64,000 nt of DNA from the NCBI GenBank assembly GCA_964016885.1, contig OZ024747.1, positions 32,240,001 through 32,304,000 of the forward strand, written 5' to 3'. Position 1 is the stretch's first letter, and every line of letters starts with the position of its first letter. Source of the stretch: Eledone cirrhosa. Taxonomy: Eukaryota. The translations under genes were made by a program, and so were the position numbers. Positions 1 through 64,000 of the stretch are shown here, piece by piece. Under the pieces are notes generated by a model. The model did not search any database. It saw only the letters and a program-made list of their open reading frames with translations, and was not told the DNA's origin.

Positions 1-3000
1 TCAGCTACGGCAGATCAGCCCAGGAACGGGACAAGAAACTGGCCGATCAATCAGCTGCAAAGAATTCTATGCTTATCATTTCATGGTAAGTGATCACTTC
101 AACCAAGCTCTGTGATTCAAAGAAGTAACCAGCCAGTTCATGGTGGACATGTATGCCAAAATTGAAACAGAAAGATTGGGTTTTCTGCGAAGGAATCAAA
201 CTAAGTTGAGGGCAGATAATTACATCCACCTTAGAGATGCCATCAATTCTGATGTTGACCCAAGAAATATTGGCCAGCCAGTCATACTACCATCAAGCTT
301 CACAGGAGGACTACGTTACATGCATGAACGTACACAAGATGCAATGGCCTATGTCAGAAAATTTGGTCGGCCAGATCTCTTCATTACATTTACATGCAAT
401 TCAAACTGGTCAGAAATATCAAATGAATTATTTCAAAATCAAAAACCAAAGGATCGACATGACCTCATTGCTTGGGTTTTCCATGAAAAGCAAAAAACAA
501 CTCATCTGGCTCTTTAAAAGAAGGAAGAATCTTTGGTGAGTTTAGTGCTTGGATGACCACTATTGAGTGGCAGAAGAGAGGTCTTCTTCACTCTCACACA
601 CTAATCAGGTGCAAAGAGAAGATAAGACCAGATGATGTTGATAAGATCATTTCAGCAGAGTTGCCTGATAAAGGTGGTGATCCAGAACTCTTTGAAACCA
701 TCAAGTCCAAACTCATTCATGGTCCATGTGGAGTCATCAATCCAGCCTCTCCCTGCATGAAAGATAAAAAATGTAACAAACATTATCCAAGAGCTTTTAT
801 TCGGGAAACTCGGACTGACAATAATGGGTCCCCCCTTTATCGTAGGCATAGACCAGAACATGGAGGCAATACTGCAAGCCTAACAGTTCGAGGAGAGGAG
901 CTGACCATAAACAATCAGTGGGTGCGTCCCACACAACAAATTGTTGTGTACACTTTTAAAAGTTCATATCAATGTTGAGTATTGCAGCTCCGTCAAGGCA
1001 ATCCTATATGTCACAAAATATATCAACAAGCGCAGTGACATGGCTACCTTTATTACTGAGAAAGAACTCAATGATGGTGGGCTGGATGAGGTCAAACAGT
1101 ATCAAACAGGTCGATACATCTCCAACAATGAAGCTATCTGGCGAATCTTTGGATTTGATATCCACCAATGCCATCCAACAGTGGTCAACCCCACAGTCCA
1201 TCTGGAAAATGGACAGAGAGTGTACTTCACAGATCACTGCTTATCAGCTGGAACAAGCATCACATGACACTACACTAACTGCTTTCTTTAAACTCTGCCA
1301 GAATGATGAATTTTCTCGATCCCTCCTATATGCTGAAGTCCCAACATACTACACCTGGACCTATTGCAAGACCTGGAATCGAAGAAAGCAGGTCATTTAG
1401 TGGAAGGTCATGAAGTCAAGTCAAGTGATGCTATTGGGCGTGTTTACAATGTCCATCCCAACAACCAAGAATGTTTTTATTTACAGCTACTTCTGCATAC
1501 TGTTCGAGGAACAAGGTCATTTGAGGATCTTAGGTGCTTCAGAGGAAGGGAGTGCGCAACATACCAAGAAGCATGTAAACAGTATGGACTCCTACATGAC
1601 AATGGACACTGGAAGAAGTGCCTAGAAGAAGCAGCAATCACTCAAGTAGCCAGTCAAATAAGACAATTATTTGCTATTATGCTCACAGCATGTGGAATTG
1701 ATGAAGCTCATCTACCCTGGTAGGAGTACAAAAACAATATGTCGGACGACTATCTACACCTAGCCTGAAGACATCATGGCAATATGTATATGGAATATAC
1801 CCCCCCCCCCCCTCCAGGATTTACAATCAAGCTCTCTGTGACCTGTCCCATCAAGTTCAGGCAATGAATAGCACATTAGCTAACTGTGGGATGCCAGAGC
1901 CAGATGAAGAAATGGAGGTAGCACAAGACATTTTTCAGGAGACAAACTATGATATTGAAGCATTGCGTAAGTTTGTGGATGAAAATGAACCTCGATTGAT
2001 GGAAATACGCCTACCACAGTATCATCGAAAACATTCAAAATGACAGGGGAGGATTTTTATTCATAGATGCTCCAGCTGGCACAGGCAAGACATTCCTCAT
2101 AAACCTCCTGCTTGCAAAAGTTCGCCAAAAGCAACATATTGCCCTTGCAGTGGCTTCAAGTGGCATCGCAGCAACACTTCTGGATGGAGGAAGAACTGCA
2201 CACTCCATGTTTAAGCTGTCCATAGATCTCACACGGCATGAACAATCTTTTTGCAACATCAAGAAGAACTCACCCAAGGGAAAGCTTCTGCAAACATGCA
2301 AGATGATAATTTGGGATGAAGCTACTATGAGCCATAAAGGAGCAATTGAAGCTTTGGACCGGACAATAAGGGATCTGAGAGAAAATAGTTGCATAATGGG
2401 AGGAGTGACAATTGTTCTTGCTGGTGATTTCAGACAAACTCTGCCTGTAAATCTTCGAGGGACTCGAGCTGATCAGGTCAATGCCTGTCTGTAAACATCC
2501 TATCTCTGGCTGCACTTTCAGCTGCTGAGCCTTACAACCAGCATGTGAGTGCACTTAACTGGTGACGAAGGTGTCAGTGTGTTTGCCATCCAACTACTTA
2601 AATTGGGAAATGGACTTCTTGAAAAGGACTTCAATGACCATATTCAGTTGTCATTTGGCCATATCATTGACAGAGAACAAGAACTGATTGCCAGAGTGTT
2701 TCCAATCATTCAGACCAGACATGTCTCTGTGAACGAGCAATTTTAGCACCTAAAAATGTTGCTGCGAAAGAAATCAACAGAAGGCTACTGGAGATGTTAC
2801 CGGGAGAGAAAATATGTTACAAATCAGTTGACACAATCACTTCTCAAGACCAGGTTGTAAACTCTCCAACTGAATTTTTGAACAGTCCGAACAAGCGGGA
2901 ATTCCTCCATACAATCTGATACTGAAGCTTGGAGCATCGGTTATGCTACTTCGCAATCTGGATCCTCCAAACTTTGTAATGGCACAAGACTCATCATAAA

Positions 3001-3331
3001 AAATATGATGTCCAATGTTCTAGAAGTTGTAATCATGTCAGAAAAATTTGCTGATGACAATTGTTTCATTCCCAGAATACCTCTGAAGCCAACTGATATG
3101 CCATTTGAATTTCAAAGACTTCAATTTCCGATCAGGCTCAGTTTTCCCATGACCATTAATAAATCTCAAGGGAAATCATTGAAAGTCGTTGGGTTGAATC
3201 TGGCAGATCCTGTCTTTTCACATGGTCAATTCTATGTTGGCACAACAAGGGTTGGGAACCCTGATTGTCTTTTCATTGTGGCACCACAGGGAAAAACCAA
3301 GAATGTTGTTTATTCAGATGCTTTGGAATGA
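1..3331 (+). pseudogene. Helitron Rep (HUH endonuclease)/PIF1-family helicase, multiple frameshifts and stops
   Basis: Rep motifs PDLFITFTCN, IEWQKRGLLHSH, YVTKYINK. Helicase motifs DAPAGTGKTF, ASSGIAATLLDGGRTAHS, IIWDEATM, GDFRQTLPV, QFPIRLSFPMTINKSQG, FSHGQFYV, KTKNVVY. Confidence 0.95.
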
Positions 3332-3477
3332 GCAATGTCGTAATTCCTCATTCAATGACAATACACACAGATCCTAATTGCTTAGTCATGTAGTTTGCAA
3401 GGAATTCTGAAGCCGCAAATTTACTGCATGTTTTTACTTTGGGAGAATATGCAGGCATTCCCGGGTACCTCTGCTAT
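1..3477 (+). mobile_element. Helitron (rolling-circle transposon), 3' part, decayed
   Basis: Fragmented RepHel reading frames from the window start to 3331, followed by a terminus-like CCCGGGTACCTCTGCTAT at 3460-3477. Confidence 0.93.
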
Positions 3478-4235
3478 ATAAAGTAGTATAAGTGAGGACT
3501 TTGTTGGGTAGAAATAGCAGCCAAATTACCTTCAAATCCCACCTTACTTTCTCAGGTATGTATATATCTATGAAGCAAAAAGGAATGGTTCTATGCGATA
3601 ACTCGATCTACTAGAAATATTAGCAAAATTCATTTCAAATCACAAACAACTGTCTTACACACATACATGTGTGTGTATGTATCTATGTATGTCATGTGAG
3701 CCACTATAACTGTTGGTATAGCTAATAGAAATAGAAAACAAATCTCCCTCAAACAAGATCCTACTGCCATAGAGGCAAAGATTGGTGAAAGCTACAGTGT
3801 ACAAATTTAAATACACTTTCACCGAATTACAGAAACGAGTAAGTAAATGCTTTATTCAATCATAAACCAATGCTAATTTATTTTCTTATTTTATTTATGG
3901 TTTTTAAAATAGTCTTTACATGTTGTTTGAATTTCAGAGGTTCAGATTGAGCAAAAAGAAAGAAAGAAAAGGATAAATAAAAAAGATCTAAATGTATTTT
4001 TTTGGTCATGCCCTTTTCACTGACAACATAGCTAATGATTCATCTATGAGTAAAGCATTATATATGCTGACTGTAATAGGGAGCAGTATTCAAAAAATCA
4101 CCACTGGAAAAAACTAATATTTTTATCTAGATGATTTACTTTGACCAAAGGGCAAATATTCTGCTATAATTCCTACTTTGGTTAAAATTCAGCACTCATA
4201 TTTGAACAGTCAAACATTTTGTAACTTTCATAAAA

Positions 4236-4256
4236 TACCCGGGTAGCTCAGCTAGT
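4236..4256 (+). other. Helitron-like 3' terminus (short palindrome + CTAG|T)
   Basis: TACCCGGGTA palindrome, then GCTCAG-CTAG-T entering a (TA)n tract; resembles the terminus at 3460-3477. Confidence 0.5.
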
Positions 4257-4364
4257 ATATATATATATTTATATATCTGTATTAATATATATATATATAT
4301 ACATACACACACACACAAACATATAACACATGCAAGCTTGGAAGGAACGAACATAAACACGATG

Positions 4365-4432
4365 ATACTACCCTAAGTATTGAGTACTTTGGTGCGTTAT
4401 GGTCCACCTGGTTCCTTACCACTTTTCCCTCG
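4365..4432 (+). repeat. Terminal fragment of a PLE-associated repeat
   Basis: Reverse complement of 62632-62698 and of 25360-25425 (GAGTACTTTGGTGCGTTATGGTCCACCTGGTTCCTTACCAC); ends in (TA)n. Confidence 0.7.
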
Positions 4433-4453
4433 CTATATATATATATATATATA

Positions 4454-4791
4454 TCATCATTTCATTTTACGTCCGCTTTTCCCTGCTTGCAAAGATGGGA
4501 CGGGAACTGATTTTTGGGTTGATTTCTACAGCTGGATGCCCTTCCTAACACCAACCTCATTTACAGTGAGTGCTGGGTGCTTTTTTGCCGTGGCACCTCC
4601 ATGACCACTTTGCAGTGGAATGATATGGACCCCTGTCCCTATCATCTCATTTCTACAGCTGAGTAAACTGGAGCAATGTGAAATAAAGTGTCTTGCTCAA
4701 GGAAACAACACATCACCCGGTCTGAGAATTGAACTCACAACCTTTCGATTGCAAGGCCAATTCTCTAATCTAACCACTAAGCCATGTGTCT

Positions 4792-4793
<2 letters not shown>
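4454..4793 (-). mobile_element. tRNA-derived SINE with RTE-like 3' tail
   Basis: Minus-strand head has A box TGGCTTAGTGG and B box GAGTTCAATTC, a central CCTTGAGCAAGACACTT core, and a tail shared with RTE 3' ends (TAGGAAGGGCATCCAGCTGTAGAAA ... GGACGTAAAATGA). Confidence 0.8.
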
Positions 4794-4826
<33 letters not shown>

Positions 4827-4829
<3 letters not shown>

Positions 4830-5154
4830 CCCCCCCCCCCATCCACACCGCCCCTTTCAATGTAAAGTTATGTTGGTGCCACAACATCCAGGCCGAAACA
4901 AATGAGATCGTGTAGGTGTCACGACAAAAAAAAAACACACAGTCCACGCTGTAATGTGGCCGTGTAGGCAACACGGTAAAAACCTGCCAGCCCCACACTG
5001 TAAATGTGGTTGGTGTTAGGAAGGGCATCCAGCTGTAAAAACCCGCCAGACAGTCCTATGCGAGCAAGATAATCACTCTTGCCTGAAGTGGGAAAACCCC
5101 CGTCCAAACCCATGCAAGCGTGGAACACGGACGTTAAACGATGATGATGATGAT
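4827..5154 (+). mobile_element. 5'-truncated RTE LINE 3' end with (GAT)n tail
   Basis: Near-identical to 10690-11020, the 3' end of the RTE element; ends in GAT repeats. Confidence 0.8.
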
Positions 5155-6150
5155 TTGGGCTGCAGTCATGTCCGGGATCACTGTGTATAATTCACTGTCG
5201 CTAAGGTGTTCGAAGGCTAGATTATTGTATGTGGCTTGAGAGATGACGCAGAACTCTTTACCTTTGTCGGATGGTAAGTAAATAAGTTCCTTATTCCGTA
5301 GGTTCTTCAGGGCGAGTTGTTGTGTCCTGGAGAGGTTTGGGGCCATCTTCTTCTGTTTCCGTAAGATGTTAAATACGGAATGTTTTAGTCTCGAGAGTTT
5401 TTCTTCCAGCTCGCGGTTGGCGGGCGGTGGATAGAGTGGGCGATCTAGTTGGTATATCGGGAATCTGGGTATGGTGGATTCCGTGGTGTTGTTGTTGGTA
5501 GGCAGCCCGACAGAAATTCGTTTCTATGTCGAGCCATAGTCTGTCGTCCAGTCTCTGTTTCAATATGAACTTGGGACCCAGGCTGAGGAGGTCTAATTCC
5601 TCTCGGGAGAGGGATCCTGTCAAGTCTGTGACGAGGTGTTTTGCGTCAGGTGTGTTGTTGGTCGGGGTGCCGCTAGGTTCGGTGTTGGTAACGTATTGTT
5701 CGCCTCTGTTGGTGTTTAGCGTTGGGATGTTGTTAAGACAGTTGGCCGTCCTGAGTTTGAGACATTTTTGCGTTAGACGTATTTTCTCGTAGTCTCGGCG
5801 GTGGTGGTATGACCTGTCTATAGTGGCGGAGATGACCCTGGACAGAGGTTCTGGGGTTTCAGCGAGTTGTGGTACAAGGCTGGAAATAGTCCGTATGTGA
5901 TGTTGTAGCGTGCGGTGTAGGTGTTGTATGAGTTTTCTTAGGCAGAATTTTTCTATGTAACTGAGTGATCGTTTGAGGCCTGGTGATTTGAAGCATGTTG
6001 GTAGGTGTAAATTTTTGATGGTTTTGGGGATGATGTTGTTATTCAGGCATCGTTTTAGGAAGTTTATTTGGCAGCCGGCTTTGGCGCGCTTTTCAGATAG
6101 CTGGAAGAGTTTCTTTACAGTTGTGAACTGGGCCTGGCTCAACAATCAGC
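5155..6150 (-). pseudogene. Penelope-like element N-terminal ORF fragment (upstream of RT)
   Basis: ORFs 5369-6145 and 5134-5346 contain INFLKRCLNNNIIPK, LSREELDLLSLGPKF and NLSRTQQLALKNLRNKELIYLPSDKGKEFCVI (DKG motif typical of the PLE pre-RT region). Confidence 0.8.
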
Positions 6151-6171
6151 AACAACCATCCAGCCACTAGT

Positions 6172-6537
6172 GAACGATATGTGGGTATGACGCAAGACAA
6201 ATTCAAAACGCGTTATTACTCACATGTCGCATCCTTTCGACATCCAGAAAAAAGATTTACAACAGCTCTGGCTAGCAGAATTTGGGATTTGAAAGACCAA
6301 GGCATCCAATATAAATTAGATTGGTCAATTTTGAACCAATCTAAAGAATATGCTAGAGGAACAAGAAAATGCACGCTCTGCATAAATGAAAAATATTGGA
6401 TATTGCAAAATCTAAAATCACCAAAGACCTGCCTGAACACAAAGACGGAAATTTTCACCAGTTGCCCACACATGAGATCACACCTGCTTTCCAGCTCATA
6501 TAAACTTAACACACTTTCAGACACTTATCCTCCATAA
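6172..6537 (+). pseudogene. PLE GIY-YIG endonuclease C-terminal fragment
   Basis: YVGMTQDKFKTRYYSH ... TALASRIWDLK ... CTLCINEK ... LNTKTEIFTSCPH. Confidence 0.85.
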
Positions 6538-6948
6538 ACTCTTATTATTCTCTTTTTAATTACCCTTTCTGACTTACTTTCATTTTTACCCTTGTCATTA
6601 ATTTCATTTATTTTTATTTTTATTTTTTTATTTTTATTTTTACTTCACATCCACCAATAATCCCCCCCCCTTTATTCTCCGATTCACTTTCCATTTTTTA
6701 CTTCCCCTTTTTTTACTTCCGTTTTTCCTTCACTAACTGATTATACTGTCGTTTGTGTTTTCCAAGCCAGATATATTTTTTATTTTTATTTTTATTTTTT
6801 TATTTTTGCGCAGCCAATCTTACAATTTTATATTTGTACTTACTTATCCACATTTTTTTTACACCCTGTATCAATATGGCTGAACGCCTTAATGTGTGTA
6901 TACTTTCTATATATGTACATGAGCGACTACGTATGTGCGCGCGCGTGC

Positions 6949-7024
<76 letters not shown>

Positions 7025-7776
7025 GTGTATATATATATATGTGTGTGTGTATGTATATGTGTATGCGTATGTGTGTGTCTTTATATCCGTGTTTTGACAT
7101 CTAGGTTTTATGTTTTGTTCCTTTTTTCTTCTCCCCCCCCTTTTTTTACTTACTCATTTTTATGCGTGTGCATGCAAACAGGTCAATATGCGTGAGTGTA
7201 AGTATGTATGTGTGTGTGTACGTATCGAACGTATGGATGTGTAAGTGTGCGTGTGTATATAAGCATGTATATTTTTGCGTTTCTTTTGTGAGATATGCGT
7301 GTCTGTGTATGTATGTACCCTTTTTTGTCTTCTTTTCTTTAATTTTTTCTTTCTAAATTTTTTCTTTCTAAATTATTGTTCCATTTTTATAAATATATCG
7401 AGATTGATACTTTCCTTTAATTATCACACTCCCTTACCTCTTTTACTTCTGCATCTAAGTGTACGTGTGTGTAGGTGTGTTTATGCGCGCGCCTTCATAT
7501 TCATATTCTTATGATGTATCTATTCTGTCTGTAGATTACAGACATACAGATACATTTGCCCTAAATTTTATATTTACGCACACTTTTTCACTATACGTAT
7601 ACATATGTGCATACACATATATGCACATCTGTGAGCGTATATACATACATATACACACACCTAACTATATTTCTTGAAAGATTATTATATATTTCATATT
7701 CTAATTCATTTGTCTATATATTTTTTTTTGATTTTCTTGACGAGACTTTCCGAGTATTTACCCATGTTTTATATTG

Positions 7777-7846
7777 CCTCGTCTGACGAACGAATGAAGA
7801 CGCTTCTTTCGTATTCGCCTCATTCGGGAAACCTCTGGTAATGAGG
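7777..7846 (+). ncRNA. Type I hammerhead ribozyme motif at PLE 3' end
   Basis: CCTCGT-CTGACGA-A(CGAATGA...TCATTCG)G-GAA-ACC TCT GGT-A-ATGAGG; A.G at 10.1-11.1. Confidence 0.65.
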
Positions 7847-7892
7847 TAATTATATTGTATTGATTTTTATACATTATATATATATATATATA

Positions 7893-8329
7893 TAAGTATG
7901 TACACGTACATACATATATGTATACAGACGTACAGTAGTATGTATATTTATATACATACATGCACACATATATATATGTACGTATGGATTCACCGAACAT
8001 TTATTATAATGCTCGGTGTGTTTGTAAACAAACATCCCGTATTAAGCCGTAGTGTCTAGCAACCATCGTTGCTCGTTTGTTCAACACTGACAAAGGAACG
8101 CTGTACTAGTTTCAAGCTTATTAGCTATCGTCAGCAACGTATACCTTCCTGCCAGATTGTTGAACGTATATACTTACCTTATGCATATTAACGGCTGAGT
8201 AGCCCAATTTGCATATCGAGTAGGTTAATCGGCCGGGTACACCGAAAACGATAAACGATAAATGTTATACTTATATTTAAGTAACAGACGTACTAAGAGT
8301 GGGAAATGAAATTTTGTTTCATTTTTTCC

Positions 8330-8335
<6 letters not shown>
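7893..8335 (-). mobile_element. Partial copy of the ~435-bp HHR-bearing repeat family, with a short inverted piece
   Basis: Matches 21805-22170; 8265-8335 is the family start in inverted orientation; flanked by (TA)n. Confidence 0.8.
8099..8139 (-). ncRNA. Minimal type I hammerhead ribozyme
   Basis: CGTTG-CTGACGA-T AGCT AATA AGCT T-GAA-ACTAGT-A-CAGCG on the minus strand. Confidence 0.75.
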
Positions 8336-8371
<36 letters not shown>

Positions 8372-8377
<6 letters not shown>

Positions 8378-10580
8378 AAATATGGAAACTAAAGGACCCC
8401 ACAGCCAGAAATAAATTTAAAAGCATACTGCTTGATGCTTTCGACAGTAAGGAAGAGCAATTAGAGTCGTACAATATAGAGGAGCAGTGGGAATTCCTGA
8501 AAGCAAACCTGCTGATGGCGGCAGACGAAGTCTGTGGCTGGAGCAGGCCTGTAGGCAGGAGGAGAGTAACATGGTGGTGGAACAGTAAGGTGGAGGGGTC
8601 AATTAAGGCCAAAAAGCAGGCTTGGAAAGTATGGCGGGATGGGGGAAGTAGAGAAGACTATCAAGTGGCCAGGAGGGAAGCTAGGAGACAAGTGTACTTC
8701 GCAAGAAGGGAAGCAGAGGAAAGAAAGTTCAAGCATGTTCTACAACGCGAGGACCAAAAACGTGAGGTGTTCAGGATTGCTAGGCAATGTGTCAAGGAAA
8801 ACCGTGATATTGTCGGGGAGAAGTGTGTACTTAATGATGACGGCGTACTTGCCATCACCGACGCTGATAAGAAGGTAGCTTGGAAGTGTCACTAAATGAG
8901 TGCTACTAAATGAGGAGAATAAATGGGAGAAAGACAGTCTCCCCCACATCGACCCAATAGAGGGACCAGCAGTGTTAGTCGAGGGTAGTATAATAAGTAA
9001 GGCAATCAAGGATATGAAGACGGGTAAGGCAGCTGGGCCTTCGGAAATAGTTGCGGAGATGCTGAAGGCATCTGGCACGGTGGGACACACCATGGTCACC
9101 CGGATAGTTAACCAAGTCGTACAGAATGGGGTTGTTCCGAAGGACTGGCGTAGCATCATCATTGTTAATTGGGTAAAAGAGATGCCCTAGATAGGAGTAA
9201 CTATAGAGGCATTAAATTAATCGACCAGGTCATGAAGGTCACGGAAAAAGTAATAGCGCAACTAATCAGAGAGAGAATTGACCTCGATGAAATGCAGTTC
9301 GGGTTTGTGTCAGGCAAAAGTACCACAGACGCTCTTTTCATTGTACAACAACTACAGGAGAAGTACCTAGCTAAAAGTAAACCCCTCACTTAGCTTTTGT
9401 CGACTTGGAGAAAGCCTTCGACAGAGTCCCCCGTTCCATTATCTGGTGGGCTCTTAGAAAACTAGGTGTTGACGAATGGCTTGTGAGAGCTATACAAGCC
9501 ATGTATAAAGAAACAGTCAGCAAGGTTAGAATTAACAACGAATATAGTGAAGAGTTTAGCGTAAAAGTTGGTGTTCATCAGGGCTCTGTTCTTAGCTCCT
9601 TATTATTTATTATTGCCCTTCAGGCTATAACAGAGGAGTTCAAGACCGGCTGCCCATGGGAACTCCTATACGCAGACGACCTAACACTCATAGCTGAATC
9701 AATGGCCGAGCTAGAGAAGAAATTCCAAACATGGAGGCACGGCCTAGAATCAAAAGGCCTTAAAATTAACCTGGCTAAGACCAAAGTTCTAGTTTGTAGG
9801 AAAGAAAATAAGGCGGCGGTCCCTTCCGGGAAGTGGCCATGCTCAGTGTGTAGGAAAGGCGTAGGTAGAAACTCCATTTTGTGTCCCAAATGCAAAGTAT
9901 GGGTGCATAAAAGATGTAGTGGGATCACAGGTAAGCTAACTAAGAACATAGATTTTACATGTGGCCGGTGCTCTGGTGCAATAAGTAGCAGCAAGTGCCC
10001 ACAAAATACTAGCTCTTTCAACTGCGCAGAGGGCTCTATAGAAATAGTGGACAGCTTCCGTTAGCTGGGTGACAAAATCAGCAGTGGGGGAGGGTGCTCA
10101 GAAAGTACAGTAGCTAGAGTCAGAACTGGATGGAAAAAGTTCAGAGAGCTTATACCACTATTAGCCGCTAAAGGGTTCTCCCTAAAAATGAAAGGCAGGT
10201 TGTATGATGCCTGCATACGAACAGCAATGTTGCATGGCAGTGAGACCTGGGCATTGTGTGCAGAGGATATATGCAGACTAGAGAGGAACGAAGCTTGCAT
10301 GCTCCGCTGGATGTGTAATAGTAATATACGTGAACGGCAAAGCATAAACGAACTAAGGAAAAAATTAGAAATAAGAGGGATCAGATGTTGTTTACTCGAG
10401 AGAAGGCTACGTTGGTATGGACACGTGATGCGCATGAAAGTTGATAGCTGTATAGCAAAGTGCAGGGCAATAAAGATAGACGGTAGCCACGGAATAGGCA
10501 GACCCAGAAAAACCTGGGACGAGCTGATAAACTCCGACCTCACACACTTACACCTCTCCAAGACAATGTCACTGGACTGA
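8372..10580 (+). pseudogene. RTE reverse transcriptase (frameshifted) with an embedded Cys/His finger
   Basis: TWWWN, GKAAGPSEI, NYRGIKL, QFGF, EKAFDRVPR, GVHQGSVLS, LLYADDL, CSVC..CPKC..VHKRC..CGRC, LHGSETW, RLRWYGHVMR, GRPRKTW. Confidence 0.93.
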
Positions 10581-11020
10581 GACCTTTGGCGGTACTCAGT
10601 AATAGAGAAGACCCGCCTTACCTAAATACATAGTAAATCCTTCTACAGTCAGTAGGCATCTCTAACAAAATACACCCCGTCCCACCACCCCCACCCCATC
10701 CACACCGTCCCCTTCTATGTAAAGTTATGTTGGTGTCCCACCATCCAGGCCGAAACAAATGAGATCGTGTAGGTGTCACGACAAAAAAACACACAGTCCA
10801 CGTTGTAATGTGGCCGTGTAGGCAACACGGTAAAAACCTCCCAGACCCACACTGTAAATGTGGTTGGTGTTAGGAAGGGCATCCAACTGTAGAAAACCTG
10901 CCACACAGTCCTATGCGAGCAAGACAATCACTCTTGCCTCAAGTGGGAAAACCCCCGTCCAAACCCATGCAAGCGTGGAACACGGACATTAAACGCTGAT
11001 GATGATGATGATGATGATGA
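8372..11020 (+). mobile_element. 5'-truncated RTE-clade LINE with (GAT)n tail
   Basis: RT fragments 8372-10580 followed by a 3' UTR ending in (GAT)n; inserted in (TA)n. Confidence 0.92.
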
Positions 11021-11232
11021 TATATATATATATGAAATACACGGTAAACTGGTGGATACCTTCCTGGGTACTCAGAGTCTTTCAAAGCAAGATCAAGTTG
11101 CTTTGAGAAAATCCAAGCACCTATGAAATTATACACCAGTTTGTCATGTATTTTTTATACATGATGACATATTGAGGTTTCTTTCTTTAGTGATTACAAT
11201 CATACATTTAGACAACTATACAGACACATACA

Positions 11233-11264
<32 letters not shown>

Positions 11265-12664
11265 AACACACACACATATATATATATATATACATTCACA
11301 TATATATATACACACACACATATATATACACACACATATATATATACACACACATATATATATATATATATTATATGTACACTTATATACATATGTGTGT
11401 GTGCCTGTATAAGACTCATATCTGACATTCTAATCTATTGATATTTCGTCATGTGCATATCCAACCATATTAATGTATTACCATGCTACCATATATAAAG
11501 ATACACTGAAATAAAACCACAGTTGAAGAGAATGTCTTCACTCAAATCAAATCCATATTCTGTTTAATGCTCTATTTAGCATGGAACCTTAACTCATGGA
11601 ATAGTAGTCAGATGTATATGCTATACACACACATACAGAGAGACACACACATAAACATACAAACACATAGACAGACACACAGACACGTCACACCGACAGA
11701 CAGGCAAGCAGAGAGAAACACACATAGACAGACAGATTGACAGACACATACATACATACATACATACATACACAGACACACAGGCAGAAACACAAATACA
11801 CATACAGAGACAGGGGCACACATAAACATGTATGATGGTTATCCATTCATATCTGGTAAAAACCAGTGACTATTAAAAAACTGGGTTTTCAACAGTGGAG
11901 TTTTAGGCCTGTCAGACTGCTGCATGTCCTTTGACAGACCTTACAAACAATGCTGCATAAGTCTACGTTAGTATGCAGAAGTGTAATCTGATGTATAGAA
12001 CTGCATATATTTCATCCATTGATAGATTTGAAAACCTTCCCACATTTACTGTATGTTAAACAATCTATTATTATGAACATAAGTCAACTTCTGACTTTGG
12101 TAGAATAGTGAAACCAGCCCTGAAAAGATATATAGGATCAGAAATACACTCACAGATCAGAATTACCCCCCCCCCCTACACAAATTGTTCATATTTAAGC
12201 ACTTTGCTTAAATTCAGCAAGAAAAATGCATACTTTTTTACAAAACATCAGCACCATGTATTTCCCATTTTCTCCATTGCTAGGGATAAAAAGATTTCTT
12301 TCCCAGTTGACCTCACATCCTCATCTTCATTATCATTGTCACCAGCAACATTTTAACATTCACTTTTCTATGCTGGCATATGTTTGGACAGTATGTTTTG
12401 TAACAAAGTTTCACATCCAGATGCCCTTCCTGGTGTCAACCCTGTCACTCGCCTCTTACAAAATACAAGGACACAGCATAGTGTACCTGTTCTAAAAACT
12501 GAGTTATTTAAATATGTTCAATATTTCCTAACAGAACTTCACACAGTCCTTAAACCACAGCCTTGGTTTTCATTATAGGCCCAGTCATGATCAGAGTTAG
12601 ACCTTATAGGGCCCAGGGAGGTTCAGGTTTGGTGGGTCCCTCATATAACAACACACACACACAC

Positions 12665-12866
12665 AGTAGAAGGAAGATGCAGTAGAAGTAGACCGCGAAA
12701 AACATGGGGGGAGGTGGTAAGAGCAGACCTCAGATCACTGAAACTCACGGAGGAGATGACGAAGGACCGTGACAAGTGGAGGGATGCTGTGCTGAATAGG
12801 ACCCTTCCAACCCTTGTAAGCAGGGAAAAGCAGACGTAAAATGATGATGATGATGATGATGATGAT
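12665..12866 (+). mobile_element. RTE LINE 3' fragment with (GAT)n tail
   Basis: Encodes VEGRCSRSRPRKTWGEVVRADL...DRDKWRDAV, then GACGTAAAA(TGA)n. Confidence 0.8.
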
Positions 12867-13559
12867 ATATAAGCAGGAAGAGAGAAATAGAGAAGGGGCA
12901 CTGGAGGAGAGGAGCTCTGTTTGAAGAATGAGTGGCGGAGGGCATTTGTTCCTACCACCCCTTGATAAATCTTGCATGAATGTTGCACAACAATTTATTT
13001 CTGTTGAGCTCACAGTGCCATGTTGGCGCCATACAAATAAATCAAGAACCCCGAAGGTATCAGTTGGTTTTTTTGAAGTGTTAGGCATATTGCCTCTTCT
13101 AAAAAATATGAACATATGTGCTGTCTTGTTAGACATGTCTACTACTTTCCGATTTGTTCTTTTAACCCTTTAGCAGTCACACTATTTTATATATACTATC
13201 ATATTTTCATGGTAAAGGCTTTATTTCACATAATATCTCACATAATATCGAATCTATGAGATTTTGAAAGTATTTATTTTGAGAACAATCACTTGAGCGA
13301 CCAGTTACAGCTGGTTTCAACAGAAAGAGGTAGAGAATTCTGGCTGGTTTGAACACTAAAGGGTTAACTAACATAGTTTCAAGTATGTGTTACATGGAGC
13401 AGGGTGGAACAGTACAATGGTCTTGTCCAGATTAATGTTAAGTCAAAATGCCTTACAAGAAGCCAAAATATGATCCACATGAATTTGCATATTTTCAGTA
13501 GTATGTACATCTAAGACACAATCAAATAAAAATGATTGAAAGACTTCCAGATTGACAAC

Positions 13560-13800
13560 AAAATGTTGCAAATTGAAAAAAATTGAGCATACAGCATAAC
13601 AATATAGGAATAAAAGAAAAATACAAGCAAAAGAGAGTTGGAGCAAGAATATATGTATTATATATAGTAAGACATGGGACCAAGTGTTGAAAACTGACCT
13701 CTGAAAAAGATGAATGTCATAATAAAGATAACAAAAAACTACAGTGATGGGCAATATGCAATGTCAGTGAGAACCCACTTGTCCATGTGTGGTACTTAAT
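13560..13800 (+). mobile_element. Highly decayed RTE 3' remnant
   Basis: AAGACATGGGACCAAGTGTTGAAAACTGACCTC reads KTWDQVLKTDL, matching the RTE KTW..V..DL motif; little else is recognisable. Confidence 0.35.
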
Positions 13801-14904
13801 ATAACCCTAGTAAGTCCCTTTCTCCATCTATTACTTTATACCCTACATGTCTTATACCATCTCACACTGTCTAATCTACCATATTCTATGCAATACCAAA
13901 ATATATGGAAGAAGTGTAGTATTTAACCTGTCTGTACTTCATATTTCTGTCATCACTCCCTATTAGAATATTCATGTTTTTATTACTATACCTCTCCCAA
14001 CACCACTCATATCTTTCTTTTTGTCTTCCAATGCAATGTTGCTGCCACAAGAATTAGCCTCTTATATGTATACTGGTTACCATTTCAAAACCACCTACCC
14101 CTGTTGCTATCCACCCCTGACTTTTGCCTTTTGACATCATAGGTAGACACTCAAATTTGCAATAAATCTAAGAAAGGGTTTCAGTAATAAACATATCTGT
14201 TATTTTCTTCTAAGTTTGAAGGTGCATTATTGAAAAGTAGAGGAGTATTACCATCCTGGGCTATCTGGTTGTGATGGGGCCACCTTTGGCAGATGTAGGG
14301 GGTCAGTAGTTGCAAATAGAAACTGACTCAGAATGTAACAACCCAGCCTGCCCATACCAGAAAGAGGACGTCATATGATGAAGAGGATTATGATTAGTTG
14401 TTTTTTAACGTGACATGTCTTAAAATAGACATGTGACTCATTTAACTATGAACATATATGTATGTATATATGCATATACCAGGACATGTATGTATGTGAA
14501 TATATATATGTATATATACATACACACATATATATATATATATATATCTAGAGTGAGAGAAATTGTGTGTGAAAGAGAGAGATAGATGCTGACATAGACA
14601 TACAATATACACACATAGGCATATAAATACAGATATAGTGAGATATTAATATACATATAAAGATATGTATATATATAATCACGCATAATTTAAATAATGA
14701 TGTGCTCTCACACATACTTACATGTGTATTCACATGTAGAGATATTTACGAGGCAAAGGTGCATTAAAGTATAACTATATTGTTTCCAAGATCGATGAAA
14801 TAAATAAATAAATGATTTCCAGTGTCAAATTTGATGTTTACAAGAAATGAGATATAATATATATATATATATATTTTTTATACATGTATGAGTATGTGTG
14901 AGTG

Positions 14905-14937
<33 letters not shown>

Positions 14938-15253
14938 GTATGTTCATATATATATATACTTCCTGTGCGATCAAATGGGATTTAAATGTTTCTGTTGCAA
15001 TCTCTCTCTCTATATATACACACACACACACTCATGCATATATAAATATATATATATATACACCCATATATAAATATAAATATAACGATGATGATGATGA
15101 TGATGATATATATAAGTAGAAGGGGTATTTAATTTGTTGGAAATCCGACAAATATAAATGTTTATAACTGATTTAGAGCACTCAACAGTTTACTGGAGTA
15201 AATATTCAATGATATTAAATAAATGGAAACTATATTTATAAAACCATATTTAT

Positions 15254-15311
15254 TTTATTATATATATTTCAAGGGTACCAAGACAAAATTGGTACGCTTT
15301 CATCAGATAAA
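15254..15311 (-). ncRNA. Type I hammerhead ribozyme in a PLE terminal fragment (15116-15386)
   Basis: TTTAT-CTGATGA-AAGCGTACCAA tttt gtc TTGGTACCCTT-GAA-ATATATAT-A-ATAAA. Confidence 0.7.
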
Positions 15312-15836
15312 GATAAAATACAAAGTTTGTTTTATAAATAGAGACGGACCCATGACAATCATACCTTATCTGTTGGAAATTCATTGTATATATATATATA
15401 TATATATATATTTTCTTATTTTACGTCCTTTATATTATTGTTCTGCATTCTCCTGCATTGAACCACCTAGGTACTATGACATAACCTGTGTATTTGCTGG
15501 CATGGACGTGCATCTGTGCGCTTATGTTAGTTGATATATTAAATTATCTATATTTATCTCCAAATCACTGATTTGTCGAGCAAACTTGTCAAAACCACTT
15601 CTAAAAAAATTTTTTTTGGGGTGTTAGTAGGCGTCAGTCATCTTACCATCCCATTCCTTCTAACTAGCCTCTGTGTCACGTGATTGATTCTTTAGAATCG
15701 GCCATTTGACTTGAAGCAGTGAGAATTTCGGTACATAGAATCCAGTCCTCGCAAGCTGTTCGATCTACCGAATTATTATTATTTTTATATGAGCCGCCAG
15801 TGTCCGCGCATTGCCTGGAGACTTAACTGAGAATAG

Positions 15837-15918
15837 ACTTCCTGATGACGCAATGAATTCTCGACAGTTGGATTACATAACTGTCTTTATCCCATTGCAG
15901 AAACTAATTAGTTGGAGT
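15837..15918 (+). ncRNA. Type I hammerhead ribozyme, 557-bp unit 1
   Basis: ACTTC-CTGATGA-C GCAATG...GACAGTT ggattacat AACTGTC...CATTGC A-GAA-ACTAATTAGT-T-GGAGT; covaries with the copy at 23361. Confidence 0.8.
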
Positions 15919-16393
15919 GAAAATTTAAGTAAGAAAAAAATTTTTTTTAAATTTTTTTAAAAAAATATTTTCTTATTTTACGTCCTTTATATTATTGTTC
16001 TGCATTCTCCTGCATTGAACCACCTAGGTACTATGACATAACCTGTGTATTTGCTGGCATGGACGTGCATCTGTGCGCTTATGTTAGTTGATATATTAAA
16101 TTATCTATATTTATCTCCAAATCACTGATTTGTCGAGCAAACTTGTCAAAACCACTTCTAAAAAAATTTTTTTTGGGGTGTTAGTAGGCGTCAGTCATCT
16201 TACCATCCCATTCCTTCTAACTAGCCTCTGTGTCACGTGATTGATTCTTTAGAATCGGCCATTTGACTTGAAGCAGTGAGAATTTCGGTACATAGAATCC
16301 AGTCCTCGCAAGCTGTTCGATCTACCGAATTATTATTATTTTTATATGAGCCGCCAGTGTCCGCGCATTGCCTGGAGACTTAACTGAGAATAG

Positions 16394-16475
16394 ACTTCCT
16401 GATGACGCAATGAATTCTCGACAGTTGGATTACATAACTGTCTTTATCCCATTGCAGAAACTAATTAGTTGGAGT
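16394..16475 (+). ncRNA. Type I hammerhead ribozyme, 557-bp unit 2
   Basis: Same sequence as 15837-15918. Confidence 0.8.
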
Positions 16476-16950
16476 GAAAATTTAAGTAAGAAAAAATTTT
16501 TTTTTAAATTTTTTTTAAAAAATATTTTCTTATTTTACGTCCTTTATATTATTGTTCTGCATTCTCCTGCATTGAACCACCTAGGTACTATGACATAACC
16601 TGTGTATTTGCTGGCATGGACGTGCATCTGTGCGCTTATGTTAGTTGATATATTAAATTATCTATATTTATCTCCAAATCACTGATTTGTCGAGCAAACT
16701 TGTCAAAACCACTTCTAAAAAAAATTTTTTTGGGGTGTTAGTAGGCGTCAGTCATCTTACCATCCCATTCCTTCTAACTAGCCTCTGTGTCACGTGATTG
16801 ATTCTTTAGAATCGGCCATTTGACTTGAAGCAGTGAGAATTTCGGTACATAGAATCCAGTCCTCGCAAGCTGTTCGATCTACCGAATTATTATTATTTTT
16901 ATATGAGCCGCCAGTGTCCGCGCATTGCCTGGAGACTTAACTGAGAATAG

Positions 16951-17032
16951 ACTTCCTGATGACGCAATGAATTCTCGACAGTTGGATTACATAACTGTCT
17001 TTATCCCATTGCAGAAACTAATTAGTTGGAGT
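16951..17032 (+). ncRNA. Type I hammerhead ribozyme, 557-bp unit 3
   Basis: Same sequence as 15837-15918. Confidence 0.8.
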
Positions 17033-17507
17033 GAAAATTTAAGTAAGAAAAAAATTTTTTTTAAATTTTTTTAAAAAAATATTTTCTTATTTTACGTCCT
17101 TTATATTATTGTTCTGCATTCTCCTGCATTGAACCACCTAGGTACTATGACATAACCTGTGTATTTGCTGGCATGGACGTGCATCTGTGCGCTTATGTTA
17201 GTTGATATATTAAATTATCTATATTTATCTCCAAATCATTGATTTGTCGAGCAAACTTGTCAAAACCACTTCTAAAAAAATTTTTTTTGGGGTGTTAGTA
17301 GGCGTCAGTCATCTTACCATCCCATTCCTTCTAACTAGCCTCTGTGTCACGTGATTGATTCTTTAGAATCGGCCATTTGACTTGAAGCAGTGAGAATTTC
17401 GGTACATAGAATCCAGTCCTCGCAAGCTGTTCGATCTACCGAATTATTATTATTTTTATATGAGCCGCCAGTGTCCGCGCATTGCCTGGAGACTTAACTG
17501 AGAATAG

Positions 17508-17589
17508 ACTTCCTGATGACGCAATGAATTCTCGACAGTTGGATTACATAACTGTCTTTATCCCATTGCAGAAACTAATTAGTTGGAGT
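17508..17589 (+). ncRNA. Type I hammerhead ribozyme, 557-bp unit 4
   Basis: Same sequence as 15837-15918. Confidence 0.8.
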
Positions 17590-18065
17590 GAAAATTTAAG
17601 TAAGAAAAAAATTTTTTTTTAAATTTTAAAAAAAAAATATTTTCTTATTTTACGTCCTTTATATTATTGTTCTGCATTCTCCTGCATTGAACCACCTAGG
17701 TACTATGACATAACCTGTGTATTTGCTGGCATGGACGTGCATCTGTGCGCTTATGTTAGTTGATATATTAAATTATCTATATTTATCTCCAAATCACTGA
17801 TTTGTCGAGCAAACTTGTCAAAACCACTTCTAAAAAAATTTTTTTTGGGGTGTTAGTAGGCGTCAGTCATCTTACCATCCCATTCCTTCTAACTAGCCTC
17901 TGTGTCACGTGATTGATTCTTTAGAATCGGCCATTTGACTTGAAGCAGTGAGAATTTCGGTACATAGAATCCAGTCCTCGCAAGCTGTTCGATCTACCGA
18001 ATTATTATTATTTTTATATGAGCCGCCAGTGTCCGCGCATTGCCTGGAGACTTAACTGAGAATAG

Positions 18066-18147
18066 ACTTCCTGATGACGCAATGAATTCTCGACAGTTGG
18101 ATTACATAACTGTCTTTATCCCATTGCAGAAACTAATTAGTTGGAGT
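18066..18147 (+). ncRNA. Type I hammerhead ribozyme, 557-bp unit 5
   Basis: Same sequence as 15837-15918. Confidence 0.8.
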
Positions 18148-18623
18148 GAAAATTTAAGTAAGAAAAAAATTTTTTTTTAAATTTTAAAAAAAAAATATTT
18201 TCTTATTTTACGTCCTTTATATTATTGTTCTGCATTCTCCTGCATTGAACCACCTAGGTACTATGACATAACCTGTGTATTTGCTGGCATGGACGTGCAT
18301 CTGTGCGCTTATGTTAGTTGATATATTAAATTATCTATATTTATCTCCAAATCACTGATTTGTCGAGCAAACTTGTCAAAACCACTTCTAAAAAAATTTT
18401 TTTTGGGGTGTTAGTAGGCGTCAGTCATCTTACCATCCCATTCCTTCTAACTAGCCTCTGTGTCACGTGATTGATTCTTTAGAATCGGCCATTTGACTTG
18501 AAGCAGTGAGAATTTCGGTACATAGAATCCAGTCCTCGCAAGCTGTTCGATCTACCGAATTATTATTATTTTTATATGAGCCGCCAGTGTCCGCGCATTG
18601 CCTGGAGACTTAACTGAGAATAG

Positions 18624-18705
18624 ACTTCCTGATGACGCAATGAATTCTCGACAGTTGGATTACATAACTGTCTTTATCCCATTGCAGAAACTAATTAGTT
18701 GGAGT
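18624..18705 (+). ncRNA. Type I hammerhead ribozyme, 557-bp unit 6
   Basis: Same sequence as 15837-15918. Confidence 0.8.
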
Positions 18706-18771
18706 GAAAATTTAAGTAAGAAAAAAATTTTTTTTAAATTTTTTTTAAAAAATATTTTCTTATTTTACGTC

Positions 18772-18823
<52 letters not shown>

Positions 18824-18866
18824 AAATGAAAATCCGAAGGCAAGGTAAAATTTCCAATCATTTTAA

Positions 18867-18940
18867 TCACGACACATGTTTCAATAAGAGATAGATCGAT
18901 CGTGAAGCTATGATCGATTATCACTGATCTCGTCGGGTGA
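18867..18940 (-). ncRNA. Hammerhead motif, CCGACGA core variant
   Basis: TCAC-CCGACGA-G...ATCGATC..GATCGAT...T-GAA-ACATGTGT-C-GTGA; homologues at 28490 and 63032 have CTGATGA. Confidence 0.55.
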
Positions 18941-19229
18941 AAATGAATTGTCTTCAAATTCTTGATATGAGGGAGAAAATTAGCAATGTTCACTCAAGGA
19001 GTTAATTCCCTCATATGAAAATCAAGCACTCAAAATACGGCGACTGCTATCATCCTCAGTTAAGGTCATAAAACTATCAAGTTTATATATCCCAATAGCT
19101 ACAAAAGACGCTGGACATCAATCAAATCCGTAGAATTACAGTCGGTCACAGTTAATGTGAGTGGGTACACACACACTCAACACACCGACTCGAGGTCAAA
19201 GAAAAAAATATATACACATATATCACACA

Positions 19230-19940
19230 GATACTATAGATCACACAGATACTATAAAATATTCAATAGGAATACCATCAAGCTGTCCTACTCCCCAACC
19301 AGTAACATAGCTCAGAATATAGCTAAGATGAATTATAGTAGACTTAGGACAGTCCTAGGGGGGACTAGACATGGCAGAACTAATGGCAGCTCTATGGATG
19401 AACGGACTCATACACGTGAGGCGAGTCGGGTCACCCCAACCCTTGGGAACTTACCCATAGAGCAGACAAGAACTGAGACCCGACCCCAAATGTACTGTGG
19501 TTCCTCTGGAACTACCCAGGTCGATAACAGAAAATGTAATTGCAGGAACACCGCCACTTGCCCCATGGCTTGGAAATGCCTCACCAAAAACATAGTCTAC
19601 GACTGTAAGGTTTCGACTCTTGATAGAACCTTCAGGTATGTTGGGGCAACTGCCACTGAATTTAAGGATAGATGGTATAATCACCGCCATACCTTTAATA
19701 GATTACATTAAAAAGTAGCACGGCGCCATCTGAAAGCTTAAACAACAGAATATAGAGCACTCCTTATCCTGGTCCATAATTTGCTCAGCCCAGCCTTATA
19801 ACGGCAGCACTGGCGTCTGTAATTTATGTATAGCTGAAACATTTAATATTATTAGAGGCGGCCCCCTATTAATCAATAGGAGAGCGATTTTTTTCAGCAA
19901 CTGCCAACATAGAACCTCGAAAACCTTCCGCAGGATTTTG
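19230..19940 (+). pseudogene. PLE linker + GIY-YIG endonuclease fragment
   Basis: HRYYKIFNRNTIKLSYS, CNCRNTATCPMAWKC, NIVYDCKV, YVGATATEFKDRWYNH, then a frameshifted CNLCIAE. Confidence 0.88.
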
Positions 19941-21522
19941 GAAAGTAACCTACCACTAACTCCTCCCTCTCTACTTTAGCCATAGAGTTCTCTCAATAAA
20001 CAGACAATCACACACTCAGGTAGTTAGACAGCTAAGATCGTTTGCGCACTTACAAAGGGTACTCGGCCTGTTTCCACAGAGTTCTCACAGCTGAGTGCAC
20101 TTTAGAATACCTAGTTAGTAAATAGTTAGAATGATTACACACTCATATTAACTAGTTAGTAAATAGTTAAAATGATTACATACTCAGGCAAGACCGATTA
20201 CGCGCATTTACCATTACTTTAAGACACCCTAACCATTGAGTTCTCTCGGTTAGGATATAGCTAGACGTATTGCACACTCAGTTAAGACCGATTACGCTCT
20301 CTATACATAACTCTACACACACTACCCGGTTTTTTTAGACACGGAGTTCCCACAGTTATGACTGGTCACGTTTCTACCGATTGAACACTACACTAGGTTT
20401 TGATCCGTGATCATCTAACCATGGAGTGCTCACGGTTACGGATTGGACAATCATACTTACACACCATTAATGGGCCTACACACATCCTCTGGGTTTTGCT
20501 ATCCTTCGTGATTTTATTTTACTTTTTATTTTACTTTTTGTGTTGGATAACACACCTCCACCACTCAAACACCTATATTAAAAGCCCAAGGGCCCATATG
20601 ACGGGAAATCGCACTTATTGACACCTTAACCCAAATACCCAACCCGACACGGAGATCCTTGCTGGCATACATAGCGGTTGCTTGCACGCACACATTTGGG
20701 GACTCGGATTTTCAATGGGACAGCGGTACATACTGAGTTCGATATGAGCTGATTGCTTGCTCTTCCCATAGATGTGTATATACCTAGACATACACTTTTT
20801 TGGACGATACGGATGTGTACATACACTATTTGGAGATACGGATGTTACAATTCAATCTATACACGTATAGCAGAACACTGAACTGAACTTACTTGCCTGT
20901 GTATGGGGTTGCGGTTGACCCAATATTTCCAATTTACATCGTTAAATTGAGATTTAACCAAGGTAACATTTGTTGTTTTGTAAACTAACTTTCGGTGAAT
21001 ACTATGTTGGTATATTCTTATATTTATTATTTTTTCTTTAACATCGTTCGGTGTGTGTAAGAGTGTGTGTGTACCCACTCACACTAATTGTGACCGTCTA
21101 TAGTTCTACAGATCTGATGTTGTGTTGGTATGTGTATATATTTTTTTTCTTTGACCTCGAGTCGGTGTGTGTGGGTGTTGAGTGTGTGTGTACCCACTCA
21201 CATTAACTGTGACCGACTGTAATTCTACGGATTTAATTGATGTCCAGCCTTTTTTGTAGCTATTGGGATATAGAAACTTGATAGTTTTATGACCTTAACT
21301 GAGGATGATAGCAGTCGCCGTATTTTGACTGCTTGATCTTCATATGAGGGAATAAACTCTGTGAATGAACATTGCTAATTTTCTCCCCCGTAAATTAAAT
21401 TTCTACTACCACTATTCTATCAACTTGACCTCTAACTACTTTTCTATTGGTCAATTCAAAACCTGTTCCCAAACAGACCTTTTATATTAAATCTTTCTTG
21501 GTTTTTTTCAATAAAAGAAATC

Positions 21523-21658
21523 TCATCATTTCTGAAGACAGCATGTATATGTGAAGGTATGTATATTTCCTCTGATAATTTGTAATATTTTTACATAGAT
21601 CTATATGATATACATACTAACACACATATACATCCTAGAAACGATCGTAAAATGATGA
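21523..21658 (+). ncRNA. Type I hammerhead with long stem II
   Basis: TCATCATTT-CTGAAGA-C AG C ATGTATATGTG...CACATATACAT C CT A-GAA-ACGATCGT-A-AAATGATGA (9-bp stem I). Confidence 0.8.
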
Positions 21659-22005
21659 ATTTTTTAATATAAGGAACTTGTTCTTTGTTTTTATTTCATT
21701 GTTTTTATTAATTTATATATATATATATATATAAACGGAAAAAATGAAACGAAATTTCATTTCCCACTCTTAGTACGGCTGTTACTTAAATATACTGTTA
21801 CTTAATACACGTACATACATATATGTATACAGATGTACAGTAGTATGTATATATATATACATACATGCACACATATATATATGTACGTATCGATTCACCG
21901 AACATTTATTATAATGCTCGGTGGGTGTGTGTAAACAAACATCCCGTATTAAGCCGTAGTGTCTAGTAACCATCGTTGCTCGTTTGTTCAACACTGACAA
22001 AGGAA

Positions 22006-22046
22006 CGCTGTACTAGTTTCAAGCTTATTAGCTATCGTCAGCAACG
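22006..22046 (-). ncRNA. Minimal type I hammerhead ribozyme
   Basis: CGTTG-CTGACGA-TAGCTAATAAGCTT-GAA-ACTAGT-A-CAGCG. Confidence 0.75.
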
Positions 22047-22450
22047 TATACCTTCCTGCCAGATTGTTGAACGTCTGAAAGTATATACTTTCCTTATGCA
22101 TATTAACGGCTGAGTAGCCCAATTTGCATATCGAGTGGGTTAATCGGCCGGGTGCACCGAAAACGATAAACGGAAACGGAAAAAAGGATGTATACAGATA
22201 TGTATACATCATTTTTTCATATACTACTGTACGTCTGTATACATATATGTATGTACGTGTACATACTTATATTTAAGTAACAGCCGTACTAAGTGTGGGA
22301 AATGAAATTTCGTTTCATTTTTTCCGTTTATCGTTTTCGGTGCACCCGGCCGATTAACCCACTCGATATGCAAATTGGGCTAATCAGCTGTTAATATGCA
22401 TAAGGAAAGTATATACTTTCAGACGTTCAACAATCTGGCAGGAAGGTATA

Positions 22451-22491
22451 CGTTGCTGACGATAGCTAATAAACTTGAAACTAGTACAGCG
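22451..22491 (+). ncRNA. Minimal type I hammerhead ribozyme
   Basis: CGTTG-CTGACGA-TAGCTAATAAACTT-GAA-ACTAGT-A-CAGCG (one stem II mismatch). Confidence 0.7.
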
Positions 22492-22686
22492 TTCCTTTGT
22501 CGGTGTTGAAAAACGAGCAACGATGGTTGCTAGACACTACGACTTAGTACGGTATATTTGTTTACACCGAGCATTATAATAAATGTTCGGTGAATCCATA
22601 CGTACATATATATATGTGTGCATGTATGTATATATATATACATACTACTGTACGTCTGTATACATATATGTATGTACGTGTACATA

Positions 22687-22756
<70 letters not shown>

Positions 22757-22759
<3 letters not shown>

Positions 22760-23499
22760 TTAGTACATCTGCCAACATATGTGTACAGATGTACATTCAT
22801 GCTAGCAAATATATAAGTTATGTCTTAGTACCTATGTGGTTCTATGCAGGGGGATGCAGAACAATTATATGAAAGACGTAAAATAAGAAAATTTTAAAAA
22901 TTAAAAATCAACTTACTTACTAAAATTTTCACTCCAACTAATTAGTTGGAGTGAAAATTTTAGTAAGTAAGTTGATTTTTAATTTTTAAAATTTAAAACC
23001 ACATAGGTACTAAGACATAACTTATATATTTGCTAGCATGAGTGTACATCTGTACACATATGTTGGTAGATGTACTAATTCTCTATATTTATCTCCAAAT
23101 TATTTGTTGAGCAAAACTTGCCAAAATTTACTGCTGTTTCATGGTAGTAGTAGGCTCTTGTCATAATACCACCCCGCTCCTAACTGATTAACCTCGGTGT
23201 CACGTGATTGATTCTTTAGAATCTGCCACTGACCAGAGGCAGTGAAATTTTTTCAGTGCTCCGGAATTTAGTCCTCGCTAGCTTTATTCCATCCACTGAA
23301 TTATTATTTTTATTTGGGTTCCTAGTGTCCGCGCATTGCCTGGGAACTTAGCTGAGAATAGACTCCCTGATGACGTAATGAATTCTCTATAGTTATATTA
23401 TGTAACTATATTTATCCCATTACAGAAACTAATTAGTTGGAGTTAACATTTTAGTAAGTAAGTTGATTTTTAATTTTTAAAATTTTCTTATTTTACGTC

Positions 23500-23505
<6 letters not shown>
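22757..23505 (+). mobile_element. Diverged single copy of the 557-bp unit with an inverted 5' segment
   Basis: Colinear with the array unit (GTCACGTGATTGATTCTTTAGAATC, GTGTCCGCGCATTGCCTGG); 22757-22941 is inverted, pivoting at ACTAATTAGT. Confidence 0.88.
23361..23444 (+). ncRNA. Type I hammerhead ribozyme (diverged homologue of the 557-bp HHR)
   Basis: GACTCC-CTGATGA-C GTAATG...TATAGTTA tattatg TAACTATA...CATTAC A-GAA-ACTAATTAGT-T-GGAGTT. Confidence 0.8.
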
Positions 23506-23562
<57 letters not shown>

Positions 23563-23565
<3 letters not shown>

Positions 23566-23781
23566 GGAGGATAACCACTGGGTAACTAAGTGCCAAGAAA
23601 TCCCAGTAGAAGGAAGACGCAGTAGAAGAAGAACACGAAAAAAATGGGTGGAGGTGATGCAAGCTGAACTCAGATCGCTGAAGCTCACAGAGGAGATGAC
23701 AAAGGGGGTGATGAATGGAAAGCTGCTGTGCTGAATAGGATCATCCTACCCTTGCAAACAGGAAAAAGCGGACGTAAAATG

Positions 23782-23785
<4 letters not shown>
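23563..23785 (+). mobile_element. RTE LINE 3' fragment
   Basis: Homologous to 12665-12866; ends GGACGTAAAATGAT. Confidence 0.75.
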
Positions 23786-23974
<189 letters not shown>

Positions 23975-24128
23975 TGTGTCCTATGACGCCGAAATTCGTT
24001 TATTCGAATTCATATGATTCCAGTTCCTCAGAGAAATAACAACCCAACCAGGAGCTGGACATATCGGAGTATTGACGGGATAAAACACTTCAACAACATG
24101 TGTACCTGTCTCTATCACACCAATTCGG

Positions 24129-24183
24129 ACTGCCTGAAGAGGTCACAGCCAATGATGACTGTCACCGAAAAATATATAGCTGT
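24129..24183 (+). ncRNA. Type I hammerhead motif in a PLE terminal fragment
   Basis: ACTGC-CTGAAGA-GGTCACAG..CTGTCACC-GAA-AAATATAT-A-GCTGT; slightly decayed; GAGTGCTC motif at 24275. Confidence 0.6.
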
Positions 24184-24447
24184 ACATCTTTAATAAACGA
24201 AGCCAAATTTTAAATATTTGACTTAATTATTTTACATTACACCGGAGTAACCAAACCAACCTGAGTACTTCGTCGAGTGCTCCAATTTGCATACTGAGGT
24301 GTCGGTAAACAACCAACATATACTCAATATACAACACCAACTAAATAGCAGACAACTGTGTATATATCTCCAATTACTCCAGTATATATTATGCAACTCA
24401 CTATCCTGTCATAAAAAAACTTCAACAATCTCTACACAATCTGTATG

Positions 24448-24480
<33 letters not shown>

Positions 24481-25347
24481 GGAGAAAAAATTTACGAAAT
24501 GGAAATGCGGGTATAAAGAATTTATTAGATAACAATTGTTTCTATAGTGTATGAGTTACCTATACCTCGCTACTTGAATAATACACAAATATTATCAAAA
24601 ACCGAAAGTACACTGTAAGCCAGCACACCATGTCATGAGACCTTTGTATTAGAATGATATGAAAATATTTTATACACTAGATAAAAGATAAAGAAGTAGG
24701 TAGGAAGAGAAGGGGAAGAGGGACGTGAGTAAGGTGGAGGGAGTCTTAGGGTTTAAGACTGTCAGACTAGTAGAGATTGTGAAGAGAGAATGTTTTGGCA
24801 GCAGTTAGCTTAATGAGGCGTGCTAAGGTTGGCTGGGAAGTAGATTCTTCTAGTGGTGTTGTTCGGAGAAAATTTAGTTAGAGGGGTCAAAGTAGTACAG
24901 TGTCACAGACAAGTTATTAGGGCTATTATAGTAGCAGGTTATTTCTAAAGGGGTCCAGAAAAACAGTGTTTAGTACTATTATTATAGAAAGCCATATCTA
25001 GTGTATAAACATATAGGACAGAAATTTGCAAACGTTGGTGTAAAAAGGTAACATTATATGCATTTAAAAAAAGAAAAAGTCGTTTTCAAACGATGGTTAC
25101 AATATAGAGAACGTTCAATTTTGCTGTTCAAAAGTTTGTTTACCGACGTTAAAATGCAGTATATCTCTAAATTGCATAACTTGCAGAATCGATGATTTTG
25201 CTGATATGCAGGCGCAGCTGCAATAATTTGCCAATCAAGGGAGAACGCTTGATTGTTCCTCCGAAGCTGCCAGGCTTTATCGGCGAGGGTTGTTACGGAG
25301 CGCATTTTCTCGTGCCTGATCGAAGATCGATGTTGGTATAGGCGAGC
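24481..25347 (-). mobile_element. PLE 3' fragment (GIY-YIG C-terminus at 25054-25345 + 3' UTR)
   Basis: RLYQHRSS ... TTLADKAWQL ... WQII ... CKLCNLE ... LLNSKIE ... CNH; flanked by (TA)n. Confidence 0.82.
24527..24602 (-). ncRNA. Hammerhead motif with U3-A8 core (TTGATAA)
   Basis: GGTT-TTGATAA-TAT tt GTGTAT...ATACAC t ATA-GAA-ACAATTGT-T-ATCT; weak stem I, but at the expected PLE 3' position. Confidence 0.5.
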
Positions 25348-25359
25348 CTATATATATAA

Positions 25360-25554
25360 AACGAAGGAATTGTGGTAAGGAACCAAATGGACCATAACGC
25401 ACCAGAGTACTCAATAGTTAGAGTAGTAGAGTGGGAAATAGGAAAAAGTATGACCCCGACAGCAGAGCTCAAGCCGTTTCGACAGCTATTTCTAGTCCAG
25501 AAATAGCTGTCGAAACGGCTTGAGCTCTGCCGTCAGGGTCATACTTTTTCCTAT
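25360..25554. repeat. Fold-back repeat with 56-bp-arm hairpin (25438-25554)
   Basis: ATAGGAAAAAGTATGACC...GACAGCTATTTCT agtcc AGAAATAGCTGTC...GGTCATACTTTTTCCTAT; homologue at 62632-62826. Confidence 0.9.
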
Positions 25555-25582
25555 ATATATTCCATATTAATTAAATAAATAT

Positions 25583-25643
25583 TTTTTCTGATGTATGAAG
25601 ACAGACATAAGTATCTGTCATCAAGTAACCACTGGTAAAAGAA
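25583..25643 (+). ncRNA. Degenerate hammerhead remnant
   Basis: TTTT-CTGATGT-ATGAAGACAGA..TCTGTCATCAA-GTA-ACCACTGGT-A-AAAG; two core lesions. Confidence 0.35.
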
Positions 25644-25756
25644 ATAATTATCTTATGTTGTTTATTACATAACTAAAACGTTCTGTAGCCTACATAGAGC
25701 ACTCTCTTTTCCTTTACCTTTCCTACGGAAATACTTCATTTTTTATATACACACAC

Positions 25757-25851
<95 letters not shown>

Positions 25852-25852
25852 C

Positions 25853-25928
<76 letters not shown>

Positions 25929-26099
25929 ATAAGAATATTTTTATTTATATATGTTTGATATAACTATAAATATGTAGGGTAGTACTAAGTACTAACCGGT
26001 TACTGGTATGACAAAAGGCTCAATGCAAATTTTCAAGTGTTGTACAGAGCCAAGATACAAAGTGTTAAAACGATCAAATTTTAGTTTAGATCATTTATT

Positions 26100-26146
26100 T
26101 GCTGACAATTGTTTCTTCCAGAGGGAAGTTTGGAATCATCGGAGCA
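26100..26146 (-). ncRNA. Hammerhead motif, CCGATGA core variant
   Basis: TGCT-CCGATGA-TTCCA..TGGAA-GAA-ACAATTGT-C-AGCA; homologous to 41432 and 42628. Confidence 0.6.
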
Positions 26147-27419
26147 TAAGGAATGTCGAAACATGTAACTAAAATCCTAGTCATTTAGAACATTTAGGGT
26201 ACATAATTGTTATTAGTGTCAAAGGCATCATGTGGAGATTCAGGAGTTAAAAAGATGTTCTGCTTGAAATAACACAATTACAGGCAGCACTGGTTGGAAG
26301 TGTAATAGGTATAAGTAAAAAGCACAAGCAAAAAAACACAAGTAAAAGAAAACACAGGCAAAAATGTTATAAGCAAGGAAATTTGGTGTACAATGCAGGA
26401 GTCAATACAGTCAATGAGGCATGTATGAGGAAAGAGTTATAATGAAATTGAAATAAACATATTTTGTGTGGGGTGTTAAAGCCTGTTATAATTGTTATAA
26501 ATGTTTAAGATAGTGTGCAATTTGTTAGAGAGGCATGTGGTGATAATGTAGGTATTTGTTATGTAAGGTGTAATGTAAGTATCTATTATGTAACGTGATA
26601 GAGTTGGGTATGTGATTTTCATTTAAATGTTTTTGTGTTGTAGTTCGTATTTATGTGTATGTGTTGTTTGTTCCTCACAGCTATTAACCATGGGATTATT
26701 TTGAGTCGTTTATAGTCAATAGGTGTTTGTTTGTTAAATGTTGTTATTTTAGGTATATTATCTTATGCATTTTTTATCTACAAATTATCTTTTCTAGGGT
26801 TTGTATTAACCGTTATTAAGCTGTTGGTAAACCGTTATGTTGCTCAATTTTATAAGTTTACACAAGAAGTTGTAAAGGGTGTTAATAACAAAGGGAGATA
26901 ATTAAGGTTCTTGATAAATTGAGAGTTGTTTTAATATTGTGGTAGTGTTATAAATTAATCTTTATAGAGTATATAAAATATAAAATATTATTGGTTATAT
27001 AATTGTTATCTTTTAAACTTGTGTGGAGAGGGTTAAAAACATGTTTTTATTAAGTTTATTATAACTAGATAATTTTACATAGTTAGTATATGTATATATA
27101 ATATAAGGTATAAATATATATGGATTTGAAAACAGAGTTTGGGATAAATGAAAGTGAGGCTGAAATAAAATAACGGGCATAAATAGAGGGGGAAAATATA
27201 AATATCCAAATACGTAAACATACACATACACAAACTCACGCATATACGTGATCGTACGTAAACATATACACACATAAGTATATGTGCGTCTGCATGGAAT
27301 ACAAATACACACATATATAAGTGCGATCTTTCGCTCACATATGCGCACTCACAGGCGCACATTCGCATGTATGTATGGAGAGATGTGCGTATATATATTT
27401 ATACGTTAATATTGAGTAT

Positions 27420-28744
27420 GTGTGCACATTTACCATTACTTTAGAATACCTAGTTAGTAAATAGTTAGAACAATTACACACTCATTTAAGACCGATTACG
27501 TGCACTCACCATTACGATTACGCTCTTTATACATAATTCTATACACAGTACCCGGTTTCTTTAGACACGTTGTTTCCACAGTAATGACTAGTCACGATCT
27601 TATCAATTGACTACTACACTAGGTTTTTGGTCTGTGATCCTCTAACCATGGAGTGCTCACAGTTGCTGAATGGACAATACTAGATACACGCCATCAATGG
27701 GCCCATAACACTTACACAAATCCCCGGGGTTTTGTTATTTTATTTTATTTTATTTTTACTTTTGTATTGGGTAACACACCTCCACCACTCAAACACTTAT
27801 CTTAAAAGCCCGAGGGCCCATATGACGGGAAAACGCACACACTGACACCTTAACTCAAATACCCTACATGGAGCCCCTTGGTGGCCTACATGGCGGGTGC
27901 TTGCACGCACGGACTCGGGGACTCAGATTCTCAACGGGACAACGGCACATACAGAGTTCGATACGAGCTGACTACTTGCTCTACACATGGATGTGTATGT
28001 ACCAAAACATACACTATTTAGACGATACGGATGTTACAATTCAATCGATACACGTATAGCAGAACGTTGAACGGAATTTACTTGCGTGTGTATAGGGTTG
28101 TGGTTAACCCAATTTTTCTAATTTACATGGTTAAAATTGAGATTTGACCAATATAACATATGTTGTTTTGTAATATAACTTTCGGTGCATACTATGTTGG
28201 TATTTATAATTTTTCTCTGACCTCGCGTCGGTGTGTGTGAGTGTGTGTACTCACTCACACTAATTGTGACCGACCGAAATTCTACAGATTTGATGTTAAA
28301 ATTAGACTTGTCCAGCGTCTTTTACAGCTATTGAGAGATAGAGACTTGATAGATTTATGACCCGGACTGAAGACGATAGAAGTTGGCGTGTTTTGGCTGC
28401 TGAATCTTCATATGGGGAACAGAACTCTAGTGAGTGAACATCGTTAGTTTTTCCTCCCTCATATGAAAGATTTGAAGACAATTCATTATTCACCTGATGA
28501 GATCAGTGATAATCGATCATCACCACACGATCGATCTATCTGTTATTGAAACATGTCGTAATTAAAATGATTGGAAATTTATACCATACCTTCAGATCTT
28601 TATTTTAATACAAATACTCAGCTTTACATCATCTAGCTGTTCCTATAAATGGAACTGGAGATATACAGCGTGGAGAACTTAATATTGCTAACAAAGGTTT
28701 ATTGGACCGTATGACACAACCAATAATACACCTTACTATATAAC

Positions 28745-28750
<6 letters not shown>
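27420..28750 (+). mobile_element. PLE family A 3' region/pseudo-LTR through the terminus
   Basis: Colinear with 20100-21390 and the reverse complement of 62846-63700; ends in (TA)n. Confidence 0.85.
28490..28561 (+). ncRNA. Type I hammerhead ribozyme
   Basis: TCAC-CTGATGA-GATCAGTGATAATCGATC..GATCGATCTATCTGTTATT-GAA-ACATGT-C-GTAA. Confidence 0.65.
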
Positions 28751-28780
<30 letters not shown>

Positions 28781-28785
<5 letters not shown>

Positions 28786-29715
28786 TAACAGATTAAAGTT
28801 TAAGCAAAGAATCGCTGCTTTCACCCATAACGGGATCTTCTGAAACTAAAAAAGCCAATCTGTGAACGCAGAAGTAAATATTTCAAAAAACGTTGCAACC
28901 GAAGGGAGACAAGAAGACGATTGGTTCGTGGAAACGTTGCCTGGCAAAGAAGGGGAAAAAAACGAAGATAATACGTCATAATTTGGTGCGGTGAAAACAA
29001 TTACACGCAAAGACAAAACCACGTTTATGGTATAAATGAAGTCGTAGACTAATATTCTATTAGGTGCTTCGTGGAGACGTTCTCTGGCAGTAAACGGGAA
29101 AAACGAAGATAATACGTCATTATGTGGAGCGAAGAGAACAATTACACGCAAAGACAAAACCACGTAAATGGTATAACTGAAGTCGTAGACTAAAATTCTA
29201 TTTAGGAAACCGAATGATTCTCGGCTTCAGAGTTAAGAATAAAGTAAATAATTGTTTCTACTTTTGGCACAAGACCAGCAATTTACCCAGTGCATTACTG
29301 GTACTTTATTTTATCGACCCCGTAAGGATGGAAGGCAAAGTTAACCTCGGCGGGATTTGAACTCAGAATGGCAAGGGCCGTAACTCTATGCGTCAAAGCA
29401 TGGCGTCCGACCCTTTACCGATACTGCCAATCCTCCGCCCAATAAAGTAAATAGTATTAGTCTACGACTTCATTTATATCATAAACGTGGTTTTGTCTTT
29501 GCCTGTAATTGTTTGACGTATTATCTTTGTTTTTTTCCGTTCCTTGCCAGGGAACGTTTCCACGAACCAAAGTATCGTCTTCCTGTCTTGCTTCTGTTGC
29601 TACGTTTTTTGAAATATTTACTTCTGCGTTCACAGATTGACTTTTTTAGTTTCAGAAGATCCCGTTAAGGGTGAAAGCAGCGATTCTTTGCTTAAACTTT
29701 AATCTGTTATTTTAA
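28781..29715. mobile_element. Fold-back/MITE-like element with ~270-bp inverted repeats
   Basis: TAAAATAACAGATTAAAGTTTAAGC... (28781-29060) versus its reverse complement (29450-29715); internal ~140-bp duplication. Confidence 0.8.
29251..29440 (-). mobile_element. tRNA-derived SINE with 13-bp TSD
   Basis: Head GGGCGGAGGATTGGCAGTATCGG, B box GAGTTCAAATCC; TSD AATAAAGTAAATA at 29238-29250 and 29441-29453. Confidence 0.88.
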
Positions 29716-29822
29716 TAAATATTTGCTCCACGGTTCTTATATATCTGATATATATTTATCCTTATCGAGCTCACTTTGGATTTTACTCTCAAATTTATTC
29801 TTATTACTATATATATATATAT

Positions 29823-29900
<78 letters not shown>

Positions 29901-29903
<3 letters not shown>

Positions 29904-31945
29904 AAAATGAGAGTTTATTTTAAATGAAAAAAAAAATGTCCTAAACGAGTGAAAGTATAAGGAAAAATGGAACTGGAGTTTATTTGTTTCCTTTACAGTT
30001 TCTACAAAAGTAGAATTGTGATGGAGGGTTTGTGGTTTTTCTCGCATCTGGCTGGTGTTCGAATGTTAATTCTGTTTTATGTGTAAAAGAGTGGCTCGAA
30101 ATTCTAGTTTTTTTTAGAAAATTAATTTTGTTGGTTGATGACTTTCACGTGAATAAGTATAATAAATTTAGCGCCAGTTCGCGTTACAGATTTCTTATTG
30201 TATTTGCCTTTAAAAAAAAGGGGAGGGGGCTCAGATTGTTTTTCATATATGAGTGAAATTTGGTTGGTTGATGCAGTCACGTGAATAAGCACATCAAATG
30301 TCGCGCCAGTTTGTGTCTGAGAGTTCTTTTCACTTAAAAAGTGTCTAAAAAAAGTTGTTTTTTTATAAATGTAATTTGATTGGTTATGACTGTCACGTGA
30401 ATAAGTACATTAAATTTCGCGCCAGGTCGTATTTGGGGGTTCTTTGTAGCCGTTTAGAGAGTTTCCTGCCAAACAAATGATAATGGTCAAGAAAAAAGCG
30501 ATGGGGAGAATTGTTCTGGTTCAGTGATGTGCTTGAGGTACTTGAGGTGCTTGAGGTGTCAAAATTCAAACTTTCTATTGAAATAAAAAAATAGAGATAT
30601 ATATATATTTATTTGTGTGGTGATGTGTGTGTGTGTGTGTGTGTGTGTAGGAAAATGATTCCATTAGTAGAAATGGGGGAGGGAGTTATGTGTGTGTTAT
30701 ATGTGTTTGGGAGTATGGTTAGCGTGTTTAGGTGGTGACAGGTTAAAGAATATATATTTGTGTGTGTGTGTGTGTGTAGGAAAATGATTCCATTAGTAGA
30801 AATGGGGGAGGGAGTTATGTGTGTGTGTATGGGTGTTATATGTGTATGTGGCGGGTATAGTTATCATGTTAAGGTCTTAGAGTATTAACGTATGTTAAGG
30901 TCTATTTAGCTCTGGTTTTTATTTTCGAATATAGAAGAGGGTGTTATGTGTGTGTGTGTGTATGTATGTGTCTGTTTGGATGGTGAGCATGTTATGGGGT
31001 TGACATAATGTATTTTAAACTATATTTAATGCTGGTCTATATTTTTGAATAAACATATTTTCTTTATTTATTCGTATTTGGTCTGTTGTATTGTCAGCGA
31101 AAAGATAAAATGGGAAGACTTGGAAATTGGGTGTCTTATTACTTGCGCATATTTCTATATGTGCACTGAGAGGTATATGTCTTGTGGTAGGGTCTCGTAA
31201 TTGTTGGCGATGAATTGTCATTCTGTTTCTGAGTGTGAGTTTAGTTTGCCCTATATAATCTTCATTGCATCCTTTACATTTAATGGCATAAACAACATTT
31301 TCTGATGATCAAGTAAAGTGATTTTTTACAACAAAATGTTGTCCTGATTGAAATGTATACATGGTGCCTTCAATGAGGTGAGTGCAAGTTCCACAATTAG
31401 AGCGACCACATTTTGTTACAGTTGGTTGTGGGTTTGTGGTAGGTAATTTGGCATTGGTGAGTAATGTTTTTAGTGATTTAGGTTGTCTTTTGCTTTTGAT
31501 TATTTAGTGTTTCAAGTGTTTTTTTTCATTCTTGGGTCTTGTTTCAATAGTGGGATGTTCTTGTAAATAATGTTGTATGCTTCCGCATTTCTTGGGTTGC
31601 GTGTTGAGATATATGATAGAATATTGGACGTAACTTGAATTTGTTTCTGTTTTCGTAATTTATCAATGCATATTGCTTTAGCCCTTTCTATTCCTGTATC
31701 TATTAATAACGGTGGGTACTGTGTTTCGAACAGAATTTCCTTTAATTCTTGAAGTCTTTTATTTCTCGTTTCATAATTGGCGACAATTGTGCAAATTCTT
31801 CTTGCTATTATTTGGAATCTGTTGGTTTGTAGTGGATGTCAGTTTCAATATTTGTGTCTTTTTTATGATTAAGAAGTCCAGAAATGGGAGTTGACCTTGG
31901 CTGTATTCCATTGTGAATTGGATGGGGTTATTAATGCCATTATTA
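29901..31945 (-). mobile_element. PLE family B (RT C-terminus, Zn finger, GIY-YIG, 3' UTR)
   Basis: IQFTMEYSQGQLPFLDFLI, CGRSNCGTCTH, YIGQTKLTLRNRMTIHRQQ, FIQKYRPALN; homologous to 53085-54772. Confidence 0.88.
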
Positions 31946-31949
31946 TATT

Positions 31950-33476
<1,527 letters not shown>

Positions 33477-34496
33477 ATTAATACAATAACAGAGATAGTT
33501 TAAAGCTAAATTCTGACTGGTAACCATCTCACTCAACAAACATTAGGTTATATTAAAATATAAACCCAATTTAAGTGTTTGGGGTGCTAACATTATGTAA
33601 AATGTGGAAAAACCAGTTGTATTATTTTATGAGATATAATTAAAGTTAAAGTATATCTCTCTTTCCAAACAATTTCATTATAAGTTTTCTATAAGTTTGG
33701 GAGAATGTTTCCTGTTTATGTAGAAGCCTAATATATATTCATCTAAGAATATATTTAGGTGGGCACTTATAAATCGTCAGTGGAAGCCCATTAAACATTG
33801 ATATAAGAAAACAATTTCTTACCGCTGTCAAAAATCATGTCCGTAAAGTTGGTCTCTCTCACCTCGAATGACCGCTAAAGTTGAAATTCCAGCAGTTTTT
33901 GACTGAGGAAGTATCATAGCGACGCGAAGCGGGAAGGGGAGACAACCCACGAAATGAGGAAAAAAAAAAATAATATACACGCGGGTTAATTAGTTTTTTT
34001 GAAAACATTATCAATCCAACGTGTTTAAGAACTCAATTGAAAATAAAAAAATAAATATATGCTTGTATAAATTACACACGCATATAGATATTTTCTTAGA
34101 CTAAATCAGAAGTTGTACTCGAATAAGAACCGCTTCTCATAACCGCAGTAAATGCAGAAAGTTATGCTATAAAGGGCAAATGGGAATATAATTCTCCGGC
34201 CGAATTATTAAGAGTAAAATATAAAACACACGCGGGTTAATTAGTTATTTCAAAACCAATATTAATTCCTCGTGTAAAGAACTCAATTAATAAAAGAAAA
34301 TAAATACATATATGCATGTAATTATATACGTAGGCATATATATATATTTTCCTAGGCTAAAATATATATATATATATATATAAGTTGAAATAAAATGAAA
34401 ACGAAATTTCATTTCTCACTCTTAGTACGGCACTTACTTAAATGTTAATATGTGTGTATACGTTCATACATATATGTATACAGACGTACAGTAGCA

Positions 34497-34564
<68 letters not shown>

Positions 34565-34723
34565 TACATACAGGTACACATACATATATGCACGTATCAG
34601 TTTATCGGACGCTTATTATAACGCCGCTTTGTTCGTTTGTAAACAAACTGAACAGCCTGAATTTTTATGCCGTACGGTGTTAAGGCAACCACGTCACCTT
34701 TTTGTTCAACACTGACACAGGAA

Positions 34724-34764
34724 CGATGTACTAGTTTCAAGCTTGTTAGCTATCATCAGCACCG
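34724..34764 (-). ncRNA. Minimal type I hammerhead ribozyme
   Basis: CGGTG-CTGATGA-TAGCTAACAAGCTT-GAA-ACTAGT-A-CATCG. Confidence 0.78.
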
Positions 34765-35001
34765 TATACCCATCTGCCAGATAGTTGAACGTTCGAAAGT
34801 ATATACTTTCCTTATGAAAATTAACGGCTGAGCAGCCTAATTTGCATATCGAGTGAGCTAAGTCGGTCAGGCATACCGAAAACGATAAGTTGAAATAAAA
34901 TGAAAACGAAATTTCATTTCTCACTCTTATTACGGCACTTACTTAAATGTAAGTATGTGTGTATACGTACATACATATATGTATACAGGCGTACAGTAGC
35001 A

Positions 35002-35055
<54 letters not shown>

Positions 35056-35159
35056 TACATACAGGTACACATACATATATGCACGTATCAGTTTAGCGGT
35101 TAATTTTCATAAGGAAAGTATATACTTTCGAACGTTCAACTATCTGGCAGATGGGTATA

Positions 35160-35200
35160 CGGTGCTGATGATAGCTAACAAGCTTGAAACTAGTACATCG
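35160..35200 (+). ncRNA. Minimal type I hammerhead ribozyme
   Basis: CGGTG-CTGATGA-TAGCTAACAAGCTT-GAA-ACTAGT-A-CATCG. Confidence 0.78.
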
Positions 35201-35439
35201 TTCCTGTGTCAGTGTTGAACAAAAAGGTGACGTGGTTGCCTTAACACCGTACGGCATAAAAATTCAGGCTGTTCAGTTTGTTTACAAACGAACAAAGCGG
35301 CGTTATAATAATCGTCCGCTAAACTGATACGTGCATATATGTATGTGTACCTGTATGTATATATGTATATATATATATATATATATGCATGCTACTGTAC
35401 GTCTGTATACATATATGTATGTACGTATACACACATACT

Positions 35440-35513
<74 letters not shown>

Positions 35514-35717
35514 GTCTTCAAAATGTTTATTATAAACATACAGAATATTTTCGAATATTCTATGTCTATATTCACATATATATCGCTATTTCAGAGCATT
35601 TATTCCAATTTCTAATTTCTGCCGGACCGGCAACCGCTCTTTCAAACCAATTCCTGTACACAGCTAAGTATTCTATAAGTCTCTAGCTGTGTCATTCTCG
35701 ATAAAAGCACTGGATAT

Positions 35718-35760
35718 GTAGTCCTGATGATTTCTAACAAGAATGAAACGCGTAGATTAC
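35718..35760 (+). ncRNA. Minimal type I hammerhead, 310-bp unit 1
   Basis: GTAGTC-CTGATGA-T TTCT AACA AGAA T-GAA-ACGCGT-A-GATTAC, enclosed by the 16-bp stem ATTCTCGATAAAAGCA/TGCTTTTATCGAGAAT. Confidence 0.82.
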
Positions 35761-36027
35761 TTCCCTTGCTTTTATCGAGAATCTAATTGTAATACGTGAC
35801 GTATTCTATTCTATAGCGATTAGGTCTTCAAAATGTTTATTATAAACATACAGAATATTTTCGAATATTCTATGTCTATATTCACATATATATCGCTATT
35901 TCAGAGCATTTATTCCAATTTCTAATTTCTGCCGGACCGGCAACCGCTCTTTCAAACCAATTCCTGTACACAGCTAAGTATTCTATAAGTCTCTAGCTGT
36001 GTCATTCTCGATAAAAGCACTGGATAT

Positions 36028-36070
36028 GTAGTCCTGATGATTTCTAACAAGAATGAAACGCGTAGATTAC
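36028..36070 (+). ncRNA. Minimal type I hammerhead, 310-bp unit 2
   Basis: Same sequence as 35718-35760. Confidence 0.82.
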
Positions 36071-36337
36071 TTCCCTTGCTTTTATCGAGAATCTAATTGT
36101 AATACGTGACGTATTCTATTCTATAGCGATTAGGTCTTCAAAATGTTTATTATAAACATACAGAATATTTTCGAATATTCTATGTCTATATTCACATATA
36201 TATCGCTATTTCAGAGCATTTATTCCAATTTCTAATTTCTGCCGGACCGGCAACCGCTCTTTCAAACCAATTCCTGTACACAGCTAAGTATTCTATAAGT
36301 CTCTAGCTGTGTCATTCTCGATAAAAGCACTGGATAT

Positions 36338-36380
36338 GTAGTCCTGATGATTTCTAACAAGAATGAAACGCGTAGATTAC
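36338..36380 (+). ncRNA. Minimal type I hammerhead, 310-bp unit 3
   Basis: Same sequence as 35718-35760. Confidence 0.82.
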
Positions 36381-36502
36381 TTCCCTTGCTTTTATCGAGA
36401 ATCTAATTGTAATACGTGACGTATTCTATTCTATAGCGATTAGGTCTTCAAAATGTTTATTATAAACATACAGAATATTTTCGAATATTCTATGTCTATA
36501 TT

Positions 36503-36541
<39 letters not shown>

Positions 36542-36683
36542 CCAAAAGTTTAACAAGGTTCATTGATTAATCAATGAATAAAGTTTTACAATAGATTAGA
36601 AGCACTCAACAAAGAGGTTTTCTGCAGTTATTAATATTACTTCAAAATATTAATAAACATAGACATTTATGTGATCAAATATA

Positions 36684-36745
36684 TTTTATTATACATATTT
36701 AAGAGGTACTGAGCTATTTCATCAGTACGTCCTCATCAGATAAAA
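36684..36745 (-). ncRNA. Hammerhead motif (GAA mutated to TAA)
   Basis: TTTTAT-CTGATGA-GGACGTACTGA..TCAGTACCTCT-TAA-ATATGTAT-A-ATAAAA. Confidence 0.45.
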
Positions 36746-37780
36746 TAAATTGATGTCTGACATACCTCAACTGTGCTGATGGTTCAATTCCAGTCTTGGT
36801 AGGGATTAGTTATGACAAAACTCAATATTTATATACCTCAATATTTACATTTATCGTATAAAAGTTTCGTTTTATCTAAATTGATTAATAATCTGTACTT
36901 AACTTGATGTATAATTTTGAATACAGTAAAATCTAGTTAAATCAAAATTATAACACTCTTAAGTGTAATTATAACTAATAATTAATATTATATATAATTG
37001 ACAAATATCGATTTAAATCTTATAGTTTTATATAAGAACTATACAAATGCTTATATCTAAATAATGCTTATATCTAAATAAATCTGGTTTAATAATATCA
37101 TATTTACTACATTTATAAGCTTTATGGTTAGTTAATAACATTTTTAATTTTGATCTTTCTAACTAAATTATTGACTATATTTAATAATTTAAATATACTC
37201 TTGATTACCCTTGGAATTATGTTAAATTATCTGTTTCACTATATATTTGTTTTAATTTTGATATAATACAATAATATAGGTTCTTTCAAATATTATAATC
37301 TAAAAATTTCAAGTTATTTAATTAATATTATAATAATAATATTATTTCTAATTAACTTAATATTTGAAAAAAAAACGGTCACGCATCATATACTTTGATT
37401 CTCCTTCTCCTTATGTAATTATATGTTACCACACATACCTCCCTTTCTTTGTTTTTAGTATCATCTCTCTTTCCTTTTCTTTCTCTCGTCTAGTTAGCTC
37501 TCTCGCTCTCTCATTTGCTCCTTCTATAATACGGAGGTACACATTTTATTATTTAAATTTTTAACAGTTATGTTTATATTTTTTATTTGCCTTTATATAT
37601 ACTTATTATATTTATTATTATATATTTTTTATACACCTTTTCCTACGTACCCTCTCTATTATATGTAGTTTTTCATGTTACAACTTATGGTATATAAATA
37701 TTGAGTTTTGTCATAACTAATCACTACCAAGACTGGAATTGAACCATCAGCACAGTTGAGGTATGTCAGGCATCAATTTA

Positions 37781-37842
37781 TTTTCTCTGATGAGGACGTA
37801 CTGATGAAATGGCTCAATACCTCTGAAATATGTATAATAAAA
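37781..37842 (+). ncRNA. Type I hammerhead motif
   Basis: TTTTCT-CTGATGA-GGACGTACTGA..TCAATACCTCT-GAA-ATATGTAT-A-ATAAAA. Confidence 0.55.
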
Positions 37843-37886
37843 TATATTTGATCACATGAATGTCTACATTTATTAATATTTTGAAG

Positions 37887-37967
<81 letters not shown>

Positions 37968-38013
37968 TTAAGAATAACATGGTTGACAAAACAAACAAGT
38001 GTATTTAATTATA

Positions 38014-38116
38014 GTCTTACAGTTGTTTCCATGGTAGAATTGTCTATAAATTGCTAAATACTGGAGATGTACAAATCAACTTACAATACATATAATCATA
38101 CCATTTCATCGGAGAT
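38014..38116 (-). ncRNA. Hammerhead motif, CCGATGA core, long stem II
   Basis: ATCT-CCGATGA-A ATGGTA...TACCAT G-GAA-ACAACTGT-A-AGAC. Confidence 0.5.
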
Positions 38117-38582
38117 TCAAAGTAAATATAAAATTCTATGCGTAACGGTAAATTTAAGAATTAAAATTACTACATCAATATTATTGTTAATGATAAATAA
38201 ACAGAGGAAGGGAAACATATAGAAATAAGAGAGAAAGAAAGAAGGGACTAATATATAGTTAAATGTATAATCGGCAACTTTACGAAATCAACCTATCGTA
38301 TTAAAATAGATATGATATTAATAATAATAAAGATATGTGTGGAGAAGGATAGAAGGGGGAAATATATATCGTAGGCAACGAGGAAGGATAGGTAAGGAAG
38401 ATGAAAAAGAAATAGAGGAAAATTAGGAGGGATGAGGGAGTAGAGAGGATAGAAATTAATCATTAATAAATGGATGAGAAGAGAAAAATAATATACGGAT
38501 ATGAATAATAGAGAGATGAGAAAAATTAAGGTACGGATGAATATACATTACTATGTAAAATAGGTAGTTAGATATATAATAT

Positions 38583-38770
38583 AATTGTTTCCACTTTTGG
38601 CACAAGGCCAGCAATTGCCCATTGCATTAATGGTACTTTATTTTATCGACCCCGTAAGGATGAAAGGCAAAGTTAACCTCGGCGGGATTTGAACTCAGAA
38701 TGGCAAGGACCGTAACTCTATGCGTCAAAGCATGGCATTCGACCCTCTACCGATACTGCCAATCCACCGT
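38583..38770 (-). mobile_element. tRNA-derived SINE (same family as 29251)
   Basis: High similarity to 29251-29440; TTAGATATATAATATA duplicated on both flanks. Confidence 0.88.
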
Positions 38771-39454
38771 TTTAGATATATAATATAATATAATATAAGT
38801 TAGATATATAATATAATATAAGATAAAGTGATCTAGATGGGTATGTTTAAGTGGAGAAATATAAAGACACTTGGTGAAATATGTATATATATAAAAAAAT
38901 GATAATAAATGATATGAATGTAAACAATAAAAATAATGGTAATAAAAAAGATAATTATGTTAATACAAATGTTTATAGGTTATTCCCACATAATTGTGAA
39001 GTTTATGGTAATTTGAAATCGTATTAAGTTTAAAGAGGAATAAGGAGAGAAAATGGAGTTAAGATGGTTTAAAGTTCAGGAACTTAGATGCTGATTTATG
39101 CCGGCAAAAAATAGTTCGCTCAATTCTACTGTTAAGAAGGGTTTTACTAAAATTAAGAATTTGGAAGAGCTCCATATTACAAAGCCTACAATGGGTCATA
39201 CCCGTTTTATAGGCCTTGGCAGCAGAAAGAATTTTCCAGCTGATCTCGTATTTAGTGCCTGCATTTTATAATTGCCAAATTTTATTCGCAAGAGTTATTG
39301 TATTTTATTGTTTTTTTTATTAATCATAGAATGTCTGTGCACGTACCACCGTTTTTTTTAAACATCAGTGTGGAACCAATGTAATACCACGAAAGCTACC
39401 TGAGTTGATAGTATTCAAGTATACTACGTTTTTCTCAAGGCATCTGTTTGGTAG

Positions 39455-39518
<64 letters not shown>

Positions 39519-39696
39519 GATATCCACAGTAAGTTGTGGGGTCTATTCTGCATGAAGAACTCGATGTAATCCATATGTTGAAAATGTTGTAGGTTAAGAT
39601 AAATCTCGGAAAACAATAAAACATTAAAAGGAAAACAGAGTCATGATATAAGTTAAAACAATGAACTAAAAAAAATCAAGTCATTAGAGATATACT

Positions 39697-39840
39697 TCAC
39701 TGCTTTACGATCGTTTCTAGATGATGATAATACATTGTAGCTATACTCCGTTATTGATCTATGTAAGGTTAGTTACAAAATATCAGATAAAGAGAATATT
39801 TACTTACATGCATATCACCAGCTGTTTTCAAAAGCAATAA
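39697..39840 (-). ncRNA. Type I hammerhead with U3-A8 core (TTGAAAA) and long stem II
   Basis: TTATTGCTT-TTGAAAA-CAGCTGGTGATA...TATCATCATCTA-GAA-ACGATCGT-A-AAGCAGTGA; same architecture as 21523-21658. Confidence 0.72.
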
Positions 39841-40583
39841 TAATTTTATTCAGAATTAGTAGTATGTTAGTATCATGTCCTTATTTGGAGGTTGTTGAAT
39901 TGTTTTTTTCATATGGTGTTAAGATGAAAATTAATACACTTTAGTTGAGGTCATGACCCTTTGAAAGGAATGGTTGAATGGTGTTAATAGTAGAATTGGC
40001 ATAAAAATCTATTAGGAGAAAAGGGATTGTCAAACTGATACTGGAATGTATCTGGTATAGTGAAGTTAAAAAGAATGTCAAAATAAATGGTGATTAGTGT
40101 TGTATTGAGTTTTTAGGTGAATATAAATTAAGGTTATGGCTTGGAAAGATAGTATATTAAAAGATGAAAATTATAATAAGATAATGAAATACAGTAATTC
40201 GATAATATACAACTTAACCAACACAATATAGTACGGTATGGTAAATTGCACTTAGTTTAATACAGCATATGTTACGCTCTAAAATACTATCAAGTATGTT
40301 TATGCATAAATAATCAAACTCAGATAAATACATGTTGGCATAGTTAAAACACATACATTTCATAGATTATAAAGTGCATAGATCCACACTATATATATAG
40401 AGAGAGGTACAGTTATATTGATATCCAACCAAAAATATACATACGTGCAAATAGATGCAAACCTAAATACACATTTACACATATGCACATAATCATATAC
40501 ACACATATACATACATATCTATATCCACACATAAAACACCTATACTCACATATATATACATATATATATATATATACACACAT

Positions 40584-40668
<85 letters not shown>

Positions 40669-40673
40669 TATAT

Positions 40674-40704
<31 letters not shown>

Positions 40705-40984
40705 GAGAGAGATATGTGTGTATGTACACTCCTCATACATGTACACACACTCATATATAAACACTCATACACCTATACACACACATATATATATATACAC
40801 ACATACACAGACACACATACATATACATATATATATATACATATATATATGTGTACATGTATGTATATATATACATACTACTGTACGTCTGTATACATAT
40901 ATGTATGTACGTGTACATACTTATATATATATATATATAGTAAAATACATACATACCTGTGACTTTGTTTAATTGGTGTATGCG

Positions 40985-41257
<273 letters not shown>

Positions 41258-41431
41258 ATAATAATAATATTTATACTTATATGTGAGTTATATATAATTA
41301 TAAATATGGAGGGTAGTATTAAGTACTAGCCAATTACTAGTAAGAGAAATGGCTCAATGTAAATTATCAAATGTATTACAGAGCCGAGATACAAAATATA
41401 AAAGAAACAAATCTTAGTTAATAAATTTAAT

Positions 41432-41478
41432 TGCTGACAATTGCTTCATCCAGACTAATGTCTGGAATCATCAGAGCA
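41432..41478 (-). ncRNA. Hammerhead motif (A15.1 mutated)
   Basis: TGCT-CTGATGA-TTCCAGAC atta GTCTGGAT-GAA-GCAATTGT-C-AGCA. Confidence 0.55.
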
Positions 41479-42136
41479 TACACAATGTTTAAACAGGTAA
41501 TTACAATCCTAGTCTTCAGAACATTGATAAACATAGATAACCATTGACAGTGTCAGAGAATCATATAGAAAAGCAGGAGTTACAAAAAGATGTTATGTTA
41601 CAGATATCACAGTGTCAGGAGCAATGGTGAAAAGGGAACTATTGAGCATATTATATATAAAGATATCTTTTAAGGTATTACATGTGCAAAAAATACAAAG
41701 CAGAAAAGGTTTTAGAGAAGATAGATAAAATATATCATAGTATTGTAAAGCAGGTAATATTAAGGGTATATAATGCAAAAAATTAATAAAGGCATGCATG
41801 AGGTAAGAGTTATAAAATAAATAAATCAAGGATATTTCATTCAGAATGTTAAAGCTTGTTAAAAGTGTTAAAATTGTTAAAAATGTAAAAATAATGGCAT
41901 GCATTATGGTAAGGAAATATGTAATGATAAAATAAATAAATGTTGTGTAATGTATAATGCAAAACACGTAAGCAAATAAGATAGGTAATTGTCGTTCAAG
42001 AATTTTCATATTTTGTATATATATGCATATACATTTATATGTATATATTTTTATATTTTGTATACCCATGCATTCCTCACTGCTTATTACACCTGTATTA
42101 CACTGCCTATTACACCTGTATTATTTGATAGAATTA

Positions 42137-42296
42137 AGGGCGGTGAATTGGCAGTATCGGTAGAGGGTCGGACGCCATGCTTTTTATGATCTGAGTTCAA
42201 ATCCCGCTGAGGTTAACTTTGCCTTTCCTCCTTACGGGGTCGATAAAATAAAGTACTTGGTAATTTGCTGGCCTTGTGCCAAAAGTAGAAACAATT
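42137..42296 (+). mobile_element. tRNA-derived SINE (same family as 29251), internally deleted
   Basis: GGGCGGTGAATTGGCAGTATCGG...GAGTTCAAATCC...; TTATTTGATAGA duplicated on both flanks. Confidence 0.85.
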
Positions 42297-42627
42297 ATTT
42301 GATAGAGTTACCAATTGCTCTGTTATACATGCTTAATACCATTGCTTGTTCTTTTACTTTATTATTCTGTACATGCCCAATACATCTCCACTCTTTCTAT
42401 ATGTATGCCTTTGTACCACTAATGTCCTCATTTTGCAAGTAACTTTCTTTCATAATTGTTCTATAATTGTTTTATAATTCTTTTATAATCTTTGTCACAC
42501 CCACTGATACTGACCACATCATATTCACACTTTAAATATGACACTACTGATAACAACAATAATATCTACATATCTTTATGATTGTTCTGTGGGATAGGAG
42601 ATTAATTATATGTTTAAACTTTGCCAA

Positions 42628-42674
42628 TGCTCTGATGATTCCAAACGAATGTTTTGAAGAAAAGATTGTCAGCA
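42628..42674 (+). ncRNA. Hammerhead motif (decayed stem III)
   Basis: TGCT-CTGATGA-TTCCAAAC gaat GTTTTGAA-GAA-AAGATTGT-C-AGCA. Confidence 0.55.
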
Positions 42675-42832
42675 ATAAAATGCTTTGAACATAATTTTGA
42701 TTATTCTGTAATTTATATTCCTACTCTGTAAGACATCTGATGTATTTACATTGAGCTACTTTTCATACTGGTATTAAGGTGGTAAAAAATAAAAAAATAC
42801 TGTTTATATATATATATATATATATAAATATA

Positions 42833-43788
42833 AATTATCGAGAATCGTATTTCGGCCTATGAAATAACGAAAAACAACCCCCGAGATGTGCGGCAAGTGC
42901 TCAATGATTCAGATGAACCGGAGCTACAACATACGTTAAAGGCCAAACACACTGAGATGATGGTTAAACAATCATCCGCACAGCCAAAAAAAAACGATCA
43001 AGTAATTCGGGTCAAACAAATAAAAATATATGTGATTGAAAATTTACCCGGACCCCTGGATGGTTGGTAAAATCCAGCATTTGGGTTTCTGCGACTCCTA
43101 AATCAAGTACTGTCCGCTTACATAAATAATGTTAGGCTTCTGGTCAGGTGATTGAACAAGGAAGCCACTTTTTCAACAGGTTTTAGTTCAATGCTAATTT
43201 AAGGAATGAGTATTACTGACCTCAAGTGGGGATCGGCAAGGGAGGCAACCTCTATATTAGGCGAATGAATTCAGTTGTGTATATTATTGCAAGAATGCAA
43301 AAATCACAAATCGAATAGAATTCTCAACAGAAGGGTTAAAGTTAACATAAGTTATTCATCAGTCAATAGAATCAACTAAAAAATCAAGAAAATTAACTGG
43401 TCAATAGCTAGACTCTGGAGATTAATACAAATATGAATTATCGAGAATCGTATTTCAGCCTATGAAATAACGAAAAACAACCCCCGAGATGTGCGGCAAG
43501 TGCTCAATGATTCAGATGAACCAGAGCTACAACATACGTTAAAGGCCAAACACACTGAGATGATGGTTAAACAATCATCCGCACAGCCAAAAAAGAACGA
43601 TCAAGTAATTCGGGTCAAACAAATAAAAATATGTGATTGAAAATTAACCCGGACCCCTGGATGGTTGGTTAAATCCAGCATTTGGGTTTCTGCGACTCCT
43701 AAATCAAGTACTGCCCGCTTACATAAATAATGTTAGGCTTCTGGTAAGATGATTGAACAAGGAAGCCACTTTTTCAACAGGTTTTAGA
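42833..43788. repeat. Partial tandem duplication, period ~603 bp (1.6 units)
   Basis: AATTATCGAGAATCGTATTTC at 42833 and 43436; about 350 bp duplicated with few differences; flanked by (TA)n. Confidence 0.92.
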
Positions 43789-43854
43789 TATATATATATA
43801 TATATTATGAAATAACAGGAGGCTGGACTGGTGTAAATCCTTGAAAGGTTTATT

Positions 43855-43912
43855 ACACTATGATCATTTCAATGACCGGGTTCAGTGTGAATCCGGTGAT
43901 ATCATCAGGTAT
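43855..43912 (-). ncRNA. Type I hammerhead ribozyme
   Basis: ATAC-CTGATGA-TATCACCGGATTCA cac TGAACCCGGTCATT-GAA-ATGATCAT-A-GTGT. Confidence 0.7.
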
Positions 43913-45126
43913 TCAAAATATAACAAATGAATATAACAGATAAAATCCATGGGGCTGAAAATCAGAGACAAGAGGACGACCGACTATTTAGCAGCTTCTT
44001 CCTCAGTCGGCCGCCCTCGAGTGTTGATTATTACGTCTACTTATGACCATCTGGTGAGGGGGCGTAAGCTTATAATGTGCTACTACCTCTCCGTCAAAGA
44101 GAAATGTTAGCGTTGATGCCATGCCACAATCAGGCTGACTATGCGTGCTCGAAATTGCCGCGAAAAATGTTTTTTCCAAAGAACATATATCTTTACCAAA
44201 GGCATATATAGTGGGCGTCTGTATAGTATAATGTGTGGACAGAAACTTCGGTTAGCAATTAGAAACGTTAAACTTATGTTTAGAGTTATAGGATGAAATA
44301 AGGTTTAAGGTTTGGGTTGTGAGATTTAGTTAAAGAATTTACAGAAAGAGTCTTTTATGAAAAAGTTTTAAGTGTATTATAGTTTTCAGGGTAGGATATA
44401 GAGCAAAGATTAAGCCCTTGTTTAGCGGTCAATAACCAGTGACGACTGCAGATCCGGCCTAACCACGTGTCATCCGTTCCGAGTAATATCGTCTAGTGAA
44501 AGAAATGGAATTAATTTTTCAGAGCACTCCAGGAATGTAACTGTCTTAGGCGTCGGGTGTGTTAGCGGGAAATCCGCCATCGCCGTCAGGCCATCGTCTA
44601 TACCGAACGAATACTATTAATTCACACAGGAGGAGGATTTAGTTACGTGCCAGGAGAGGGAGGCATAATACAGCTAATAGTTATGATTAAGCCTAGAATT
44701 TAAAGGTAGTATTTGTTGGTCAAAGCCGGCGGCGCGGCGGGTTCCAAGTCCGACTGGGCCCCGGAGCGAAGCAACCGTTCCGAGTAATTTCGTTTACCGA
44801 AAGAAGGGGAAATTTATTTTTCGATGCACTCAAGGAAGGCTTATCCACCCGAGCGCCTGGCGTGCAGTCGGGAAAGCCGCCCCATCCGTCGGATCATCGC
44901 GTGTTACCAAACGATTATTATATATTCCCACCCGTGATGTGAGGTTGAAAGTGGTAAAACCCGATGAAATGCGCAAATAGACTATAAGTAGACTATAAGT
45001 AGACTTAATAATCAGCACTCGAGGGCGGCCGACTGAGGTAGAAGCTGCTAAATAGTCCTTCGTCCTCTTGTCTCTGATTTTCAGCCCCATGGATTTTATC
45101 TGTTATATTCCTTTGTTATATCTTGA

Positions 45127-45184
45127 ATACCTGATGATATCACCGGATTCATACTGAACCAGGTCTTTGAAATGATCATAGTAT
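45127..45184 (+). ncRNA. Type I hammerhead ribozyme
   Basis: ATAC-CTGATGA-TATCACCGGATTCA tac TGAACCAGGTCTTT-GAA-ATGATCAT-A-GTAT. Confidence 0.65.
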
Positions 45185-45383
45185 AATAAACATTTCAAGG
45201 ATTTACACCAGTCCAGGCTCTTGTTATTTTATAATAATTAACTCCGTACTCGCACCACCAACTACACAAACGAAAACGGGTGAGTTGCATTACGTTGAGT
45301 GCTCTCCACAATATTACATCGAGATTGACCATACGAAATGACCAGTTCTACCCAGTGGTGAACCAACAAACCTAAATAAATAA

Positions 45384-45480
<97 letters not shown>

Positions 45481-45482
<2 letters not shown>

Positions 45483-47215
45483 GTAGGAGGTGAGTTTTAT
45501 TGTAGCACAATAAAGCAATGCAAATATCGGATAAGTATCACTCAACAGTTTATAGGACTGGAGTATAAATAATATAAATTCAAATGTTCATAGTGCCATT
45601 CGAATGTTCATAATACCATTCTAAATCAGGAAACTTTAGCACCTATCGTATGTAACTTCTCCAATCCAATTCCTTCTATAAATAATACTGGGTCACTTGC
45701 TAATAACTCTGCTAATTTCTCTAATCGTAATTGCAATTGCCCTATTAGAACTAAATGTCCTCTTAGTAACCAATGTCTTGATAAAAATTTAGTGTATGAA
45801 TGTAAGGTTGTAACTGGTACTAATTCGTTTACCTATTTTGGTGCCACTTCCACTTCCTTTAAAGCAAGATTTTATAATCACAATTCTTCTTTTAAATACC
45901 AACTTAAACGAACTAACACAGCACTCTCAGAACTCAAATGGTCCTTAAAGGACAAAAATATTAACTACAACATTTCTTGGAGAAAGGTTTGCAACGCCTC
46001 TCCTTACCTTAATTCTTCCCTATCCAGAACATGTAATCTCTGCCTAGCGGAGAAATTTACCATTATCTCTGATTTTAATTCTATAATAAATAGACGTACG
46101 GATTTATTTTCGCTCTGCTTGCATAAATCCCATAGAACTTTCTATGAAGTATACAGCTAATATCTTACTACCTAATTAGTTTAAAATCTTCTTTTCTCAA
46201 ACGCTTTTATATTTTTTACAAATATACCCATCTTTCTACCTTATTTCAGTATATTATACAATATTACTCATACTATGTCGTTAGCGGTCCCCTAATTTTC
46301 TTCTTTTTTAATTTCTAATGTTTAATCTGCAACTTTTACTTCTCAATTACTTCTTAATTCATCTTATAACTCACTATAGTATTTTCCTTATATTCTCGGC
46401 CATACAAATTTTTTTTTTTAAATATATACTAATATTACCATTAGAGAAATTTTGTAAACATATTTTTTTGACGTTATATATTTTTTCTTCCTTGAATTTT
46501 TTCTTTCTTCTCTCCTTCCATGCTCGTATTAAATCTATTATTTACTTTTTCCTATTACAATATATAGAAACAAACTTGGACCCTAATTAATTCCTCTAAG
46601 TTCTTAATTCATTTAACCGTATCTTCATTCGCCTTATCTTCTTAATATATTTTATTTTAATAATGCATTTTAATAAATTCCTTTTCGCACATCCTATTAA
46701 ACCCTTCAATATATAAACCTTAAATAAATAGTATTCTTAATTCCTTTTTCTTTACTCATAAGAATCACCATTCATAAACCTCATTAACTTTTAATTTCTT
46801 AATTTTTTAAATTATGTATTATCTTACAACGGTTTTTTTAAATTTTTCTCTGTGAGACAGTGTTTCTCAGTATTAAAGGTTATCTCTCTCTCTCTCACTC
46901 ATTTTCTCCCCCTCTCTCATCCTTCCTTCTTATACTCCTCCTCCGTCATCCTTTCCTTATTATTATATTTTTTTCTATCTATATTTTTTCTTCCTCTTCC
47001 TTACCTTTTCCTTCCACCCTTCGTTTCCTTTTTTCCAATCTCATATATCCATCTTATTTTATTTTTCATATGTTGATTTAACACTTCACTGCTCGCAAGT
47101 GTTTTTTAAGCTTCATATCATGTTTCCCTATTTTATCTGATGAGAACGCAAATATCATTCCATGATGATATTTGTTTTTGAAATGCGCATAATAAAATAC
47201 TTGGAACTCTTTTGA
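45481..47215 (+). mobile_element. PLE 3' fragment with GIY-YIG (45720-46160) and terminal hammerhead
   Basis: CNCPIRTKCPLSNQC, NLVYECKV, YFGATSTSFKARFYNH, CNLCLAEK, INRRTDLFSLCLH. Confidence 0.88.
47129..47199 (+). ncRNA. Type I hammerhead ribozyme
   Basis: TATTTTAT-CTGATGA-GAACGCAAATATCAT..ATGATATTTGTTTTT-GAA-ATGCGCAT-A-ATAAAATA. Confidence 0.8.
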
Positions 47216-47254
47216 TTATATATATATATATAAATATATATATATAAAATATAA

Positions 47255-48266
47255 GATCAAAAGATGGTTAAAAGAGTTCCAAGTATTTTATTATGCGCAT
47301 TTCAAAAACAAATATCATCATGAGATGATATCTGCTTTTCATCAGATAAAATAGGGATACATGATATGAAGCTTAAAAAACACTTGTGAATAGTGAAGTT
47401 TTAAATCAACATATGAAAAATAATTTAAGATTGATGTATAAGATTGGGAAAAGAGAGGGTTGGTTGGAAAAGGTAAGGAAGAGGAGGAGATGAGAGTAAA
47501 GAATGGTGGGGGAGGAGTATAAGAAGGAAGGATGAGAGAGGAGGAGAGATGGGTGAAAGAGAGAGAGAGAGATAGCCTTTACAACTGAGAGAAGTTAAAA
47601 AGCCATTGGAAGATAATAGATAATTTAAAAGAATTTGAAATTAAAAGTTAATGAGGTTTATGCATGAAGAGAAAAAGGGATTAAGAATAATATTAAATTA
47701 AGGTTTGTATATTGAAGGGTTTAATAATGTGTGCGAGGAAAAGAAATTATTAATATGTATTATTAAAATAAAAATATTAATGTTATTAAGGATATAATGT
47801 GAAAAGAAATAAAAGAATGAATGAGTTATGAATTTAGAGAAATTAGTTAGTGTTTAAGTTTGTTTTTATGTAATGTAATATGTGTGCGTTAATATATGTA
47901 CGTAAATAGTTTGTTTAAAAATAAGCGCAGAAAGCAAAGAAGAAAAGAATGTTTAAGGAAAAAAATATCTAACATAAAAAAATATATATGTTTACGAAAT
48001 ATTTTCTAATGGTAATAATATAATATATTAAAATAAATTAGTTAGGGGTTAAGTTTGTTTTTATGTATTGTAATATGTAAAAGTCAAACGAGCATGAAAG
48101 GAAGAAATAAGGAATTTAAGGAAGAAAAATCTAAGGTAAAATAAAATGTTTATGTTTACGGACTATTAAAGGTATTAAAAGGTATTACGGACTATAATGT
48201 ATTAAAAAAATATTAATTTTTATGGCCAATGATATGAAGAAAGTGCTACAATAAAACTTACCTCCT

Positions 48267-48268
<2 letters not shown>
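47255..48268 (-). mobile_element. Second copy of the same PLE 3' region, tail-to-tail with 45481-47215
   Basis: Diverged reverse complement of ~46380-47212. Confidence 0.8.
47284..47353 (-). ncRNA. Type I hammerhead ribozyme
   Basis: TATTTTAT-CTGATGA-AAAGCAGATATCAT..ATGATATTTGTTTTT-GAA-ATGCGCAT-A-ATAAAATA. Confidence 0.78.
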
Positions 48269-48334
<66 letters not shown>

Positions 48335-48338
<4 letters not shown>

Positions 48339-49030
48339 GGAAAAGCCTTTTGCAGCTAGCAGTGGCAGTAGCTCCCTGAACTTCTCCCATCCCGTTCTTA
48401 CCCTAGTTATTGTACTTTCCGAACATCCACATCCGCTGCTAATTTGGTCACCTAGGTAGCAGAGTTTGTCTACTGTTTCTACAGAGCTGTACGCTAAATT
48501 CCTCGCTATACTCATTGCTAATCCTAACTTTGCTGACTGCTCCCCTATACATGGCTTGTACAGCTTTCACAAGTCATTCATCTACTCCTAGTTTTCTAAG
48601 AGCCCACGAGATTATAGCACGGGGAACTCTGTCAAAGGCTTTCTCCAGATCGACGAATGCCAGGTAGAGTGGTTACATTTAGCTAGGTACTTTTCCTGTA
48701 ACTGCCTCACAAAAGAAGAGGGCATCAATGGTGCCTCTTCCTGGCACAAACCCAAATTGCATCGCATCTAGTTTTAGCCGGTCCCTAATCAACTATGCTA
48801 TAACGCTTTCTCTTACTTTCATGACCTGGTCCATCAGCTTTATACCTCTATAGTTTTCTCTATCTAGCGCATCACCTTTAACTTTGTAGCAGTTGACAAT
48901 GATTCTACTGCACCAATCCTTTGATATGACACCTTCTAGTATTACCTGGTTAACAGTACGTGTGGTTATGGTGTGACCTACCGACCCAGCTATACCCGAT
49001 GGAACGGTTGCCTTCCCCGTCTTCATATCT
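48335..49030 (-). pseudogene. RTE reverse transcriptase fragment (internally deleted)
   Basis: KDMKTGKA, DWCSRIIVNCYKVKGDALDRENYRGIKL, EKAFDRVP, CYLGDQISSG..RVRTGWEKFRELLPLL. Confidence 0.88.
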
Positions 49031-49039
49031 TTATATATA

Positions 49040-49516
49040 TGTACAGCCACCGGAAATTATATCTGTGAAATAAACAGCTCCATCTATCTGATTAGCTAGC
49101 TACCTCACCGTGAAACAAACAATCCTTAAAGCCACCAAAATAAAACGCCTACGCAGCGGCTAAACATCAAACGATTATTTTTGTATAAATAGAGTGATTC
49201 CAAACACTTTCGCCAGTCGAACTTTGACAGAGTCAGCAAGCGTATCGCTGTTCCTCTCCTCTGCCACGCTTGTCACTCACACACGCCTTGTACCTCTGTA
49301 TCGTCGCTTCATGTATAAAAATAAATAGCTGAACAAAGCTACATCTCTCGCCTTGATCGTCCTTTCAACTTGTGCTTTCGTCTGTTCATCCTTATCGTAT
49401 GAGACAACAGTCCTTTTAAAGGCTACCCTCAGACCGTATGCGATAACAGTCCTTTTAAGGGCTATTCTCGGATCTGATCAGAAGTATTGACCAGAATGAC
49501 TAACCCCGTCGCTACA
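49040..49516 (+). repeat. 5' LTR of the CsRn1-like element
   Basis: TG...CA termini, immediately followed by the PBS; no partner LTR in the window, so the 5' boundary is inferred. Confidence 0.7.
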
Positions 49517-49518
49517 AT

Positions 49519-49537
49519 TGGCGACCCCGACGTGATT
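49519..49537 (+). promoter_or_regulatory. Primer-binding site, tRNA-Trp
   Basis: TGGCGACCCCGACGTGATT, one mismatch from the complement of the metazoan tRNA-Trp 3' end (TGGTGACCCCGACGTGATT). Confidence 0.85.
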
Positions 49538-49553
49538 CGAACTCGCATCAGAC

Positions 49554-51135
49554 ATGAGCCTAAGAAGATACCAACATGTACATGTCACAACCAACGACAG
49601 AGGCCGAGATACCAACAACACAAGCGGCTTTAACATTGAAAGTCCTTGTTTTTGGGTCCAACGACCCGACTCTGTGCTTCGCTCACATAGAAGCACAATT
49701 CGCCGCTAACAGAATTAAGAGCGATTCTGCAAAGCTCACCTACATCGTTAGGTCTGTCCCGCCAGAAGTCTTGGCTGAGGTGAAGGACCTCGTCATGTCA
49801 CCGCCGGGCACGGGGTCATATAATCATTCCGCAAGGAATTGATCAAGTGAACGACCGCGTCACAGCAGAGACGACTCAACCAACTCGTGTCTGCAGAAGA
49901 ATTGGGGGACAGAAAACCGTCCCAACTATTGCGAAAGACGAGACAGCTGATGGAAAACCAGCCGCTTTCAGAAAATGTGCTGAAACGGCTGTTTATACAG
50001 CGCTTGCTCTTATCAATGCAGGGCATTTTGGCGTCGACCAACGAGTCAGAAACCCCGGAAGAACTGGCGAGTGTCGCAGATAAGATCGCTGAGGTGTCAA
50101 ACCCTTTTGCCTCAGTGGCACAAGTAGATCATCAGATGAACCCTTATATAGCGTCCTCGGACTCCACCTCCGAGATTTCAGAGCTGCAGGCTATGATCAG
50201 AGAGTAGGCTGGTCAAATTAAAGCCCTCGCAAACCAATTAGAGAACCTGAACTTTCAAAACACACCGGCAGGGCAGCAACAGTCGATCCAGGCCCTTTCA
50301 CCGTCGAAGATCCAGAAGCCCAGTCAAAATCGTGTGTCTGGCAACCTCTGCTGGTATCACACAGAATTCGGCGCACAGGCATCTAAGTGTAGGGCCCCGT
50401 GCTCTTTCCAGAATACCACCCAGGGAAACGGGCAGACCAGGACCTAGCGACGACGTTCACCCCTGGTACTGAGAAGAAAAGTCGTCTATTTTTCATCAAC
50501 GACCAAGCGACAGCCATCCGTTACCTCGTGGATACAGGAGCCTAGGTTAGTGTTATTCCTGTTTCACTAGTCTCGGGCAAAAGACAACCAACACCGTCCT
50601 TTCTGCAGGCAGTGAACCGATCGTCAATTCTGACTTTCGGGGAGAAATCACTGACCCTCAATTTATGCCTGAGGCGTCGGTTTCAATGGGTGTTCGTCGT
50701 GGCAGACCTACCGACCCCTATCTTAGGAGCCCATTTTCTTCACCACTTCAACCTTCTAGTGGACATGAAGAACCGGAGGCTTATTGACACCACCACAAAC
50801 CTCACTGTGAGAGCTATATTTACCACGCAATCCACAGTGAGCCCTGTAATTTGCCAGTCAGAACCTTCGCGTTACAACTGCATTATCCAGAATTACCCAG
50901 ACATCACTCGCCCGATATTTAAGGATGAACCTATTAAACATAGTGTCACACATCACATCGAGACAAGAGGACGACCCCCAGCTTCCCGACCAAGGAGACT
51001 GCCTCCAGCCCGATTGAGAATCGCCAAACAGGAGTTTCAACACATGCTGGACCTTGGAATCATTCGCCCTTCCTCCAGAAACTGGTCTGCACCCCTACAC
51101 CTTGTTCCTAAAAAAACCGAGAATGATTGGCGAGA
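49554..51135 (+). pseudogene. gag-pol (gag, protease, start of RT), disrupted
   Basis: ORF fragments 49576-49842, 49887-50207 and 50612-51157; gag stop at 50445-50447; pol lies in the -1 frame. Confidence 0.88.
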
Positions 51136-52945
51136 CACACTCTATAATTTTCTCTAGTGAATCCTTACTTAATAGAAAATCTGAGATATTCGCTTCTTGC
51201 CCCCACGCTATTTCTAATTCTTACTTTTATTATAAACCTAAAGGTTCTAGTAGTGTAAATTGTATCCATTAGCTGATATATTCCATTACTTATTTTTTTA
51301 GTTTAGGTTCTTTTTGTTTACCACCTTTATTATCATCACTATTATCATTGGTTTTTGACAACTTTTTATTCTAGCTCTCATAATCTTTTGGCTACTATAC
51401 CATATCTATCTTCTTACACATTAAATTTTCACTATTAACACCTTATGAGTATATATCTGATTATATATTTTATATTATTTTATTTCATTTTATTTTATTT
51501 TATTTGTATTCTTCTTTGGATACCCCTCCTCCCCCCATGCACACATAAACTTATTGCTAATCCCTTCAAATATATTATGATTATTTTTAATCCCCCCTTT
51601 TTTATGCTCCTTTCTATTATATAATACAGTATATTGATTATGATTTTATGCTCCTTTGTATCCTTCATACATTTCTTTTTTTCTGTCCCTATTAGCCTAC
51701 CATAATTCTGCTTAAGTCAGTTTTTTAGATATCGTTATGTAAATGATAGTAGAATATTTCATTCCTTTCTATATATACTTATAGTGAAATATTAATGTTT
51801 ACGGATTTTGATCACTTAAACCATAGCTAATATTGTATTGCCTTATTAGGTATTTTAAATATTTTCAATATTAATTTATCAAATAGGGTTTTCTAGTCAT
51901 TTATCCGGGTTGTTTCCTAAGTTTTTACTTAACTGCATGTGAGACCTAAGTAAATACTTTTGTTTTTGTTTTTTGATTTCCGGTCGATTTTATTTATTTA
52001 TTTATTAATACTACTGTGCATAGTATTTTCTGTCTGGCCCTTATTCACTCATTCACATATGTGTCTGTTTACCAACCTTGTAATTATAAGTAATTATATA
52101 TTATATTATGTTCATTATTTTATATTGAAGTTGTTATTCAACTCTTTGTAAATGTAATATTGATCTTTGTTACTTACCGATGATTTTATGTACCATTATG
52201 ATATGTTAAATTTTATATATCATGTAAGATGTTTATATATTTTTGTACCATCATAATTTTGGGTATTGTACAATTTATATTTTTTTTCTCACCTGCTCTC
52301 TAACTCTATATGAATTGATTTGTTAACTTACATGCCATTATATATTATATATTATTATATTATTATTATAGTGTTATTGTGACATATTGTTTGTGTAATT
52401 TAACCGGAGATTATCTATTATATTATATTATATATTATATAGTTTATTATATATTATATGTTACTTTTAATCATTTCATTACTTCATGTTATACTGTATA
52501 TTAGATATACGTATTATTTTTATTTTTATTCCTATTATGCTTATTTATATTTAAACTCTTAATAAGGTTTAATTTGTGCTGTTAATGATGGAAATATGTA
52601 TTGATGTATATGTATATGTGCGTACGTGTGCGTATATATATACATATGTATATTGTGCCTTTTAATTTTAATTTTAATTTTAATATTGTTACAAGTATAT
52701 TATATTATATTATATTGTATTACATATAGTACTATAATTCCCGCTCTATATAACCACCTTTGTTTAGCTCTAGTTTTTTGCTTTGGACTATATTTGTAAT
52801 ATGGTTCAAAATGTTATCCACCTCCTTAGTGATTTTTATTATATATTTTTACCCATAATCTTCCAATACTTTAGTGTATGTACACTCCATATTCTTCGGA
52901 GTTTTCGGCTTGTATTGGCCGATAGTGCTTCTTGTGGTTTTGATT

Positions 52946-52983
52946 GCCCTGATGAGTCCTTACTAGGACGAAACATTGTTGGC
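52946..52983 (+). ncRNA. Canonical minimal type I hammerhead ribozyme
   Basis: GCC-CTGATGA-GTCCT tact AGGAC-GAA-ACATTGT-T-GGC, about 50 bp before (TA)n. Confidence 0.85.
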
Positions 52984-53030
52984 TAATAAAGACTTTTGAT
53001 ATATTGAAGGCTTCTTTGTTTTATTTTCAT

Positions 53031-53084
<54 letters not shown>

Positions 53085-53085
<1 letters not shown>

Positions 53086-54772
53086 GAAACGCACAAAATA
53101 ATCAAAAGCAAAAGACAACCGAAATCAATGAAAACATTACTCACCAATACCAAATTACCTACCACAAACCCACAACCAACTGTCAAAAAATGTGGTCGCT
53201 CTAATTGTGGAACCTGCACTCACCTCATTGAAGGCAACACGTATACATTTAAATCAGGACAAAATTTTGCTGTAAAAAATCACTTCACTTGCTCATCAAA
53301 AAATCTAATTTATGCCATTAAATGTAAAGGATGCAATGAAGATTATATAGGACAAACTAAACTCACACTTAGAAACAGAATGACAGTTCATCGCCAACAA
53401 TTACAAGATCCAACCACGAGACAGATACCACTAAGCGCACATCTAGACATATGCGCAAGTAATAAGACACCCAAATTCCAAGTCTTCCCATTTTACCTTT
53501 GCGCTAACAATACAACAGAACAAATACGAATAAATAAGGAAAATATGTTTATTCAAAAATAAAGACCAGCATTAAATATGGTTTAATATACATTATGTCA
53601 ACACCATAACATGCTAACCATCCAAACAGACACATACACACACACATAACACCTGCTACTTTAGAAAATAAAAACCCGAACTAAATAAACCTTAACATAC
53701 GTTTGCGCTGACAATACAACAGAACAAATATGAATAAGTAAGGAAAATATGTTCATTCAAAAATATTCCTACTAAAGGAATCATTTTCCTACACACACAC
53801 ACACAATATATATATATATATTCTCTTCATCTTAACATGCTAACCATACTCCCACACACATAACACCAATACACACACATAACACCCCCACCCACTCACA
53901 CAACTCCCTCCCCCATTTCTACTAATAGAATCACTTTCCTACACACATATATACACACACACAAAATATATATATTCTCTCCATCTTAACATACCCCCCC
54001 CAAACACACATAACACCCATATACACACACACACCACTCCCTCCCCTCATTTCTACTAATAAAATCATCTTCCAATACACACACACACACACACACAAGC
54101 ACACACATAAACATACACATAGAAAATCTGAATTCTGACACCCCAGCGAACAAACCATATTCACTGAACCAGAACAATACTCCCATCCCATTTCTCTTGA
54201 CCATTATCTTTTGCTTGTCATAAAATTCTCTAAAAAGGCTACAGATTAGATTTCCAAATAAGAGCGCGAAAATTTAATGAAAACTTGTTCACGTGACAAC
54301 CATAATTTCATTTATAACCAATCAAATTACGTTTATTAAAAAAAGCCTTCGTGAGCCCCCTTTTTTAAGTAAAAAGAAATTCAAACACTCATATATGAAA
54401 ACACAACCTGTGCCCCCCCCCTTGTTTGAAGAACTTTGTAACGCGAACTGGCGCGAAATTTATTATAATTATTGACCAACCAATCAAATTACTTCTCTAA
54501 AAACCTGGCATTTCGAGCCACTTTTTTCCATATAAAACAAGTAACATTCAGAGACCAACCAGATGTGAGAAAAACCACAGACCCTCCATCTCAACTCTAC
54601 TTTTGAAAAGCAGAAGAACTGCGAAACCGGTAAAGGAACCAAATAAATATATATATATTTTTTTAGAAATAAGACTCCAGTTGCATTTTCGATTTCACCT
54701 TTTTTCTTTATACTTTCACTCGTGTAGGACACCTCGGTTATTTTTCATTTTGTAAAAAAAACCTCACTTTCT
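53085..54772 (+). mobile_element. PLE family B 3' fragment (Zn finger + GIY-YIG at 53090-53583, 3' UTR)
   Basis: KRQPKSMKTLLT, CGRSNCGTCTH, CSSKNLIYAIKCKGCNEDYIGQT..RMTVH. Confidence 0.9.
54600..54635 (+). ncRNA. Minimal hammerhead with U3-A8 core (TTGAAAA)
   Basis: CTT-TTGAAAA-GCAG aagaa CTGC-GAA-ACCGGT-A-AAG. Confidence 0.62.
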
Positions 54773-54773
54773 A

Positions 54774-54805
<32 letters not shown>

Positions 54806-55464
54806 TGTTATACTTGGGGAGGGTCATATTTGTGCAATATTGCCAGAATTAATAACAGAACACACTCACTGTTTGGTTGGTTTTCGCTTTTCGCTTCCGT
54901 GTCTTTTATATCGGTTAATTTAATTTATTCGGTCCTCAATGTTGCCATTGACTGACCAACGGTAAAAAATACAGATACATTATAGACACAAACACATATA
55001 TATAGTCTATCAAAGTTCTTTCGTTGCACATCTGCAACATAGTCAGTGGTGCTATTGTTTCCTCCCGTTGCATTGCATTTTATACGCCATCTTTATTTAG
55101 TCTGTTTATATATTTATTTATTAGTTTATTTTATTTTATCTTCTTTGCGCATGCGTTTGCGTGTGTGTATAGTGTTTTGTTTGATGTGTGTTCGTGTTTG
55201 GGTGACTGTGTATTGGTTATTGTATTTTATCTTAGTTTACTAGTGTGTGTTTATATGTGTTTGTTGTTATTGTGCTTGTGTATGTATTCATTTATTTATT
55301 TATACTTCTCTTAGGTCAGTGTTGTTTGTTTGGATGTTCTTGTTATTCCATTCATAGTTTTCTGTCTAGCCTTGGCCTTCTAAGTTCTATTTCGCTGGCC
55401 TCTCTGATTTGCCTATCTACTGGGTCATTTCTATGTTTAGATATTATTCTAATTTCTCTGTTGT

Positions 55465-55848
55465 CTATGTAAGCGTGGTGTTGTTGTCTAGCATGTTCGC
55501 ATAGTACTGAACCGTTTTTCGTCCTTTTAGTTCCTCCCAGTGTTGGTCTATCCTTTCACCTATGCTACGAGCTGTCTCGCCTATGAATGTTGTTGTCATG
55601 TTTCTGCAAGTACCCTCTGTACATCTTATGCTATAGACTACGTTTCTAGTTTTACAGTTTATCCGGGGGTTTACTTTACATATGATACATTTCCTATTAG
55701 TAGAATGGGTTTTCTTAAAAGGGTAGGTTTTGCTGATCAGGGATTTTATGGTGGTTCCTGGCTTTTCTACCACCTTTAAGTGGGTCTTTCTTAGGACCTT
55801 TCTACACTGGTTAGCTAATTTTCTTCCAGGGGTAGCGTCCACAAACAT
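55465..55848 (-). pseudogene. PLE GIY-YIG endonuclease
   Basis: CIIC..NCKTRNVVYSIRC..FIGETARSIGERIDQH; frameshifted. Confidence 0.85.
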
Positions 55849-55923
55849 GACACTCTGGTATCTCTGGTTGTCGTACCATGAGGTGGCTTTCCCTATCTCA
55901 TGTCTAGTCCTATCTAAGCTATT

Positions 55924-57216
55924 TCATGATTTGCTCCTGTATAATGGGCAAATTCCTTTCATGTCCAGTTCTATGTGGGTCTTATACTTCTCTGTGGCTC
56001 CTTCGTATACTCTGATTCTGTCTCTTTGGTTGTAGCCAGAGAACTGCATGCGGTTAATGAAGTGTTTGATGTGTCTTTCCATTTCTGTTGGGTCGCACAT
56101 GCGGGACACGTTCTTCATCACTCGTACCAAGTCAGCGATCAGAATATTAAACTTAGCATTACTGGACATTGCTGAGTTTTTGAGTATCAGGTATTTGGAG
56201 GCCATGGGTTTAGCATAGTGTGAGTGGAGAATTTGGGCTCTCTCGTCTATAGTGTTAATCCAGAGCTCCGTGTCTAATACAGGTAGTCTATTGTTAGGGT
56301 GTTTGGAAGGGTAGTCGATAGTTACAGTTATACTCTGGTGTATGGAATTAGCTATCTGCTGGATGCTTTCCATTGTGCTACGTTCTAAATCAAACTTGTT
56401 AGTGCTCTCTTGTGGGGATGTTCTTATTACTATATTGATATCGTCTACGTAACGAGAGTACATGATGAGGTCTATGGAGCTCTCATCAAGGAGATCTTTA
56501 AGTCTCCTTTCCCACCATACCATAAAAAGGTTGGCTACGTCACCAGCTATGCTGACGCCAATGGCTGCTCCTTCATTTTGGGTGTAGACCTTCTCGTTGA
56601 AATTGAATATGTGACCCTTTAGGGTAGTTTTGATACTAGCCCCTATTGCATGTGCGACCATTTTTCTTACCTGATCATTGTTTTGGGGGGTCCGTATAGC
56701 TTTGGTCCACCCAATCCACCTTCCGATGGGAGTCTTTTTAGCCATTGAGGTTATGGTGGGGGGTCTACCTCTTATGGGTCTACTGGGGAAGAAACATCTA
56801 AGGTCATGGCTGTCTAGGTAGTCAGTATCGTAGGTAAGTCTAAGTAGGAGGCCCAGTTCGTCTGTGTCGACGTCGCAGAACTCCACCTCACTCTCAATGA
56901 TCATCTCCACACATTTTTCCACAGCAAAATCAATGTTAATGGATGGGTACAGTGATACCACATCCATGCTGCCTATTATGCAGTTGGATAGGTTCCTGTT
57001 TTTGTTGCACTCGCTGATTCTGCTGAGGAGGTCCTTTGTACTGTCACATACATCTGGGGACATCTTGATTATGGGGCGTATAACCATTGAGAGGAAGTAG
57101 GAGATCCTGTAGTTGCTAGCTATATTTGCTCCGCATACGAATCTTGTTGGTGGTCCTGTTGTCGGGTCGTCGACTGTCTTGTGGTCTTTGCGGAGCCCAT
57201 AATGGTGGTATGCCAT
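55924..57216 (-). pseudogene. PLE reverse transcriptase core (430-aa open fragment)
   Basis: YGLRKDHK, GSMDVVSLYPSI, YTQNEGAAIG..AGDVANLFM, YSRYVDD, LPVLDTELW, HYAKPMAS, RMQFSGY. Confidence 0.93.
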
Positions 57217-58208
57217 TGTTAGACGCCTGGAAGTTGTTGGCAGTGCGTCTGCTTGGCTTTAGGATGTCGGTCCACATCATCATGTGAGCGTTGAGGATTT
57301 TCTCTCTCCCGTCATGTATTTGCTGTGCAATTTCGCTCGTGTTGGTGATGTGGGGTTGCATAGCTTTGCATGCTGTCTATTGACATCCTTCCAGACTTAT
57401 CCGTAGGTAGACATACTATCTCACAATCCCTTGTGCGCTGCTTCAGGCTAACCAAGCCTTCTACAGGTTTCCTCCCAAGTTGTTGGACCTTTGGTTTGCT
57501 CTGTCTCTTAGTATACCGGTCTACTATTTGTCTAATCTTATTTCTAGCTATGGTGAACTGTGCCTCTGTCTCGTCATCTATTTGTTGTGGTATGCAAACT
57601 CTTTTATTAAAAGGGTAATCTCGTAGGATAGATATTACCCATCTTATATGTTTTGTCAGCTGGGTTGAAGAATAGTTTCTCTAAGGGGTTGTCATTATAT
57701 CTATCGTCATCGTTGTGTGTGTTGCTATTATTGTTATTATGGTGGTTGTTGTTGTTCTTATCATTAGCATTATTATTATTGTTATGATTGCTAGATGTAT
57801 TGTTGTTATGATTGCTAGATGTATTGTTGCTGTGATTGTTAGATGTATTGTTGTTATGATTGCTAGATGTATTGTTGCTGTGATTTTTAGATGTATTGTT
57901 GTTGTTTTCTCCACCGTTATTGTTGTTGTTACTGTTATTTCTACCATTGTGGTTGTTACTTTTATTATGTTTCTTGTTTTCGTTGTGTCTATCATTAATG
58001 TTGCTACATGTATTATTTCTATTATTACCACTGTGGTTGTTGTTGTTATTCGTATTGTTACCGTTATTACTACTGTGGTCGCTGCTGCTGTGTCTGTAGT
58101 TAATGTTTCTATTATTATTATTATTATTGTGGTTGTTGTTGTTGTTCTGTCTATCGTTAATATTATTACCATTATTACTATTTTTCACTCTCCTGCTATT
58201 GTTATTGT

Positions 58209-58461
58209 TTTGGTTAGAAAAAGCTATCTCACTTACCGCTTTTCATAGGCGCCGCTAAATCCCACTGCTGATTTCTCCTCTTCCAGGTGCGTCCAACTCC
58301 TTAACACCAGGAGCTGCCAAAACTCGCGTCCACACCGTTGCTGGTCACCACTAGAGAGAGACCCATCTGCTGGCCCTTCCGGTCGAGCATCCTTACGGCC
58401 AAGCACCTTCCGGTCGAGCACTCCCCCGCTTCCGGCCACCGTACGCCACACCATACCCACA
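58209..58461 (-). repeat. 3' LTR
   Basis: Matches 62163-62416 (about 12 substitutions + 1 indel by manual count). Confidence 0.95.
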
Positions 58462-58474
58462 CGCCCTTCTGATC

Positions 58475-61333
58475 TCAAGGATCAATTTTCCCCTTGTCCT
58501 TCTGCATATGAAAGTCTGCTGTCCAGGTTGGTGGTTTACGACTTCTTTGCGATCTCCGCAGTGTTGGGGCAGTACTTTGGGTTTCCTCTTCCTCGGAGTC
58601 CGTTGACACAGTGATTCTGCGGACATCCAGGACATGACGTGGTACTCCGTCCACGGACACATTGTTCTGGGAATTTACGGCCGTCACCGTTTCCCTTCCC
58701 CATTGAAATGTGCAACGTGCATCTGGGGGCTTAACCCAGACTTCTTCGCCCACCTGCACGAATGCACTCACTCTCCCAACTGGCCGTTGTGGTGGCGTGC
58801 ACGGGTGCCGCCACTCGTATCTGAATACTGCTCTGTGTGGCACCGATTCCTCGACCTGTCTCACCCGAGGGGACATGTTGTACCAGAACACTGCCTCCAT
58901 TGGTGAGATATGGCCCCGCTCCGCCATTGCCTTGATCGTCCGGTGGTGTCGCTCCACAATTCCATTCCCGCTCGGTCTCTGCCCTGCTGTGAAGAAACGG
59001 TCCACCTTCCATCCATCGAGCATCTCCCTCAGCTCCTCCGAGCGGAACGCTGCGCTGTTGTCCATCAGCAGTTCGTCCACAGGGCCCCGCTCCAAGAACA
59101 CCTCTCTCAACGTCCGCATGATTTCCTCGGCCGTTCCAGTCTTCATCTCCCTCCATATCGCCATCCGTCCTGGTCCACAGTCGACCATCGAGAGGTACGT
59201 TCCCTGTCGGTAGTGCGTTACATCCACCGCCAATCGCTTCAAGTCGCGATCCACCGGGAGGCTTCCCGTTTCGTGCACACCCGGGGCGGGATCAATGGAC
59301 TGACATCGGACGCAGCCTCTAACCACCCTTTGAACACTGTGTCTGTTAACGTCCGAGTCGATTCTCCTGGCTAGGAACAGGTTCCTATCCACTCCCATGT
59401 GGTGCATGTCATCCAACCCTTTCAGATCCGACTCGGTCAGCCGACACACGGCAGCAATCTCATCTTCTACCTCCTCCGGCGCTTCCATCCAGGCTTTCTT
59501 CACCCTAGTTAAGACGTCCGCCCTATTTTTCTCTGAGGGCACGAAAACTACGCTCAGCCTCAGGTCGAACTCGGTGGCCAGCTCTCCTAAAGTTCCCAAG
59601 CGGCGCTTTATCAGCATCTCCGCCGCCCCTCTCGTTCACACTCTCTTCTCACTGGTGAGCACTGATCTCACCCATCCGAGTACAGTAGCAAAGTCGGTGC
59701 GTATCTCGATGGTGCGCAGTCCCCACCTCAGGGCGAGTTCACCCCTCTCAACACTGCGTCCAGTTCGGTCACATTGATGTGGTTGCAGTCGTCCTTCTTC
59801 CTAAGCCAGGCCGCATCCTCGACCTCAACACCTCCTATCTCCAACGTGACACCCAGCGCTATGCTGCTGGCATCGCACCATACGGTCCCGCTCTGTGAGT
59901 TGGGAACATACCAGCGTCCCCGCACTGGGTTGTCGGCCTTCACCCTCCCCACGATCTCCTGCATCATGGCCACCGTCCTCTCTCCCACTCTGTCACTCCA
60001 AGTCACTCCTACCGCTCGTCTCTTGACATAGCTGCATGCCGTCCGGAGCCACCCAGCAATCGGGTAGTGACCCACCAACTTTCCACACACCGAGAAAAGC
60101 TCCCGCCTACTCATACTTGGGCCCAGTATTGGAACTTCATTTCCCCTCTGGAATACCAAGACGCCCGCCCTGTCTCGCCGTAGCCTAAGTCCCAGCGCGG
60201 CTCCTCCCTCCAACGCTTCTGACGGTTTTGCAGCCAGTCCATACCCCTGTAAATGGCTCGTGACCTCCGCCGCCGACACCACAGACTCGTCCACTAGGAT
60301 GTCGTCAATATAGGAGTTAGTGGCCCTCTTCATCTTGTCGGCCTTTCCCAGAATGGTCTTGAGGACCGCCGCCATGATCTTCGGTGCGGAGCTCAGCTCG
60401 AAACCGAGCCTGGTCAGGCAATATGTTCGGCCCTTATACCTGACCAGCTGATACTGCCAGAGCTTCTCATCTATATGCAATTGTAAGTATGCCGACTTTA
60501 GATCTACGATTGCTGAAACCCCCGTCATGCGTCTCCACTCACGCAGGGTTTCCCCCACAGACATCCGTGACCTCGCCACCCGTGTGGCATGACACGTGCT
60601 CGTTCAGCTCCCGAAAGTCCAGCACCGGCCTCACCTTGTTCTTCGTGCGTTGCGCCACCGCCATTAACGGCAATACTCCGCACTTCACCTCCTCTTTCCA
60701 GGGAAGCAGTATGCCCTCCTCAATCCATCTCTCTACCTCTCGCTCGAACTCGCTCCTAATGTTTCCCTTCAATGTGTGTTGATAGCAGTCCACTTTGGTC
60801 TTCAGTGTTGGTGGTTCTCCCTTCCAGTACCAGTAAACAACCCATCGCTGCCCATCGAACACGGCCTTGAAGTCTTTGTCCTGCACAGTCTAAGCGGGGT
60901 ATTTCTCCTCGTGGGCCTTCTGGTTCTCCTGTCGCGCACTCACAGCGCATACCGATGCAGCGGCGCCAAACGACACACCGACGTTGTTCACTGTGACGCC
61001 TCCTAGACGGCCAATTGTGTCCATGCCCATAACCACGCCGATCCCATCCACCACGCTGTCTACTACGATGGCAGAAAGCCTTATTTTCCTTTCCCGTACC
61101 GCTATTTCCATCTCGCTGCGACCCCGGCATTCAATTTTCATGCCGTCGACTGCCTTTACGCTGCTCTTCCCTCTCCACCTCTGCGCCACCCCCGCGGTCA
61201 CCAGTGTCGTCGTGCAGCCCGTGTCCACGAGGGCTCGCTGTGGCTTTCCCCTCACGAAGACTTCCACCACGGGCAGCACCTCTACTCGTAAGGGGCAACT
61301 ACCGGCGCAGTAGTTCCCCTTGGATCGTTTCCC
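58475..61333 (-). pseudogene. pol (protease, RT, RNase H, integrase) with a stop and frameshifts
   Basis: ALVDTGC, RPVLDFRELN, DLKSAYLQ, SYIDD, WCDAS, HMGV..CVRC, LAVDV, MDN, NGIVERHHRTIK, LRRSQRSRKPP. Confidence 0.93.
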
Positions 61334-62043
61334 TGGTCGCAGTTAATAGCGATGTGGCTTGGTCGCTTACACCGGTAGCATATTATTTCCGGCATTGACT
61401 CTCTGCAGTCCCTAGCCATGTGCGGGCTCTGGCACCGAAAACAGCGACCTCTAAACGTTCGCGGGCGACTGCGTGCCGTGGTTGTCTCCCTTTCACCATT
61501 TCGCTGCCAGCTGTATTGAGCCTCTGTAGTTGCTATCGCCGCAATACTCTTCTTGGCATCTTCTGCTATGATCCGGGCTTATTCCACCAGTGAACGCATT
61601 TCCATTTCTTTGTAACTCGGGACTTGCTGCAGTTTCAGCGCTATGTCGTCTGGAAATCCATTTATGAACGCCAACCGCACCGTGCGTTCGCATTCCACCT
61701 GATATCCGGCCAACATGGCCAATCGCCGTATTTCCGCTGCGAAAATGTCAACGCATTCACCGTTCCATCTAATTCTTCCCAGCTTAGCGAAAGCGGCTAA
61801 CGGTCCCTCTGCGAATGCTTCCATCATGCGCCTCTCAATCTTTTGCGCATCTCTTTGGCTGTGTTCGTCCAACTCAAGGAAGAGTACCAACGCGTCACCC
61901 TCAAGGTACAGTGCCATGAGGCCAGCCACATCTTCTATCTTCTGCAAGCTTGCGACCAGCCGGACTTGTCGCAGCCAAGCGACAACATCACCTTCCCCGG
62001 TAAATGCCCTGATAGCTCCGCTTGTTCGTAGTCTTGCCGCCAT
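61282..62043 (-). pseudogene. gag with two CCHC knuckles, premature stop
   Basis: FTGEGDVVAWL..LYLEGDA; CFRCQSPHMARDC and CYRCKRPSHIAINC. Confidence 0.88.
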
Positions 62044-62162
62044 CTTCTAATTTGTCTTGCGGTACGTGATAAAAAAAAACAACAGACTCATCTCTGTTTT
62101 TCCAGTAGCATTTTTTTTTTTTTTTTTTCAATCAGATCTCAGTTTCCAGTGCCGAAATAGCT

Positions 62163-62416
62163 TGTGGTCAGAAAAAGCTATCTCACTTACCGCTTTTCAT
62201 AGGCGCCGCTAAATCCCACTGCTGGTTTCTCCTCTTCCACGTGCGTCCAACTCCTTAACACCGGGAGCTGCCAAAACTCGCGTCCACACCGTTGCTGGTC
62301 ACCACTAGAGAGAGACCCTTCTGCTGGCCCTTCCGTTCGAGCATCCTTCCGGCCAAGCACCCTTCCGGTTGAGCACTCCCCCGCTTCCGGTCACCGCACG
62401 CCACACCATGCCCACA
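62163..62416 (-). repeat. 5' LTR
   Basis: TGTGG...CCACA termini; matches 58209-58461. Confidence 0.95.
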
Positions 62417-62525
62417 ATTGTTATGACTATTACTATTATAGCTCTTATTTCTATACTCAGAGTTATTGTTTATATTACTACTACCGTTATTACTGTTATT
62501 GTTGTCCGTATAATTCATCGCCGTT

Positions 62526-62826
<301 letters not shown>

Positions 62827-62845
62827 ATATATATATATATATATA

Positions 62846-63750
62846 GTTGTTATATAGTAAGGTGCAATATTGGTTGTGTAAAATGGTCCAATAACTTTAT
62901 GTTAGCAATATTAAGTTCTCCACGCTTTTGTATATCTCCAATTCCATTCAAGGGAACAGCTAGATGATGTAAAACGGAGTATAAGTATCAAAATGAAAAT
63001 CCGAAGGCAAGGTAAAATTCCAATCATTTAATCACGACACATGTTTCAATAAGAGATAGATCGATTGTGAAGCCATGATCGATTATCACTGATCTCATCA
63101 GGTGAAAATGAATTGTCTTCAAATTCTCGATATGAGGGAGAAAAAACGATGTTCTCTCACACAATTCATTCCCTCATATGAAGACACATCAGTCAGTCAG
63201 AGACAAGGCGACTGGTATTAGCTTTAGTTGAGGTCATAAAAGTTTTCAGACTTCTATCGCTGCAAAAGATGCTGGACATCAAACAAATCCGTAGGGATAC
63301 AGTCAGTCACAGTTAGAAGTGAGTGGGTACACACACACTCCACACCCGCATACATCGGCTCGATGTCAAAGAAAAATAAAAATAAATACACACATCAACA
63401 CAGTATTAAACCCGCAGAATTAGCGTGGGTGGGTACACACACACCCCAACACACACCGAAGCGATATCCGAGAAAAGGCACATATAAGAATGTACCAACA
63501 CAGCAATCACCGAAAAGTTAGTTCAGAAGTTATGTCGGTCAAATCTCAATCTGTCGATGTAAATCGGAAATATTGGGTTAACCAACGCTACACACATATA
63601 TACACACACACACGCGTGCGTGCGCGCAAGTAAGTTCAGTTCAGTGTTCTGCTGTACGTGTATAGATCCAATTGTAACATCCATATCTTCAAGTGTGCGT
63701 TATGGTAAGTGGTATATACACACCCGAATCGTCCAAAAAATGAGATATAC
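62846..63750 (-). mobile_element. PLE family A terminus/pseudo-LTR
   Basis: Reverse complement of ~28000-28750; same orientation as 18822-19215. Confidence 0.85.
63032..63105 (-). ncRNA. Type I hammerhead ribozyme
   Basis: TCAC-CTGATGA-GATCAGTGATAATCGAT..ATCGATCTATCTCTTATT-GAA-ACATGTGT-C-GTGA. Confidence 0.7.
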
Positions 63751-64000
63751 AGATACATATGCAAATATTGTGGGTCAACATTCATTACAGCATTTAGTGT
63801 GGCAGTACACATTTAGAGATTACATTCATATTAAAAGATACAATCAAAAATACAGGTTAAAATACAACATGAAATTAAGCGGTTATAGAGTGCAATGGTC
63901 ATATGTGTGGCAAGCACGTGCGTCTTGTTTATATAGTGTGGCAGAGAGTTACGTGTAATAGAAGCATTTAAGCAGGTAATCAAGAGTGTTAAGGGGGTTG

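Follow-up and report, generated by a model that had tools for sequence, protein, structure and literature searches.

Hammerhead-shaped motifs with a U3-A8 core pair in the terminal repeats of Penelope-like elements of Eledone cirrhosa, probably the product of repeated paired switching

Background

Catalysis by the hammerhead ribozyme requires G5, A6, A9, the GAAA tract, U16.1 and a nucleotide other than G at position 17, and position 7 of the core is free. Penelope-like elements (PLEs) usually carry just one open reading frame (ORF). For the core pair 3-8, Perreault et al. 2011 (PMC3088659) state that a number of natural ribozymes have U3 and A8 by covariation in place of C3 and G8. The same paper states, citing Przybilski and Hammann 2007, that U3-A8 swaps had earlier been shown to be active in vitro. 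PLE hammerheads of Schistosoma with U3-A8 were subsequently described, having been missed by the authors' own descriptor (approximately 1,300 hits), and metazoan PLE hammerheads were reported to have low activity in vitro (Cervera and de la Pena 2014, PMC4209133). A later study delimits the Hydra clade of PLEs and calls the function of the hammerhead in PLEs unclear (Craig et al. 2021, PMC8557442).

An earlier note on the DNA analysed here treated the natural U3-A8 swap as if it were new; it had been in print since 2011 (PMC3088659) and, for PLE hammerheads, since 2014 (PMC4209133). The note also took it as established that the C3U/G8A double change restores the pair. This is better described as dependent on context: in the accessible part of an exhaustive double-mutant scan of one hammerhead, pair 3-8 was rescued by a G-C swap only (PMC9901934).

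Here we describe hammerhead-shaped motifs with U3-A8 from the genome of E. cirrhosa, their host elements, and the states of pair 3-8 counted across the genome. The rival explanations and the likely number of switches are discussed in the light of these counts.

Results

Hammerhead motifs in the window

The window is the whole stretch of DNA analysed, 64,000 nucleotides of contig C7 of a 3.0-Gb genome (G000). Microsatellites and retroelement fragments abound in it, with several GIY-YIG endonuclease pieces among the fragments. Judging by motifs in the ORF list, we take three further fragments to resemble a Helitron helicase (116-3331, plus), an RTE-type non-LTR reverse transcriptase (8281-10580, plus) and an LTR-retrotransposon pol (58475-62046, minus). 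Two tandem arrays, of 557 bp x6 (15377-18800, plus) and 310 bp x3 (35502-36421, plus), have a canonical hammerhead in each unit and are retrozyme-like.

A type I hammerhead descriptor that placed no constraint on positions 3 and 8 found 22 motifs in the window, of which 19 are C3-G8, one is motif A with U3-A8, and two are weak parses. An Rfam scan of the window (E of at most 1) gave no match to motifs A, B and C or to the motif at 21523, and it also missed all 22 descriptor motifs, most of them canonical. Its only hammerhead match was a canonical small hammerhead at 52943-52987 (plus; RF00163, 24.8 bits, below gathering). The features discussed below are as follows.

39697..39840, minus strand: motif A, type I hammerhead motif with U3-A8; core TTGAAAA at 39831-39825, predicted cleavage after 39706
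39458..41165, minus strand: 3' end (3' UTR and terminal repeat) of a 5'-truncated family A element, a PLE of Hydra type by its motifs
21523..21658, plus strand: canonical hammerhead (C3-G8), sister to motif A and in one clade with it
54600..54635, plus strand: motif B, minimal type I hammerhead motif with U3-A8; core TTGAAAA at 54603-54609, predicted cleavage after 54632
53085..54805, plus strand: 5'-truncated family B copy, a PLE of Neptune/Nematis type by its motifs; GIY-YIG endonuclease remnant at 53092-53559
24527..24643, minus strand: family C hammerhead, decayed canonical (C3-G8); core CTCATGA at 24639-24633
24454..25349, minus strand: 5'-truncated family C copy, a PLE of Hydra type by its motifs; endonuclease remnant at 25347-25057

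Motifs A and B have the type I order, with stem I open and stems II and III closed, and in both U4, G5, A6, A9, G12, A13, A14, A15.1-U16.1 and H17 are all present. Pair 3-8 is Watson-Crick, U-A in A and B and C-G in family C. In full-length copies of families A, B and C the motifs flank the reverse transcriptase (RT) and GIY-YIG ORFs at both ends.

Motif C is a misread canonical core

The earlier note had reported three hammerheads with a TTGANAA core. Motifs A and B stand as described; motif C does not. With TTGATAA (24598-24592) as the core, motif C has no proper stem I, and this heptamer lies inside a long stem II; it occurs in other family C copies too. The true core of the family is 41 nt upstream and is flanked by a 4-bp stem I (aggt/acct). 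It reads CTGATGA in 30/30 other copies examined, all with aggt in stem I. As these copies had been picked for their closeness to the window sequence, a decayed core common to them would have been favoured by the choice. The window copy itself has CTCATGA, with G5 lost, and one mismatch in stem I. An alternative parse, which gives motif C a U3-A8 core and a bulge in stem I, was dropped because the canonical core upstream has a perfect 4-bp stem I. By its sequence, motif C is a decayed hammerhead of the ordinary C3-G8 kind. The copy at 24454..25349 is 97.9% identical over 896 nt to a full-length copy (L274), in which the hammerhead lies in direct repeats flanking the RT and GIY-YIG ORF.

Family A and its canonical sisters

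Motif A has a stem I of 9 bp, 7 of them Watson-Crick, a rod-like stem II of 107 nt closed by a C.A pair, GAAA at 39717, a GUA site at 39706 and the palindrome ACGATCGT as stem III. Its fold has a z-score of -3.19, and 0 of 200 shuffles were equally stable. It is homologous to the canonical motif at 21523-21658; the stem III, the C.A pair at 10.1-11.1 and the long stem II that the earlier note had seen in common between the two are indeed shared. The replacement of G-C by C.A at 10.1-11.1 occurs in the long-stem-II hammerheads at 39697-39840, 21523-21658, 24527-24643 and 15837-15918.

Over 1781 nt the host sequence (39458..41165) shares 80% identity with the 3' portion of L311, a near-full-length copy. 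In several copies approximately 1.2-1.4 kb separate the end of the endonuclease from the hammerhead downstream, and in L311 and L314 the motif flanks the ORF on both sides. The L314 ORF has the motifs RWR, DKT and CNCRNRRIC, and the family A GIY-YIG domain is a Pfam match. No full 830-aa frame was found in approximately 30 RT matches to family A (83-95% identity), and the C-G sister has many. Family A looks older than this sister and now appears largely decayed.

A pattern for family A with N at positions 3, 7 and 8 has 611 matches in the genome. Among 100 of these matches listed, 98 are U3-A8, one is U3-G8 and one U3-U8, with no C3 (scored by eye). Position 7 is A in 74, C in 23 and U in one of the 98 U3-A8 copies; positions 3 and 8 are constant. 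Across several subfamilies U3-A8 was retained, although there were changes at position 7 and in the stems.

A second pattern covers the whole long-stem-II CGATCG clade, the motif at 21523 included (the A clade), and has 11,799 matches; 91 of 100 matches listed are C3-G8, eight U3-A8 and one A3-G8. All 100 U3-A8 copies listed belong to the family A lineage, which points to one switch within the clade. Single changes are found on many sequence backgrounds at approximately 0.5% per site, and by eye 7/58 C3-A8 and 2/69 U3-G8 copies have a family A background. A local cluster at C10:37.30-37.59 Mb holds seven of the 69 U3-G8 copies, at least 5 kb apart; these are likely segmental duplications rather than transposition.

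Structure within the A clade was compared among 15 representatives of our choice. All 15 have a Watson-Crick pair 3-8, and stem I covaries, with compensatory changes. Stem II keeps its rod shape with differing sequences, and a conserved distal hairpin with an internal loop lies approximately 40 nt from the core; it is possibly a contact or protein site. Run on a MAFFT alignment, RNAalifold found both stem I and the distal hairpin but missed the proximal part of stem II, which was misaligned; the stems were therefore folded singly.

Family B

Motif B has a 4-bp stem II with a G-C closing pair, the palindrome ACCGGT and a GUA site at 54632. Its stem I is 3 bp in the window copy and 4 bp in most family copies examined. 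As a monomer it is no more stable than shuffles (z=-0.32). Neither ACGATCGT nor ACCGGT forms a hairpin in the monomer; their intermolecular duplexes are predicted at -10.0 and -8.3 kcal/mol, respectively.

The host copy is 87% identical over 1802 nt to a full-length element (L296), whose 775-aa ORF has Pfam RVT_1 and GIY-YIG matches and the motifs GLKF, DKG and CGRSNCGTC (a Cx4Cx2C linker), with a C-terminal GIY-YIG domain. By the motifs GxKF, DKG and Cx2-5CxxC and the C-terminal GIY-YIG, family B appears to be of Neptune/Nematis type. The hammerhead motif is approximately 1.05 kb downstream of the GIY-YIG domain and is downstream in 15/15 endonuclease loci; L296 has it at both ends and, in addition, an inverted copy. 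Many copies have an intact 775-aa ORF, which indicates a young family that has been successful with U3-A8. A C3-G8 sister of family B was sought among 1.94 Mb of genome loci and none was found.

In L296, from contig C2, a second, upstream ORF of 409 aa (L296:3353-4579, plus) runs, in a different frame, into the beginning of the 775-aa RT-endonuclease ORF. Six copies have a near-identical junction, which contains A/T runs, and related ORFs are present at other loci; the 409-aa ORF has no Pfam match. This arrangement could reflect a PLE with two ORFs or with frameshifting, or else a retained intron. An older relative of family B at 29808-31977 (minus) in the window has its hammerhead core region deleted.

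The exact family B pattern has 11,820 matches in the genome. Only 101 lack U3 and 47 lack A8, giving U3-A8 in at least 11,672, and A8 is kept in all 100 of the 101 non-U3 copies that were listed. Seven C3-A8 copies approximately 9.6 kb apart form a local cluster at C1:348.86-348.95 Mb and likewise are likely segmental duplications rather than transposition. Over the motif B core, contigs of the DNA-type runs X2, X5 and X7 list no alternative letter at 54603 or 54608, and X2 contigs over motif A vary at position 7 of the core only; X2 is possibly the source organism, so its contigs are not counted as independent support.

Pair 3-8 across the genome

Counting was done by patterns with N positions, a first DNA search having been biased towards the core of its own query; every genome pattern gave 0 matches for the reversed control. 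The earlier note had proposed counting double against single changes within each family. In the A clade there are 981 U3-A8 copies against 58 C3-A8 and 69 U3-G8, approximately 8:1, and independent decay on a C3-G8 background predicts approximately 0.3 doubles. In family B the figures are at least 11,672 against 101 and 47, approximately 80:1. Single changes at pair 3-8 amount to approximately 0.2-0.9% (A clade and family B). The note had read the same double change in three families as compensatory rather than decay. The inheritance of the change and its excess over single changes agree with that reading for A and B; C is not such a family. Its place in the evidence is taken by two other U3-A8 families, F5 and F46.

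An unbiased sample of 80 evenly spaced 10-kb stretches (800 kb) gave 67 motifs with a stem I of at least 4 bp: C-G 54, U-A 12, C-A 1 and U-G 0, with none in the reversed control. With at least 3 bp the 74 motifs are C-G 56, U-A 13, C-A 1, U-G 3 and G-A 1. The copies are not independent, 11 of the C-G motifs coming from one tandem array. The claim that searches with a CTGANGA pattern pass over such motifs is borne out by the 12 of 67.

In 1.94 Mb of loci, a biased set, there are 36 clusters (26 C-G, 6 U-A, 3 C-A, 1 C-U). Those with at least two distinct sequences number 20: 15 C-G, 4 U-A and one C-A, the last a false parse that overlaps a canonical motif. No credible single-change core was found in a multi-copy family among these 20. 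When the descriptors were relaxed, false parses appeared, such as a cluster with G3-U8 in AT-rich DNA, and these were not counted as families; on shuffled DNA the relaxed descriptors gave eight matches, none C-G or U-A.

The four multi-sequence U-A clusters are A, B, F5 and F46. F46 has its motif at both ends of a Hydra-type ORF at one locus (L275), and RWK is present in families C and F46. F5 has the core TTGATAA, the palindrome CTACGTAG and a GUC site (L193:1090-2274, L132, L268, L071 and L037). It is a 592-bp tandem unit without a long reading frame and is retrozyme-like; a parent PLE was not found in the loci examined. Families A, C and F46 appear to be of Hydra type, a name given from motifs rather than from reference sequences.

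Number of switches

In an RT tree rebuilt without family B from 15 of 63 RT pieces (a quick tree), F46 groups with the C-G family C (SH-aLRT 99), and the 21523 clade is the sister of family A (SH-aLRT 99). A single clade of A and F46 is rejected in this quick tree (AU p=0.0025). In a larger RT tree that includes family B there is a very long branch and the backbone is unresolved; this tree needs three changes, of which well-supported branches force only one. For F6, F11 and F13, the state label comes from one or two loci per family. The hammerheads follow the RT tree: A shares the CGATCG stem III and the distal hairpin with its C-G sisters, F46 shares CAATTG-UU with family C, and the 13-nt stem II motif of family B is unrelated to those of A or of F46 and C.

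Since A and F46 are not one clade and family B is another PLE type, there were probably at least three separate U3-A8 switches in this genome, gains and reversions being inseparable by parsimony. The copy counts are clonal, so that the independent events number approximately 3-6, not thousands.

Discussion

Compensation and its rivals

The pair state is fixed within each family, and single changes occur only as scattered mutations after insertion. We consider with good confidence that motifs A and B are hammerhead-shaped parts of PLE terminal repeats in which U3-A8 has replaced C3-G8 in almost all copies, and that the replacement is likely compensatory, keeping the core pair for self-cutting. 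Under the mechanism proposed, the palindromic stem III, unable to form a hairpin within a monomer, would join tandem or inverted copies to each other; the cleavage predicted at GUA would depend on the dimer and process the PLE transcript. U3-A8 would be an isosteric replacement of C3-G8, and selection on master elements would fix the second change after the first, probably on at least three separate occasions in this genome. It may be, speculatively, that dimer partners buffer the intermediate with one mismatch. Counting against compensation, the genome is AT-rich and each of the two changes is a transition towards A/T, motif B has a stem I of 3-4 bp and no stable monomer fold, and A has C.A in place of G10.1-C11.1, as do its canonical sisters.

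The core might instead be kept for a structural or protein-binding role, or for marginal cleavage, with U3-A8 saving the fold of an RNA that does not rely on cutting itself. Minimal PLE hammerheads are described as poor cleavers in vitro even as dimers, with other functions left open (PMC4209133), Naiad PLEs are reported to have spread without canonical hammerheads (PMC8557442), and one mutant scan gives the U-A swap low activity (PMC9901934). We nevertheless think this unlikely, since G5, A6, A9, GAAA, U16.1 and a nucleotide other than G at 17 are retained in the U3-A8 families. The pairing could also be coincidental, a master element whose ribozyme was relaxed having drifted by two transitions towards A/T and then amplified; the low GC of the genome (mostly 22-44% in the window), the small number of independent events and the present decay of family A are in keeping with such hitch-hiking. 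Drift, however, predicts more one-change than two-change families, together with changes elsewhere in the core. The four multi-copy U-A clusters against no credible multi-copy single-change cluster among 20, and the persistence of U3-A8 in family A through its subfamilies, make it very improbable.

A different objection is that U3-A8 arose once, long ago, and was spread between PLE families by exchange of terminal repeats, or was later reverted. The backbone of the tree with family B and the limits of parsimony leave room for this, and the tracking of the RT tree by the hammerhead sequences, with the unrelated motif of B, speaks against it; we regard it as quite unlikely. It concerns history only and would still imply a functional pair. 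Returning to compensation, we lean, by a little, towards the fuller statement that the PLE lineages of this one genome saw three or more independent changes of pair 3-8 from C-G to U-A, that no lineage came to rest with a mismatch, and that the U-A lineages include a young family of more than 11,000 copies.

If this is true, the repeated flips would be a natural evolutionary experiment, one pointing to selection of PLEs for catalytically competent hammerheads. Repeated paired switching would be sequence evidence of selection on PLE hammerhead cores, against their merely riding along, a matter raised by the account in PMC8557442. The sister pairs (A with the 21523 clade, F46 with C) would serve as natural controls for how context permits the U-A pair.

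Comparison with known systems

The natural U3-A8 swap is already known, and repeated paired switching is a modest addition to it. Perreault et al. (PMC3088659) have the same variant as scattered examples, without double-versus-single counts or a phylogeny in the parts of the paper considered here. A search of titles and the beginnings of abstracts, with most subscription papers outside its reach, gave no double-versus-single counts and no counts of independent origins, a gap that does not establish novelty. The contribution of this genome lies in quantity and history, approximately 18% (12/67) of the hammerhead motifs in the unbiased sample being U3-A8.

The Hydra clade of PLEs (PMC8557442) resembles the Hydra-type families here in an RWK-like motif (read in A, C and F46), in DKT and a CxCx5C linker (read in A), and in a C-terminal GIY-YIG, a single ORF and hammerheads. 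The hammerheads reported for it there are canonical, whereas lineages A and F46 have U3-A8. An assignment to Naiad was ruled out by the C-terminal endonuclease and the Hydra- or Neptune-type motifs. The non-LTR retrozymes, as presented in the available text (bioRxiv 10.64898/2026.07.22.740005; PMC7229834), are tandem non-coding units with type I hammerheads, which is the form of F5; motifs A, B and C, in contrast, are the ends of coding PLEs.

Another close case is that of the minimal hammerheads of the Cercyon PLE of Schistosoma mansoni, which have the same U3-A8, lie in PLE terminal repeats, were missed by a C3-G8 descriptor and, in the account given (PMC4209133), are mostly single motifs. 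The hosts in E. cirrhosa differ, being of Hydra and Neptune/Nematis type as far as their motifs indicate. Stem III is a palindrome of 6-8 nt here and is empty in Cercyon, the stem II of motif A is 107 nt long with C.A as its closing pair, and the copy numbers are higher (more than 12,000).
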